Assembly (NCBI GenBank): GCA_018240985.1
Contig: JAFEER010000049.1
Location: 4,440-68,439, forward strand
Reading direction: 5' to 3'
Source: Pseudomonadota bacterium
Lineage (GTDB): Bacteria > Pseudomonadota > Gammaproteobacteria > Burkholderiales > Burkholderiaceae_C
DNA: 64,000 nucleotides
Part shown: positions 1-64,000 of the stretch, piece after piece
Layout of the letters: the number at the start of each line of letters is the position of its first letter
Numbering within the stretch: position 1 is the first letter of the stretch
The notes under the pieces: model-generated
The model's database searches: none
What the model saw: only the letters and a program-made list of their open reading frames with translations
What the model was told of the DNA's origin: nothing
Program-made: the position numbers and the translations under genes

Positions 1-863
1 TACCCTCGGTCGATGCCTCGAACGGTCTGCAGCAGCTCTATCTCGGTGTCTCGGTTGCGCTGGACGTAGGCGCCGAGTGGAAACCGATGCACATAGCGGG
101 TCTTGGCCGGGTCAGGCCAGCCTAGCTCCATAAGGAGCTCATCGCGCGTCCACCGGTCCTTGTCTCGTGCATCGGCGACTAGGTTTGGTAGCAGGCCGGC
201 GATCTCGGAGGCCAGGCGCGACTGCTCCGGGCTGAGCTTGTGCAGATGCACGAAGTTGGCGGCGGCGCCATCCAGCACGCGCAGACCATGCAAGAACTTC
301 TCGAACTCGGCCTCGTTCAGACCCGATGCAGCCAACAACTGGTCGATTAGCGTGCGCCAGCCGGCCGCGCGCCAATCTGCCAGCGTGCGGTTGGGGAAGC
401 GCCCAAACTGGTCAACGAACGCGGCGCTATGTGCGGGCGTGTCATCGCCAGGCCTGTCGGTGGTCGACGGATAGTCCGTCGTCACCAAGCGAATTTCGAT
501 TCGGGCGCTGGGATTGTCCTTGGAGAGAATCTGCCAGGCCGTTATGAGCGGCCTCAGCAGGCCGTCCGCTCCCGTAAGCAGCGTTGTTACGGTGAACGGT
601 GCCGGGAACTTCGACGTCTTGAATTGGTGGCCCACCACCAGCCCATCGAAGCCCAGAACCAGATCATCGGCGATGCCAGCCTTGCGGTCGGCCAATCCCA
701 CCCACTGCATTTCCCCTCGTTCGAGTTCGCTGTAAATGGCCGCACCGGCCTTCCCATACTGAGCGACATAGCCGCGAACTGCACGGCGCTCCCCCTCGGC
801 TGGTGGTGGAGCAACGGTTTCCTTGGCAGGCTCATTAGTCGCTGCGACGGTTCTGCTAGACAT
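1..863 (-). CDS. 5' part (~287 aa) of a large protein with an N-terminal PD-(D/E)xK (Cap4/Mrr-like) nuclease, probably a nuclease-STAND NTPase (Avs-like); runs off the window start
   Basis: Hand-translated from the ATG at 863 with no stop to base 3: MSSRTVAATNEPAKETVAPPPAEGERRAVRGYVAQY...GIADDLVLGFDGLVVGHQFKTSK...HRFPLGAYVQRNRDTEIELLQTVRGIDRG. D..D..QxK nuclease pattern. Absent from the ORF track because its stop lies outside the window. The NTPase motif is not visible. Confidence 0.65.
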   Translation of the reverse strand, partial: MSSRTVAATNEPAKETVAPPPAEGERRAVRGYVAQYGKAGAAIYSELERGEMQWVGLADRKAGIADDLVLGFDGLVVGHQFKTSKFPAPFTVTTLLTGADGLLRPLITAWQILSKDNPSARIEIRLVTTDYPSTTDRPGDDTPAHSAAFVDQFGRFPNRTLADWRAAGWRTLIDQLLAASGLNEAEFEKFLHGLRVLDGAAANFVHLHKLSPEQSRLASEIAGLLPNLVADARDKDRWTRDELLMELGWPDPAKTRYVHRFPLGAYVQRNRDTEIELLQTVRGIDRG

Positions 864-1162
864 GCGGGCGACGTATGTTCGTACGTTTATTTATGCTGGG
901 AAGTACCGAGGATACCGATTGCAGTCAGCCCCAGATTGGTCGCCGCTTGCCTTGGCTTCATCTTAACGGCGTCGCACATCGCGGCATCACCTGGCTCCAG
1001 TTTGCCAGTTCGTTAGATCGGTTGTGCATTCGGACAGTCGAGGAACCGACCATTCAATGATCGAGTTCATGAAAGCTGCCATTGGGATGTCGGCGCGGGA
1101 ATGACTCGGATCCTTAAAGAGACATTCGTCGCGACTGGTTACTGGGCTGCTCCCGAGCGCTC

Positions 1163-3487
1163 TTAACGGCCATGACACCTTTTGAATTTTGCGCCACTAC
1201 CGCACGGACAGGGATCATTTCGTCTCGGTTTTGATCTTCCCAAGGGAGGAGCCGGTTGCTTGAGATTTATCGCCCGCGTTGGGTGAGCCATTCGGACCGC
1301 GTCCTCATAGATTGAGGTGTTTTTCTCCGTTCGCTCTGTTGGTATGCGAACAGCGAACGATTGCGCCCGGTGATAGTTTCCATCGAAACTAATCTCCGCA
1401 ACGACGCCGACCACATCAGAAGCCTTAACGGCTAACGAAGCTGCACTAGCCTTATCATTTACCTTTGCCCAGTCAATTGGCTGGCCGTGTTGCTGTAGCC
1501 AGATAAAGAGCGGCCCTCCATCTCCAGACAGAACAAAGTAACGGGCGGGATGTTGACTCAGGGTTTGGCGAAGGTCAGTGAGCATCTTAGCCAGATTTTT
1601 TCGGCCTTCCTCTCCCAGGTCACGGATATGGCTCTCCGCCGAAAGCCAACCGTCCGCTCGGGTTACGTCGAGAGCATCAAGCAGCTTCAGCACTTCTTCG
1701 GGGAAGTCCTGCGTCGGAAACGGCTTGGTCTCCCAGTCTTCACCCTCGAAGCTCCTATCAACGATGTCGCTCATACCGTCCCAGATAAGCATGTTCACCT
1801 TGTAGCCCTTTAGCTGCTCAGCAATATCCTGATCGAAACGGTTCTTCTTGAGGTACGCGCCAAGGTGGTCAAGCTCGTCGAAGAGATGGGCCTTGCGTAT
1901 CCCTGCCACGGCTTGCCGCACCTCCATGTAATGGGCGAACTCGCCGGGGGTGGGCAGGAGCCGCTTGAGTACGAACAGGTCGTCAATGGACAGCGAAACA
2001 AAGGCATGCTTTCCAAGTAGAGGCTCAACCTGTGGCAGTTCTTTGCAGTACGCTGAAAAAGGTGAGAATGACTCAACCGTCAGCCCAATCGGCACCATCA
2101 CTCGGTAGTCGGAGCGGCGAACACGGCCGCACTCTTCGTATTTGCCGTCTAACAGGCGGTAGAGGGACACTTCATCCGCCGAATTTAGGTAATTAAAAAA
2201 GCGCTCACACTGCTTGTACGCTTTGAGCACCAAGTCTTGAACGGATTGTGCGTGGCGGCCGAAATCAAGTGCAGGTGATGCTATGGTAGCGGCCGCACCG
2301 GCCTTGGCCTCAACTATAAACAGCACGTCATCAATCAGGATGAGCGTGTCATTTTCGGACCACTGCTTACTGGTAGGGTCCTTGTAGTATATCTCCTGGA
2401 AAACTTTAGCGCCAGGAAGCTGAGCGGCCAGAATGTCGGCGAAGGCCGCTTCGCTCATCGTCTTCTGACGCTCCTCAAAGGTCTTCTTGTAGTCCGATTT
2501 TCGCTGAAGCAGGTTGTAGAGAAGAGCACGATACCCCGCATCGCGGGCGAAACACGGATCGACGGCGTAGTAATCCGACCCAAGCTGGATTAGGGGTTTC
2601 TTCCGGGCCGGGAGTGTCCGGTAGGGTGTCCCCGCAAAATCGCCCGCAGCGAAAAACTCGGTTTCTTCGCCGCGCTGGTAAGCCAAATCTGCCAGCAGCG
2701 TCGGTGGTAGCTTCGTATGACGGCTTACGTTGGCGACGCCGCCTCGAAACATGTCATCCATTGCCCGTCCGGCGGCTTTCGCCTGTTCAGCATTGGCCTC
2801 AACCCATGCCTCCATGACATCTGCCAGAGGCTTGTCCTGTGCTGCAGCGAAGGCCTGAGCCGCCTCCAACTGCTTCATCATCTCCATAGTGGCTTCGGCG
2901 TGCCCAGAACGCGTGGCATTGGCCATGGCCTGAAAGCCTTCCGCGATATAGGCGGCACCAACGCCATACACGTCTTCCAAGACATCATTGTGAGGCGCCA
3001 GCACGTAGCGGTAGAACTCGCCCTCCAAAACTTGGTAGCGGTTCCCGCGCATCATCACCCAAGTGGATTTAGCGCGAAACTCAACGTCGGCGGTGTCGGG
3101 ACCAAAGATTCCATCTTTGGTGTCAGCAGACGTGGCCATGGCGAACAACATGGCCTGCTCACGCAGTTTTCGGCCAAGTTCAAACAGTTCTGCGCACTGG
3201 GCTTCGTCGAATGTCATGTCCGCAGGAGCCGCATCTGACGCGAGAACCGCGTGCACATACTCCAGCAAGAACTGGTTTTCGTTAATCAGGTCATCCGGAG
3301 CGTCGGTTTGGCATTGCTCTTCGGCAGCGCTTTGATCTGCCATCGCTTTCATCATGCGCTGTGCGTAGATGTAGCCGAGCAAATCATGCGGAGGCATAGC
3401 GACGATCAACTCGCGCATTCGGGCGGATGTGGCTTCCATGTTTTTCAATAGGGAAGCAGCGGCGTCTTTCCGTTTTTTATCGTCCAT
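1163..3487 (-). CDS. Helical protein with a central NERD-like PD-(D/E)xK nuclease and a C-terminal SEC-C zinc motif
   Basis: ENDTLILIDDVLFIVEAK nuclease motif; ends in RNDPCPCGSGAKFKRCHG (SEC-C). The ATG at 3487 (MDDKKRK) is preferred over the track start at 3634. Confidence 0.8.
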   Translation of the reverse strand: MDDKKRKDAAASLLKNMEATSARMRELIVAMPPHDLLGYIYAQRMMKAMADQSAAEEQCQTDAPDDLINENQFLLEYVHAVLASDAAPADMTFDEAQCAELFELGRKLREQAMLFAMATSADTKDGIFGPDTADVEFRAKSTWVMMRGNRYQVLEGEFYRYVLAPHNDVLEDVYGVGAAYIAEGFQAMANATRSGHAEATMEMMKQLEAAQAFAAAQDKPLADVMEAWVEANAEQAKAAGRAMDDMFRGGVANVSRHTKLPPTLLADLAYQRGEETEFFAAGDFAGTPYRTLPARKKPLIQLGSDYYAVDPCFARDAGYRALLYNLLQRKSDYKKTFEERQKTMSEAAFADILAAQLPGAKVFQEIYYKDPTSKQWSENDTLILIDDVLFIVEAKAGAAATIASPALDFGRHAQSVQDLVLKAYKQCERFFNYLNSADEVSLYRLLDGKYEECGRVRRSDYRVMVPIGLTVESFSPFSAYCKELPQVEPLLGKHAFVSLSIDDLFVLKRLLPTPGEFAHYMEVRQAVAGIRKAHLFDELDHLGAYLKKNRFDQDIAEQLKGYKVNMLIWDGMSDIVDRSFEGEDWETKPFPTQDFPEEVLKLLDALDVTRADGWLSAESHIRDLGEEGRKNLAKMLTDLRQTLSQHPARYFVLSGDGGPLFIWLQQHGQPIDWAKVNDKASAASLAVKASDVVGVVAEISFDGNYHRAQSFAVRIPTERTEKNTSIYEDAVRMAHPTRAINLKQPAPPLGRSKPRRNDPCPCGSGAKFKRCHGR

Positions 3488-4007
3488 AACTACTTTTGCC
3501 TGACGTTTCTGAATTTGAAATCCGCCGAGACGGGGCGAAGTCGGGAGGTACCAAACGCAACCACTTGCTCGCAGAGTCGCAGTTAGCCCAGGAAGCACCG
3601 ACGCGCTGACCTTCAGGGAATTGAGATATCCCACATCCAGAGTCAGAGTAGTACCGCGTCGAACGCCTTAACGCACTCACCCGCCAACCACTTGAAATGA
3701 GCGCGCAGCATCCCGTGGGTGGTTCGTGCCAGACCTTGTGCCTTTCACCGCCTCCGTAGCTCTTCTGGATTGCCCAACTCTCGTGAGTCTGGACGAAGCC
3801 GCGCATCAGGTATTCATAGTCCGCAAGCGTCACCTGCTGAGCGGGCGCGAGCACGCCGTGTATAAGGACGCCTTGGCCACTCACGTAGATGACGATTTCT
3901 TCGCGCTTCGCATTCGCCTTGAGGAACGTTACCGAATCTTCCGCGCCGACGAGCCAATTCGCGGCTTCGTCAACTGGAGCTTGTGCCAGAGCCTTTGGAG
4001 TTGCCAT
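3477..4007 (-). pseudogene. Probably truncated middle gene of the nuclease/SEC-C operon
   Basis: Protein-like for ~95 aa (MATPKAL...REEIVIYVSG...WAIQKSYGGGERHKVWHEPP), then the composition looks non-coding. Sits between two co-oriented large genes. Confidence 0.45.
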
Positions 4008-4079
4008 GTTGAATCGACGGGCCATATACAAGTAGCCTTTGCAGTCAGGAGTACGGGGCGATTGCTTGATTCGACCGAC

Positions 4080-7000
4080 TCAAGGCAGGCCTGCAACCGT
4101 GAAGAGCTCGGTCTTGAGCCAAGAATCCAACGTCGAAACTCTCACAAAGTGGGTCGGCACAAGGTAGGGTGGGTGAACCATCCAATAGTAGATATCCCTG
4201 CTGACGTACAGCTCGGCATAGCGCTCTGGAACTTTGGCAGGCTTCGGCCATCCAAGGAGTTCTAACATCCGGGTTCGGTGCTGCTCCAAAAAGGCACCTC
4301 TACGGAGCATCTTTCCGATTTGGCCTTTGTCGCCCTCCTTGCGGCCAAAGATCTTGTCGCGAATCCTGCGACCGTCCTTCATTGTGTAGAACGGCTGGTT
4401 GTACTTGCACTCCACCGCGGCCAAGAGATTGTGGTCAGGCCAATACGCGAGGACGTCGAAGTCGCCAACGTCTTCGAATCCTTCAGCTCGATGCTTCCGG
4501 TTGAAGTCGATGCCCCGAGCGACAAACGGGGTGTGCCGACGGAAAATCTCTTCACTGCGGAACTCCAGTCGCCTCTCGATGCTGGCCTTTACCTGCCGAA
4601 CGGCGGGTTCGATGTTCGGCCAACCGAAATCGGCGGGCAGATAGCCATCGCGCACCGACGACATCCAATTGAACATACAGCGACTCGCCGCCTCCGCGCC
4701 CCAACGCAGCTCATCACCAACCGGCACCAGTGGCCGGATGGCGTATCGGTAAACGCGCTTGCTATGCTCCCAGTAGGGCACCTCCTCCTCTTGGACGTCC
4801 CGACCGGCAAGTCGCAGAAGCCCCGTCTCTGAGAGGGTCAGGAAGGCAACGATGCGCTCTGCCTTCTCCTGTCCAAGGTCCTTGATCTCGGAAACAAGTT
4901 TCTCTGCCAGTTCTTTTGGCTTGGCACCGTAGGACAGTGACAGTTCTTTTGAGAAACCACGGTGCTGAGCTTGGGCCAGTACCGAAAGGGACGTAAACAG
5001 GTCTGACAGGTTGAACCCAAGGTCGGTCTCAAAAGCGTTGTTGAAATCGGCGGATTCCAATAGGGCTTCCGACTCTCCCTCAACCGCGTCCTTACGGTTT
5101 TCACCCAGACCAAGTCGTGTCTTGGCGTACTCACGCGCGAAACGAACGTCTCGATCATTGGAACCGTCGGAGTAGAAGACTTCCGGGATAAACGAATCGT
5201 CGATGGTGACGCCTGCAACATCAACCCCGTTGTGGAGGATGTCGCTGGCGTTTGCAAGCGACATGAGCCAGTCGACTTTGCCGACCAATTCGCGCAGTAC
5301 ATCGAGAGTGACCTCGCCGGGCCCAGATGCCTGGCTGCTAACTGCTTTCTCCAGTAGGTATCGATAGTGGCGAGCTACAGTGCCGTATTTCTCGCGCGCC
5401 TCTTCAACGGCCTCAATGCGATCGTAGTTCACCTCGTGAGACAGGCTTTGGCGGGCTCTTTGAATCCTTTCACGCTCGGTGGCCAAAAGCGCATCGTGCT
5501 GTTCGATGCAAGCTCGAATCAGCTGAAGCCGGTCAAGCTGAGCGAGCCGTCCATCAATGCGAAGCCGGAATTTAGCGCTTGCCAGGTCAATCTTTTCTTT
5601 GGCCTCTGACAGCGCGTATCGGCCAGGTGCCAGGCCCAGGTCCCGGATCACCTCAGCGAGTTGCTTGCGGGCCAGCTTGTAGTCCGACATTCGAGGAATG
5701 ACCACGGGTGGGTGTTCGGGAACGTCGACGCGCCGAGCAGTAACCCGCAGTGTGTATCGGGCAAGCCCCCCCGACATTGAAAGAATTGTTTCCTCCAGCC
5801 CTTCCGGCAGCGCCATGCCAAGGGCGTCGTGGCTCTTGCGAATCGTTTCAGCAAGGCACCGTACCTCGAAATGCCCGTCGTGAGCGTCGGTCAAGCCTGT
5901 GAGTACCGAACGAACATCGATCTCAAGGTGAATAACTGCAGCTCTGCTAAAGGTTCCTTCGGCAGCAGTTACAACTGGGCCTGCATTCTTATCCGCAGCA
6001 GAGTCCATTTCGTCATTGCCAACGATGGTACTGGACACGCTGCGTTTGCAGACAAATAGAACATGCTCCGACTGGAATAGTGGCGCGGCAGCCAACTGCC
6101 TGCGGCACCTGAAAGAGCTGTCGGCGAGGATCTGGATGAACAGGTTGACCATGCGCGCGTCTTCCAGGTCGCCCTTGATGTCCAGTAGGGCTTGAACGGT
6201 GCAGTCGCCGACGAGGGTCGAGTAGCAGATTACCTTGCGTCCGCGTGAGCTCATCTCGATGACGCCCTCGGTCCCTTCGCTTAACCTCCAGCCAGATGTG
6301 CGATCAGGAAAGACGCGAGGAGCCCTTGACCAGAACTCAGCCAGCGCCTTGAACCTCCATGAGGTACCCCAACTCGGGTCGAGGCTGATCATCGTGGGTT
6401 CCACCGCGCCATCAACTAGAACCCCGTCTGTGTCCATGAATGAGGCGAATAGATCGGCAGGACCGCGGGAAAAGGGACTTAGGGCCGCTCGTTGCCCATC
6501 ACAAAAAGCCCAATAGCGCTCCAGATCCTCAAGATTCTTCAGGCTGTCGAAGATGGTGATGAGATCCGCAAGTGGCAGGAGTCGCACGGGTTTGTCGGGA
6601 AGGTTGAGGAGCCCCACAGAGGTAGTGGCCAAGGCAGGCACAAGGATGATGTGCAGCTCATCGGCTGACGGACCGTTGACACCGTCACTCGAGAGCAAGA
6701 CTTCCGGGCCTCCAATGAGTTTGCAGCGAATGTTTTTTTCCTGTCGAGCCTTGGCCAGAACGGCAGCAGCAACCGCCGCCTGCTTATCGACCGTTTCATG
6801 ATCGCAAATGCAAATGAGGTACACACCCGTCGGCGCAGAGGTCACGCTGCTGATGGGAAGCTCTCTGCATATCTCGCCGCCGAGAACCAATACCACCGGT
6901 CCTGGCAGAGTGCCGTCATAGCGTTCGAAGACAAACTGGCTCAGCCTACTGTGCACCTGAGGGCTTACACTCGGCGCTTTCTTCTTTGCCCAGTGGTCGA

Positions 7001-7874
7001 TGACCGTCCCTGGAGCGCTTCGTACCGCCATCGGATACCAGGCCCCAGCGACGGTGACGCCCAAGAAGGGAAGGGCATCGCCAGTGAATGCTGCATTGCC
7101 AAACGAATCCCACGTCAGTGGCGCCTTGTAGCCACCGACTTCCGCATTGAGAGAAGTTCCCGTGCGCTGGCGCCAGTCGGCGCTCAGTTGACCGATGTTC
7201 TGCAGCATGTCCCTGTACGAGAGCCAGAAATCTTCCGGAGGGAGCTCTACGTGGCCACGTTCCGCATCGACAACAGGGGGCTGTATGAGGTGTGGAATGG
7301 CTTCAATGATCAGTGCCTGCATCGCGACGACCAAGTCCATCTGGGCCAGTGCGGCGGGCACATCGGCGTAGGTGATTCGAAAGGCTTCTATGAAGTCCGG
7401 CACTCGCTCGATGCTGCTGCCGTAGAAGACCGGAACGAACCGGCCGCCGAGACTCACCTTGGTCTGCCCCCAGTCCGCCTCAGGGGAGAAGTCTTCGAGG
7501 GTAGGAAAGTCGGGCCAAGCTGCATGAAGTGTTTCGGCGAACTTTTGGAAGTCGGTATATCTCTCGATTCTTTTACCGCCACGTCCTTCGAGCGGGATGT
7601 CCAGGAATACGCACCATGCAAACGCATGTTTGACGTGGCTGCCAGCATTCGCCGGCCAGAGCTCGGACGCACCGATTGCTCGCGCTACGTCTGCTGCGTC
7701 ATACTGGCACAGGAGGGCGCGGGTCTCCCTTACTTGAGCGAGGAATGTGTCCTTCACCTGTATGCGTTCGCCAAAAAGAGCGTGCAAACTGCTCATCTGG
7801 CGAGCTAGGAAATCAGGAGCCGCTGCGGTCTTAGCAAGTCGACGCTCGCGTTTCTCTCTGGACTTTCTACCCAT
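4080..7874 (-). CDS. 1264-aa protein with a C-terminal PD-(D/E)xK (NERD-like) nuclease domain
   Basis: Long uninterrupted ORF; C-terminal EDVGDFDVLAYWPDHNLLAAVECKY motif; basic N-terminus MGRKSREKRERR. Confidence 0.85.
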   Translation of the reverse strand: MGRKSREKRERRLAKTAAAPDFLARQMSSLHALFGERIQVKDTFLAQVRETRALLCQYDAADVARAIGASELWPANAGSHVKHAFAWCVFLDIPLEGRGGKRIERYTDFQKFAETLHAAWPDFPTLEDFSPEADWGQTKVSLGGRFVPVFYGSSIERVPDFIEAFRITYADVPAALAQMDLVVAMQALIIEAIPHLIQPPVVDAERGHVELPPEDFWLSYRDMLQNIGQLSADWRQRTGTSLNAEVGGYKAPLTWDSFGNAAFTGDALPFLGVTVAGAWYPMAVRSAPGTVIDHWAKKKAPSVSPQVHSRLSQFVFERYDGTLPGPVVLVLGGEICRELPISSVTSAPTGVYLICICDHETVDKQAAVAAAVLAKARQEKNIRCKLIGGPEVLLSSDGVNGPSADELHIILVPALATTSVGLLNLPDKPVRLLPLADLITIFDSLKNLEDLERYWAFCDGQRAALSPFSRGPADLFASFMDTDGVLVDGAVEPTMISLDPSWGTSWRFKALAEFWSRAPRVFPDRTSGWRLSEGTEGVIEMSSRGRKVICYSTLVGDCTVQALLDIKGDLEDARMVNLFIQILADSSFRCRRQLAAAPLFQSEHVLFVCKRSVSSTIVGNDEMDSAADKNAGPVVTAAEGTFSRAAVIHLEIDVRSVLTGLTDAHDGHFEVRCLAETIRKSHDALGMALPEGLEETILSMSGGLARYTLRVTARRVDVPEHPPVVIPRMSDYKLARKQLAEVIRDLGLAPGRYALSEAKEKIDLASAKFRLRIDGRLAQLDRLQLIRACIEQHDALLATERERIQRARQSLSHEVNYDRIEAVEEAREKYGTVARHYRYLLEKAVSSQASGPGEVTLDVLRELVGKVDWLMSLANASDILHNGVDVAGVTIDDSFIPEVFYSDGSNDRDVRFAREYAKTRLGLGENRKDAVEGESEALLESADFNNAFETDLGFNLSDLFTSLSVLAQAQHRGFSKELSLSYGAKPKELAEKLVSEIKDLGQEKAERIVAFLTLSETGLLRLAGRDVQEEEVPYWEHSKRVYRYAIRPLVPVGDELRWGAEAASRCMFNWMSSVRDGYLPADFGWPNIEPAVRQVKASIERRLEFRSEEIFRRHTPFVARGIDFNRKHRAEGFEDVGDFDVLAYWPDHNLLAAVECKYNQPFYTMKDGRRIRDKIFGRKEGDKGQIGKMLRRGAFLEQHRTRMLELLGWPKPAKVPERYAELYVSRDIYYWMVHPPYLVPTHFVRVSTLDSWLKTELFTVAGLP

Positions 7875-7974
7875 GAAACCCCTTTGATGTTCTTAAAAGT
7901 TCGCTTGCTGGCGAGTTCTGGCTACGACGGCGTGGCGGAAACAATGTTAGCAACGCAGCGCTTATTCGCTGGAG

Positions 7975-8213
7975 TGAATCACCCCGGCTTTCAAGGAGGC
8001 CGGTTGATTTAAGTCAGGTCGCCACAGCAGTGGCCTGACTGACGAGTTGCCGGTAGTAGTTTGCCTCAGCTTCTGCTGGTGGGATATACCCGGTGGGTTC
8101 GAGCAGGCGATGGTGGTTAAACCATGACACCCATTCGAGCGTGGCGAACTCCACGGCTTCCTTTGTTTTCCATGACGCACGACGATGGATTAACTCGGCT
8201 TTGTAGAGACCGT
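7975..8213 (-). mobile_element. IS3-family (IS51/IS401-like) right-end remnant
   Basis: The minus frame reads NGLYKAELIHRRASWKTKEAVEFATLEWVSWFNHHRLLEPTGYIPPAEAE (IS3 OrfB C-terminus), followed by the terminal IR TGAATCACCCCGGCTTTCAAGGAGGC at 7975. Confidence 0.8.
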
Positions 8214-8332
8214 TGCGGTCCGCAGCCGACTCGGGCTTCGTTCTGGCACGGCACTACACAGACTCAGCGATGCGAATGGTGTGTTCTTGGCATTGCGCAG
8301 ATTGCGGTTACACGTTGGGTTGGGACGACGAA

Positions 8333-9310
8333 TCAGCGCCCAGGTCGTCTTCGCATGTTTCGCAGGCCTTGGCTGATGGTCTTCACAGCAGCCGCATGAT
8401 TTGAAGTGCTGCGATTCGCATCCTCCGCGGTAAGGTCAAGCTGCGCAGCCTTGCGTCGTCGCCATGGCACCAAATCGAGTGCACCGTCTTCGGCGGCCGG
8501 CGACGCGCGTTTCGACTTTTGCGTTGGCTCCATCCGCGCGGCCAGTCGGGCTTTTATGCGCATCAGCTTATGCATTCGATCTTCAAGAGTCAGGGCTTTA
8601 GCGTTCTGCGTTCGAAGTGTGGCGTTAAGACCAACTCGTCTGCGGGCTATTGCCCCTTGCTTGCCAACATGCACTGTTGGCAGCCGCTCAATGCCCCTCG
8701 CTTTGAAACTGCGGTGGTCAACCCGTTCAGCAGATCCCGTTCGGGCAAGTGCAGCATTCACCAAGTCCTGCCAACGTGGTCGCAACCAGGACACAGAATC
8801 TGTGGCACCACTGCGTCGGCATGCGATGGGATCAAGCCTTTCTGTTTTCTTGCCGAGCACGCCATCGGCATCGACGGTACATGCGGTAAGAAGCAGGTGC
8901 GCATGGAAATTTCGATCGTCGCCATCACGTGACGGAGCGTGCAGTGCGCAATCCACGCCAACGCCAAACTCGTCGGCAATTTCACGTGCAAAGCCAAACG
9001 CCAACTCGGCGCGTTCGTCGGCGCCAAGTTCTGTGGGAAGAGCCAGCACAATTTCGCGCGCCAAAACGGCATCACGCCGGCGGTGATGCATCTCGACGCC
9101 ATTCCAGAAGTGCTCTCTATCGCGCACAACGCGGCCGCCTGGCAGATGAATGCGCGCATCGAGCACGCCGTGCCGGCGACGGTAGTCGAAGACCTGCCCG
9201 GTGCGCTGATCACTGATCAGCGCACCGGCACGGTAGGCGGCAGCGGCAGTCGCAGAGCGTCCGGTGGCACGCGTGATGGGCGCGCGTGCGCTCAAGTGAA
9301 AAATAGCCAT
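8333..9310 (-). CDS. mobA: MobA/MobL (MOBQ) relaxase, without a fused primase
   Basis: MAIFHLS...GRSATAAAAYRAG (catalytic Tyr), REIVLALPTEL and the HAPS...NFHAHLLL 3H motif; ATG at 9310. Confidence 0.93.
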   Translation of the reverse strand: MAIFHLSARAPITRATGRSATAAAAYRAGALISDQRTGQVFDYRRRHGVLDARIHLPGGRVVRDREHFWNGVEMHHRRRDAVLAREIVLALPTELGADERAELAFGFAREIADEFGVGVDCALHAPSRDGDDRNFHAHLLLTACTVDADGVLGKKTERLDPIACRRSGATDSVSWLRPRWQDLVNAALARTGSAERVDHRSFKARGIERLPTVHVGKQGAIARRRVGLNATLRTQNAKALTLEDRMHKLMRIKARLAARMEPTQKSKRASPAAEDGALDLVPWRRRKAAQLDLTAEDANRSTSNHAAAVKTISQGLRNMRRRPGR

Positions 9311-9352
9311 TCGCAGTTCCTCAGGGGTGTCGGGGCGCAGCCCTGACCGCAC

Positions 9353-9390
9353 GTAATCCTGCAGCGCGGGATTACTCTAAGTGCGCCCTT
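9353..9390 (+). other. MOBQ/RSF1010-type origin of transfer (oriT)
   Basis: Inverted repeat GTAATCCTGC/GCGGGATTAC (9353-9375) followed by TAAGTGCG^CCCT (9378-9389), the RSF1010-family nic sequence, between divergent mob genes. Confidence 0.9.
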
Positions 9391-9531
9391 CGGGGTTAAG
9401 TCGTCCGCGCCTCCCTTCCAATAGCCATTCGCAATAAAGGCCAAATGAGCAAGGGCAATCAGTACCGCACAGCCCCACAGATGGCTCGCCGATTCCTACA
9501 CTGTAATTAGCAAACGTATCCAGGAACGGCC

Positions 9532-9861
9532 ATGACATCCAGAAGCATCGAGTCCATTGATCTCAAAATGCAGCAGCTCAAAAACGAACGGTCTCAGCTG
9601 CTCGCAAGGAAGTGCGACAAAGAGCGCAAACGCAGTACGCGCCAGGCAATCATCATCGGCAAATGGATCATGACCAAACAGACCGTGCTCGCGGCAGCGA
9701 TCGCACAAGAGCTGGAGCGTGACCAAGATCGCGCGGCGTTCGGCTTGCCGCCGAAAGCTGAAAAGGTTCCGAAGATCTCGAGCAATACGCAAGTTGACAT
9801 CCTGCTTCCGCTGGACGATCGCCCAGCGCCTCCATCAGCAGGAATCCAGAACGCCGAGTAA
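9532..9861 (+). CDS. Small mobilization accessory protein (MobC/MobS/TraD-like coiled coil)
   Basis: Divergent from mobA across oriT; LKMQQLKNERSQLLAR...KERKRSTRQAIIIGKW pattern. Confidence 0.7.
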   Translation: MTSRSIESIDLKMQQLKNERSQLLARKCDKERKRSTRQAIIIGKWIMTKQTVLAAAIAQELERDQDRAAFGLPPKAEKVPKISSNTQVDILLPLDDRPAPPSAGIQNAE

Positions 9862-9922
9862 CTGCAACGCCCAGCTTGCAAACCGATGCAGCTGGACAGT
9901 TGCCCATCCCCGCTGGCACGGG

Positions 9923-11350
9923 TCAGCTCGACGTGAAACCCATTGCCGCGCGACGGTGCTGAGTGGCCCCGTCCATGCGAAGCGCTGGCCAGTCCTCCGC
10001 GTTCAGATGATCCCGTTGTGCCATCACTGCACGCGCGAATGCGATCTCCATCGCGAGCTTGATGGATCGCGGGCTCATGTCAGCAATCTGACGGTCCAGC
10101 GCAGAGGGCAGCTCCGCTGAGAACTGCACTCTCATCTTCCGAATCAGCTCGGACAGAATCTCCCGGGCGATCGTGTTGAGCTGCGTCGGCGATGGCTGCG
10201 CGATTTGGAACACGAGCATCCTCGAACGCAGCGGGGCCGGCACCTCGTCCAGGTCGTTGGCAGTGGCGACGATCCTGAGTCGGCTGGCGTCGAATTCCAG
10301 ATCAGGCAGCGACTGGTCGACGAAATGCGCTGCCGTGTGTTCTTCCAACAGCGAATACAGCGGTCCAAGCGCGCTGTACCCAATGGTGTTGGCCTTGTCG
10401 ATCTCATCGAGTACCAGCAGGCCATTGGCCACAGGCGCATGCCCGGCTCGACCCCACGCCAGCGATTCGAACAGCTGGCCGGGCGAGGAGTTCGACCAAA
10501 ACGTGCTTGAGCCCGCAATGGTGCTGGAGTTCGTCTCTGCCGCTAGAGACAGGAACAAAGGCGGCGGCGTGCCCAGAAGATCAGCCAGCGCGTTGGCGAA
10601 CCGAGTTTTGCCAATGCCCGGACCGCCCACCAGCAAGATGGGCGCCAGCCGATGGGGAAGCCCCTCCGAGCAAAGCGCGATGTGCGGACGAATCGCAGTC
10701 TCGATCGCCTGCTCGAAATTTGGAAAGCTTTCTACGAGCGCATCGAGCCGGCGCTTCCAACTGATGGGGATCGAAGCCATTGGCCGGCTGAGACCACTGA
10801 GCGCGAGACGCTCCAGCGTCTGCGCGATTCTGCGGCCGGCCTCACCGTCACGCCCTTTGACCCGCTGTTCAAGCTGCTCGGCATTCTCTGCGAACCGGAA
10901 CACATCGACGGGGTTGCACTGACGCGGACCGGTGACCAGTCCCAGCAGGTCGAAGTCGCCCTCGACCGCCGGAAGATCGAAGTCCGGCACCGCCTCCATC
11001 GCCTGCGGCGTGGCCTCCCGCATCTCGGCGGCAAAGCGGCGGTTGTGCAACTCCTGCAAGGCCTCAGCCAGACTGGCGATGACCGAGTGTTCGAGATCAC
11101 CGCGACGCGGGGAGAAGTCGAACATGACATGCAGCGCACCGCCCACATTCACGCAGCTGACGGCTGCCCGGCGTGGCTGCCGACGCCCCAGGATCAGGGT
11201 AAACGCGCGCAGGAAGATTTCGCTCAGATGCCGGCCGTCGCGCGAAAGCTCGGGGTCGAGCCGAACGCTAAGCCAGTCAGGGTAGTTGAAAAGCGGAAAT
11301 ACATCGGCTACGCCGACAGCGGCTTCAAAAAGGGTTGTGGTCATCAGCAT
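9923..11350 (-). CDS. Stand-alone Lon-like AAA+ ATPase (no protease domain)
   Basis: ILLVGGPGIGKT Walker A, LVLDEIDK Walker B, LRSRM arginine finger; no Lon protease domain. Confidence 0.85.
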   Translation of the reverse strand: MLMTTTLFEAAVGVADVFPLFNYPDWLSVRLDPELSRDGRHLSEIFLRAFTLILGRRQPRRAAVSCVNVGGALHVMFDFSPRRGDLEHSVIASLAEALQELHNRRFAAEMREATPQAMEAVPDFDLPAVEGDFDLLGLVTGPRQCNPVDVFRFAENAEQLEQRVKGRDGEAGRRIAQTLERLALSGLSRPMASIPISWKRRLDALVESFPNFEQAIETAIRPHIALCSEGLPHRLAPILLVGGPGIGKTRFANALADLLGTPPPLFLSLAAETNSSTIAGSSTFWSNSSPGQLFESLAWGRAGHAPVANGLLVLDEIDKANTIGYSALGPLYSLLEEHTAAHFVDQSLPDLEFDASRLRIVATANDLDEVPAPLRSRMLVFQIAQPSPTQLNTIAREILSELIRKMRVQFSAELPSALDRQIADMSPRSIKLAMEIAFARAVMAQRDHLNAEDWPALRMDGATQHRRAAMGFTSS

Positions 11351-11603
11351 CTTTCAGTTGGGCGGACGAAGTCCGCGATGACGCCGTCAAGTGCGGCGCG
11401 CCAACTGAGGAAGTGAATGTCCTAACTTCGCAATCTGCGTATTCGGCGAGCAGGCAACCGCTGGCCGGCTGCCGTGAAACGGCATGACGTCAGGATGACT
11501 GGGGTGGGTTGCATTGCGTAGTGGGTTTGACCAATGCCGTCACTGTACGGGCTGCCGAAGGTCAACGCAAGAAACGGCCGCGCTACTGGCGGCACGATGG
11601 CAA

Positions 11604-11858
11604 TCACAGATCGTCTGGATCTTTGAACTGTTCAGGATCGACCAGGTCCTTGAGCGGCACACCGACCGCGTCGGCGAGCAAGCCCATGTTGTCGATGCTG
11701 ATGTTCCGTGCGCCGCGCTCGACGCTGCTCACGTAAGCACGGGTCAGGCCTGAATCGAAGGCGATGACCTCTTGAGTGATTTCTCTGTTGCGCCTCGCTC
11801 GGCGCAGATTTCGAGCAAATACGGCTCGCGCAGTCAATGTTTTTGCAGTCTTCTTCAT
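11604..11858 (-). CDS. XRE-family HTH transcriptional regulator
   Basis: NLRRARRNREITQEVIAFDSGLTRAYVSSVERGARNISIDN; ATG at 11858. Confidence 0.9.
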   Translation of the reverse strand: MKKTAKTLTARAVFARNLRRARRNREITQEVIAFDSGLTRAYVSSVERGARNISIDNMGLLADAVGVPLKDLVDPEQFKDPDDL

Positions 11859-11913
11859 ACAGAAGAAGCGTGTGTTGCAGGCGCGCAAACCTCCACTCAC
11901 TTTGCTGTACATA

Positions 11914-11990
11914 ATGACAACTTTAGGATTCAATAAGTTTTCCAATAGATTCAAAAAACAAACTCCTGTTGTCTTCATGACGACTTTGGG
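11914..11990. promoter_or_regulatory. Paired candidate operator boxes in the divergent XRE promoter
   Basis: ATGACAACTTTAGG (11914) and ATGACGACTTTGGG (11977): 12/14 identical, 63 bp apart, in an AT-rich spacer. Confidence 0.55.
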
Positions 11991-12004
11991 GATCAACACA
12001 CCGC

Positions 12005-13108
12005 ATGTCCAACGACGCCCGTCCTGAAGCCTTCGCGGAAGCCGCCAAATCCGGCCTCACTGCAGCCAATGCCGCCACGCTCGCGACCTGCACTCTGGTC
12101 GGCGGCTCGCTGAGCGTGTTCGCGGATGTCGCGCCATCGGGATGGAGCCACGTGATGGGCTTCGTCGCACTGGCAAGCTGGCTGTTCAGCATCACCCTGG
12201 CGCTGTACCTGGCCGGCCGCAGCACGCGGCCGCAGGAGTCCCGAGGCCTGTTCGCGACAGTGATGGACGGTGTCAGACTGGCCGGAGCCAAGCCAGGCAT
12301 CGCCGCCATGGTCGTGCTGATGACTGCCGGCGCTGCTTTCACCGTGTGGTCGAGGATGCATAGCGATCAGGGCAGCGTGCTGCGCTCGCTGGTGGCGACG
12401 CAGGAACGCGCAGCAGCAGCCGCTGAAACTGCGGCTGAACGCACTGCCGCAATCCAGGCCGATACGCAGGCGATCCGTTCGGCCGTCGGCCGGCCAGCGA
12501 CTCCATCGGAACTGCTCGCGAAGATGGGATATGGAACGAGCAACGAAGACGTGTGCAGAGCAATCAGCACAGGCGCCGTCAAGGCGCTGGAACTTATGGA
12601 GAAGATCGCCAAGTTCAAGGCACGCCTGTCCGTCCCTCTGGGTGGAGGGCAATACGCGCTGTGCATCGAAGAAGCGCTGTTAGAACCTACCCGCGGGCCG
12701 GCTGTGGCCCGCGCCCTTCAGGAGATCGAGCTCAGCGCCGAGGACATCGGCCGGCTGTATGTCGCTCAAACGATCGGCTCCGGCGAGTCTGGGGCACTGC
12801 GCCCGCTCGAAGTGCTGGTGACGCTGGGAATCGAACCTGATCCCCGGACGAGGCTGACGTCGGCTCGGGCAACACCGCTGATGTATGCGGTCTGGGCTGA
12901 CAACCTGCTTGCGGCAGAAACGCTGCTGGCCAAGGGTGCCGATGCGAATCAGGCCAGCCGCTTCGACTACGCACTCGGAACCAAGATGACCAGCGTCGCC
13001 ATCTCGCCCCTGGCTGAGGCGCAAAGACTTGACCGGCCGGCCCTGGAAGAAAGGCTAAAGGCGGCCGGTGCCCGTGCGGAGTTGCAGCAGGTCCCGTACT
13101 TCAGATGA
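12005..13108 (+). CDS. Membrane protein (3 TM-like segments, coiled coil, C-terminal ankyrin-like repeat)
   Basis: Hydrophobic N-terminal segments; TPLMYAVWADNLLAAETLLAKGADAN ankyrin motif. Confidence 0.75.
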   Translation: MSNDARPEAFAEAAKSGLTAANAATLATCTLVGGSLSVFADVAPSGWSHVMGFVALASWLFSITLALYLAGRSTRPQESRGLFATVMDGVRLAGAKPGIAAMVVLMTAGAAFTVWSRMHSDQGSVLRSLVATQERAAAAAETAAERTAAIQADTQAIRSAVGRPATPSELLAKMGYGTSNEDVCRAISTGAVKALELMEKIAKFKARLSVPLGGGQYALCIEEALLEPTRGPAVARALQEIELSAEDIGRLYVAQTIGSGESGALRPLEVLVTLGIEPDPRTRLTSARATPLMYAVWADNLLAAETLLAKGADANQASRFDYALGTKMTSVAISPLAEAQRLDRPALEERLKAAGARAELQQVPYFR

Positions 13109-13151
13109 CGTTCCCCGTCAGCGCTTTTTGTTTCAACCATAAGGGGTCGTC

Positions 13152-14264
13152 ATGATCGAATCGTTTCTTCTCGTCATCTACGCCGCTGCGTCCGTCGCTC
13201 TTGCGGTGTGGGCCCGCCGCAGGTTCAGGCTGCGGCTGGACTGGGCACATCCCCGCATGCGAAGGCCCATCTTCGATGGGCAAGTGCGCAGCGCCGGTAG
13301 CGCAGGAGCCCTGGGCGCAGCTGACGCGGTAAGCACAGCGGCTTTGACCAGCGCGTCGCCGAACGCAGTCATGGTGTTCGTGATCATCGTGGCCGGCCTG
13401 ATCGGCGCCGTCATCGGCGCAGGCGTGCTGCCAGCTCTCGTCGGAGGCATCGGGCAGCCCGGGTGGCTCGGAATGATGGCTCTGGTGGTGGCTACTCTGG
13501 CCTGGGTCTGGATCGGAGGATCCCTCGCGCTGCCCATTCTGGCCCTGGCCCTCAGCCTAGCGCCGATCCTGGCCGGCCTGGCCGTGATCGGGTTCATCGG
13601 CATGATGCTCGGGCAGACTTTTGGCTCGGGGCATCCCGGCCTGTTTTCGTCGACAGGAACGTGGCAAGCGGGCTTCGGCGCCCGGATGGACTACAACCTC
13701 TGCGCTGCGGGAACGGCAATGATCACGCTGGGGAGCCCACAGGAGATCGCGCGGAAATGCAAACAGAAAGTCGTCGGAGCGCACCCGGTAGAGGGGCGAT
13801 TCGCCGGCATCTACAGCTGCCAGCCAGGGCAGCGCGTGGCTGCGATCGTGGATGTTCGCCCCTTCGGCCCTTTCAAAGACGGGCTGAAGAGTGCCGAGTT
13901 CACGTTCGGCGATAAGCCCGAGGCGGTGTTTCCGAACGGCTCGTTCGCGGGCTTCTTCCGCCCCAGCGGTGCCGCGGGCGAATCCCGATCCGACGAGCTC
14001 AAGTGGACGCAGAAGCCCTCGGCCGGCTGGGGCATGCCAAATCAACTGTCGATCACCGCACAGCCGGATGGCGGCCTCAGTGTGAAGCTTATTAACACTC
14101 CCTGCACGACGCTGCAGGCCAAACGCTGCGAAGCCGCCGAAGCAGGCCGCATCCCCACCTGCGAACGAGAGTTCGCTGAGCTGGGCGTCAAACTCCATAA
14201 GCCCAAGACGCTGAATGAGCTTGCAAAAATCATGACGGATCAAGAGGCTCGAAATAAACGCTGA
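13152..14264 (+). CDS. Multi-pass membrane protein with a Cys-containing soluble C-terminal domain
   Basis: About 4-5 hydrophobic segments; co-oriented 43 bp after the ankyrin gene. Confidence 0.7.
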   Translation: MIESFLLVIYAAASVALAVWARRRFRLRLDWAHPRMRRPIFDGQVRSAGSAGALGAADAVSTAALTSASPNAVMVFVIIVAGLIGAVIGAGVLPALVGGIGQPGWLGMMALVVATLAWVWIGGSLALPILALALSLAPILAGLAVIGFIGMMLGQTFGSGHPGLFSSTGTWQAGFGARMDYNLCAAGTAMITLGSPQEIARKCKQKVVGAHPVEGRFAGIYSCQPGQRVAAIVDVRPFGPFKDGLKSAEFTFGDKPEAVFPNGSFAGFFRPSGAAGESRSDELKWTQKPSAGWGMPNQLSITAQPDGGLSVKLINTPCTTLQAKRCEAAEAGRIPTCEREFAELGVKLHKPKTLNELAKIMTDQEARNKR

Positions 14265-14585
14265 CGGGAACAAGTAAGGCGCCGCACCTATGACGCGACG
14301 TTGCGGATACGCAACAGCCCTACATTCATTGGGTTCGCGCATAGTCTCCAAACTTTGACACTCGCGTTATCGACCCTTTAGCATTCGATCCATTGCTGCA
14401 ACTACACATATTCGCCCCCAGGATTGACTGGGATCGGAGGTCAGGGTCGAGGGGCACCTGAATAGCGCTACGGCAGTGATACCCACGGAAACAGGCCGCC
14501 GTGAACCAAGCACGAATTCCATTGGAATTCAAGATGAGCAAACCTCATCCTGAGCTGGTTCACAGAATATCCGTGAACCAGCCCG

Positions 14586-15014
14586 GTGATGAAAACCACC
14601 AAGGTTCACGTGAAAACTCTTCCAGCCCTGTCCAACAACCACACCCCTATCAACACCGACGAGTCTCGCTCCGTCCGTCAGTGCATTGACACTGCGAAAC
14701 GTGCCCGAGAAGTCATGCTCCAGGCCTGCGCCGGTGAGCTGCGACATGTAGCCCCAGCTTGCGCCAAGAAATTTCTGGACGCGTCGGCCGATATTTACGA
14801 CCTTCTCGACCAAGTCGACCAGCGGGTCAAGTTAGGAAATCGCGCTGGTCAACTCGACCACATTTTCGTGCTTCGGTTGAATGCCGAACTCGACAAGCTT
14901 GCCGACGAACTGTTTGTCCGAGCGCATTTGGCGATGGGGTCTCCGGCAATGGCCTGGATGCCCGGCTTCGTGGCGGGCTGTCACAACCTGCTAGCAGGAG
15001 GCGCCAATGACTGA
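14586..15014 (+). CDS. Hypothetical protein
   Basis: 142-aa ORF with helical composition; no recognisable motif. Confidence 0.4.
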   Translation: MMKTTKVHVKTLPALSNNHTPINTDESRSVRQCIDTAKRAREVMLQACAGELRHVAPACAKKFLDASADIYDLLDQVDQRVKLGNRAGQLDHIFVLRLNAELDKLADELFVRAHLAMGSPAMAWMPGFVAGCHNLLAGGAND

Positions 15015-15208
15015 TGCGCCAATCGCTCACACTGACTTCGGGCCGCCAACCGGTTTTAAGATGCCTCCTTGACAAAGAGGGCCACGATAACAAACGAGGC
15101 CCGCAACTGGTGACGAGGAATCAGGCCGCGGCAACAGTCTGGACATGTGCAGCGGCGACATGCCGCTGCACCAGGACTCCTGAGAGTCCTGATAGTCCTG
15201 AATACGGC

Positions 15209-15286
15209 GGGCGTTTGCTACAGCGACCGGGCGTTTGGTACACGGGAACGGGCGGATGCTGCATCACTCCAGGCGTTTGCTACAGC
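15209..15286. repeat. Iteron-like array (putative oriV) at the 3' end of the repC-like gene
   Basis: GCGTTTGCTACAGC at 15211 and 15273, GCGTTTGGTACACG at 15231, degenerate GCGGATGCTGCATC at 15252; period 20-21 bp. Confidence 0.6.
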
Positions 15287-16113
15287 TCGCTCACGGCCGG
15301 CTGTGCAGCTTTATGAATTTGAGTTGGGATTTTGCTCACGAACACTCGCCCTGACTGGATATCGATACCCAGGGCTTTTAGCCCTTCCGCGTCTTTTCGA
15401 ATTTCCCGCCGACGGTTGCTCATCTTCTCGGGATCTCCTGCACCGACAGCCTCAAGAAGACGGTCCAAGTGATATCCACCTCGCGGCGCTGATCGATGAC
15501 TCAGGACATGACGCGCCAGTGCTTGAGCAACACCAAACTGCAGCTGTGCCAGCGGCAAAGGGTCGTAGCGTAAATGCAAGTCAGCGCCGATCAGGACAAG
15601 AAAAACCGGGCCGAGCGTGACTTTCATATAGTGCCGGGGGGTATCGCAGAAACGCCCATTGAGGCTGCCACGCCGATCAATCTCTATCTTCGATCTCACG
15701 ATCTGGTCTATCACGTGGCCGCAGGCAGTGACACCCCTCGCCGGTATGTCTACATCCACCAAGACCCCCATCAAATCCTCGAGAACAGTTTGAAGCTGCT
15801 CGAAGCTGCCCTGCTTGCCACCATTGGCGATTTTTCGCAACTGGTACGTATCGACCAATAGTTCAATGCGGCCTTCTAGATCATTGCGCCAATCAGCACA
15901 ACTCCAGAACATGGCCTCCAAAACATCTGCATGGCCTTGCCCTATTTTCCCTTTGATCTTAGCTTTCCCCCATGAGGTGCGCATCTCGCGGACTTGGTAT
16001 GTGGGTCGCCGAGTTGGCTCGAACAGGCATAGCCGCGCTTGATGCACAGTGCTGGTCGGAAGGTTGGCAAAGCCGAATTCGCTCACGTTTTGCTCAGCGC
16101 AGGACATCACCAT
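15280..16113 (-). CDS. Plasmid-type replication initiator in the RepC position
   Basis: Start overlaps the repA stop; LPTSTVHQARLCLFEPTRRP...WGKAKIKGKIGQGHADVLEA; iterons directly downstream. Confidence 0.65.
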   Translation of the reverse strand: MVMSCAEQNVSEFGFANLPTSTVHQARLCLFEPTRRPTYQVREMRTSWGKAKIKGKIGQGHADVLEAMFWSCADWRNDLEGRIELLVDTYQLRKIANGGKQGSFEQLQTVLEDLMGVLVDVDIPARGVTACGHVIDQIVRSKIEIDRRGSLNGRFCDTPRHYMKVTLGPVFLVLIGADLHLRYDPLPLAQLQFGVAQALARHVLSHRSAPRGGYHLDRLLEAVGAGDPEKMSNRRREIRKDAEGLKALGIDIQSGRVFVSKIPTQIHKAAQPAVSEL

Positions 16114-17024
16114 TCCTGCCTTTCCGCTACCGGTTTAACTCGAACCGGAAGCTTGTTCTTGATGTGCTTGCGGTCGATCAAGTCCGCCGTCACCAAAACA
16201 CCACCATCGCCGCGCCGCAGCCACACGTCCGGCACGGGTGCTCCATAGTTGCGCTTCGGGATGCCGAACCTGACGAACTGGCCCCGGTCCTGCTCGGGAA
16301 TTCCATGCTCTTTCGCTTCTTCCTTTGTCATGCCCCCCAGAAATGCCTGCCACCGAATGTTGTCGGTGAGCACGGAGCTGCCACGACTTGATTGCTGCAT
16401 ATCAGCTTGCCCATTCAGGGCTGCAGCTTTCGTCGTGTGATGCAGGAAAAGGATGCTGCAGCCGGTCAGATTGGCAATCCGCTCCATTTGGCCGAGTAGC
16501 ATCGCCATCTCCCCACCGTCGTTCTCATCCGCCACATGGATTCGGCGTAGGGTATCGATAAGCATCAGACGCCTCCCCTTTGCGCACTCCAGCGCCCAGT
16601 CGAAGCAGGGCTTCTTCATCAGGTCAAAGGGGTGGCCGACAAGTGGAAAAATGTCGACGCCAGCGTCCATCTGTAGCCGCGCGTCGAGATCAAGGTGCCT
16701 ACCGAGTGCGTGCAGTCGATGTTGCAAGGCGTCGGCGGGGTCTTCGGCGCAAAGCATCACAACGCGACCTTGCTTCGCTTCGAACTCAAGCCCCATCAGA
16801 TTGATGCCGGTTGCTACGAGAACAGCCCATTCCAGTGCAACGTAGCTTTTGCCAACACCACCGGGTGAGACCAGAGAACCAACTGTTCCAGCCAACATGC
16901 CGGGAAGGACAAAGTCCAATGGAGGCGGAGGCTTGCTAAAGGCGTCCACCAAATTCAGGCGAGATGGGAAGTTTGTTTTTTGGGACGTAGCGGAACGTGG
17001 ACTCGATTGATCGTCGGACGGCAT
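16107..17024 (-). CDS. repA: RSF1010-type replicative helicase RepA (AAA_25)
   Basis: PPPPLDFVLPGMLAGTVGSLVSPGGVGKS, LIDTLRRIHVADEN, LHHTTK, SRGSSVLTDNIRW. Confidence 0.92.
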   Translation of the reverse strand: MPSDDQSSPRSATSQKTNFPSRLNLVDAFSKPPPPLDFVLPGMLAGTVGSLVSPGGVGKSYVALEWAVLVATGINLMGLEFEAKQGRVVMLCAEDPADALQHRLHALGRHLDLDARLQMDAGVDIFPLVGHPFDLMKKPCFDWALECAKGRRLMLIDTLRRIHVADENDGGEMAMLLGQMERIANLTGCSILFLHHTTKAAALNGQADMQQSSRGSSVLTDNIRWQAFLGGMTKEEAKEHGIPEQDRGQFVRFGIPKRNYGAPVPDVWLRRGDGGVLVTADLIDRKHIKNKLPVRVKPVAERQEW

Positions 17025-17056
17025 GGCGGCAGTTGGTTAGCATCCTAAAAGGACGG

Positions 17057-18028
17057 AGAACCGGGTCACCATTCGTTGACGATGCATCGCTCAATGCACC
17101 CAAACCCTTCTACCCGCGTAAAAGGTCCGAATCGTTTCTGCCTTAATCTGGCTGCCAACCTCACTGCCATCTCGTGGTGGCAGCTGAAATTGGAGCGGGG
17201 GGCTACCCCCGTGCCTTCAGCACACTAGCAACTGCCATAGGTATCGGTGACAGGTGGTCACGAGGACCGTGTGCATGCGTCTGCCAACGATGTCGATCGA
17301 TTACCCATGGACATTCAGGCTTGTAGCCTCAGGAACTTTGCACTCGATTGACCCACACATTATTGGCGCTCTGGACGCAGGAGGCCAACAAGCGATAGCT
17401 TTAAAGCTCTTTGAATTCGATGGTCAGCGAGGCGTAAATCACGCCACCTTCACCGGCCTAAAACGGAAAAGTCTGCTCTGGGCCACGATCTTTTTCGGTC
17501 TGCCTGTATTCGTGGGGTAGGCAAGAACGCACTTGATACTGTCGCAACAGCACAACACCTGCCCTCTCCCTCATGCGCCGCGTCTCGGTTAAGCCGTCAG
17601 AACCGGAAGAGACTCGCGTCGAAATAGCTTTATGGGCTACTTGCAGTGCAACACCCACAAACTATGGGCTGTTGAGGCAAATGCACCGGCTGGGGCGTAG
17701 GCTCATTGTTGCCAAAATACGTCACACTCATTTGTTGCCACCCTCGAGTTTCTTGACGCGCAGCCCCTTGTATCCAGATACTGACAACGTCCTTGAGCGA
17801 CAAAGAACCTGCGGCGGCAATGTGTGTGCACGGATCGCGACAGGTAGCGACTGGACTGACTAGTGCACTGACGACATCAGGGGTAGCCCCCTGATCCATG
17901 ACGGAGCCCGGCGAACAAGATCTCCCGGGGCAGTGGACGGTCGGAAAGTGATAGATCCGGTTCGTATCCCCCAATTCTGGGTAAGGGGATCAGGAGCGCA
18001 AAGTTGCGACGAACGGTGACCCGGTTCT
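17057..18028. repeat. Two oppositely oriented copies of a ~150-nt leader element
   Basis: 20-bp box with 19/20 identity (17057-17076 vs 18009-18028) plus TAGC-loop hairpins at 17196-17211 and 17876-17895. Confidence 0.75.
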
Positions 18029-18052
18029 TTTCCCCTTTGGGGAACTCGAACC

Positions 18053-18550
18053 TTGGATCACCATGAAGAAACACCGCCCCCCGTCGGTCGCCTTAGCCGC
18101 CCCCTCACACTCGGCGCTCTCCCAGTAGTCGTTGATCACGTGGAGTCTCTGTGTGCTCAACACTTCGATTTCGCTCAAATGCAGTCAGCGCCAGGATGGC
18201 GGAAGCATGTAGATGCGCTGCTGAGCGAGATGTATCGCCGTACCGACTGGACGCTGCATCAACTGGGACCTCGAATCCGTGGAGAGCATGACCTTGATCA
18301 GCGATCAGTCGAACTGCTCTTGCAGATCTACGCTCAATTCGCTCACCTTCAAGATGGATTGGGCGATGTGGTCACCCTAGACGATCGAAAGAGGTTTTTC
18401 ATCAGTGCCCACGCCGCCTTCGTGCTGATGGACGAATTCTTTCCACAATGCGTTGAAGGCCTCAAATCCATCAAAGCCCAATCCCCTGCGGAGGCAGCAG
18501 ACACACAGCTGGAATTTCTGCTCGCCCTGGCGGAGGGACGCCTCGTATGA
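18053..18550 (+). CDS. Hypothetical protein, first gene of the xis-int operon
   Basis: 165-aa ORF whose stop overlaps the xis start (ATGA). Confidence 0.6.
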   Translation: MDHHEETPPPVGRLSRPLTLGALPVVVDHVESLCAQHFDFAQMQSAPGWRKHVDALLSEMYRRTDWTLHQLGPRIRGEHDLDQRSVELLLQIYAQFAHLQDGLGDVVTLDDRKRFFISAHAAFVLMDEFFPQCVEGLKSIKAQSPAEAADTQLEFLLALAEGRLV

Positions 18551-18759
18551 GCTCAATGCAAACAGCGGTATCCAGCGAAAGCACTGGACTCGTAACCGTA
18601 AGAAAAGCAGCCGAGCTCACCGGGCTATCAGAAAAGGCCATTCGCCGAAAACGCGAAGAAGGAATCTGGCTTGAAGGACGCGAAATCGTCGTCGGACCGG
18701 ACAAGCGGATCTACGTGGACATTGCAGCCTTCCAGAAGTGGGTACGGGGGCTGCAATGA
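18547..18759 (+). CDS. xis: Excisionase (winged-helix)
   Basis: VTVRKAAELTGLSEKAIRRKREEGIWLEGRE...RIYVDIAAFQKWV; ATGA-coupled to the integrase. Confidence 0.85.
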   Translation: MSSMQTAVSSESTGLVTVRKAAELTGLSEKAIRRKREEGIWLEGREIVVGPDKRIYVDIAAFQKWVRGLQ

Positions 18760-20012
18760 CAAAAGGGTCCTCCCTCAAAGGTCTTCCAGGTGTGGAAAAG
18801 CGCGGCAACTCGATCCGCTTGTCGTTCACGACGCGGGACGGAATTCGCCACAAGAAAACCTACAAGCTCGACGGCGTCGTATTGGCCCCGACAGGGCCGA
18901 ACATGAAGTCCGCGCTGACATTGGTCAGAGACATCAAAGCGGAGATCAAGCTCGGTGTCTTCGAGATGTCACGACACTTCCCCGACGATGTGGAAGTTCT
19001 CGCCGCCGCACAAGCTGAGCGAGCCAAGCGCCGCACAGTTGCACAGCAACTGGACATCTGGCGCTCATCGCTGATCGTCGCCCCCTCTACCGCGGAGGGC
19101 TACGACACTGCCGTGCGGTTCTGGAAGAAGGCGCCGGCTGCTGCGCCCCTGACGGGACAGACGTGGCAAGACATGCCACTGATCGGAGAGGTGCCTATCG
19201 ACTCCCTCGTTCTGTCGCAGATCAAGGCTGCTTTGGCCAGCAAGGCGCATCGCTCAGGCAAGACGACCAACAACTACATTAGTGTGCTGAAGCAGGCGCT
19301 GGACCTGGCGGTCGGTGATCGGCTCATTCCTGATCATCCGGCGGTCGGCAAACCAGTGAGGCGCAAGTGGCAGAAAGGCACACCTGACCCGTTCTCCAAG
19401 ACAGAGGTCGGCCTGATCGTAGCGGACATGTGGTCACACTACCCGCCGCAGGTCGCTGCCATGTGTGAGTTCTGGTTCCTCACCGGCCTGCGGACGTCCG
19501 AACTGCATGGCCTGCGGTGGGGCTCGGTCGATCTGCGCCAGGGGACGATTCACATCCACGAAGTCATGGTGCGCGGCAAGTCCAAGGCAACGACCAAGAC
19601 GAACGAGGATAGACAGATCAAGCTGCCCCAACGGGCGCTGGAACTCCTCAAAGCGCAGAAGGCCTGCACCTACCTGCGTGGAGAACACGTTTGGGATGAC
19701 CCGCGTAACGATGGCGGCCCCTGGATGGACGAGCGGCCTTTCCGACGCTCGTACTGGACACCCACGATCAAGCGCCTGGGCATCCGCTACCGCAAACCCT
19801 ATCAGTGCCGCCACACAAACGCCACGATGCGCCTGATGGCAGGCCAGCGCCTGGGCTACGCGGCGCAGCAGATGGGCCACACCGTGGACATGTTCGTCCT
19901 TACCTACACACGCTGGATCAACGACGGGCACAGCGCGCTGGAAGACCAGAAGCTTGAAGAATTTCTGGCACTGGAAACGCCTGCCAAGACAACCCTCGTG
20001 GACGCAAATTGA
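18756..20012 (+). CDS. int: Tyrosine integrase with an N-terminal arm-binding domain (lambda-like)
   Basis: LTGLRTSEL, KTNEDR, YQCRHT, MGHT, TYTRW catalytic set; ATG at 18756. Confidence 0.95.
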   Translation: MTKGSSLKGLPGVEKRGNSIRLSFTTRDGIRHKKTYKLDGVVLAPTGPNMKSALTLVRDIKAEIKLGVFEMSRHFPDDVEVLAAAQAERAKRRTVAQQLDIWRSSLIVAPSTAEGYDTAVRFWKKAPAAAPLTGQTWQDMPLIGEVPIDSLVLSQIKAALASKAHRSGKTTNNYISVLKQALDLAVGDRLIPDHPAVGKPVRRKWQKGTPDPFSKTEVGLIVADMWSHYPPQVAAMCEFWFLTGLRTSELHGLRWGSVDLRQGTIHIHEVMVRGKSKATTKTNEDRQIKLPQRALELLKAQKACTYLRGEHVWDDPRNDGGPWMDERPFRRSYWTPTIKRLGIRYRKPYQCRHTNATMRLMAGQRLGYAAQQMGHTVDMFVLTYTRWINDGHSALEDQKLEEFLALETPAKTTLVDAN

Positions 20013-20169
20013 CGTCGTGAAGGCGCCACCACCAGCAAGCACCGCTACCCAACCACGTGTGACCGCGACTTGTTCGCAGTGACGGCGACGATTTGACGCT
20101 TGGTCACACGTTCAACAGAAACCACGCTCGCACCTTGCGCCTGCTGCTATGCATTAAGGAAATTTCCAG

Positions 20170-20973
20170 ATGAAATTCAATCCATTCGAAGAGATCACCA
20201 AGCCATGGTCACAAGTGACCTTGCACAACGTTCATCTGCTCGCAGTGTGCCCCACTGAGGATTTGCGCACAATGATTACGGTCGAATATCAAGGAGCGAA
20301 GTGCGATCTGATCTCTGCCGGCCACTGGGATGCTCAATGGAGCCCTCGCGATGTCGGCCGTTTCGGCTATCTCGTTCCTGCAGATCCTATTGACTCGGTG
20401 TCTCAATGGGCATGTCGCTTCCGAACATACCTCGACCCGAGCCTGCGACGCCTGTTTGAACTTGATGCCAAAGATCAATGGGGGTGGCTTTGCGACGATC
20501 GCCCGCAAGGCTTTCTCGCGCCAGCTGGTTTGCTCCCTGGCGTTAAGGGCAGGTACGTTGCAGACGAAACGATTCCACTCACCTTGCGCATTCCGCCTGA
20601 ATTTGTTCGGCTATGCAGGGGTGTAGATCGCACGCCTGCCGAAGTCCTGCGCGGTTTCGTAGCTGATGCAGGCAACATCAACAACTATTGCAATTGGCCT
20701 CGCGCTGATGGGTACGATAGCAATGGGAGCGACGAACGGTACATGGCCGAAGAGTGGCTGAAGCGCGCCTATGGAATAGATGCCGTAGATGTAGAGCAGT
20801 TGGAAATTGCCGAGGAGGCGCGTGCAGCTCGCGCTGACGCCCGGGATGAGTTCGGGGTGTTACTAGAAGAGTTTCTCGACTACAGTGGTTCGGTCCAAAA
20901 ACTGCATGATGCGGTGAATGCCCTCATTGAACAACAACGCCTCAAGCAAGAGGCCACCACCGGCGAGCAGTAA
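20170..20973 (+). CDS. Hypothetical mobile-element protein
   Basis: 267 aa; the C-terminal LRIPPEF...TPAEVLRGFVAD...GYDSNGSDER pattern resembles small proteins of ICE-like elements. Confidence 0.7.
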   Translation: MKFNPFEEITKPWSQVTLHNVHLLAVCPTEDLRTMITVEYQGAKCDLISAGHWDAQWSPRDVGRFGYLVPADPIDSVSQWACRFRTYLDPSLRRLFELDAKDQWGWLCDDRPQGFLAPAGLLPGVKGRYVADETIPLTLRIPPEFVRLCRGVDRTPAEVLRGFVADAGNINNYCNWPRADGYDSNGSDERYMAEEWLKRAYGIDAVDVEQLEIAEEARAARADARDEFGVLLEEFLDYSGSVQKLHDAVNALIEQQRLKQEATTGEQ

Positions 20974-21044
20974 CAACCACCCGTTGACACGCATCCGCGC
21001 TGCAACCGGCACGTTCGAGCCGACCTGGCCTTGCTTCCCTCAAG

Positions 21045-21989
21045 TCACATCACGTCGATGTGTTGGTGAATCCGCGCCAGCATTGCATCGAAATCCGGCT
21101 GCCCTTGGTAGTAAAGCGCTGCGGTCTTGCGGTACTCCTGAGCGAACCGCTGGCGCTGAGCGGGGTCCGCGAGGATAAACGCCTGGTTCTGTGCAATGAC
21201 TTGCTCATCTCCGGTGCGAAACCGCTGCGCTTTGCGCTCCTGGTAGGCGAGCTCGCACATGAAGTCCTGCACCTCTTGCAGCCCTAACAGGCAATACACG
21301 TCGTAGTAGTGGCGCAGGAAGTTGGCCGGGAAGGCCTGCGCCTCGCTCAGCCGGCGGTACTTGGTGGAGATGGTCTGGAGCTTTTCCACGAAGGTGTGCG
21401 TGGGGGCATAACAAGGCACTGCCGTTGCCCGGTTGTCGACCACCTTGATCCCACGGGCCATGGCCACATCCAGTGCCCAGGACGAGATCGTGACCGCACG
21501 ATTCGGCGCCGTGTCATCGAACCCCAGTTCCAGCAGGATCCCGTCCTTGACCCCGGCAAGCGCCGCGGTATGAGGCGTGTAGATCAGACGGATACCCGCA
21601 CTGCGCATCTTGTCGTCATCGAACTGCGCGTCACGCTCCACGCGGTCGACACCCGGAATGGAAATGCGCGCGGCCAGCTCGTCGTAGTACGCGCGCCGTG
21701 ACTCCACGTGCGCCGGCTTGTCCTGGTTGCGTCCGATCTTCACGTCCATGCCGTGAGGCGGTTCGATACGGATATCGATGTCTTCGGAAAAGCGATGGAT
21801 AACGCCGAACCCTTTCGACAGCGACGTGCCGCCCTTCAACTCGAACTGGAAGCCCTGGGCCTGCAAGCCCCAGAGGCAATGCATGATCCAGTAGTCCTTC
21901 TCGACCAGCATGGGATCAAGCCCTCGCTCATCCGCGACGACTGCGAGCAGTTGATCGAAGTCTCGCCGATCGTGCAAAAAATCAGCCAC
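21045..21989 (-). CDS. abiEii: AbiEii-family nucleotidyltransferase toxin (type IV TA)
   Basis: LVEKDYWIMH, LKGGTSLSKG, RFSEDID, TFVEKL, RHYYDV. Confidence 0.93.
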   Translation of the reverse strand: MADFLHDRRDFDQLLAVVADERGLDPMLVEKDYWIMHCLWGLQAQGFQFELKGGTSLSKGFGVIHRFSEDIDIRIEPPHGMDVKIGRNQDKPAHVESRRAYYDELAARISIPGVDRVERDAQFDDDKMRSAGIRLIYTPHTAALAGVKDGILLELGFDDTAPNRAVTISSWALDVAMARGIKVVDNRATAVPCYAPTHTFVEKLQTISTKYRRLSEAQAFPANFLRHYYDVYCLLGLQEVQDFMCELAYQERKAQRFRTGDEQVIAQNQAFILADPAQRQRFAQEYRKTAALYYQGQPDFDAMLARIHQHIDVM

Positions 21990-22593
21990 CCGACCACTCT
22001 CTTAGGCGCTTGCGAGTGGCCAGGTTGCCAAAACGGTCAGCGGCACGCTGCAATTGGGCTGGCTCGAACGAAGGCAGCTTGCTGCGCGCTTGGCGCAGTA
22101 CCGCATCACGGTCCTCTGCCAACTCATCCAGGTTGTTCAGCAGATCCACGTAGAGGAATTCGGGGGTCAGCTTCTTGGGGAAACGCGGCTTCATCCGGAA
22201 ATCGAACTGCCGGTTGCCCAGCTTGAAGATGCCATGGCGCTTGTGGTTGTAGACCACGGTACGGTTATAGAGCTGGGTCGTGCCCAGGCCCACGGCGTTG
22301 TAGGCCGAGGGAGAGAAGACCAGAAAGTCTTTGTCTCGCAGAAACCCGCCCACGACCTGCTCGTCGGCAGGCGGAAGCGGGCCAAAGCTGGACTGCTTGG
22401 GCGCGTAGTACAGGCCCTGAGCAAGCTTCTTGAGCTTTCCGGTGGCGACCAGTTCACGCAGATGCCGATCCACAGCTGTGGACAGACGTGCGAGATCTTC
22501 GCGCCGGTAGACGCGCCCGGCCTGCAACTCATCGGCGAGATGCGCGGCAGCGCCTCGCAACGAGGGGGCAGAAGGTAAGACCAATGCGGACAT
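21982..22593 (-). CDS. abiEi: AbiEi-type antitoxin / transcriptional regulator
   Basis: GRVYRREDL...LKKLAQGLYYAP...AYNAVGLGTTQ; overlaps abiEii by 8 bp. Confidence 0.85.
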   Translation of the reverse strand: MSALVLPSAPSLRGAAAHLADELQAGRVYRREDLARLSTAVDRHLRELVATGKLKKLAQGLYYAPKQSSFGPLPPADEQVVGGFLRDKDFLVFSPSAYNAVGLGTTQLYNRTVVYNHKRHGIFKLGNRQFDFRMKPRFPKKLTPEFLYVDLLNNLDELAEDRDAVLRQARSKLPSFEPAQLQRAADRFGNLATRKRLREWSGG

Positions 22594-22690
22594 GACAGAA
22601 ATTTCGTTGACGTTTCATGCATTTTAGCAGCCGGAGCCAATCTGTGTGAGGGTACTTCTATCGAGTAGCACTCCTATATGCTTGACAACG

Positions 22691-23580
22691 ATGTCAAACA
22701 ATCCATCCCCTGATAGTGCGTCTCATCCAGACGGGACGCCAGATCTGCAGCGCGAGGTTCAGCGCCTGTTGGACGCTGTTTGCTGCGTCTGCAACAGTAC
22801 GAGCGCCTCCTCAAGGCGCTCGTGGCACATCACGAGCTCGCCGGCCCGATGCACGCCTTGGAAGGGATTCGGGATGCCCGCATTCAGGATGCGGCAACCA
22901 AAACGCTGGGGACACTGATCGGGCGGTTTTTGGACGACTATGTCGTGAAGGAAGGCTCTGAGCGCGAGATCCTGGGTGACGACACACCGACTGACATCAT
23001 CTCTTTCGGATTCCGGATGAACATCCAGATGACGGTAGACGACCACGCCCGAACACGTGACAGCCTCAAGGAGCTGGTGGACCTGCGCAATGGGTTGGTC
23101 CACCATTTCATCGAGCAGTACGACCTCTGGCAGGCCGACGGTTGCGTAGCTGCGCGTGAATATCTGCTGACCTGCTACGCCCGGATCGACGAGCACTACG
23201 AGCAACTCAGGTCTTGGGCCGAGCACATGGAACAGGCACGCCAGCTTGCAGCATCGTTCATGCAATCGTCCGCCTATCACGACCTGGTGGTTAACGGAAT
23301 TACGCCGGACGGTATCGTGGACTGGGGGGCTGCGGGCTGCGTCAGCGCCCTGCGCGAAGCATTTCTTGCGCTTGCCGTCGATGGCTGGGCGTCAGTCGAT
23401 GCCGCTGCGGATTGGATCAGCGCCCAGCACCCAGATCAGACGCCGGAGAAGTATGGCTGCCGCACCTGGCGTCAGGTGATCCATGAATCGCGCCGCTTCG
23501 ATCTACGTTACAGGGACGAAGACGGTCGGAAGAAGGCCTTGTACCACGAGCGAACCAAGGCCCAGAAAGTTGGACGGTAG
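22691..23580 (+). pseudogene. OST-HTH/LOTUS domain protein with an apparent 1-nt frameshift near 22771
   Basis: The 5' frame (MSNNP...QREVQRLL) joins the 3' frame (LRLQQYERLLK) if TTGGACGC had one more G (LLGRCLLRLQQYE); C-terminal TPEKYGCRTWRQVIHESRRF LOTUS-like motif. Confidence 0.65.
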
Positions 23581-23633
23581 CTGCAGGCCCGGACTGCCGG
23601 CCGACGCTGGCGAGTATCGGAATTGCCCCTGGT

Positions 23634-23711
23634 GTGCCCCCGAAACGAAACAAGGACCCGAAGGTCCTTGTTTTTACTGGCATTTTTGGGGTGACTGATG
23701 GGGCTCGAACC
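23634..23711 (-). repeat. Degenerate tRNA-His 3'-end copy (att site) with the tRNA terminator
   Basis: 23687-23711 matches the tRNA 3' end at 23/25; 23634-23702 is repeated at 40422-40491. Confidence 0.9.
23648..23675. terminator. Intrinsic terminator (UUCG loop on the minus strand, T-tract on the plus strand)
   Basis: AAACAAGGACC CGAA GGTCCTTGTTT, 11-bp stem. Confidence 0.85.
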
Positions 23712-24225
23712 GGAAATACGGCTGGCAGGGGTCAGGTTACGTCCAGCGGAAAGGACTGGTTACACGCCAAGCAGACTTCGACCACTGACAGATTGGCCGG
23801 ATAAGGCTCGTCCAGCAGAACCTTTGACGGTCAATGGTCCCTCGTTTTAGGCCTTATCCCGCAATAGACGCAAATCCCCGTCAACCGCTCGTCGAAAAAA
23901 GAGCTTCCTTGGGTCTTCCATCGTTCCCTTCTTGTGCGCGTCGCGGCTGGTCGCCGTGACTTCTTTCCATGGATTCGGATGGCGGCAAAATCCCCGACTG
24001 ACGCCCGGCGCGCCTATCGGTTTATTCAGTGGGAATCCGGACGTTCGTCCCCTGCCGCCCCTGTAGAATTTGTAACCACCAGAAAAAACTCAAAAAACGG
24101 CCCCAGCGGCCCAGGGAAAAACGAGTGCATGGCGAAGACCAGCGACTCACTACAGAATGTGACCGCGCGCTGAAAGAGAACCCGAGGGAGTCCGCGGATC
24201 GATCGGGCGGAACAGGCGCGCCCTG

Positions 24226-26838
24226 GTGATCGAAGCGAACGTCGCCGGCGCCTGGCCTCTGAGCCAGTTCCTGCGGATGGCCGTAATGGCCGGCGTTGAA
24301 AGCGCCGTTCAAATCCACATCGAACGAGGCGACGACCTCAACGCCCGCGACGCCCGCGGCATGACGCCCCTCATGCTCTCCGCCGTCCGCAACAAGCCAG
24401 CCATCTGCCAGTTGCTTTTGAGCGCTGGGGCTGATCACGACCTGCGCGACCCCTCGGGCAGAACCGCCCTCGATATTGCCATCGCGGCCAGGGCGGAAGC
24501 CACCGCGGCAATTCTAGGCGCCGTCGGCGCGCCACTACATTCCTTTCCGCAGCTCGAGACGGAAGTCGTCCTCCGGCCTGATCCTGCTTCTGAACCTGCT
24601 GTCCCCGCTCACCCCATAGCCGAAGTAGTCGCACCGGGCGAACCAGCTGCGGCCTCGGCGCCGGCTGAACCGGACACGGCAGCCGAGCCCCTTGCGCAGG
24701 AGGCCGCCCCGCCCCTGGCACCTGTCCTCGCCGAGTTGGGCGACGGGGAGTTCGACCTCTCGGGCTGGGAGGTCGAAGAAGAGCCGACGCGGCCCGAGGT
24801 CGATCTGGTGGTCGTGGATTCGGCCAGCGCGGTCCAAATTGCCATCACGGCCCACGAGCCGATCGACTCATCTGCCGAATGGGATGACATCAACATATAC
24901 CTGCCGGAAGTAGCCTTGCCACTGGCTCGGGCGGACGATGCAGAGGGCCGCGCGAAGCTCAGGCTTCTTTTGCTGCGGTCGCTCAGGGAAGGCAGCGTCC
25001 CCGCGCTGGATGTCCAAGCCCAGTCCACGAACGAGGACCGCTCAGCCAACCCCGAAGCCGAGGCTTACTTGGCCATGGTCATCAACGACCTCGGCGCCGA
25101 AGCCGACGAACGCTTTGAATACGCCGATGCTGATGAGAGCTTCGAGGTGTTCATCGACCCAGAGGAATCGCCGGTCGAAGAAGCCACCCTCGATGAAGCC
25201 CTTGTCGCAATCGATCGGGCCGCGTCACCCCGCCATGAGCCCCTGCGCATCTACCAGCGCGAGTTCCAGAGCCTTCGGTTACTCACGGCCGAAGAGGAGG
25301 TCCGGCTCGCAAAGGACATGGAAGCTGCCCTTGACCTGGCACTCGACGCGCTGGCGAGTTGGCCTGATGGCATCGCGCGGACCCTGGCCGCTGGCGCGGA
25401 CGCCATCGCCGGATCACGCCAGCTCTCCTCGATCTGGGTTGCCGGCGAGCCCGACCCGGAGCCTGCTTCGGCCGAAGGCTTGGAAGCGATCGAACCTGCC
25501 GCAGAGGACTCCGAAGACTTCACGGAAGACGACGGCGAGCCGAGGAACGCAGAGCCTCCTGACGCTGGCAACGCCGGCTTCGCCGACGCGCTCCGTCGCT
25601 TGGCCGCGCTGACCGAAGCCGAAGATGCCCCGAGGACGTCGACGCAAGAGATTCGCCATGCGCTTGCTGGCCTGCGCCTCAACCGCCGCTTCTTGTTGGA
25701 ACTGATTGACGCCGCGCACGGATCGGCGCCCTGCCCCGCGTTCGCGTGCGCCATGGCCGGCTTCCGGCAGCATCGCGACCGGATGACAGCGGCGAATTTG
25801 AAGCTGGCCTTCTTCCACGCCAAGAAATACCTATACAGTGGGGAGCCGCTGGACGACTTGGCGCAGGAGGGGAACATCGGGTTGCTCAAAGCCGTCGACC
25901 GCTACGACTGGCACCGCGGCTTTCGCTTCTCGACCTACGCCACCTGGTGGATCCGACAACAGATCAGCCGGTACGTCGCCGACAAAGCCAGGACCATCCG
26001 CGTGCCGGTCCACATCTTTGAGAAGCTCCAGCGTGCGGAGCGCATTGCCCATGCCTTCGAGAAAGCCTTTGACCGCGAACCGACCCTCGCCGAGCTGGCC
26101 GAGCGCGTGGAAATGCCATCCCACAAGCTCGCGGCGCTGCTGCGCATCGCGCCCGAGCCATCTTCCATCGATGAGGCGACAGTCGACAGCATGATCGCCA
26201 TCGATGCCCGTGACGACTACGCATCGCCCGATCCCGCGGAAGTTGTCGACGAGATGCAGCTGAATCAAGCGGTGGACCGCTACATCTCGTCGCTGTCGAC
26301 CGAGGACCGCAAGGAAGAGCGCATCCTGCGGATGCGATTCGGCATCGGGATCGACGAAGCGTTGACGCTCGACGAGATCGGCTTGCGCTTCGACGTCACG
26401 CGCGAGCGGATCCGGCAGATCGAAGCCAAGGCGATCAGGAAGCTCCAGCATGTGTCGAGGTCCGAACCATTCGCACGCATGGTGCTAGGCTTGGATCCCG
26501 AGGAAAACCCCCTCGCCCCCCGCACGCGAAGGCCTAGTGAAGACAACGAGCCCGATACCGTCGAATCCATTCCGCAGCCGGCAACGCTGAAGCGGCAGGC
26601 GGCGCCTCGGCCGCCACGCGAGCCCAGCGAAATGGCCGGCGCTTCGAAGCCTTCCAAGCTGGACCAGGTCCTCGCGAAGGCCGTTGAACTTGGCATCCCC
26701 GTCAATGACGAGCGGCTGAACGATGGGAACATCTGGGTGGAGCTTCTGGAGCCCCGCAACAACACGCACCGTCGGCTGATCCGCAATCTCCTGGATTTCG
26801 GCTTCGCATTCTGGCCAGGGAAAGGCTATTGGAAATGA
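24226..26838 (+). CDS. mzaA: MzaA, ankyrin-repeat / sigma70-like protein
   Basis: N-terminal ankyrin (DARGMTPLMLSA), DLAQEGNIGLLKAVDRYD, RFSTYATWWIRQ, TRERIRQIEAKA; heads the ATPase-Z1-DUF4420-AIPR operon. Confidence 0.88.
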   Translation: MIEANVAGAWPLSQFLRMAVMAGVESAVQIHIERGDDLNARDARGMTPLMLSAVRNKPAICQLLLSAGADHDLRDPSGRTALDIAIAARAEATAAILGAVGAPLHSFPQLETEVVLRPDPASEPAVPAHPIAEVVAPGEPAAASAPAEPDTAAEPLAQEAAPPLAPVLAELGDGEFDLSGWEVEEEPTRPEVDLVVVDSASAVQIAITAHEPIDSSAEWDDINIYLPEVALPLARADDAEGRAKLRLLLLRSLREGSVPALDVQAQSTNEDRSANPEAEAYLAMVINDLGAEADERFEYADADESFEVFIDPEESPVEEATLDEALVAIDRAASPRHEPLRIYQREFQSLRLLTAEEEVRLAKDMEAALDLALDALASWPDGIARTLAAGADAIAGSRQLSSIWVAGEPDPEPASAEGLEAIEPAAEDSEDFTEDDGEPRNAEPPDAGNAGFADALRRLAALTEAEDAPRTSTQEIRHALAGLRLNRRFLLELIDAAHGSAPCPAFACAMAGFRQHRDRMTAANLKLAFFHAKKYLYSGEPLDDLAQEGNIGLLKAVDRYDWHRGFRFSTYATWWIRQQISRYVADKARTIRVPVHIFEKLQRAERIAHAFEKAFDREPTLAELAERVEMPSHKLAALLRIAPEPSSIDEATVDSMIAIDARDDYASPDPAEVVDEMQLNQAVDRYISSLSTEDRKEERILRMRFGIGIDEALTLDEIGLRFDVTRERIRQIEAKAIRKLQHVSRSEPFARMVLGLDPEENPLAPRTRRPSEDNEPDTVESIPQPATLKRQAAPRPPREPSEMAGASKPSKLDQVLAKAVELGIPVNDERLNDGNIWVELLEPRNNTHRRLIRNLLDFGFAFWPGKGYWK

Positions 26839-28328
26839 CCGCGAAGACCCGCAAGGCACCGCCGCGCGCGATGGCGATGCTCGAGTCCCTGCGGGGCTTG
26901 GGCTATTCGACGGCGGCAGCCTTGGCCGACATCGTCGACAACAGCATCTCCGCCGGCGCGAGCGAGGTCCGCATCGATTTCCAGTGGGACGGCTCCGACA
27001 GCCGCGTGCTGATCCTGGACGATGGGCGCGGCATGAGCGATCCTGAGCTCGAGGGCGCGATGCGACTCGGCGACAAGAATCCATTGACCGCGCGGGAGCC
27101 CCATGACCTTGGGCGCTTCGGCATGGGCTTGAAGACCGCGTCGCTTTCGCAATGTCGGCGGCTGACGGTCGTTAGCGTCAAGGGCGGCGAGCGAAGCTGC
27201 CTGCGCTGGGATCTCGACGAGTTGGAGGCTGATCCGCAGAGCGACTGGCTGCTTTTTGAAGGCCCGGCGGAAGGCTCAGAGCGGCATCTCGCCTGCCTCG
27301 ATGGCAAGGCATCCGGAACGCTGGTGCTGTGGGAGAAGCTCGACCGCATCGTCACGGCCGGCTACAGCGTGGACAACTTCGGCGATCTTTTGGACAACGT
27401 CGAAGCGCACCTGGCCATGGTCTTCCATCGCTTGCTCCAGGGACCGCGGGCGCGAATCAAGCTGCTCATCAACAACCGCCCCATCGCCCCCTGGGACCCG
27501 TTCATGACCGGGCACACGGCCAAGCCCTGGTCCTCGCCCGTCGCGCAGCAACGAACCGATGGGGGGCTGGTGCTGGCCCAGTGCCACGTCTTGCCTCATC
27601 GCGACAAGCTGACCGGCGAAGAATTCGAGGCGAACGCCGGCCCCGCCGGCTGGACCGCCCAGCAAGGCTTCTACGTCTACCGCAACGAGCGGCTGCTGGT
27701 CGCTGGCGGCTGGCTCGGACTTGGCAAGCCGAAGGCTTGGAATCGGGAGGAGGTCCACCGCCTCGCGCGCATCCGGCTGGACATCCCCAACACCGCCGAT
27801 GCCGACTGGAAGATCGACGTGCGCAAATCGACGGCCCGCCCGCCGGTGTCCCTGCGCCCTTGGTTGATGGCGTTGGCTGACAACACGCGCGATCGCGCTC
27901 GCCGGGTCTTCGCGTTCCGTGGATCCCCGGCGCCATCCGCTGGCAACCAGCCCATTGAACAGGCGTGGCGAGTCGACAAGCTCAAAGCCGGCATGCGCTA
28001 CCGCATCGACGAGTCGCACCCTTCCGTCGCCGCCGTCTTGGAGCGGGCGGACGAGCTTCAGCCGATGGTGAAGGCGATGCTTCGCGTGATCGAAGAAACC
28101 GTGCCTGTCCAACGCATCTGGCTAGATACCGCTGAGAACAAGGAAACGCCTCGCACGGGCTTCGAGGGCGAGCCGCCAGCCGCCGTCATCGAGGTCGCCA
28201 CTGTTCTCTTCGATGACCTGATCGAACGCAAGGGCCTGAGCGAAGAAGAAGCCCGCAGGTCGCTGCTCAGGGCCGAACCATTCCAGAAATACCCGACGCT
28301 GGTCGAAAAACTAGGGAGGAACCAATGA
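26835..28328 (+). CDS. mzaB: MzaB, MutL/MORC GHKL ATPase
   Basis: ALADIVDNSISAGA, DDGRGM, DLGRFGMGLKTASLSQ. Confidence 0.9.
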   Translation: MTAKTRKAPPRAMAMLESLRGLGYSTAAALADIVDNSISAGASEVRIDFQWDGSDSRVLILDDGRGMSDPELEGAMRLGDKNPLTAREPHDLGRFGMGLKTASLSQCRRLTVVSVKGGERSCLRWDLDELEADPQSDWLLFEGPAEGSERHLACLDGKASGTLVLWEKLDRIVTAGYSVDNFGDLLDNVEAHLAMVFHRLLQGPRARIKLLINNRPIAPWDPFMTGHTAKPWSSPVAQQRTDGGLVLAQCHVLPHRDKLTGEEFEANAGPAGWTAQQGFYVYRNERLLVAGGWLGLGKPKAWNREEVHRLARIRLDIPNTADADWKIDVRKSTARPPVSLRPWLMALADNTRDRARRVFAFRGSPAPSAGNQPIEQAWRVDKLKAGMRYRIDESHPSVAAVLERADELQPMVKAMLRVIEETVPVQRIWLDTAENKETPRTGFEGEPPAAVIEVATVLFDDLIERKGLSEEEARRSLLRAEPFQKYPTLVEKLGRNQ

Positions 28329-31267
28329 CCGCAGCAGAAGAGGCAGCCGCCCAGGCGGAATTGCTCGAGAACGTCATCGCCACCGCGCAGCGGCTGGTCA
28401 AGGCGGAGAAGGATCAGTCCAAGATCACGCCGGCATTTATCGCCGAGAAGGTGCATCTCGCCGCGACCATGTTCGCCGGTGACTCGCCGCATGCCGTGGA
28501 CCAGGCCAAGGCAGTCGCCGCGCTGATCCAGCGGTTCAGCCATCGCATTGGCAAGTCAACCACGCTCAAGGACAACACGAACCACTTTGACTGGCTCTCA
28601 GCGGCTCGCAAGCGAGATTGGCACTACTGGCGGCGCTACCGGGACTTCTTGGAAGCCAAACTCTCCGACGTGGTGGTCGACGGATTGGACGAAGCCACCG
28701 ACGACATTCTCGGTCTGTTGGAGGATCCAAGGCGGTCCGACGACTGGGACCGCCGCGGGCTCGTCGTCGGCCACGTGCAGTCTGGCAAAACCAGCAACTA
28801 CTCCGGGCTCATCTGCAAGGCCGCCGACGCGGGCTACAAAATCATCATCGTGCTCGCGGGCATGCACAACAACCTGCGATCGCAAACCCAGATGCGGCTT
28901 GAAGAAAGCTTCCTGGGATACGAGACGACGATCGACCGCGATCCTGGCATGCCCATCGGCGTGGCCGAGTTCGGGGAGGACTTGAAGACGAACTCCGCGA
29001 CTACGCGAGCAGAGAACGGCGACTTCAACAAGGCCATTGCCAAACACTTCCACGGCATCTCACCCGAAGAGCGGCCCTGGCTGTTCGTGGTCAAGAAGCA
29101 GAAGACCGTCCTCACGGAATTGCTCAACTGGATCCGAACGCGCGTCGCCGACAGCGCCGATGCGGGGAGCGGGCGCAAGCTCGTGACCAAGCTGCCGCTG
29201 CTGGTCATAGACGACGAGGCGGACCACGCCTCGGTCGACACGGGCGAGCAGACCTTCAATGACGACGGGACTCCGGACGAAGAACATCAGCCGAAAACTA
29301 TCAACAGCTTGATTCGCCAGTTGTTGCACGCGTTCACGCGCAAGGCTTACGTCGGCTACACCGCCACTCCCTTCGCCAACATCTTCATCCACCACAAGGG
29401 CGCGACGACCAAAGAAGGGCCAGATCTCTTCCCGCGCGCGTTCATCATCAATCTTTCGGCGCCGTCGAACTATGTCGGGCCAGCCCGCATGTTCGGCAGG
29501 ATGACCAAGGACGGCCGCGTGGGGGCGTTGCCGCTCTCGCGAGAGATCTTGGATGTTTACGATCCGAAGACTGATTCGGGCTGGATGCCGCCCAAGCACA
29601 AGAAGACGCACGTCCCGACCTACGACGGGCAGGAGATCATCCCGCCCTCGCTTCGCGAGGCAGTTTGCGTGTTCGTGCTCTCCTGCGCAGTCCGACAACT
29701 GCGCGGCCAAGGCGATCAGCACAGCTCCATGCTGATCCACGTCACGCGCCTGAACGACGTGCAATCCCATGTGCGCGAGCAGGTCGAAGAAGCCGTCCGC
29801 CGCATGCGACAGAAGATAACTAGAAACATCGACGCCGACGGGCTGCTGAATCAATTGCGAGATCTCTGGGAAAGGGACTTCCTTCCCGTCAGCAGCCAAG
29901 TGGCGGAGCTTTCGCCGCTCGAGGAGCGCCCGCCAGCGATGCCCAGCTGGGAAGCGGTCCTCGGCGCCTTGCCCGAAGTGTTGGACGACATCGAAGTTCG
30001 CTCGATCAACGGCACGGCGAAGGATGCCCTCGACTATGCGACGCCGGGCGCGGCGCTGAAGGTGATCGCGGTCGGCGGCGACAAACTGGCTCGGGGCCTG
30101 ACGTTGGAAGGCCTTTGCGTGAGCTACTTCGTGCGCACCACGAAGATGTATGACACGCTCATGCAGATGGGACGTTGGTTCGGATACCGGCCGGGCTATC
30201 TGGATTTGTGCCGTCTCTACACGTCGCCGGACCTTGTGAAGTGGTTCGCCCACATCGCCGACGCATCGGAGGAACTCCGCGAGGAGTTTGATTTCATGGC
30301 CGATGCCAAGCTGACCCCGGAGCAATACGGCCTCAAGGTGATGTCGCACCAGGTGCTCACGGTGACCTCGCCGTTGAAGATGCGGAACTCGGAAACGCTC
30401 TCGCTGACTTACAGCGGCACCCGGCCTCAAACCATCCTCTTCCATCGAGACGCAAAGATTCAGGAGCGCAACCTCGCAGCCACCGATGCCTTGATCGATT
30501 CCCTCGGCGACGCGTGGAAAGCCGACGGCTTGAAATACGACCGCGGTGGCAGTCCAGATTCTTGGCCAAACGCGCGGGTCTGGAAGGACGTGGATGTGAG
30601 AAAGGTGCTGGCCTTCCTCAGCGCATACACGACGCATCCAAACGCCACGAGCGCTAAGGCTGCCGTGCTCTCGGAATTCATTGGCAAGATGAACGAGACG
30701 GGACAGTTGCTCCAATGGAGCGTTGCGTTGCTCGGTGGCGGGCTGGGCAAAGGCGATTCGCACACATTCCCGAACGGCGCTGCATCCGCAACCTATTCAA
30801 TTCGCAAGACGGAAGATCCGGAGGATCCCGAGCGGGTCGATTCCAAGAGCTTTGCCATCGGCGTACTCACGGACCCCAAGGACGAAGGCATCGATGTCGG
30901 CGACGACGTTTGGCGAGACGCCCTGGCTCGCACCCGCGAAGTCTGGAAGCCTGAGCCTGGTCGCGGTCGAATCACTCCGCCAGATTTCCCGAGCGGCAAG
31001 GGCCTGCGCGAAGCAAAGGGGAAGCTCGGCGGCGATGTGAACCGGGGGCTCCTCCTCCTCTATCCCCTCACGCCCTACTTCTACAAAGATAAGGATAAGG
31101 ACGAGGACAAGTCGCGAAGCAAGGAGGCCGAGCGCCTGATCGTCCCGGGATGGAGCAAGCCCATCCTGGCGTTCGCCATCGCGTTCCCCACCAGTGACAG
31201 GCCGATCGAAGTGGAATACGAAGTGAACCTTCTCTACTGGATGCAGGAATATGGCCCGTCCGAGTGA
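28325..31267 (+). CDS. mzaC: MzaC, Z1-domain SF2-like protein
   Basis: GHVQSGKT, VIDDEAD, YVGYTATP, RGLTLEGL, YDTLMQMGRWFGYR. Confidence 0.9.
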   Translation: MTAAEEAAAQAELLENVIATAQRLVKAEKDQSKITPAFIAEKVHLAATMFAGDSPHAVDQAKAVAALIQRFSHRIGKSTTLKDNTNHFDWLSAARKRDWHYWRRYRDFLEAKLSDVVVDGLDEATDDILGLLEDPRRSDDWDRRGLVVGHVQSGKTSNYSGLICKAADAGYKIIIVLAGMHNNLRSQTQMRLEESFLGYETTIDRDPGMPIGVAEFGEDLKTNSATTRAENGDFNKAIAKHFHGISPEERPWLFVVKKQKTVLTELLNWIRTRVADSADAGSGRKLVTKLPLLVIDDEADHASVDTGEQTFNDDGTPDEEHQPKTINSLIRQLLHAFTRKAYVGYTATPFANIFIHHKGATTKEGPDLFPRAFIINLSAPSNYVGPARMFGRMTKDGRVGALPLSREILDVYDPKTDSGWMPPKHKKTHVPTYDGQEIIPPSLREAVCVFVLSCAVRQLRGQGDQHSSMLIHVTRLNDVQSHVREQVEEAVRRMRQKITRNIDADGLLNQLRDLWERDFLPVSSQVAELSPLEERPPAMPSWEAVLGALPEVLDDIEVRSINGTAKDALDYATPGAALKVIAVGGDKLARGLTLEGLCVSYFVRTTKMYDTLMQMGRWFGYRPGYLDLCRLYTSPDLVKWFAHIADASEELREEFDFMADAKLTPEQYGLKVMSHQVLTVTSPLKMRNSETLSLTYSGTRPQTILFHRDAKIQERNLAATDALIDSLGDAWKADGLKYDRGGSPDSWPNARVWKDVDVRKVLAFLSAYTTHPNATSAKAAVLSEFIGKMNETGQLLQWSVALLGGGLGKGDSHTFPNGAASATYSIRKTEDPEDPERVDSKSFAIGVLTDPKDEGIDVGDDVWRDALARTREVWKPEPGRGRITPPDFPSGKGLREAKGKLGGDVNRGLLLLYPLTPYFYKDKDKDEDKSRSKEAERLIVPGWSKPILAFAIAFPTSDRPIEVEYEVNLLYWMQEYGPSE

Positions 31268-32261
31268 AGAGTTCTTGTTGGCTTGGTCTTCGCTGTCTGG
31301 GCGTGATCTTTCGCCTGGATGGCAGGCCATCGCTTTGCCGCCCGCAGGGCCTGTCAGCGTTCACGCCGGTCGACGCTCGCCCGACAACGCGGAAGCGATC
31401 CTCCTTACGTTTCGTTCGATTCGACTCGCGCCCGCGGAAAAGCTTCCGGAGGGCCAAGGCTTCAGCGTCGAGCGCGCGGACCCCGATGCCGCAGGCCAAT
31501 TGCGGCTCGCGCTGACGCGACGGGCCGCCGGCAGCGCCGAGCTATTCGCCGCGATGGCCTGCGATGTGGTTGGGGCGCTGGATGAAGCCGCCGCCGCAGG
31601 AGCGGCAGAGCCGAAGCTGCTTCAAGCGTTCCTTGGTCGCGTGGGAGCATGGCAGGAGTTCATGCGCAAAGGCTCGCAGTCCCTGAGCCCCGAGGCGGAG
31701 GTCGGCCTTGTGGGCGAGCTCACGATGCTGCGGGCGATCATCGACGAAGGCATGGCGTTGAACTCCGCGATTGAATCTTGGGTCGGCCCTCTCGATGGCG
31801 TCAGGGACTTCGAGATTGGAACCGGAGCGGTGGAAGTCAAAGCCACGCTGTCGACGGCGGGCTTCCCCGCCAGGATCGGATCGCTCGAGCAGCTCGACGA
31901 CTCCGCGCGCCAGCCGCTGTTTCTCGCATGCGCGCGGCTGCGCCAGGTTGAGAGTGGGCGAAGCCTGCCGGACTTGGTGGCGGAGATGCGCGACGTCGCC
32001 GCGGGCGAACCCGAGGCCGTGCGCCTGCTGAACGAGCGGCTGATCGCCGCGGGCTACTTCGACGCCCACGCGGACCGTTACATCCGCCGATTCACGCTGG
32101 CTGACACTCGCGTCGTCGAAGTCATAGAAGGCTTCCCCCGCCTCACGCCAGGCAGCGTCCCGCTGGGCGTCACGAAAGCCTCTTACGAGATCGATCTGGA
32201 CAAGGCCGCTGGACCGAGCATCCCGGCCGCGGATGCATTGAAGAAATTAGGAGCGATATGA
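31251..32261 (+). CDS. mzaD: MzaD, DUF4420 PD-(D/E)xK protein
   Basis: GLVGEL, SWVGP...RDF...AVEVKAT, IGSLEQLD. Confidence 0.88.
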   Translation: MARPSEEFLLAWSSLSGRDLSPGWQAIALPPAGPVSVHAGRRSPDNAEAILLTFRSIRLAPAEKLPEGQGFSVERADPDAAGQLRLALTRRAAGSAELFAAMACDVVGALDEAAAAGAAEPKLLQAFLGRVGAWQEFMRKGSQSLSPEAEVGLVGELTMLRAIIDEGMALNSAIESWVGPLDGVRDFEIGTGAVEVKATLSTAGFPARIGSLEQLDDSARQPLFLACARLRQVESGRSLPDLVAEMRDVAAGEPEAVRLLNERLIAAGYFDAHADRYIRRFTLADTRVVEVIEGFPRLTPGSVPLGVTKASYEIDLDKAAGPSIPAADALKKLGAI

Positions 32262-34039
32262 GTTCAACCCTGCCGGACTTCCTGCGCGAGACACAGTCCG
32301 CCGTCAGATCTCAAATGCGCGAGGGCGCGCTGTATGAAGAGCTGGTCTTCGCCGGCATCGTGATGGATCACATGGCGGAGATCGGCATGACCTTCGAGCC
32401 GGTCGAGTGCCACTACGAGGGCACGGTGGGCAACGCCATCCTGCGGCTGAGTGGCTACTCGATCTCCGACGACACCGATCAGCTCGATTTGTTCGTCAGC
32501 CTGTACACCGGTGTCGACGAGCCTACGCCGATCCCCGACTCCGAAACGAAGGTGGCCGCCGAGCGCTGCCTGCGCTTCCTGACGCTGTGCGCCGAGGGAA
32601 AGATGGCCCAGCGGCTGGATCAGTCCAGCGATGTGGCCTCTCTGGCCAACACCCTGCAGCACATCTACAACGACCTCGAACAGGTCCGCGTCTACGTCAT
32701 CACCGACCGGGTCGCCAAGTCCAAGAGCTTCAAGACGCGTGACATCGGCGGCAAGGCCGTGCGCCTGGAAGTGATGGACATCGAGCGCCTTCACCGACAC
32801 ACCTCCGAAGGCAAGCCGCGCGACGAGCTGGTGGTCGACTTCAAAGAGGTGTCCGGCTCTCCCCTGCCATGCGTCTATGTGCCGGGCGAAAGCGACGACT
32901 ACGACTACGCCATGACAGCGGTTCCCGGTGAAGCGCTGCGGCTGCTCTACGAGAAGTTCGGCGCGCGCCTCCTGGAGGCCAACGTCCGTTCCTTCCTCAG
33001 CGTCAAGGGCAAGGGCGTCAACGCCGGCATCCAGTCGACGCTCCGCGCCGCGCCCGAGCGCTTCATGGCCTACAACAACGGCATCGTCATCGTGGCCGAC
33101 GAAATGGTGCTGGGAAAGACCACCGAGGGCGAGCAAGGCATCGCCTGGCTCAAGGGCCTTCAGATCGTCAACGGCGGGCAGACCACGGCCTCGCTCTACT
33201 TCACCAAGAAGAAGTATCCCGACACCGACCTGAGCCGCGTCCGCGTGCCCGCGAAGATCATCGTCATGAAAGCGCAGGACTCCGCCAAGGAAGAGGCTCT
33301 GGTGTCGGACATCTCGCGCTACGCAAACAGCCAGAACGCCGTCCGCCAGTCTGACCTCTCGGCCAACAAACCCTTCCATGTCGAGATCGAGAAGCTCTCG
33401 CGCTCGGTCTACTGCCCTGACGGCGTCGGCCAATGGTTCTACGAGCGCGCGGCCGGCAGCTACAACACTCTGCTCACCCGCGAGGGCAACACGCCGGCCC
33501 GCCTGAAAGCGTTGAAGGACGCCATCCCCACCGCGCGGCGCGTAACCAAGACCGACCTGGCCAAATACCTCAACGCCTGGGACTGCAAGCCCGACATCGT
33601 GAGCATGGGTTCGCAGAAGAACTTTGACCGCTTCATGGCCGCGCTCTCGCCGGCCGACGGCCAAGAAGCACCGCTGCCCAATGTGGCCGATTTCAAGGCC
33701 ATGATTGCCAAGGCCAAGCTCTACCGCGACGCCCAAAAGCTTCTGCGGCCGATGTTCCAGGCATTCCAGGCCAACGTCACGGCCTACACGATCTCCGTCC
33801 TTGCGGAGAAGCTCGGCTCGCGCATCGACCTGAGCCGCATCTGGGAGAAGCAAGCGGTTTCGCCGGAGCTCATGGAGCAGCTCGCAACCTGGGCCAAGGA
33901 GGTGAACGACACGCTGCACGCCACCTCCGGTGGGCGCATGGTATCGGAGTGGGCCAAGCGGCCGGAGTGCAAGGATGCGGTGATGGGCGCGAATTACTCG
34001 GAGCCCGCCGACGGCATCCCGGAGGTCAAGGCCGCCTGA
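32258..34039 (+). CDS. mzaE: MzaE, AIPR-family protein
   Basis: LLEANVRSFL, FMAYNNGI, LQIVNGGQTT, YANSQN. Confidence 0.9.
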   Translation: MSSTLPDFLRETQSAVRSQMREGALYEELVFAGIVMDHMAEIGMTFEPVECHYEGTVGNAILRLSGYSISDDTDQLDLFVSLYTGVDEPTPIPDSETKVAAERCLRFLTLCAEGKMAQRLDQSSDVASLANTLQHIYNDLEQVRVYVITDRVAKSKSFKTRDIGGKAVRLEVMDIERLHRHTSEGKPRDELVVDFKEVSGSPLPCVYVPGESDDYDYAMTAVPGEALRLLYEKFGARLLEANVRSFLSVKGKGVNAGIQSTLRAAPERFMAYNNGIVIVADEMVLGKTTEGEQGIAWLKGLQIVNGGQTTASLYFTKKKYPDTDLSRVRVPAKIIVMKAQDSAKEEALVSDISRYANSQNAVRQSDLSANKPFHVEIEKLSRSVYCPDGVGQWFYERAAGSYNTLLTREGNTPARLKALKDAIPTARRVTKTDLAKYLNAWDCKPDIVSMGSQKNFDRFMAALSPADGQEAPLPNVADFKAMIAKAKLYRDAQKLLRPMFQAFQANVTAYTISVLAEKLGSRIDLSRIWEKQAVSPELMEQLATWAKEVNDTLHATSGGRMVSEWAKRPECKDAVMGANYSEPADGIPEVKAA

Positions 34040-34077
34040 TCAGCGGATCGGGGCGGCCGGGCGTATCCTTATCCACC

Positions 34078-34551
34078 ATGGCCGATGTCGTCAGCCCCGC
34101 CAAGCGTAGCCAGATGATGTCCGGCATCAAAGGCAAGAACTCCCTGCCCGAGATGCTGGTCCGCAAAGCGCTGTTTGCGATGGGCCACCGCTTCCGGCTG
34201 CATCGGCGCGATTTGCCGGGCACGCCCGACATCGCCGTGCCGGGCCGAAAAATTGCGATCTTCGTGCACGGTTGCTTCTGGCACGCCCACCAGGGATGCA
34301 AATTCGCGAAGACGCCGTCGACGCGGACAGACTTCTGGACAGCCAAGCTGCAGGGCAATGTCGATCGGGACCGGCGCGTGGCCGACAAGCTCGCGGAGAT
34401 GGGCTGGCGGGTGCTCAACGTCTGGGAGTGCTCTACGCGCGATCCTGCAGCCGCCGAGGGCCTGCCCGATGCCCTGCGGGATTGGATTGACAGCGGCGCA
34501 CCCACTGGCGAGATCAGCGCCCAGAACTTGGCGGCAGCCCGGCAGGATTGA
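34078..34551 (+). CDS. vsr: Very short patch repair endonuclease
   Basis: MADVVSPAKRSQMMS...PE...LPGTPDI...FVHGCFWHAH...FWTAKL...VWEC. Confidence 0.95.
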   Translation: MADVVSPAKRSQMMSGIKGKNSLPEMLVRKALFAMGHRFRLHRRDLPGTPDIAVPGRKIAIFVHGCFWHAHQGCKFAKTPSTRTDFWTAKLQGNVDRDRRVADKLAEMGWRVLNVWECSTRDPAAAEGLPDALRDWIDSGAPTGEISAQNLAAARQD

Positions 34552-34554
34552 ACG

Positions 34555-34580
34555 GGATGGCACGCTATAACGTGCCATCC
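34555..34580. terminator. Perfect 10-bp hairpin right after vsr
   Basis: GGATGGCACG CTATAA CGTGCCATCC; no clear U-tract. Confidence 0.45.
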
Positions 34581-34843
34581 ACCTCCAAATCCAAGCTGCC
34601 ATGCAGCCCCTTCGTCGAGACTCTTGCGCATCCCAGTGGACGTGAGCGTGCAGCTCGGTGCCGCGAGCAAGCAATCCAGCGCTTTATAGCGGCTGCTGCT
34701 GCCAGGGCGTGCAAACGGATCGGTAGTCGGTTTGACAGCGTCTTGCTGCTCAACGCAGCAGCCGAGAACGCCGGAAATCGACCTCAGCAGTGGCTGGCCC
34801 CGCAGCTTCCCTGAAACTCAGCTAAACAAACAAGCTTTCGGCA

Positions 34844-35590
34844 TCAAAGGACTGATGCTGACTGGGCAGGATGCAAATCTGCATCCTTGAGTTGGGAATA
34901 TATTCTGAAGATGTTCCCAATCGACGTTTTGTCTCCGCGCACCAACCTCCAACCCAACCTATCCATCCCAGAAGCAAACGTAGCTTGATTGCAACCGCTA
35001 TCCCGCAGGAAAAGCATCATGTCGTAGGATGTAACGCCATTACTAAAACCGTCGAGCGCTAAAAACTCGTTCCTGCGGACCATTTCGGCGTAATCATTGA
35101 ACGCCTGACTGCCCACGAATGAGCGACGAGACTGCAGACTCGAATAGCCCTCTTTTGTTTTGATCGACCTCTCTGCCCAGAATTCAGCATATCTAGAGGA
35201 GTGATCAATAACAATTAAACCGCCTGCCGATATATTCAAATGTTCCGACCAGTTAGTGCAGCCTATTATCAAGTCCTTGGTGAATTTTGACCTCGGATAT
35301 TGACTTCTCAGAAGCCCGAGAGTGCAGCGATAGAGCGACGCCCACCCTCGAACAACCTTAACCAGATGAGGCTTTGGAACTCTGTCGAATATTCCTTTTT
35401 CCTGGCGATTCAATCTTCCTAAAAATATCCTGTGTATCTCCAAAAAGCTATTAAGCAGATCGGCGTCCGAGGCGTCTTCTTTTGTGCTGTAGACCCAGTT
35501 TGCCGCCGTCAGATCATTGAATAGGAACAAGAATTTCTCATTGTCCACGGCAATTCTGCAATTGCCGTTTGTTCGATGGGATGCGCTCAT
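34844..35590 (-). CDS. Hypothetical protein (low GC)
   Basis: 248-aa ORF, visibly more AT-rich than the flanking mza genes. Confidence 0.65.
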   Translation of the reverse strand: MSASHRTNGNCRIAVDNEKFLFLFNDLTAANWVYSTKEDASDADLLNSFLEIHRIFLGRLNRQEKGIFDRVPKPHLVKVVRGWASLYRCTLGLLRSQYPRSKFTKDLIIGCTNWSEHLNISAGGLIVIDHSSRYAEFWAERSIKTKEGYSSLQSRRSFVGSQAFNDYAEMVRRNEFLALDGFSNGVTSYDMMLFLRDSGCNQATFASGMDRLGWRLVRGDKTSIGNIFRIYSQLKDADLHPAQSASVL

Positions 35591-35620
35591 GTCTGCCGGC
35601 TCAACTCCAGACGAAAGACG

Positions 35621-36088
35621 CTACCAACCGCGCCAACCCCAATCCCGCGCAACGGCAGCCCGTTCTTCAATTCCCAGTTCCGCTATTACGTCCGCCGGCA
35701 AGTCGGAAGTGGTTTCTGGCGTTATTGAAAGCGTTTTACGCACAGCGCCTATAACGCCCACAAATTCCCCCGCGATACTCACGTAATCTGGCCCATTTGG
35801 TGAAAACACAGGCACACTGATTGTCGCGCCATGGCCCTTACTCACATTGAACATCGGCACCGGCTTTCCAGCAGAAAGAATATGTACGGACGCGGTACTC
35901 ATAGCTGTCCGAGCGTTTTTGGGACCGCTGGCCTCATCAATGGCAAATGAGATGTTATTACCCTGAATAATTACATCCAGTGTCCCCTCCTGGTTGTTGG
36001 ATTCAAATTCATACAAAGCGCCTATCAAGTAAACGCTGCGAATTCTGAATATCGAAACATGTTGAACGCGAGCTTCAATCTTGTTCAT
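35621..36088 (-). CDS. Hypothetical protein (low GC)
   Basis: 155-aa ORF, co-oriented 30 bp upstream of the 248-aa ORF. Confidence 0.55.
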   Translation of the reverse strand: MNKIEARVQHVSIFRIRSVYLIGALYEFESNNQEGTLDVIIQGNNISFAIDEASGPKNARTAMSTASVHILSAGKPVPMFNVSKGHGATISVPVFSPNGPDYVSIAGEFVGVIGAVRKTLSITPETTSDLPADVIAELGIEERAAVARDWGWRGW

Positions 36089-36320
36089 TGCGACATTCCT
36101 TCATTGAGTAAGGGGTGGACATTGGCAATCTTTACCGAAGAGCATGATCGCGTAAAAATTTCAACCGCGCGTCCTTACATTTGATGAAAACGAAGAATTG
36201 CAGTCGGTGGCGACCAACAAGAACACCCTTCCCGTCGGCTCCCACTTTCTAATCGCGCCGGTTTCGATGGTGCTGTAACTGGGAATTCCGTGCTCACGAG
36301 ACGCTGGACCGCGTGCTCAG

Positions 36321-36587
36321 GTGGCGGAATACGCAACTCTTGCCCGCGAACTCGGCTAAGGCTCGCATTCCTACCTGACAGCAGGCGGTCATCGATCACA
36401 ATCGAGCCCAGACGGCTCGTGGGGCATGCCACTCGCACGACTACTGCGACGCGAACATAGCCCTCCACGAAATCTTCCTGCGGCACAGCACGGGTCCGCC
36501 GCGGTGGGCGACATGGACCTCTACGGCGCGCTATGGGACCAAACATGGAACCTAGCCAAGGGACAGGAGTTCCGAATCGCCGGCTGA
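36321..36587 (+). pseudogene. Decayed small mobile-element gene with a CHSHDYCDAN motif
   Basis: Three frame pieces: LARELG*, QAVIDHNRAQTARGACHSHDYCDANIALHEIF and DMDLYGALWDQTWNLAK...*. Confidence 0.5.
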
Positions 36588-36606
36588 CCGGCGCCGAGCA
36601 GATGCC

Positions 36607-38169
36607 TCACCGCTTGCGCGGGGAGGCCATGAAGTCGAAAATGATCTGGCCGATCTGCTTGGCCAGCAGCGGCGGGACGGCATTGCCTATCTGGCCGTAT
36701 TGCTCCGTCCGGTTCCCCTCGAAGAAGTAGTTGTCGGGAAAGGTCTGCAAGCGAGCAGCCTCACGCGCGGTCAGGCTGCGGCACTGGCCCGGATCCGGGT
36801 GGATGTAGTAGTGCCCGTCCTTCTTGATGTGGGCTACCACCGTCGACGACGGATGCTTGCCCATCTGGACCCGGAAGCGGTCCTTGAAGGGAATCGTCTC
36901 CTTTTCCACGTTCACATGGTCGGGCATCAGCTTTGGCGGGAAGTTGCGCAGGTCCGGAGGATATTTTTGCGTTGCAGCGAAACAGGCGGCGAACATGTAG
37001 CGATGCAGATCAGAGCGCATGTGACTACGTGTCTCATGTTGCAAGACACCGCCGAGCTTTGGATCCAGATACCAGTCCTGCAAATTTTGAGGCATGTATC
37101 CACCAGGAGCAACGACTGCTTCAACGAACGATGCACCGAAGGTTGTTTGCCTTTCGGCTTTCTTGATGAACTTCTCCATGGCAGCCTCGATGACACTGCG
37201 CGCCGGCACGCGCCAGCCCACCAACGTGCTCGGAGACTCTTTTACGGCCTTGATCCAGGCTTCTTTCGAATCGGGCTCTTTGGACAAGCGGCTGCGCAGC
37301 TCCGGCAGGCCGGCCAACGCAGCGCTCACACCGACCTTCTTGGTCAGCTTGCGAAGCAGGAAGGATTCGGGACGCTCCTTGAGCGCAGGTGTCGCCGCCG
37401 CCACGTCTGAACGGATGCCAAAGAGGATCACCCGGTGCCGGCTCTGCGGGATGCCGTGGTCGTCGGCCTCGATCACGTAGTCTTTGGGGTCGAGCTCACC
37501 CTCCGCCTTGTGGACCACAAGCGAGCGCACCTCATAGCTTAGGCCGGCCTTGGGTGCTTTCAAGTCAGCGAGGATCTGCTCGAAGATGCGCTTGCCGGAG
37601 TTGGTGGAGTTCAGCATCCCCTTGACGTTCTCCATCACGAAGACCGCAGGGGCGAACTGCTGAATGATCCGCAGGTATTCGATGTAAAGAAAGTGCTTGG
37701 CGTCGGCCTCAAACTTCTTCACGTCCTTGCTGCGCAGCCGAGATCGGCCGGCCAGTGAGTAGGCTTGGCAGGGCGGCCCTCCGATAAGCACCCAATCGGT
37801 CTGGTCGACCAGCGCTTCCCGAATCCAGCCATCGACCTCTTTGGACGCAGTAACGCCGAGCTCCGCGCAGCGAGCTTCCTTGGCTGCGTGCTCCGCGGCG
37901 GCCTTGATGTCAGGGTGGGCCAGTAACTGCTCGCGACTGATCTTGCCGCGAACGTAGTCGTAATAGCAGGCAGGGACTTTGCCATTGCGGAACTTGCGGA
38001 AGATGGCCCGAAGCAGCAGGGTGCGGTGCGCGACGGGATCCTTCTCGATGGAGACCTTGACGGCGAAACGACGCTCGCCGGTCGCATCCACGACAGACGA
38101 AAACCCTTCGCACAGTCCTCCCGGTCCGGCGAACAAGTCGATCACCGGAATCGCTCTGCGCTGAGTCAT
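36607..38169 (-). CDS. dcm: C5 DNA cytosine methyltransferase
   Basis: IDLFAGPGG, GGPPCQ, MENVKG, QSRHRV, REAARLQTFP, QIGNAVPP; ATG at 38169. Confidence 0.95.
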   Translation of the reverse strand: MTQRRAIPVIDLFAGPGGLCEGFSSVVDATGERRFAVKVSIEKDPVAHRTLLLRAIFRKFRNGKVPACYYDYVRGKISREQLLAHPDIKAAAEHAAKEARCAELGVTASKEVDGWIREALVDQTDWVLIGGPPCQAYSLAGRSRLRSKDVKKFEADAKHFLYIEYLRIIQQFAPAVFVMENVKGMLNSTNSGKRIFEQILADLKAPKAGLSYEVRSLVVHKAEGELDPKDYVIEADDHGIPQSRHRVILFGIRSDVAAATPALKERPESFLLRKLTKKVGVSAALAGLPELRSRLSKEPDSKEAWIKAVKESPSTLVGWRVPARSVIEAAMEKFIKKAERQTTFGASFVEAVVAPGGYMPQNLQDWYLDPKLGGVLQHETRSHMRSDLHRYMFAACFAATQKYPPDLRNFPPKLMPDHVNVEKETIPFKDRFRVQMGKHPSSTVVAHIKKDGHYYIHPDPGQCRSLTAREAARLQTFPDNYFFEGNRTEQYGQIGNAVPPLLAKQIGQIIFDFMASPRKR

Positions 38170-38344
38170 CAGTTCTGCTATCTTTGTATCAGTGGACCTC
38201 GGCCGCAGAGCTCCGAACTTGGATGCCAAGCCGGCTCTCAGGGCCTTTGTTGAATCATAAAATTTTATCTGATCCGCGCATCGGCGGGCATAAGGCGCCC
38301 AGCGAACCAGGCGACTTGGCTGGCGTCCGATGGCGAGATGTCGG

Positions 38345-38520
38345 TCAGCCTCTCTCATCCTCCGCGACCAACTTGCAAAGCAGCATTATTGCCTCGCGCT
38401 TCGTCGCCAAGCCGAGCATGTATTCGCAGATGCGGACTGCGTCCTTGGCTGCCGGGAAAATCGCCATCGGGTCGTTTTCGATGGCCTTGATACCAGAGGC
38501 GCACCGTTCGTTTTACCACC
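38345..38520 (-). pseudogene. Remnant resembling the ArdC/TraC zincin-like C-terminus
   Basis: The frame reads W*NERCASGIKAIENDPMAIFPAAKDAVRICEYMLGL, similar to the ArdC-type C-terminal helix motif. Confidence 0.4.
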
Positions 38521-38675
38521 AGGATCTAGACACGGGCTTTGCCGCCAACACCATAGCCAGCCTAACAACCTTGCCTCGCCGCGCGGCTGGCTTGGCGCGT
38601 ACCCTGCTTAGCCAAGCTGCCAACGACTATGAGGCAACGGTGGCTAGCGATGCGCATCGCGTGTACTTGGCCTAG

Positions 38676-40254
38676 CCCGGATCTTTCGTGAACGCGGCGC
38701 TGCAGCCGCTGCGAAGGCTGCACGGGTGTGAGGACAGTGGCAAGCTGGTCCGATCTGCGGCATTTCGACTGGAGCAGGCAGTTGCGGACGCACGCCCCCC
38801 TTACCCCCGTTGTTGATCAACACGCCGGGGACAGCGCTCGGGCCGCTCTACGGGGCCAGCGCCTGCGCGGCGCTGGCGAAGATCTCGCGCATCGGGTGGC
38901 TTGACGCCAGCATGACGCGCACGCGGCGGGTGTTGCGCACGATGGCCGCGGCGATCTTGAGCAGCTTGACGCGGATGGTGGCCGTGCACGCGTTGGCCAA
39001 CTCGGTGCCACCCAGCGCGTGGCGGCGCAGGTTGATCATCAGCGTGTAGGCCAGCGCAGCGAGCAGCAGGCGCAGCTGGTTGGCCCAGAACCGATGGCAG
39101 CTGGCGCGCCGCCCGAACAGGTCCAACTGCGCCTCCTTGATGCGGTTCTCTGCCTCGCCACGAGCGCAGTAACGCTGCTCGTACAGGCGCCTGTCCTGGC
39201 CGGCCAGGCTGGTGACGATGAAGCGCGGGTTGGCCCCCTGTGGGCCGTGCTCCAGCCGTGCGATCACGCGCCGGGGCCTGTCCCAACTGTCGGCGGCGTA
39301 CTCGAAGCTGCCGTACATGCGCTGCTTGGTGCCGCGGTCCCGATACTGATCGGCCAGCGCCAACTCGGCCAGTTCGCACTGGCGCAGCAACCGAGCGTTC
39401 TTCTGCAGGCCGATCACGTAGTGCACGCCCCAGCCGTCCAGCCGGCGCAGCACGCGCGGTCGGCAGAACCCGCTGTCGCCGCGCACGACGATGCGCACCT
39501 TCGGCCAGGCCAGGCGCAGCACATCGATCAGCCGCTTGAGCAGCGCCGTGACCACGCTGGCCGGGTCGCGGTCGCTGGGGCGCAGCACGCATGCCAGCAG
39601 GTCTTGCCCGCAGAACACGTACAGGGGCAGGTAGCAGTAGTTGTCGTAGTAGCCGTGGAAGAAGCCGCGTTCTTGCTGGCCGTGCAGCGGCACGTGCGTG
39701 GCGTCCACGTCCAGCACCAGCTCGCGCGGAGCAGGGCCAGCACGCCGGCTGGCGATGAACTGATCGAGCAGCACGCCATGCAGTGCCCAGGCCTGCGCGG
39801 GTGTGGCCGCCGTCTCCAGGCGGCTCAGCGTGGGCGCACTGGCCAACGCTTCATCGCGGCCAACGGCTGTCTGCATTGCCAAGTCTGCACGCAGCGCGTT
39901 ATGGTCGCAGACGTCGGACCAGCCCTGGCACAGCCCGTACACGCGCTGTGCCAGCATGCTGGCCAGGCTGTGGCGCACCTTGCCATGCTGGCGCTCATCG
40001 CCCAGTGCGCGAGCGGCCGAGGCGCACAGGCCCAGGCGCTGATCCATGCGCCGCAGCAACAGTACGCCGGCCTCGCTGCTCAGATCGCCGCCCTCGAAGT
40101 CCACCTCGATGACGCGACGGCCCAGTCGTCCAAAGTCCAGCTTCTTCTTCGTACACTTTGGCATCGGCAGTCTCGGTTGGCATAGGGGGTGAGATACCTA
40201 TGGCAACGCGCCTCGGCACGAGGCTGCCGACCCCTTCTTCACGAAAGACCCGGG
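38676..40254 (-). mobile_element. Intact IS1380-family insertion sequence (1579 bp)
   Basis: 17-bp TIRs CCCGG(A/G)TCTTTCGTGAA; CTAG target duplication at 38672-38675 and 40255-40258. Confidence 0.93.
38848..40164 (-). CDS. IS1380-family DDE transposase
   Basis: FEGGDLSSEAG, LDVDAT, HGQQE, FHGYY, VRGDSGF, YCARGEAENRIKE. Confidence 0.95.
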   Translation of the reverse strand: MPKCTKKKLDFGRLGRRVIEVDFEGGDLSSEAGVLLLRRMDQRLGLCASAARALGDERQHGKVRHSLASMLAQRVYGLCQGWSDVCDHNALRADLAMQTAVGRDEALASAPTLSRLETAATPAQAWALHGVLLDQFIASRRAGPAPRELVLDVDATHVPLHGQQERGFFHGYYDNYCYLPLYVFCGQDLLACVLRPSDRDPASVVTALLKRLIDVLRLAWPKVRIVVRGDSGFCRPRVLRRLDGWGVHYVIGLQKNARLLRQCELAELALADQYRDRGTKQRMYGSFEYAADSWDRPRRVIARLEHGPQGANPRFIVTSLAGQDRRLYEQRYCARGEAENRIKEAQLDLFGRRASCHRFWANQLRLLLAALAYTLMINLRRHALGGTELANACTATIRVKLLKIAAAIVRNTRRVRVMLASSHPMREIFASAAQALAP

Positions 40255-40421
40255 CTAGCAGCGATTGCGGTTGAACACAGGATTGGCGCGCGGCTAGGTC
40301 GACGCGATGCATGAGTAAGTCGAGTTGCTCCGAGGCAGCAAAGACCCGCCGAAGTCTGGAAGACCGATCAGGCGACTATGGCACCAGAACAGCAGTCAGC
40401 GATTACCGCTTCGCCCCAGGC

Positions 40422-40492
40422 GTGCCCCTGAAACGAAACAAGAACCCGAAGGTCCTTGTTTTTATTGGCATTTTTTGGGGTGGCTGATGGGA
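40422..40492 (-). repeat. tRNA-His 3'-end copy (distal att of island A) with the tRNA terminator
   Basis: TGGGGTGGCTGATGGGA (40476-40492) is identical to 60467-60483. Confidence 0.92.
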
Positions 40493-40969
40493 AACCACTA
40501 GCCACCACACAAATCCTTTTCAAATCAAGCACTTAGCTTGAGCTGTTACACAGCCGAAGCGAACGTCCAGTGTAGCAAATTGGACCACTTCGCCGGGGAA
40601 ATTCTAATCGAACGAAGCCCGTTCTCCTACTCCCCAGGCAACCGATTCAGCCACTCAAGCACAGCGGTCCACGCCCCCCCCGCATTGATGACCTAGAACT
40701 TAGGCCCTGAGACCTTCGGACCCGACGAGATGGGCATAACCATCACGGGCCAAAGCTCAGACGCTGGCTGCTCCAAGGACCGACTTCAGCGTCGGCTTTT
40801 TGTTCATGCCATCGCTACACGTCCCAAGCAGACCACGCGGGGTGGGCTGCAAAGACAACGCCCCACATCCTGAAAGCTTGGCGGCAGATGGATGTAGGGC
40901 GCGTGGGAGTACCAGTGAGACGTATAGCAACTGACTCAAGCCCTTGGGGCTCCCGTTCGGGAGGCCCAG

Positions 40970-42403
40970 ATGGCACAAAGACAACTCGCGCTCGCGTATG
41001 AGGAGCCATTCGATGTAGCGGTCAATGAACCGCTTCTCTATCACGACGCCGAGCGCTTCGGCTTCACCGCACTTCTGCGTCCTGGCGGTAAACCGCGACA
41101 GCTGTCAGTCCGGCTGAAAGACCTGCCGACCGTTTTGCGGCAGCAGTGTCCAGGAGGCACAGACCTGTACATTGCGCAAAACGAGTTTTTTCGGCCAAAC
41201 CGGCAGGTGGTTAACTGTAGCCGGCTGACGTCTTGCTACGTGGACTTGGACACTTACAAGCTTGACGCGCTTTACGGCAAGCCGGCAGAAGCGCTCACGG
41301 ACAGGCTGCTGCGCCAGTGCGACGACGAACAACTTCCCCCGCCCAGCATCGTTGTGTACTCAGGCCGGGGCCTACAGGCTAAATGGCTACTGGAGCGGCC
41401 AATCCCTCCAAGTGCCTTGCCCCGCTGGCAAGCACTCCAAGCAGAGCTCGGACGGCGATTGCTGCCAATGGGTGCGGACTTGAGAGCGCTCGATGCCTCG
41501 CGCGTGCTGCGTCTCGTCGGCTCCGTCAACAGCAGAAGTGGCGACGTCGTCCGGGTCGTTCATCTCCAGCGACTGCCGACTTTCGGAAGCGCCATCGGAC
41601 CTGAAGGCGTGGCTGTATACCCTTTCGACAGCTTTTTTGATGACGTACTGCCGCTGACCAGGCAAGAGTTGGCGCAGCACCGCGCCGAAATCATTGAGCG
41701 TACGGAGGTTGACAAACGCCTCCGTCCGAAGCCCGCGAAAAGCGACAAGCCCACCAAGCGGCTTCAGCTAGTCGAGCCGGGTCGCCTCTCATCCGCACGG
41801 CGCATCATCCCGTCAGAGTTGGCATGGGCTCGACTAACCGACCTCCGTAAACTGGCCGAGCTGCGTCACGGTGCCGCTGGCCTGCCTAGCGGCCAGCGGA
41901 ATTTGTTCGTGTTCCTCGGTGCTTGTTTCCTCTCATCGGCGCTGGTCACACCCCGATTCCGTGCCGAGGTACGAGAACTCGCCAATGAATTCGCGCCGAG
42001 CTGGTCGCCACAAGAGATGATGTCCTGCATCTCCTCCATCCAGCGACGTCTAGAAGCGTCATCCAGGGGAGAGACCGTCGAATTCCAAGGACAGCCGGTC
42101 GACCCCCGATACCGATTCAAGAACAGCACGCTCGTTGACTGGCTCGGCATCACTTCCTCCGAGATGCCGCACATGAAGGCCATCCTTTCGGCCGACGAAG
42201 CTCGAGAGCGCGACCGAGCACGAAAGGAGGCAGAACGGAGGGCTAGGGGCAGTCTCTGCCGCACGGCCTACCTGCAGGCTAGTATCGACAAGGCGCAGGC
42301 GGCGCAAGCGCTTAAAGCGGAGGGGCGCAGCCTGGCGGAGATTGCCAAGGCCCTCGGCATCAGCCGTACCAGCGTTAGTAGGTACTGCAAGCGTGCAGGA
42401 TGA
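40970..42403 (+). CDS. Replication protein with an AEP/RepB-primase-like domain and a C-terminal HTH
   Basis: YIAQNEF, CYVDLD, SGRGLQAKW, DASRVLRLVGSVN; C-terminal GRSLAEIAKALGISRTSVSRY. Confidence 0.8.
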   Translation: MAQRQLALAYEEPFDVAVNEPLLYHDAERFGFTALLRPGGKPRQLSVRLKDLPTVLRQQCPGGTDLYIAQNEFFRPNRQVVNCSRLTSCYVDLDTYKLDALYGKPAEALTDRLLRQCDDEQLPPPSIVVYSGRGLQAKWLLERPIPPSALPRWQALQAELGRRLLPMGADLRALDASRVLRLVGSVNSRSGDVVRVVHLQRLPTFGSAIGPEGVAVYPFDSFFDDVLPLTRQELAQHRAEIIERTEVDKRLRPKPAKSDKPTKRLQLVEPGRLSSARRIIPSELAWARLTDLRKLAELRHGAAGLPSGQRNLFVFLGACFLSSALVTPRFRAEVRELANEFAPSWSPQEMMSCISSIQRRLEASSRGETVEFQGQPVDPRYRFKNSTLVDWLGITSSEMPHMKAILSADEARERDRARKEAERRARGSLCRTAYLQASIDKAQAAQALKAEGRSLAEIAKALGISRTSVSRYCKRAG

Positions 42404-42591
42404 GTCGCAAGTGTTCCAAGTCCGTCCGTACATATGCGCGGGGTGGCGAAGCCTGACAGGGAGAGACTCTGTCCGGGCCAGCGCCCTCCCCAACCCCAAA
42501 CCAAAATTTGGTGCTCCTCCCCTGGGCCCAGGCTGCTTCACCACGGAACGACGTGGTGCCGCGTTGCGTTTGGAGCGTTATCGGTTAGGCT

Positions 42592-42615
42592 TTGCAAAAC
42601 GCTAGCGGTTTGCAA
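42592..42615. promoter_or_regulatory. Palindromic operator abutting the RBS of the RHH gene
   Basis: TTGCAAAACGCTAGCGGTTTGCAA is 22/24 self-complementary and is followed by GGAG and the ATG at 42627. Confidence 0.65.
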
Positions 42616-42626
42616 GGAGAACCACC

Positions 42627-42824
42627 ATGACTATCACCAAGACCGAAGTCATCAGTGTTCGTGTGCCGCCGGATATCAAGGCAGCCTTGGCGTCGGCCGC
42701 CGAGGCCGAGCGACGAAGCCTGGCCTCGATGCTCGAAGTGATGGTGCTTGAGTACTGCCGCGCCCATGGGCATGCGCCGTCGCCGGCCGCCTCGGTGGGC
42801 AAAAACAAGATTGGCCAGCGCTGA
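42627..42824 (+). CDS. Ribbon-helix-helix (Arc/CopG-like) regulator
   Basis: EVISVRVPPDIKAALASAAEAERRSLASMLEVMV. Confidence 0.8.
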   Translation: MTITKTEVISVRVPPDIKAALASAAEAERRSLASMLEVMVLEYCRAHGHAPSPAASVGKNKIGQR

Positions 42825-42851
42825 CCGCGCAGGCAAGGGATAGGGAGAACG

Positions 42852-44423
42852 ATGAACCAAGACCTGAAGAAGACCCTCTGGGCCGCCGCTGACAAGCTGC
42901 GCTCCAGCATGGACGCGGCCGAGTACAAGCACATCGTCCTGGGCCTGATTTTTTTGAAGTACATCAGCGACGCGTTCGACGAGCGCCGCGCTGAGCTCGA
43001 AGCCGCGTTTGCGAACGCGTCGCACGACCTCTACCTGCCGGACGCTGAAGACCGCGCCCTGGCCACTGAGGAGCGCGACTACTACACGATGGTCAACTGC
43101 TTCTGGGTTCCAGGGCCCGCACGCTGGGAGACCATCCGCGCCAACGCCAAGCAGGCCGATATCGGCACCCGCATCGACGGAGCGCTTGATGCCATCGAGG
43201 CCGACAACCCGCGCCTGAAGGGCATCCTCGACAAGCGCTTTGGCCGCGCCCAGCTCGAGCCCGGGAAGCTAGGCGAACTCATCGACCTCATCTCCACCAT
43301 CGGCTTCACGTCGAGCGAGGGCCACCACGCCAAGGACCTGCTCGGCGAGGTGTACGAGTACTTCCTCGGACAGTTCGCCAACGCCGAAGGCAAAAAGGGC
43401 GGTCAGTTCTACACGCCTGCCAGCGTCGTGAAGGTGCTGGTGGAGGTGCTGGCTCCGCACAAGGGCAAGGTGTACGACCCCTGCTGCGGCTCGGGTGGCA
43501 TGTTCGTGCAGAGCGAGAAGTTCATCGAAAGCCACGGGGGCAAGTTCGGCGACATCTCCATCTACGGGCAGGAGGCCAACCCAACCACGTGGCGCCTGGT
43601 GGCCATGAACCTGGCCATCCGGGGCATGGACTTCAACCTCGGCAAGGAGCCGGCCGACACCTTCCACCGCGACCAGCACCCGGACCTAAAGGCCGACTAC
43701 GTGCTGGCCAACCCACCGTTCAACATCAGCGACTGGGGCGGCGACCGACTGCTGGACGACAAGCGCTGGGTGCATGGCACGCCGCCTGTGGGCAACGCGA
43801 ACTACGCCTGGCTGCAGCACATCCTGCACCACCTGGGGCCGCGCGGGCAGGCAGGCGTGGTGCTGGCCAACGGCAGCATGTCGTCCAACCAGAACAGCGA
43901 GGGTGAGATTCGCCGCGCAATGGTCGAGGCGGACGTGGTCGAAGTGATGGTCGCCCTGCCGCCGCAGCTTTTTTTCAACACGCAGATTCCGGCTTGCCTC
44001 TGGTTCCTGGCCAAGGACAAGAGCAAGGGTGGGCGCGACCGGCGCGGTGAAGTGCTGTTCATCGACGCCCGCAAGCTCGGGCGCATGGATACGCGCGTGA
44101 CCCGGGTGTTCGATGATGAAGACGTCCAGCGCATTGCCACCACCGTGCACCGTTGGCGCCAGAGCGGTGAAGCTGGCTCAGACGAGCCGTATGCGGACGT
44201 GCCCGGCTTCTGCCGTGCCGTGAAGCTAGCCGAGATTGCCGAGCACGGTCATGTGCTGACGCCGGGCCGCTACGTGGGTGCCGAGGCCACGGACGATGAC
44301 GACGAGGCTTTCGGCGAAAAGATGGAGCGCTTGGCGGCGCAGCTGGCGGAGCAGATGGCCAAGGGTGTCGAGCTGGATGCGGTGATTCGGGAGAAGCTGG
44401 GGGGCCTGGGGTATGCAGTCTGA
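42852..44423 (+). CDS. hsdM: Type I R-M methyltransferase subunit
   Basis: [27 protein letters not shown]. Confidence 0.97.
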
Positions 44424-45723
44424 GCTTAGGCCGCTTGGGGACTTCGTCACCCTGCTTTCTGGCAGCACACCCTCGAAGGCGAACTCAGCATATTGGGGAG
44501 GCACAACCCCTTGGGTTTCTGCCAAAGACATGGGCGACTTCTGGATTGAAGACGCCGAAGACCACCTGACAGATGCTGGTGTCGCAGCCGCCTCACGCTT
44601 GGTTCCACCCGGGACAGTTCTACTGCTGGCTAGGGGCATGACTCTGCACAAGCGAGTTCCGATATGTCGGGTGATGCGGCCGTCGGCCTTCAATCAAGAT
44701 GTGAAGGCCGTTCTCCCCAAAGGTGACTTGCACTCTCGCTTCCTACCCTACCTTTTGGTAGGAAACCATGACAGGTTGCACGAGCGCGTCGACTCGGCGG
44801 GACATGGCACCGGCCGACTGAACACCGATGCCATCCTGTCCTTGCCCGTGCTTGTACCGCCAGGGACTGTGCAGGAATCAATCGCGGAGCTCGGGGAAGC
44901 AATCGACGGGCGCTTACGACTCCTGCGCCAATCTAACGCCACCCTCGAATCCATCGCCCAAGCCCTGTTCCAGAGTTGGTTCATCGACTTCGACCCGGTG
45001 CGCGCCAAGGGCGAAGGCCGCGAGCCCGAGGGCATGGATGCGGCCACGGCTGAGCTGTTTCCTGCGGAGTTCGCGGATTCGGAACTAGGGCCCGTGCCGA
45101 AGGGCTGGACGGTTCAACCCATCGGCGACTTGGTCGAGACCGTTGGCGGCTCAACACCGGACACAAAAAACGCGGCCTTCTGGGAACCCGCTGTCCACAA
45201 CTGGACCTCGCCGAAGGACCTCTCCGGCGCGACGGCCCCCGTGTTGCTGGATACCGAGCGAAAGGTGAGCGACGCCGGCCTGGCCAAGATTTCTTCGGGG
45301 CAGCTACCGGTCGGCACCCTGCTCATGTCGTCGCGCGCACCAATTGGCTACTTCAGCCTTTCGCAGGTTCCAGTCGCCATCAACCAGGGCTACATCGCGA
45401 TGCCGCCCGGCGGCCGCCTGCCGCCGGTATACCTGTACTTCTGGTGCCAACTGAACATGGACACCATCAAGGGCCGTGCGAACGGCTCGACGTTCATGGA
45501 AATCAGCAAGAAGGCGTTCCGGCCGATTCCGGCCCTCTTGCCATCGGCAGAGGTGGTCAGCAGGTTCCATGACTTCGCAACAGCGGTGTTCAGCCGTGTG
45601 ACTGCGAATGAGCGGCAGGCTCGGGCGTTGGCCGACCTTCGGGACACCTTGCTGCCCCGACTCATCTCCGGGAAGCTTCGCCTGCCGGATGCACAGGAAG
45701 CAGCCGATGCGGTGGCCGCGTAG
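44413..45723 (+). CDS. hsdS: Type I R-M specificity subunit
   Basis: Two TRDs, [13 protein letters not shown] spacer, [14 protein letters not shown] end. Confidence 0.95.
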
Positions 45724-45738
45724 GGGACGCACGACATC

Positions 45739-46602
45739 ATGAAAGTCTCCGAGTACTCCATCGATTTCTTGGGCAAATTGATTGCCGGCGACCTCGACGG
45801 CGCACCGTACCGGAGTGGTTCTCAACTGGTGAAGTTCTTCAACCAATTCGGAGCGCGGGACGTCTATCCCAGCGGCGGTGGCTTTCCCACACGACGCATT
45901 TATGCCCAGGACAAGCTCCGCGAGCTGAACGGGCACGATGGGCTGAAGCGCGCGGTTCTCGAAGCGCTTGACCCCAGGGCTTATCTGAAGGCGGGCATGC
46001 CGGCTGATGCCATGGTCGCCAAGGTGAACGAGCAGCTGAAGTACGACTGCTACGAGGTCGTACAGGACGGACTGGCCTTCAAGATTCGGGAGCTGGGCGT
46101 TGCCAGCGTCAAGCTCACCGCACCCGCCGTCGTGTCGCATGAGCTGACCCAGTTGGCCATCGACGAGAACACTCGAAAGTGCGAGGAAAAGCTGGCCGCA
46201 GGCGACTACACAGGAGCCATTACCAACGCGCGCTCCCTGGTGGAGAGCGTACTGGTCGGCATCGCGAAGGACCTCGACTCGTCCGCACCTGAGTACGACG
46301 GCAACCTTCAGGCGCTCTACAAGCGTGTGCAGAAGCAACTGAACCTGGAGCCGGACCGAAAGGACATATCGGACTCCCTCCGGCAAATTCTTTCCGGTCT
46401 TGTCAGTGTTGTTGGAGGTCTGGCCAGTATCAGAAACAAGATGGGTGACGCGCATGCGCTGTCGTATCGCCCGAGCCGGCACCACGCCAAGCTGGCTGTT
46501 TATACGGCCGTGACGCTGGCCGACTTCTTGTTTGAGACCAAGAACTACCAACAGAGGCGCATAGCTAAGGGCACGTCAGCGGCCCAGGGGGACTCTGCAT
46601 GA
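45739..46602 (+). CDS. Abortive-infection family protein (Abi_C/HEPN-like C-terminus)
   Basis: [18 protein letters not shown] and RNKMGDAH (R-X6-H); lies between hsdS and hsdR. Confidence 0.8.
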
Positions 46603-49600
46603 AGGGTGTGACTGAAGACCAGGTCGAACAAGCCACGCTCGAATGGCTGGCGGCGCTGGGCTGGGAGGTCGGTCATGGGCCGGATGTGTCGCCGCCCGAT
46701 ACCAAGACGCCGGGCACCGAGCGGGACACCTACCGCGAGGTGGCGCTGCGGCACCGCCTGCACGACGCCATCCGTCGCCTGAATCCGCACATCCCGGCCG
46801 GCGCGCAGGACGAAGCCTGCCGCATGGTGCTGAACCCCAATATCCCTGGCCAAGTACAGGCCAACCGCCAGATGCACCGCTGGCTGGTGGAGGGAGTGCC
46901 CGTCCAGTACCAGAAGGACGGCGAGACCCGCGGCGACCGGGTCAAGCTGGTGGACTGGACCGACACTGCGCGCAACGACTGGCTAGCGCTCAACCAGTTC
47001 AGTATCCAGGGGCCGAAGCTGACCCGGCGGCCGGACGTCGTGCTGTTTTTGAACGGCCTGCCCATGGTGGTGGTCGAGCTCAAGAACCCCGGCGACGAGA
47101 ACGCCGACCTGTGGGCGGCGTTCAACCAACTGCAGGCCTACAAAGAAGACATTCCGGACCTGTTCCAGAGCAACGCCCTGCTGGTCATCAGCGACGGCAT
47201 CGAGGCGCGCGTGGGCTCGCTGACGGCCGACCAGGAACGCTTCATGGCCTGGCGCACCATCGACGGGGTGACCGTGGACCCGCTGGGCGCCATGAAGGAG
47301 CTGGAAACGCTGGTGCACGGCCTGTTCCAGCGCGACCTGTTGCTGGACTACCTGCGCCACTTCATCCTGTTTGAGGACGAAGGCACGCTGGTCAAAAAAG
47401 TGGCGGGCTACCACCAGTTCCATGCCGTGCGGGCGGTGGTCGAGAGCGTGCTCGAGGCGTCCAACCCGAAGGCCGATGCATCCCGTCGCGGCAAGGGCGG
47501 TGTGGTGTGGCACACCCAGGGCGCGGGCAAGAGCATCGAGATGACCTGCCTGGGCGGCAAGCTGATGCAGCACCCTCTGATGGGCAATCCGACCCTGGTG
47601 ATGGTGACCGACCGCAACGACTTGGACAACCAGTTGTTTGGTGTCTTCGCCGGCGCGGCCGAGTTACTGCGCGAGACCCCGGTGCAGGCCGACACGCGGC
47701 CCAAGCTGCGCGAGCTGCTGGCCAACCGGCCGTCGGGCGGAATTATCTTTACAACCATCCAGAAATTCACGCCGGGTGAGGACGAGGACAGCTTCCCCGT
47801 GCTCTCCGACCGGCACAACATCGTCGTCATCTGCGACGAGGCCCACCGCAGCCAGTACGGATTTCAGGCCAGCATGCCCAAGCTGCAGAAGCAGCTGAAG
47901 GACGCCCGCAAAGCCTCGGCTGCGAACGAGCCGATGGCTCTGCAGGCGGCGGAACCAACCGCCGACTACGGCGGACTGCGCAACGTGCGCTATGGCTATG
48001 CCCAGCATCTGCGCGACGGTCTGCCGAATGCCACCTTCGTGGCCTTCACCGGCACACCCGTGAGCCTGGAGGACCGGGACACCCGGGCTGTGTTCGGCGA
48101 CTACGTCCACATCTACGACGTCGAGCAGGCGGTCAAGGACGGCGCCACGGTGCCCATTTACTACGAGAGCCGCTTGGCCCGTCTGGAGCTGCAGGAGGCC
48201 GACGCGCCGCTGCTCGACGACGAGGTGGAGGAGTTGGCGGAGGACGAAGAGGACGACACCGCCAAGGCGGCGCAGCTGCGCCGCTGGGCCGCGCTGGAAA
48301 AACTGGTGGGCGCACCGCCGCGCATCCAGAAGGTAGCGGCCGACTTGGTCGAGCACTTCGAGAACCGCCTGGCCAGCCTGGACGGCAAGGCCATGGTGGT
48401 GGCCATGAGCCGCGAAATCTGCGTGCACCTGTACGACGCCATCGTCGCCCTGCGCCCGAGCTGGCACGACCCGGACCCCGAGAAGGGAGCCATCAAGGTC
48501 ATCATGACCGGCTCGGCCTCGGACAAAGCACTGCTCAAGCCCCACATCTACAGCAAGGACGTCAAGAAGCGCCTGGAGCGCCGGTACAAGGACCCGGCTG
48601 ACCCCTTCAAGCTCGTAATCGTCCGCGACATGTGGCTCACGGGCTTCGACGCCCCTTGCATGCACACGATGTATGTCGACAAGCCAATGAAGGGCCACAA
48701 CCTGATGCAGGCGATTGCGAGAGTGAATCGTGTGTTCAAGGACAAGCCCGGCGGCCTAGTGGTGGACTACATCGGCATCGCCAATGAGTTGAAGGCCGCG
48801 CTTAAGGACTACACGCAGGCCAAGGGCAAAGGCAAGCCGACCATCGCGGCAGAAGACGCCCTGTCCGTGCTGCTGGAAAAGATGGACGTGCTGCACGACA
48901 TGCTGCACGGCTTCGACTACACCGAGTTCCGCACCAAGGCCTGGCAGCTGCTGCCTGGCGTGGCCAACCATGTGCTGGGCCTGGAGGACGGCAAGAGGCG
49001 CTTTGCCGACACCGTGCTGGCGGCTAGCAAGGCGTTCGCGCTGTGCTGCACGCTGGACGAGGCCCTGGCGCACCGGGACAAGCTCGCCTTCCTGCAGGCG
49101 GTGAAGGCCGCACTCACCAAATTTGGAACCTCGGGCAAGAAGCTCAGCGACGAGCAGAAGGAGCACGCGCTCCGGCAAATCATCAGCAAAGCGGTGGTCA
49201 GCGCCGAGGTCGTCGATATCTTCAAGGCGGCCGGCCTGAATCGCCCCGACATTGGCATCTTGTCAGAGGAGTTCCTCGAGGACGTGCGTCACATGAAGGA
49301 GCGCAACCTGGCGGTGGAACTGCTGGAGCGGCTGCTGAAGGACGACATTCGCTCGCGCTTCAAGACCAACGTGGTGCAGCAGGCCAAGTTCTCCGAGTTG
49401 CTTCAGCAGAGCTTGCAGCGCTACCGGAATCGGGCCATCGAGACGGCACAGGTCATCGAAGAGCTCATCGAGATGGCCAAAAAGTTCCACGCCGCCGCCC
49501 ATCGCGGCGAGCAATTGGGGCTCAACGGCGACGAGATGGCCTTCTACGACGCACTGGCAACCAACGAGGCGGCCGTGCGCGACCTGGGCGACGAGACGCT

Positions 49601-49808
49601 GAAGGCTATTGCGGTCGAACTGACGCAGAAACTGCGGGCGTCAGTCACTGTGGACTGGTCCGTGCGCGAGACGGTTCGGGCGAAGTTGCGGGTGATGGTG
49701 AAGACGCTGCTGCGCCGCTACAAGTACCCACCGGACCGGCAGGAGGAAGCGACAGAGACCGTGTTGAGACAGGCGGAGTCGCTGTCGGCGGAATGGGTCG
49801 CTTCATGA
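46599..49808 (+). CDS. hsdR: Type I R-M restriction subunit
   Basis: [55 protein letters not shown]. Confidence 0.97.
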
Positions 49809-49850
49809 CGTTGAGCTTGCGACGCTCGGCTGGGCGAATTTCAGGGAGGG

Positions 49851-58561: not shown

Positions 58562-60352
58562 TCATGGTCTCGGCTTGGACACTCTCTTATCAGCCGTCTT
58601 ACCCGCGCGAAGGTGCGGGAAGTCGACGTACCCCTTGCCCGGCTCCCAGGGGAGCGCAGGAATCGGTCGAAACTTCACCGCTTTGAAGTGCCGAACGAGT
58701 ACATCAAATGGCAAGTCGCTGCCGTATCCGTCCGTGATAGCCCCATCGCCGCTGGTGTGCCCCATGAGCCGCTTTAGGTAACGGGACGGCATTTCAGCGG
58801 CTTCAAGCGTGTCCTTGAGCGTGTGGCGGAACGAGTAGAGAACCTTGCGTTTGTCTTCGATTGAAAGCTTTTTCTTCAGGCGCCCAAAAAACTTCGAGAA
58901 ACTCCCGGAAAGCTTGCCGTGGAAGTCCTTCTTGAGAGTCGGGAAAAGGGCTTTTGCTCCCTTGGATTTGACCCACTCGACATAGCGCAAGAGGCCAAGG
59001 TCCAACAACTCCTGTGCTACCGGTACGCGGCGAATGGAGGCCGCATTCTTCAGAAGTCGGCCGTGGGCTTCTGCCTTGACCGCGTCTTCATTGTCGTCTT
59101 CTTCGTCGTCGAAGAGTTCTGCATCGTCAGGCTCAGGCCTGTCGACGAGATTCAGATACCAGCAATTCACCAGGGCGTCATAAGCGAGGTCTTCGAGCGC
59201 CAGCCCTGCGACCTCCTCGGTCCGCGCACCTGTGTAGTACATGAGCAGCGGAATCCAATATGACGCCTCCTTCGAACTTCCCTGGGAGCGTTTGTGCTCG
59301 CCGTTGTAGATAGAGCAGCCGAAGATGGTGTTCAGGTCGCTCTGGTCGAAAGGGAGACGCTTCTTGCGGCGCTTTTCACGCGCGGACTTGCCCCGCCCGA
59401 GAACATCCTGTGCGGGATTCACTTCAAGGAGCATCCTGCCGACTGCCACCTTGTAGATAGCCTTCACTTTCGCGAGGCGCTCATTGATGGTCACTGTCGC
59501 CAGTCCACGCTCTGCCATGGCCTCAACGAACTCGTTAACCAACTCCTTCGTCACCTGGCCTGGATACTTGACCCCAGCCGCCCGCACTAGACGCTCGAGC
59601 TCGCGCCAAGGTGTTTGAGCGGCAATCACGGTCGGCTTCGGCCGGTCATCCACGTGCTTGACCCACTTGGCAAAAACGTCCGCCCAGGTCGCCCCTTGGT
59701 GAATGCTGAGGGATTTTTTCAGGTCGGTGATGTTCATGCCCGGTGCCATGGTGGCACTGGGTTTGACTCGGCCTGCTTGCCGGTCGATTCGCACGTCAAG
59801 GGCCTGTACGACGGCTTCTAGCAGCTTGTAGGCCGCCTGCCGTTCATGTTCGGGATTGAGGTCGACCTCGGCACCGAGCAGGTGAAGAAAGCTGCGCATC
59901 GCGGGCACGATGGGCTCGACTTTGCCTTGGGCGAGCAGCCTGCCTAGTTCCTTGCGCTGCTGCTGCAACTGGTCGTTCAGACTTTCGAAGTCCTCGTCGT
60001 CAAGGCCATGGCTACGTTGCAGGTCGTCCGTGAGCAGCGACTGGTGGACCCAGTTGCTGGCCATGGCCTGCACTTGCTGGTCGGTCAGCGCGGTGAGTCG
60101 ACGAACCGAGCGCTGGGCACGTTGGGCTGCTTTCACAGCCAGCTCACGCTCTTTAAGCGCGAACTCTTGCTGGATAGCTGCCAGTTCGGTGATGAGAAGG
60201 GCTTTGCCTTCACGGCGGTCACTCGTACCCAGCGCACGAATGATTTCGGGTTTGCGAGGGTAGGCTGGCCGAAGCTTGGAGGGTACGCGAACCCGGCAAT
60301 AGAGCTTGCCAGACTTCCCGCGTGCGTATAGGTGTTCTGCGATTTGTTTCAT
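58562..60352 (-). CDS. int: Tyrosine integrase (DUF6538-like N-terminus) of island A
   Basis: YCRVRVPSKLR N-terminus, YTGARTEEV, KNAASIR, YSFRHT, MGHT, GYG. Confidence 0.95.
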   Translation of the reverse strand: MKQIAEHLYARGKSGKLYCRVRVPSKLRPAYPRKPEIIRALGTSDRREGKALLITELAAIQQEFALKERELAVKAAQRAQRSVRRLTALTDQQVQAMASNWVHQSLLTDDLQRSHGLDDEDFESLNDQLQQQRKELGRLLAQGKVEPIVPAMRSFLHLLGAEVDLNPEHERQAAYKLLEAVVQALDVRIDRQAGRVKPSATMAPGMNITDLKKSLSIHQGATWADVFAKWVKHVDDRPKPTVIAAQTPWRELERLVRAAGVKYPGQVTKELVNEFVEAMAERGLATVTINERLAKVKAIYKVAVGRMLLEVNPAQDVLGRGKSAREKRRKKRLPFDQSDLNTIFGCSIYNGEHKRSQGSSKEASYWIPLLMYYTGARTEEVAGLALEDLAYDALVNCWYLNLVDRPEPDDAELFDDEEDDNEDAVKAEAHGRLLKNAASIRRVPVAQELLDLGLLRYVEWVKSKGAKALFPTLKKDFHGKLSGSFSKFFGRLKKKLSIEDKRKVLYSFRHTLKDTLEAAEMPSRYLKRLMGHTSGDGAITDGYGSDLPFDVLVRHFKAVKFRPIPALPWEPGKGYVDFPHLRAGKTADKRVSKPRP

Positions 60353-60370
60353 GGTCCTGTACCACAGAGT

Positions 60371-60449
60371 TGTGTAACAGGCCGTGTAACAACAGCAGCT
60401 TATATGCTGCGCTAAGTTATTGATTTTCTTATGAAATCAACAACTTAGC
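60371..60449. promoter_or_regulatory. att arm: two TGTAACA arm-type sites and an inverted pair of IHF-like sites
   Basis: TGTGTAACA (60371), CGTGTAACA (60383); GCTAAGTTATTGATTT-N7-AAATCAACAACTTAGC (WATCAANNNNTTR on both strands). Confidence 0.7.
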
Positions 60450-60466
60450 GAGGACTTGAATAGGGT

Positions 60467-60543
60467 TGGGGTGGCTGATGGGACTCGAACCCACGACGAC
60501 AGGAATCACAATCCTGGACTCTACCAACTGAGCTACAGCCACC
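60467..60543 (-). tRNA. tRNA-His (GTG)
   Basis: GGTGGCTGTAGCTCAGTTGGTAGAG...GATT GTG ATTC...GGTTCGAGTCCC...CAGCCACCCCA, with G-1 and encoded CCA. Confidence 0.98.
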
Positions 60544-60590
60544 GTAGCCGCAAATTATAGCCTGATTGGCTTCTATCTTCGGAAAACTCC

Positions 60591-62513
60591 TCAGTTTTGT
60601 GATTCGTTTTGCGCCGTGGGACGTGGCGCCTTGATCTGTACCTTGAATCGCTGCTTGAGCAGCTCGTAGTAGGCCTGTGCTTCGGCGGCACCCCAGGCTT
60701 GCAGATATTGCTGGCGTTCCCTGCTTGCCATGGCATCGTCCACGGCTTCACGGGGGACGATGCGGTTGACCTTGACGACAGCGTAGCCTTGGCCCCCCAA
60801 ATCCACGCCCACCCAGGACGGCAGTTTGTCGACGGGCGCATGCAGCGCGCTATCGACCACGGGGCGCGGTTGTTCCTGCATCCGGTCACGCGACACCGTG
60901 ACTGGTGCAGACAGGCCTGTTGCGCTTTCTGGAGCAGCCTTCCAAGCCGTCAGCTTGGCCTGCCCTTCCTGGCGCGCAAGTTCGGCCGCCTTGTCGGCGA
61001 CGTACAGAGCACGCACTTGGTCGCGCGCCTTGTCCAGCGGCAAGGCCATTGCAGGCTGATAGGCTGTGACACGGCCTGCAACCAGGGTGCTGGGGGAAAC
61101 TTCAACGGCCTCGGTATTGCGCTTGTCCTGCAAGGAGTCTGGTTGGAACAGCGCCTCTAAAAAGCGTGGATTGGCCAGCACGCCCTGGGCGCCGGGCGCC
61201 GGTGTGCGCGCGACGCCAGTGGCGCTGTGAATCTTGAGCTTGAGCTTGTCCGCCACGGGCTGCAGGCTGTCGGACTGCTCATAGACGGCATTGGAAAATA
61301 CTTCGGCCACCTCGGCAAACTTGCGCTGTGCCTGCTGCTGCTTGAGTTCGGCCTCCAGCTTGGGGCGAAGCTCTTCAAAACTGGGCTGCGGCGGAGTTTT
61401 GATGTCGGTGAGCATGATGATGTGGTAGCCAAAATCGGAGTCCACCACGTCGCTGATTTGCCCTTTCTTCAGCGCAAACACAGCATTCTCGAAGGGCTTG
61501 ACCATGGCATCACGGCCAAAGAAACCCAGATCTCCGCCGGACGCCGCCGACCCGGGGTCTTGTGACTCCTTCTTCGCCAGTTCGGCAAAGCGGCTGGGCG
61601 CCTTGCGCAGCTCCGCCAACAGCTCCTCTGCCTTGGCCTTGGCCTTTTCACGTTCGGCGGCAGGTGCATCCTTGGCTACCTGGATCAGGATGTGGCTGGC
61701 GCGGCGCTCTTCCTTGCCGGCAAGGCGGCTGAGGTTTTCCTTGTAGTAGGTGCGCAGATCGTCCTCGTTCACGGAGATGCCCGCCTTGACCGCATCAAGA
61801 TCCAACACCACATATTCGATACTGGCCTGCTCGGCTTGCTGGAACTTGGCGGAATTGGCCTTGTAATAGGTTTCCAGGTCGGCCTCGGTGACCGTCACCT
61901 TGGGCGCAAAGGCTGATGCGTTGAAGCGCGCCACCTGAATCTCGCGGCGCTGCAGGATCGCATCAAGCGCGAGTTTGGAATCAGCCGTGCCTGCAAATGC
62001 CGAGACCATGACGCTTCCCATGACCTGGTTGACCGAAATGTCTTGCCGTATACGCGCTTCCAGGCCTTCTGGCGTGAGGCCTTGTGAGCCAGCCAGGGCC
62101 CGGTAGGCTTCGACGTCCAGGGAGCCGTCGGGGCGCTTCAGGGCAGCAATCTGGGGAACACCTTGCAGTTCGCGTGCGAGACGCGAGTCGCTGGTGAGCA
62201 GGTGCATCTTTTGGGCTGCGGCCTTCAGCACATGGTCGCGCACCAGGCGTTCCAAAGTGGCATATCGCGCCTGCGGTGTGTCAAGCAGCTTGGCATCGAC
62301 GTTCGGAGACTGGGCACGGATGCGATCGCTTTCCATCCGGTGGGCGTTATCCCAGTCGGACTGAGTGATGTCCTTGCCGTCCACACGCGCAACCACCGGA
62401 CTGCCACCGCTGAAGTAGTTTCTGTCTATGCCGACGAGGATGAACGAGGGGATGATCAGCAAGAACAGCAAGCCCATCACCCACTTGGTGTGCTTGCGGA
62501 TGGATTCCAACAT
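60591..62513 (-). CDS. ppiD: Periplasmic chaperone / peptidyl-prolyl isomerase PpiD
   Basis: MLESIRKH N-terminal TM, SurA_N-like region, RRASHILI, SQDPGSAASGGDLG parvulin domain. Confidence 0.95.
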   Translation of the reverse strand: MLESIRKHTKWVMGLLFLLIIPSFILVGIDRNYFSGGSPVVARVDGKDITQSDWDNAHRMESDRIRAQSPNVDAKLLDTPQARYATLERLVRDHVLKAAAQKMHLLTSDSRLARELQGVPQIAALKRPDGSLDVEAYRALAGSQGLTPEGLEARIRQDISVNQVMGSVMVSAFAGTADSKLALDAILQRREIQVARFNASAFAPKVTVTEADLETYYKANSAKFQQAEQASIEYVVLDLDAVKAGISVNEDDLRTYYKENLSRLAGKEERRASHILIQVAKDAPAAEREKAKAKAEELLAELRKAPSRFAELAKKESQDPGSAASGGDLGFFGRDAMVKPFENAVFALKKGQISDVVDSDFGYHIIMLTDIKTPPQPSFEELRPKLEAELKQQQAQRKFAEVAEVFSNAVYEQSDSLQPVADKLKLKIHSATGVARTPAPGAQGVLANPRFLEALFQPDSLQDKRNTEAVEVSPSTLVAGRVTAYQPAMALPLDKARDQVRALYVADKAAELARQEGQAKLTAWKAAPESATGLSAPVTVSRDRMQEQPRPVVDSALHAPVDKLPSWVGVDLGGQGYAVVKVNRIVPREAVDDAMASRERQQYLQAWGAAEAQAYYELLKQRFKVQIKAPRPTAQNESQN

Positions 62514-62532
62514 GGTGAATCTTTCAACGACT

Positions 62533-62564
62533 GCAAAAGAAAAGGCGAACTCGCGTTCGCCTTT
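62533..62564 (-). terminator. Intrinsic terminator upstream of ppiD
   Basis: AAAGGCGAAC TCGC GTTCGCCTTT, with an A-run that gives a minus-strand U-tract. Confidence 0.8.
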
Positions 62565-62933
62565 GTCTGAGGTGGTGGGTGTCAGGGGATCCAGTCGCGG
62601 ACTCGTGCGCTGCAAGGAAACCTGAAGCTCCTTACGAATCAATATCCTATAGCGCAGGCCAACGCAGAAACACCCACCACGGCGGTTAACCTTGTGATTT
62701 TACTGTAGCTGGAGGGACGGTTCTTCGCTTGGCGGATTCAAGTCCAACTGCAACGAATTTTCAAGGCATAGACAGTGCTGAACCAGCCGCCAGCACAAAA
62801 ATGCATGGCTGATATGCATCGGCAACCATGTGCACAGGCGTGTTCATCCTCACACTGGCGTTCTGGGTCGAAGAGCCCAGCCCCCCATGGCCATCCCTTC
62901 CCGGGGCTGCCTGTTCACATTGAGGATGAAACT

Positions 62934-63383
62934 ATGAGCATGATGTCTCGAACCTATGGTCACCTGTCGGCGTTGGCACTTGGCGCACTTTTCGCATTGC
63001 CCGCGCTGGCGGCAGGTGACGAAGAAGCGGTTGCCGCCAAGCTGGAGGAGTTCCGCAGTGCGCAGGTGACGGCCAATGCCAGCGCCTTGACGGCGCTGAC
63101 GGTGCCTGAACTCAGCTATAGCCACTCCGACGCGCGTGTGGAAGATCGCGCCACCTTCGTGGCCAACACGACCTCGGGCAAGAAGCCTTTTCTGTCGCTG
63201 GCATACCGCGAGCCGACGATTCGCGTGGTCGGCAACAACGCCATCGTGCGCTTCCATTGGCTGGGCGAGCAGCAGGCGGTGGCCGATGGCAAGAAAACCG
63301 CCACCGATCTGCATATCCTGATGGTGTGGCAAAAGCAGGGCGGCGACTGGAAGCTGCTGGCAAGAAGCGCCACCAAGCTCTGA
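62934..63383 (+). CDS. Exported NTF2-like (DUF4440) protein
   Basis: Signal peptide, LSYSHSDARVEDR, HILMVWQKQGGDWKLLAR; GAGG RBS. Confidence 0.88.
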   Translation: MSMMSRTYGHLSALALGALFALPALAAGDEEAVAAKLEEFRSAQVTANASALTALTVPELSYSHSDARVEDRATFVANTTSGKKPFLSLAYREPTIRVVGNNAIVRFHWLGEQQAVADGKKTATDLHILMVWQKQGGDWKLLARSATKL

Positions 63384-64000
63384 TCAGGCCAGGCGCGCGC
63401 CTATCCACGCCCCCGACGTGACGAGGCCGCGCACTTCCTTGCGCAGGGTTTGCGTGATTTCAAACAGTTCGGGCATGGCGGGCCGGTTGCGCGCCATGGC
63501 CAGCGCAATCTTGCGGGTCACCACCGGCTCGACCAGCCGTGCCGCATGCAGCCGGCCTTGCGCCACGCGGTCGGCGACCGCCGCGAACGGCAGCAGCGTG
63601 GCCCCGCAGCCGTCCTCGACCAGGCGCATGGAGACGGTGTTCGATGCATCGCATTCCAGCGCCATATTCAGCCGGGTGCCGGCCCGCGCCGCCAGCGCTT
63701 CGGCCAGCACGCGCAGGCCGTGCTCGGTGCTGGGCAGGATCATCGGCACCTCGCCCAGCTTGCCGACCGGAAACGTTGGGCCGATGTAGCTCCACGAGGC
63801 TGGCGTCACCAGCATCAGGTCTTCCTCCAGCAGCACATCCTGGTTCAGTCCGCTGTGCTGCTCGGGGGAGTAGAGCAGCGCCATATCCACCTCGCCCGTG
63901 GCCAGCCATCCCAGGATGGGGCCGGCCAGGCCTTCGACGAAGCGCAGCTTGGTGGTAGGAAAGCGTTGCTTGAGGGCGGTGCCGATCAGGCCGAAGGCCG
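63384..64000 (-). CDS. LysR-family regulator (3' part; starts beyond the window)
   Basis: LRFVEGLAGPILGWLATGEVDMALLY substrate-binding domain pattern. Confidence 0.88.
   Translation of the reverse strand, partial: AFGLIGTALKQRFPTTKLRFVEGLAGPILGWLATGEVDMALLYSPEQHSGLNQDVLLEEDLMLVTPASWSYIGPTFPVGKLGEVPMILPSTEHGLRVLAEALAARAGTRLNMALECDASNTVSMRLVEDGCGATLLPFAAVADRVAQGRLHAARLVEPVVTRKIALAMARNRPAMPELFEITQTLRKEVRGLVTSGAWIGARLA

What the first reader, a model, noticed from the sequence alone, without database searches (positions are those of the whole stretch)
17057..18028. Twin covarying leader elements in front of the divergent rep and xis-int operons
Seen: read in transcript direction, each operon is preceded by the same collinear blocks: a hairpin with a TAGC loop (CGGGGG/CCCCCG vs ATCAGGGG/CCCCTGAT, a compensatory change), GGCAGTG, GGGTA(GA)AGGG, and the 20-mer ACGAAYGGTGACCCGGTTCT ending 32 and 24 nt before the starts. 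Loop-to-box distances are 126 and 122 nt. Known: phage P4 CI and P1 c4 small RNAs control early operons by pairing with leader boxes. Inferred: one trans-acting RNA or protein co-regulates replication and excision; the central 17.25-17.85 kb may encode it (for example the GTGAC/GTCAC hairpin near 17247).
Basis: partly seen in the sequence, partly recalled or inferred. Interest (0 to 1): 0.68.

Follow-up and report, generated by a model that had tools for sequence, protein, structure and literature searches.

The report
Twin structured mRNA leaders, mobile element
Two diverged copies of one ~205-nt folded RNA leader, not in Rfam, sit directly before the start codons of the replication and the excision/integration operons of an Acidovorax-type mobilizable element, so both modules probably obey one post-transcriptional switch.

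Summary
Window 17022-17227 (-) and 17861-18065 (+) are diverged copies of one element, each ending at a start codon. A covariance model built only from right-type relatives finds every left-type copy end to end. On 15 distinct sequences, 92% of cells pair, against 33-53% when partners are slid. 24 pairs change on both sides, against 2-7 slid.

The "20-mer box" is a hub of three helices, not a free pairing box. ACGAAY pairs with RUUCG 44 nt upstream, and both variable box positions covary with it. GGUGACC pairs with GG(A)UCACC just before the AUG. GGUUC pairs with GAACC around a hairpin. Conserved sigma-70-like promoters lie 70-130 nt upstream. No Rfam family matches.

Best reading: a new cis-regulatory 5' leader RNA whose 3' stem covers the ribosome-binding region. 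The effector is unknown.

That region is replaced by a 3.6-kb insert in the closest relative, and right-type leaders occur alone in other elements.

The family is narrow, confined to Acidovorax-type mobile elements. This scan has notes on this window only.

The parts
17022..17227 (-). Left-type leader RNA element (full model match), ending with the repA start codon ATG at 17024-17022.
   Evidence: cmsearch with R1 (built from right-type sequences only) gives 32.4 bits, E 2e-8, model positions 1-203 of 203. R2 gives 125.7 bits.
17861..18065 (+). Right-type leader RNA element (full model match), ending with the conserved ATG at 18063-18065.
   Evidence: R1 gives 240.7 bits. It is 87-94% identical to leaders in Acidovorax sp. 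T1 plasmid p1-T1, genome G177 and about 15 metagenomic loci.
17359..17388 (-). Predicted sigma-70-type promoter of the left operon: TTGGCC, 18 nt, AATAAT.
   Evidence: Promoter scan. TTGGCT-N18-AATAAT is kept in L003 and L144. Homology with L003/L422 ends at 17392, just upstream of the -35.
17753..17782 (+). Predicted sigma-70-type promoter of the right operon: TTGACG, 18 nt, GATACT. The palindrome GTATC-CA-GATAC (17770-17781) overlaps the -10.
   Evidence: Promoter scan. TTGAC and TGTATCCAGATACTG are invariant while the spacer varies in L276, L277 and L422. Homology with relatives starts at 17707-17769.
17196..17211 (-). P1 hairpin of the left leader: CGGGGG UAGC CCCCCG.
   Evidence: Pair 21-30 is GC in 10 sequences, AU in 4 and GU in 1. 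Pair 19-32 is AU in 9 and GC in 6. Helix 100% paired.
17877..17894 (+). P1 hairpin of the right leader: UCAGGGG UAGC CCCCUGA.
17057..17076 (-). The 20-mer ACGAAUGGUGACCCGGUUCU of the left leader. It comprises the 3' strand of P3a (17075-17071), the 5' strand of P7 (17070-17064) and the 5' strand of P5 (17062-17058).
18009..18028 (+). The 20-mer ACGAACGGUGACCCGGUUCU of the right leader. It comprises the 3' strand of P3a (18009-18014), the 5' strand of P7 (18015-18021) and the 5' strand of P5 (18023-18027).
17960..17990 (+). Right leader: 5' strand of P3a (GUUCGU, 17960-17965) and hairpin P3 (17966-17971 with 17985-17990, conserved GGGUA in its loop).
   Evidence: Helices 6 and 7 are 98.8% paired, with 2 and 4 pairs changed on both sides.
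17103..17132 (-). Left leader: 5' strand of P3a (AUUCG, 17132-17128) and hairpin P3 (17127-17122 with 17108-17103).
18015..18062 (+). Right leader 3' stem: P7 (18015-18021 with 18055-18062), P5 (18023-18027 with 18048-18052) and P6 (18030-18035 with 18039-18044). It ends at the base before the AUG and contains the only SD-like purines (UGGA).
   Evidence: Predicted -24.4 kcal/mol. P5 and P6 covary. P7 is conserved but shows no change on both sides.
17025..17070 (-). Left leader 3' stem: a weak P7 (only GGUG/CGCC), P5 (GGUU/AACC) and P6 (CGUCCU/AGGAUG).
   Evidence: Predicted -13.0 kcal/mol..
17393..17706 (.). Central spacer between the two promoters. It is not conserved in any relative.
   Evidence: No BLAST match in any fetched locus. 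L422 has a 3.6-kb insert here carrying an F420-type oxidoreductase, an AraC regulator and an rve transposase.
16107..17024 (-). RepA-type helicase gene (305 aa).
   Evidence: Pfam AAA_25, 4.6e-34. PHROG primase/helicase families. Relatives are named 'helicase RepA family protein'.
15280..16113 (-). 277-aa gene overlapping the repA stop by 7 nt (possible initiator). Three 15-nt iteron-like repeats lie at 15208-15284.
   Evidence: ORF list. Repeat family D3, spacing 20 and 42 nt. No Pfam, PHROG or NCBIfam hit.
18063..18550 (+). First gene of the right operon, split in this assembly. The conserved ATG opens only 21 codons (to 18128). The rest (homologue of orf163/orf129) runs in the frame of 18053-18550 and is called from ATG 18179 (123 aa).
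   Evidence: Intact 163-aa versions start at the conserved ATG in L422 and L424.
18547..20012 (+). Excisionase-like gene (18547-18759) and tyrosine integrase gene (18738-20012).
   Evidence: PHROG excisionase families and Pfam HTH_17. Pfam Phage_integrase plus Arm-DNA-bind_2.

Best explanation
Shown: each copy is a ~205-nt structured nucleic-acid element that always ends at, or 1 nt before, a start codon. The two are diverged paralogues of one family. The shared architecture is as follows:
- a 5' domain with hairpin P1 (loop UAGC, or UGGC in one relative) and hairpin P2;
- a central domain closed by helix P3a, which holds hairpin P3 (conserved GGGUA in its loop) and, in the right type, P4;
- a 3' stem made of P7, P5 and P6.

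The conserved 20-mer is the junction strand. ACGAAY forms P3a with RUUCG upstream. GGUGACC forms P7 with GG(A)UCACC directly before the AUG. GGUUC forms P5 with GAACC.

Inferred:
- Both are 5' untranslated leaders of mRNAs that start at conserved sigma-70-like promoters 70-130 nt upstream of the element.
- The 3' stem (-22 to -32 kcal/mol in most members) holds the Shine-Dalgarno-like purines and abuts the AUG, so translation is off by default.
- An unknown effector acting on the conserved upstream domains opens it. The effector could be a protein, a small ligand, an RNA or RNase processing.
- Because both operons carry the same sensor, replication (repA and the 277-aa gene) and excision/integration (orf163-xis-int) of this MobQ/IncQ-like integrative mobilizable element would respond together.
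For: Homology and structure. Model R1, built only from 7 right-type sequences, finds all 5 left-type leaders over model positions 1-203 of 203 (30-45 bits, E 1e-7 to 1e-12). A sequence-only model from the same alignment gives 17-32 bits.

Covariation on 15 distinct sequences:
- 91.8% of cells paired, against 83% shuffled and 33-53% slid;
- 24 pairs changed on both sides, against 2-7 slid;
- covariation score 0.317, against 0.045-0.092 slid.
Helices P1, P2, P3a, P3, P5 and P6 each carry changes on both sides. L425 was not in the training set and fits at 67 bits.

Helix P3a. The reverse complement of box positions 2-6 occurs exactly once, 62-66 nt after P1, in 12 of 12 sequences, in three variants: ATTCG/CGAAT, GTTCG/CGAAC and GTCCG/CGGAC. 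L422 shows the wobble intermediate.

Strand. There are 40 G-U cells against 13 A-C cells. Consensus folding energy is -50.3 on the sense strand and -41.1 on the antisense strand.

Position. The 3' end is at the AUG in 15 of 15 leaders.

Transcription. Promoter-like sites exist only in the sense direction, with conserved hexamers and variable spacers. No intrinsic terminator is predicted in 16900-18200, which argues against transcription attenuation.

3' stem energies are.
Against:
- P7, the helix that would cover the ribosome-binding region, is conserved (87.5% paired) but has no pair changed on both sides. It is weak in the window's own left copy (4 pairs, -13 kcal/mol, no recognisable SD).
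- The alignments used for counting were fitted to the model's structure, which favours pairing.
- The 15 sequences fall into a few close clades, so the number of independent events is much smaller than the number of cells.
- Single-sequence energies do not separate sense from antisense.
- No effector is identified.
Confidence: 0.6

Rival explanations
1. The functional RNA is a RepX-like countertranscript made from the opposite strand across the ribosome-binding region. Alternatively, the leader is mainly the target of such an RNA. Because both leaders share the 20-mer, one countertranscript could act on both operons.
For: RSF1010/R1162 controls repA-repC through RepX. This 75-nt antisense RNA covers the RBS and start codon, and its mRNA target folds into two mirrored stem-loops (PMC8136791, read). 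The element here has an IncQ-like RepA helicase, iteron-like repeats and a MobQ relaxase. Single-sequence energies are similar on both strands.
Against: No promoter-like site on the antisense strand and no terminator-like site anywhere in 16900-18200. Right-type conservation stops at the ATG, so no conserved antisense promoter can lie in the coding region. G-U cells outnumber A-C cells 40 to 13, and consensus energy favours the sense strand.
Confidence: 0.15
2. The hairpins act in single-stranded DNA, for example as priming signals on opposite strands like ssiA and ssiB of IncQ oriV, in a replicon that seems to lack its own primase.
For: The two copies are inverted, one on each strand, next to an IncQ-type helicase gene. 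DNA hairpins would show the same compensatory changes.
Against: The iteron-like repeats lie at 15208-15284, 1.8 to 2.6 kb away. Right-type copies occur singly in elements without a RepA helicase, which carry KfrA/DUF6475 operons instead. The 3' end coincides with a start codon in 15 of 15 copies. Many pairs are G-U. The size of ~205 nt with about 10 helices far exceeds the roughly 40-nt ssi hairpins, a figure I recall rather than checked.
Confidence: 0.08
3. The 20-mer is a DNA operator for one element-encoded repressor, for example the XRE protein at 11604-11999, and the remaining likeness reflects a duplicated promoter region.
For: The core reads as an imperfect 17-bp palindrome, GAACnGnGnCnCnGTTC. 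GGTGACCCGG is invariant in 14 of 15 sequences.
Against: Its two variable positions covary with a strand 44-50 nt away, which a protein site would not require. It lies about 240-300 bp downstream of the predicted promoters, next to the start codon. Substitutions within it, C to U in L144 and the left type, keep G-U pairing but break the palindrome.
Confidence: 0.07
4. One reading: a trans-acting RNA or protein encoded in the central 17.25-17.85 kb pairs with the leader boxes, as P4 CI or P1 c4 do.
For: Twin leaders with a shared box would allow it. In P4 and P1 the regulatory RNA is cut out of the leader itself, so a leader-derived RNA is not excluded. That statement rests on my own knowledge and was not checked here.
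Against: Window 17393-17706 is not conserved and is replaced by a 3.6-kb insert in L422. Right-type leaders work alone in other elements. There is no C4 or other Rfam match at E up to 10. The GTGAC/GTCAC hairpin at 17247-17261 lies inside the left transcript, and in L144 one of its pairs is broken.
Confidence: 0.05

Closest known systems
RepX countertranscript and repA leader of IncQ plasmids RSF1010/R1162
   Same: Post-transcriptional control at the ribosome-binding region of a RepA-helicase operon, with a structured mRNA target of stem-loops around the start codon (PMC8136791).
   Different: No antisense promoter or terminator is predicted here. The element is ~205 nt with about 10 helices, not two stem-loops. 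A second copy controls xis-int. There is no sequence likeness, and RepX is not an Rfam hit here.
putL/putR of phage HK022 and nutL/nutR of lambda (from my own knowledge, not checked here)
   Same: Paired, diverged copies of one RNA element in the two divergent early operons of a mobile element, kept alike by structure.
   Different: Those act on RNA polymerase to read through terminators, and they lie near the promoters. These end at the start codons, and no terminators are predicted.
Leader structures that hide the RBS in plasmid replication control: IncI-alpha/IncB repZ structure III and R1 repA (from my own knowledge, not checked here)
   Same: A stem that covers the rep ribosome-binding site, together with upstream hairpins whose loops are conserved.
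   Different: No conserved leader peptide. No conserved loop-to-RBS pseudoknot partner was found. No antisense gene was found.
P4 CI RNA and P1/P7 c4 RNA (Rfam C4)
   Same: Mobile-element leaders with repeated short complementary boxes.
   Different: No Rfam match. Here the complementary boxes are accounted for as helices within the leader.
Riboswitch-type leaders
   Same: A conserved multi-helix domain with invariant loop and junction nucleotides (UAGC, GGGUA, CUGA-G-CA), followed by a stem at the RBS. In the right type the leader is far better conserved than the gene behind it: 87-94% DNA identity against about 25% protein identity.
   Different: No ligand is known. Distribution is very narrow, and the genes controlled are not metabolic.

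Membership tests
C4 antisense RNA family (P1 c4 / P4 CI-like; Rfam) | Match to the family covariance model. | tested here: not met
   cmscan of 14000-21000 at E<=1 gave 0 hits. cmscan of 16990-18100 at E<=10 gave only two chance-level hits, mir-378 and Acido-Lenti-1, both far below gathering score.
C4 antisense RNA family (P1 c4 / P4 CI-like) | A small RNA processed from the leader that pairs in trans with repeated target boxes. | not testable with these tools
   Needs RNA 5'/3' end mapping.
IncQ RepX-type countertranscript control | An antisense promoter and a short two-stem-loop RNA overlapping the RBS and start codon of repA. | tested here: inconclusive
   The consensus scan finds no antisense promoter-like or terminator-like site in 16900-18200. 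The scan is crude, and RepX itself lacks a U-tail (PMC8136791).
IncQ ssiA/ssiB single-strand initiation sites | Located within oriV next to the iterons, one on each strand. | tested here: not met
   One copy lies on each strand. However, the iteron-like repeats are at 15208-15284, and the elements are at 17022-17227 and 17861-18065. Right-type copies also occur singly elsewhere.
Cis-regulatory structured 5' leader (riboregulator) | A conserved secondary structure supported by compensatory changes. | tested here: met
   24 of 60 pairs change on both sides, against 2-7 in slid controls. 0 of 500 shuffles reach the observed covariation score.
Cis-regulatory structured 5' leader (riboregulator) | A fixed position upstream of, and on the same strand as, the regulated genes. 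| tested here: met
   15 of 15 distinct copies end at, or 1 nt before, the start codon of repA or of orf129/orf163.
Cis-regulatory structured 5' leader (riboregulator) | The element is transcribed as part of the mRNA. | not testable with these tools
   There is only a prediction: conserved sense-strand sigma-70-like promoters.
Cis-regulatory structured 5' leader (riboregulator) | An expression platform that occludes the RBS. | tested here: inconclusive
   P7 pairs GGUGACC with GG(A)UCACC before the AUG in 11 of 15 sequences (87.5% of cells). It shows no change on both sides and is weak in the window's left copy.

The most novel reading that the evidence does not exclude
The leader is a true sensor RNA, either a riboswitch-like aptamer or the binding site of a dedicated RNA-binding protein. 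It has been duplicated within one integrative mobilizable element so that one signal switches on replication and excision/integration together. It also moves as a self-contained regulatory cassette between otherwise unrelated gene modules of Acidovorax mobile elements.
Probability: 0.3. Interest if true: 0.7.

Novelty: new variant of a known kind. Interest (0 to 1): 0.52.

Why it matters
How integrative mobilizable elements coordinate leaving the chromosome with starting to replicate is mostly explained by DNA-binding repressors and excisionase regulators. A shared structured RNA in front of both modules would be a post-transcriptional route to that coordination.

It would also add a well-supported RNA family, with about 10 helices of which six covary, to the few known from betaproteobacterial mobile elements. 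The right-type copy sits on a sequenced plasmid of a named strain, Acidovorax sp. T1 p1-T1, so the idea can be tested at the bench. In relatives the leader-orf129-PrtN cassette lies next to changing defence-gene cargo, which makes its control relevant to how such cargo spreads.

Tried and rejected
- Pattern scans of public collections gave only chance matches in coding DNA. This covers AYGGTGACCCGGTTC in viral contigs, GGGGTAGCCC-gap-GACCCGGTT in metagenome and viral contigs and GGTAGCC-gap-GGTGACCCGG in viral contigs and 400 genomes of the order. All were checked by BLAST.
- More distant RepA relatives have no leader. This holds for 33-47% identity (14 genomes), 61% (L145-147) and 79% (L138-141, where PrtN and a KfrA-like gene precede repA), as shown.
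- The phage collection gave no match, and PLSDB gave one plasmid.
- Leader peptides: small ORFs exist in individual leaders, for example TTG at -59 ending in ATGA in the window's right copy. None is conserved.
- A pseudoknot between the P1 loop (UAGC) and GCUA is possible only in left-type sequences, so it was dropped.
- A hairpin within the box (GAACGG/CCGGUUC) is contradicted by L278.
- Helix P0 and the small helices P1b and P2c have poor support (76-88% paired, no or few compensatory changes).
- AlphaFold2 of orf163 gave an all-helical model at pLDDT 52, too poor for a fold search. That protein was left out.
- The look-up of sequencing runs and later genome search were closed. No read-level or RNA evidence was obtained, and no model-based search of more genomes was possible.

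Full report
**1. What is in the sequence**

- Left operon (minus strand): a 305-aa AAA_25 RepA-family helicase at 16107-17024 (Pfam 4.6e-34; PHROG primase/helicase families). A 277-aa gene follows and overlaps the repA stop. Three 15-nt iteron-like repeats lie at 15208-15284.
- Right operon (plus strand): a gene of unknown function, then an excisionase-like gene at 18547-18759, then a tyrosine integrase at 18738-20012.

The wider element also carries a MobQ relaxase at 8333-9352, an AAA ATPase and an XRE regulator.

The 20-mer occurs twice in the window, against 0.01 expected, and nowhere else in the 4.04-Mb genome.

**2. Relatives**

Left-type leaders lie before RepA genes of 67-97% identity:
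- L003/L422, an Acidovorax sp. MAG;
- L142, L143 and L144;
- L278;
- L425.

Right-type leaders were found at 87-94% DNA identity in:
- Acidovorax sp. T1 plasmid p1-T1;
- one of 400 sampled genomes of the family, G177;
- about 15 metagenomic loci reached through the 129-aa protein behind the leader.

In the right-type loci the leader precedes orf129 plus a PrtN-family (excisionase-like) gene. orf129 is only about 25% identical to the window's protein. DNA homology stops exactly at the ATG. The leader is therefore far better kept than the gene it precedes.

More distant RepA loci, the phage collection and all pattern scans gave nothing real.

L422 carries both leaders, like the window. Its left type is at 3649-3854 (-) and its right type at 7799-8003 (+). 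A 3.6-kb insert with an oxidoreductase, an AraC regulator and a transposase replaces window 17393-17706.

**3. Structure**

A covariance model built only from seven right-type sequences (R1) finds all five left-type leaders end to end at 30-45 bits. A sequence-only model from the same alignment gives 17-32 bits.

L425 was not used for any model. It matches the combined model R2 at 67 bits over the full length.

On 15 distinct sequences:

| Measure | Observed | Shuffled | Partners slid 1-3 columns |
|---|---|---|---|
| Cells forming a standard pair | 91.8% | 83.2% | 33-53% |
| Pairs changed on both sides | 24 of 60 | 15.1 | 2-7 |
| Covariation score | 0.317 | 0.161 | 0.045-0.092 |

No shuffle out of 500 reaches the observed score.

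Support by helix:
- Well supported: P1, P2, P3a, P3 and P6 (95-100% paired, 2-6 compensatory pairs each).
- Also supported: P5 (92% paired, 2 compensatory pairs).
- Poorly supported: P0, P1b and P2c.

Step-wise series are visible:
- P1 pair 21-30 is G-C, G-U (L003) or A-U (L276, L284, L278, L425).
- P3a pair 109-190 is U-A, U-G (L422, L425) or C-G (L278).
- P3 pair 113-154 is A-U, G-U or G-C.

Caveats: the alignment was fitted to the model, and the sequences form a few close clades.

**4. What the 20-mer is**

The reverse complement of box positions 2-6 occurs exactly once, 62-66 nt after P1, in every sequence, in three co-varying versions.

The next seven bases, GGUGACC, pair with GG(A)UCACC or GGUCACC directly before the AUG (P7). 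GGUUC pairs with GAACC, or GGCUC with GAGCC in L278 (P5), around hairpin P6.

The box is therefore a junction strand shared by three helices. That is a sufficient reason for its invariance.

**5. Strand and transcription**

- G-U cells outnumber A-C cells 40 to 13.
- Consensus folding energy is -50.3 on the sense strand and -41.1 on the antisense strand.
- Single-sequence energies do not discriminate between strands.
- The only promoter-like sites in 16900-18200 point into the leaders: 17388-17359 on the minus strand and 17753-17782 on the plus strand.
- Their hexamers are conserved in relatives while the spacers vary. Homology with relatives begins just upstream of each -35.
- No terminator-like site is predicted.

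**6. Mechanism**

Shown: a conserved folded element whose 3' end is locked to the start codon in 15 of 15 copies.

Inferred: it is an mRNA leader. Its 3' stem is predicted at -22 to -32 kcal/mol in most members but only -13 in the window's left copy. The stem holds the SD-like purines and blocks initiation until something acts on the conserved upstream domains (loops UAGC and GGGUA, junction CUGA-G-CA). P7 itself shows no compensatory change, so this step rests on conservation only.

No conserved leader peptide exists. The effector is unknown.

Because both operons carry the same element, they would respond together. The central-region regulator and the P4/P1 analogy do not.

**7. Comparison and novelty**

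No Rfam family matches.

The nearest functional precedent for the rep side is RepX of RSF1010, which acts at the repA ribosome-binding region (PMC8136791). No antisense gene is evident here.

Twin diverged RNA elements in divergent operons recall put and nut sites of lambdoid phages, but those act on transcription.

I class this as a new variant of a known kind: a previously undescribed structured leader family. It has a narrow distribution, confined to Acidovorax-type mobile elements. The family was found in 1 of 400 sampled genomes of the family besides the window's own, and no real match turned up among 400 sampled genomes of the order.

The genome search closed before the model could be run on more genomes.

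Noticed in passing
window 18063-18179: The first gene of the right operon is split in this assembly. The conserved ATG opens only 21 codons (MKKHRPPSVALAAPSHSALSQ*). The homologous reading frame continues shifted by one base after a run of C at about 18077-18083. Relatives L422 and L424 encode an intact 163-aa protein from the same ATG. This could be a real frameshift or a homopolymer error of the MAG.
   Followed up: partly
window 17770-17781: A perfect palindrome, GTATC-CA-GATAC, overlaps the predicted -10 of the right promoter. It is invariant in L276, L277 and L422 while the spacer upstream varies, so it looks like an operator for a DNA-binding repressor.
   Followed up: no
window 15208-15284: Three 15-nt repeats, CGGGCGTTTG(C/G)TACA, start 20 and 42 nt apart across the stop of the 277-aa gene. 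They are iteron-like and fit an IncQ-type origin. They lie 1.8 kb from the nearer leader.
   Followed up: no
L422 4016-7644 (Acidovorax sp. MAG JBKBXG010000010.1): A 3.6-kb insert sits between the two leaders of the sister element. It carries an F420-type oxidoreductase, an AraC-family regulator and an rve-family transposase. Five near-repeats of TGAATCGGAATNACTGGCC lie at its edge (L003 3250-3400).
   Followed up: no
L279-L292, L276, L277: Directly downstream of the leader-orf129-PrtN cassette the cargo changes from locus to locus. Examples are a 1015-aa reverse transcriptase with Fic, a DncV-like cyclase with E2/ThiF/JAB genes, AbiEi/AbiEii, a TacA-acetyltransferase pair, and SIR2 with an ATPase. 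It looks like a defence-gene hotspot.
   Followed up: no
L142 1-138: Foreign DNA ending in ...TCTAACTCAGGACA abuts the CTAG at the first base of the leader model and removes the promoter. It looks like an insertion-sequence end at a CTAG target.
   Followed up: no
window 21045-22593: An AbiEii nucleotidyltransferase toxin gene (314 aa) with an upstream DUF6088 partner (203 aa) lies on the minus strand just beyond the integrase. The pair is conserved in L422.
   Followed up: no
window 13152-14264: The 370-aa gene without family assignment is about 80% identical at the DNA level in plasmid p1-T1 (L276 1236-2286) and in G177 (L277 721-1792). There it also lies a few kb from a right-type leader, so it travels with these elements rather than being host DNA.
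   Followed up: no
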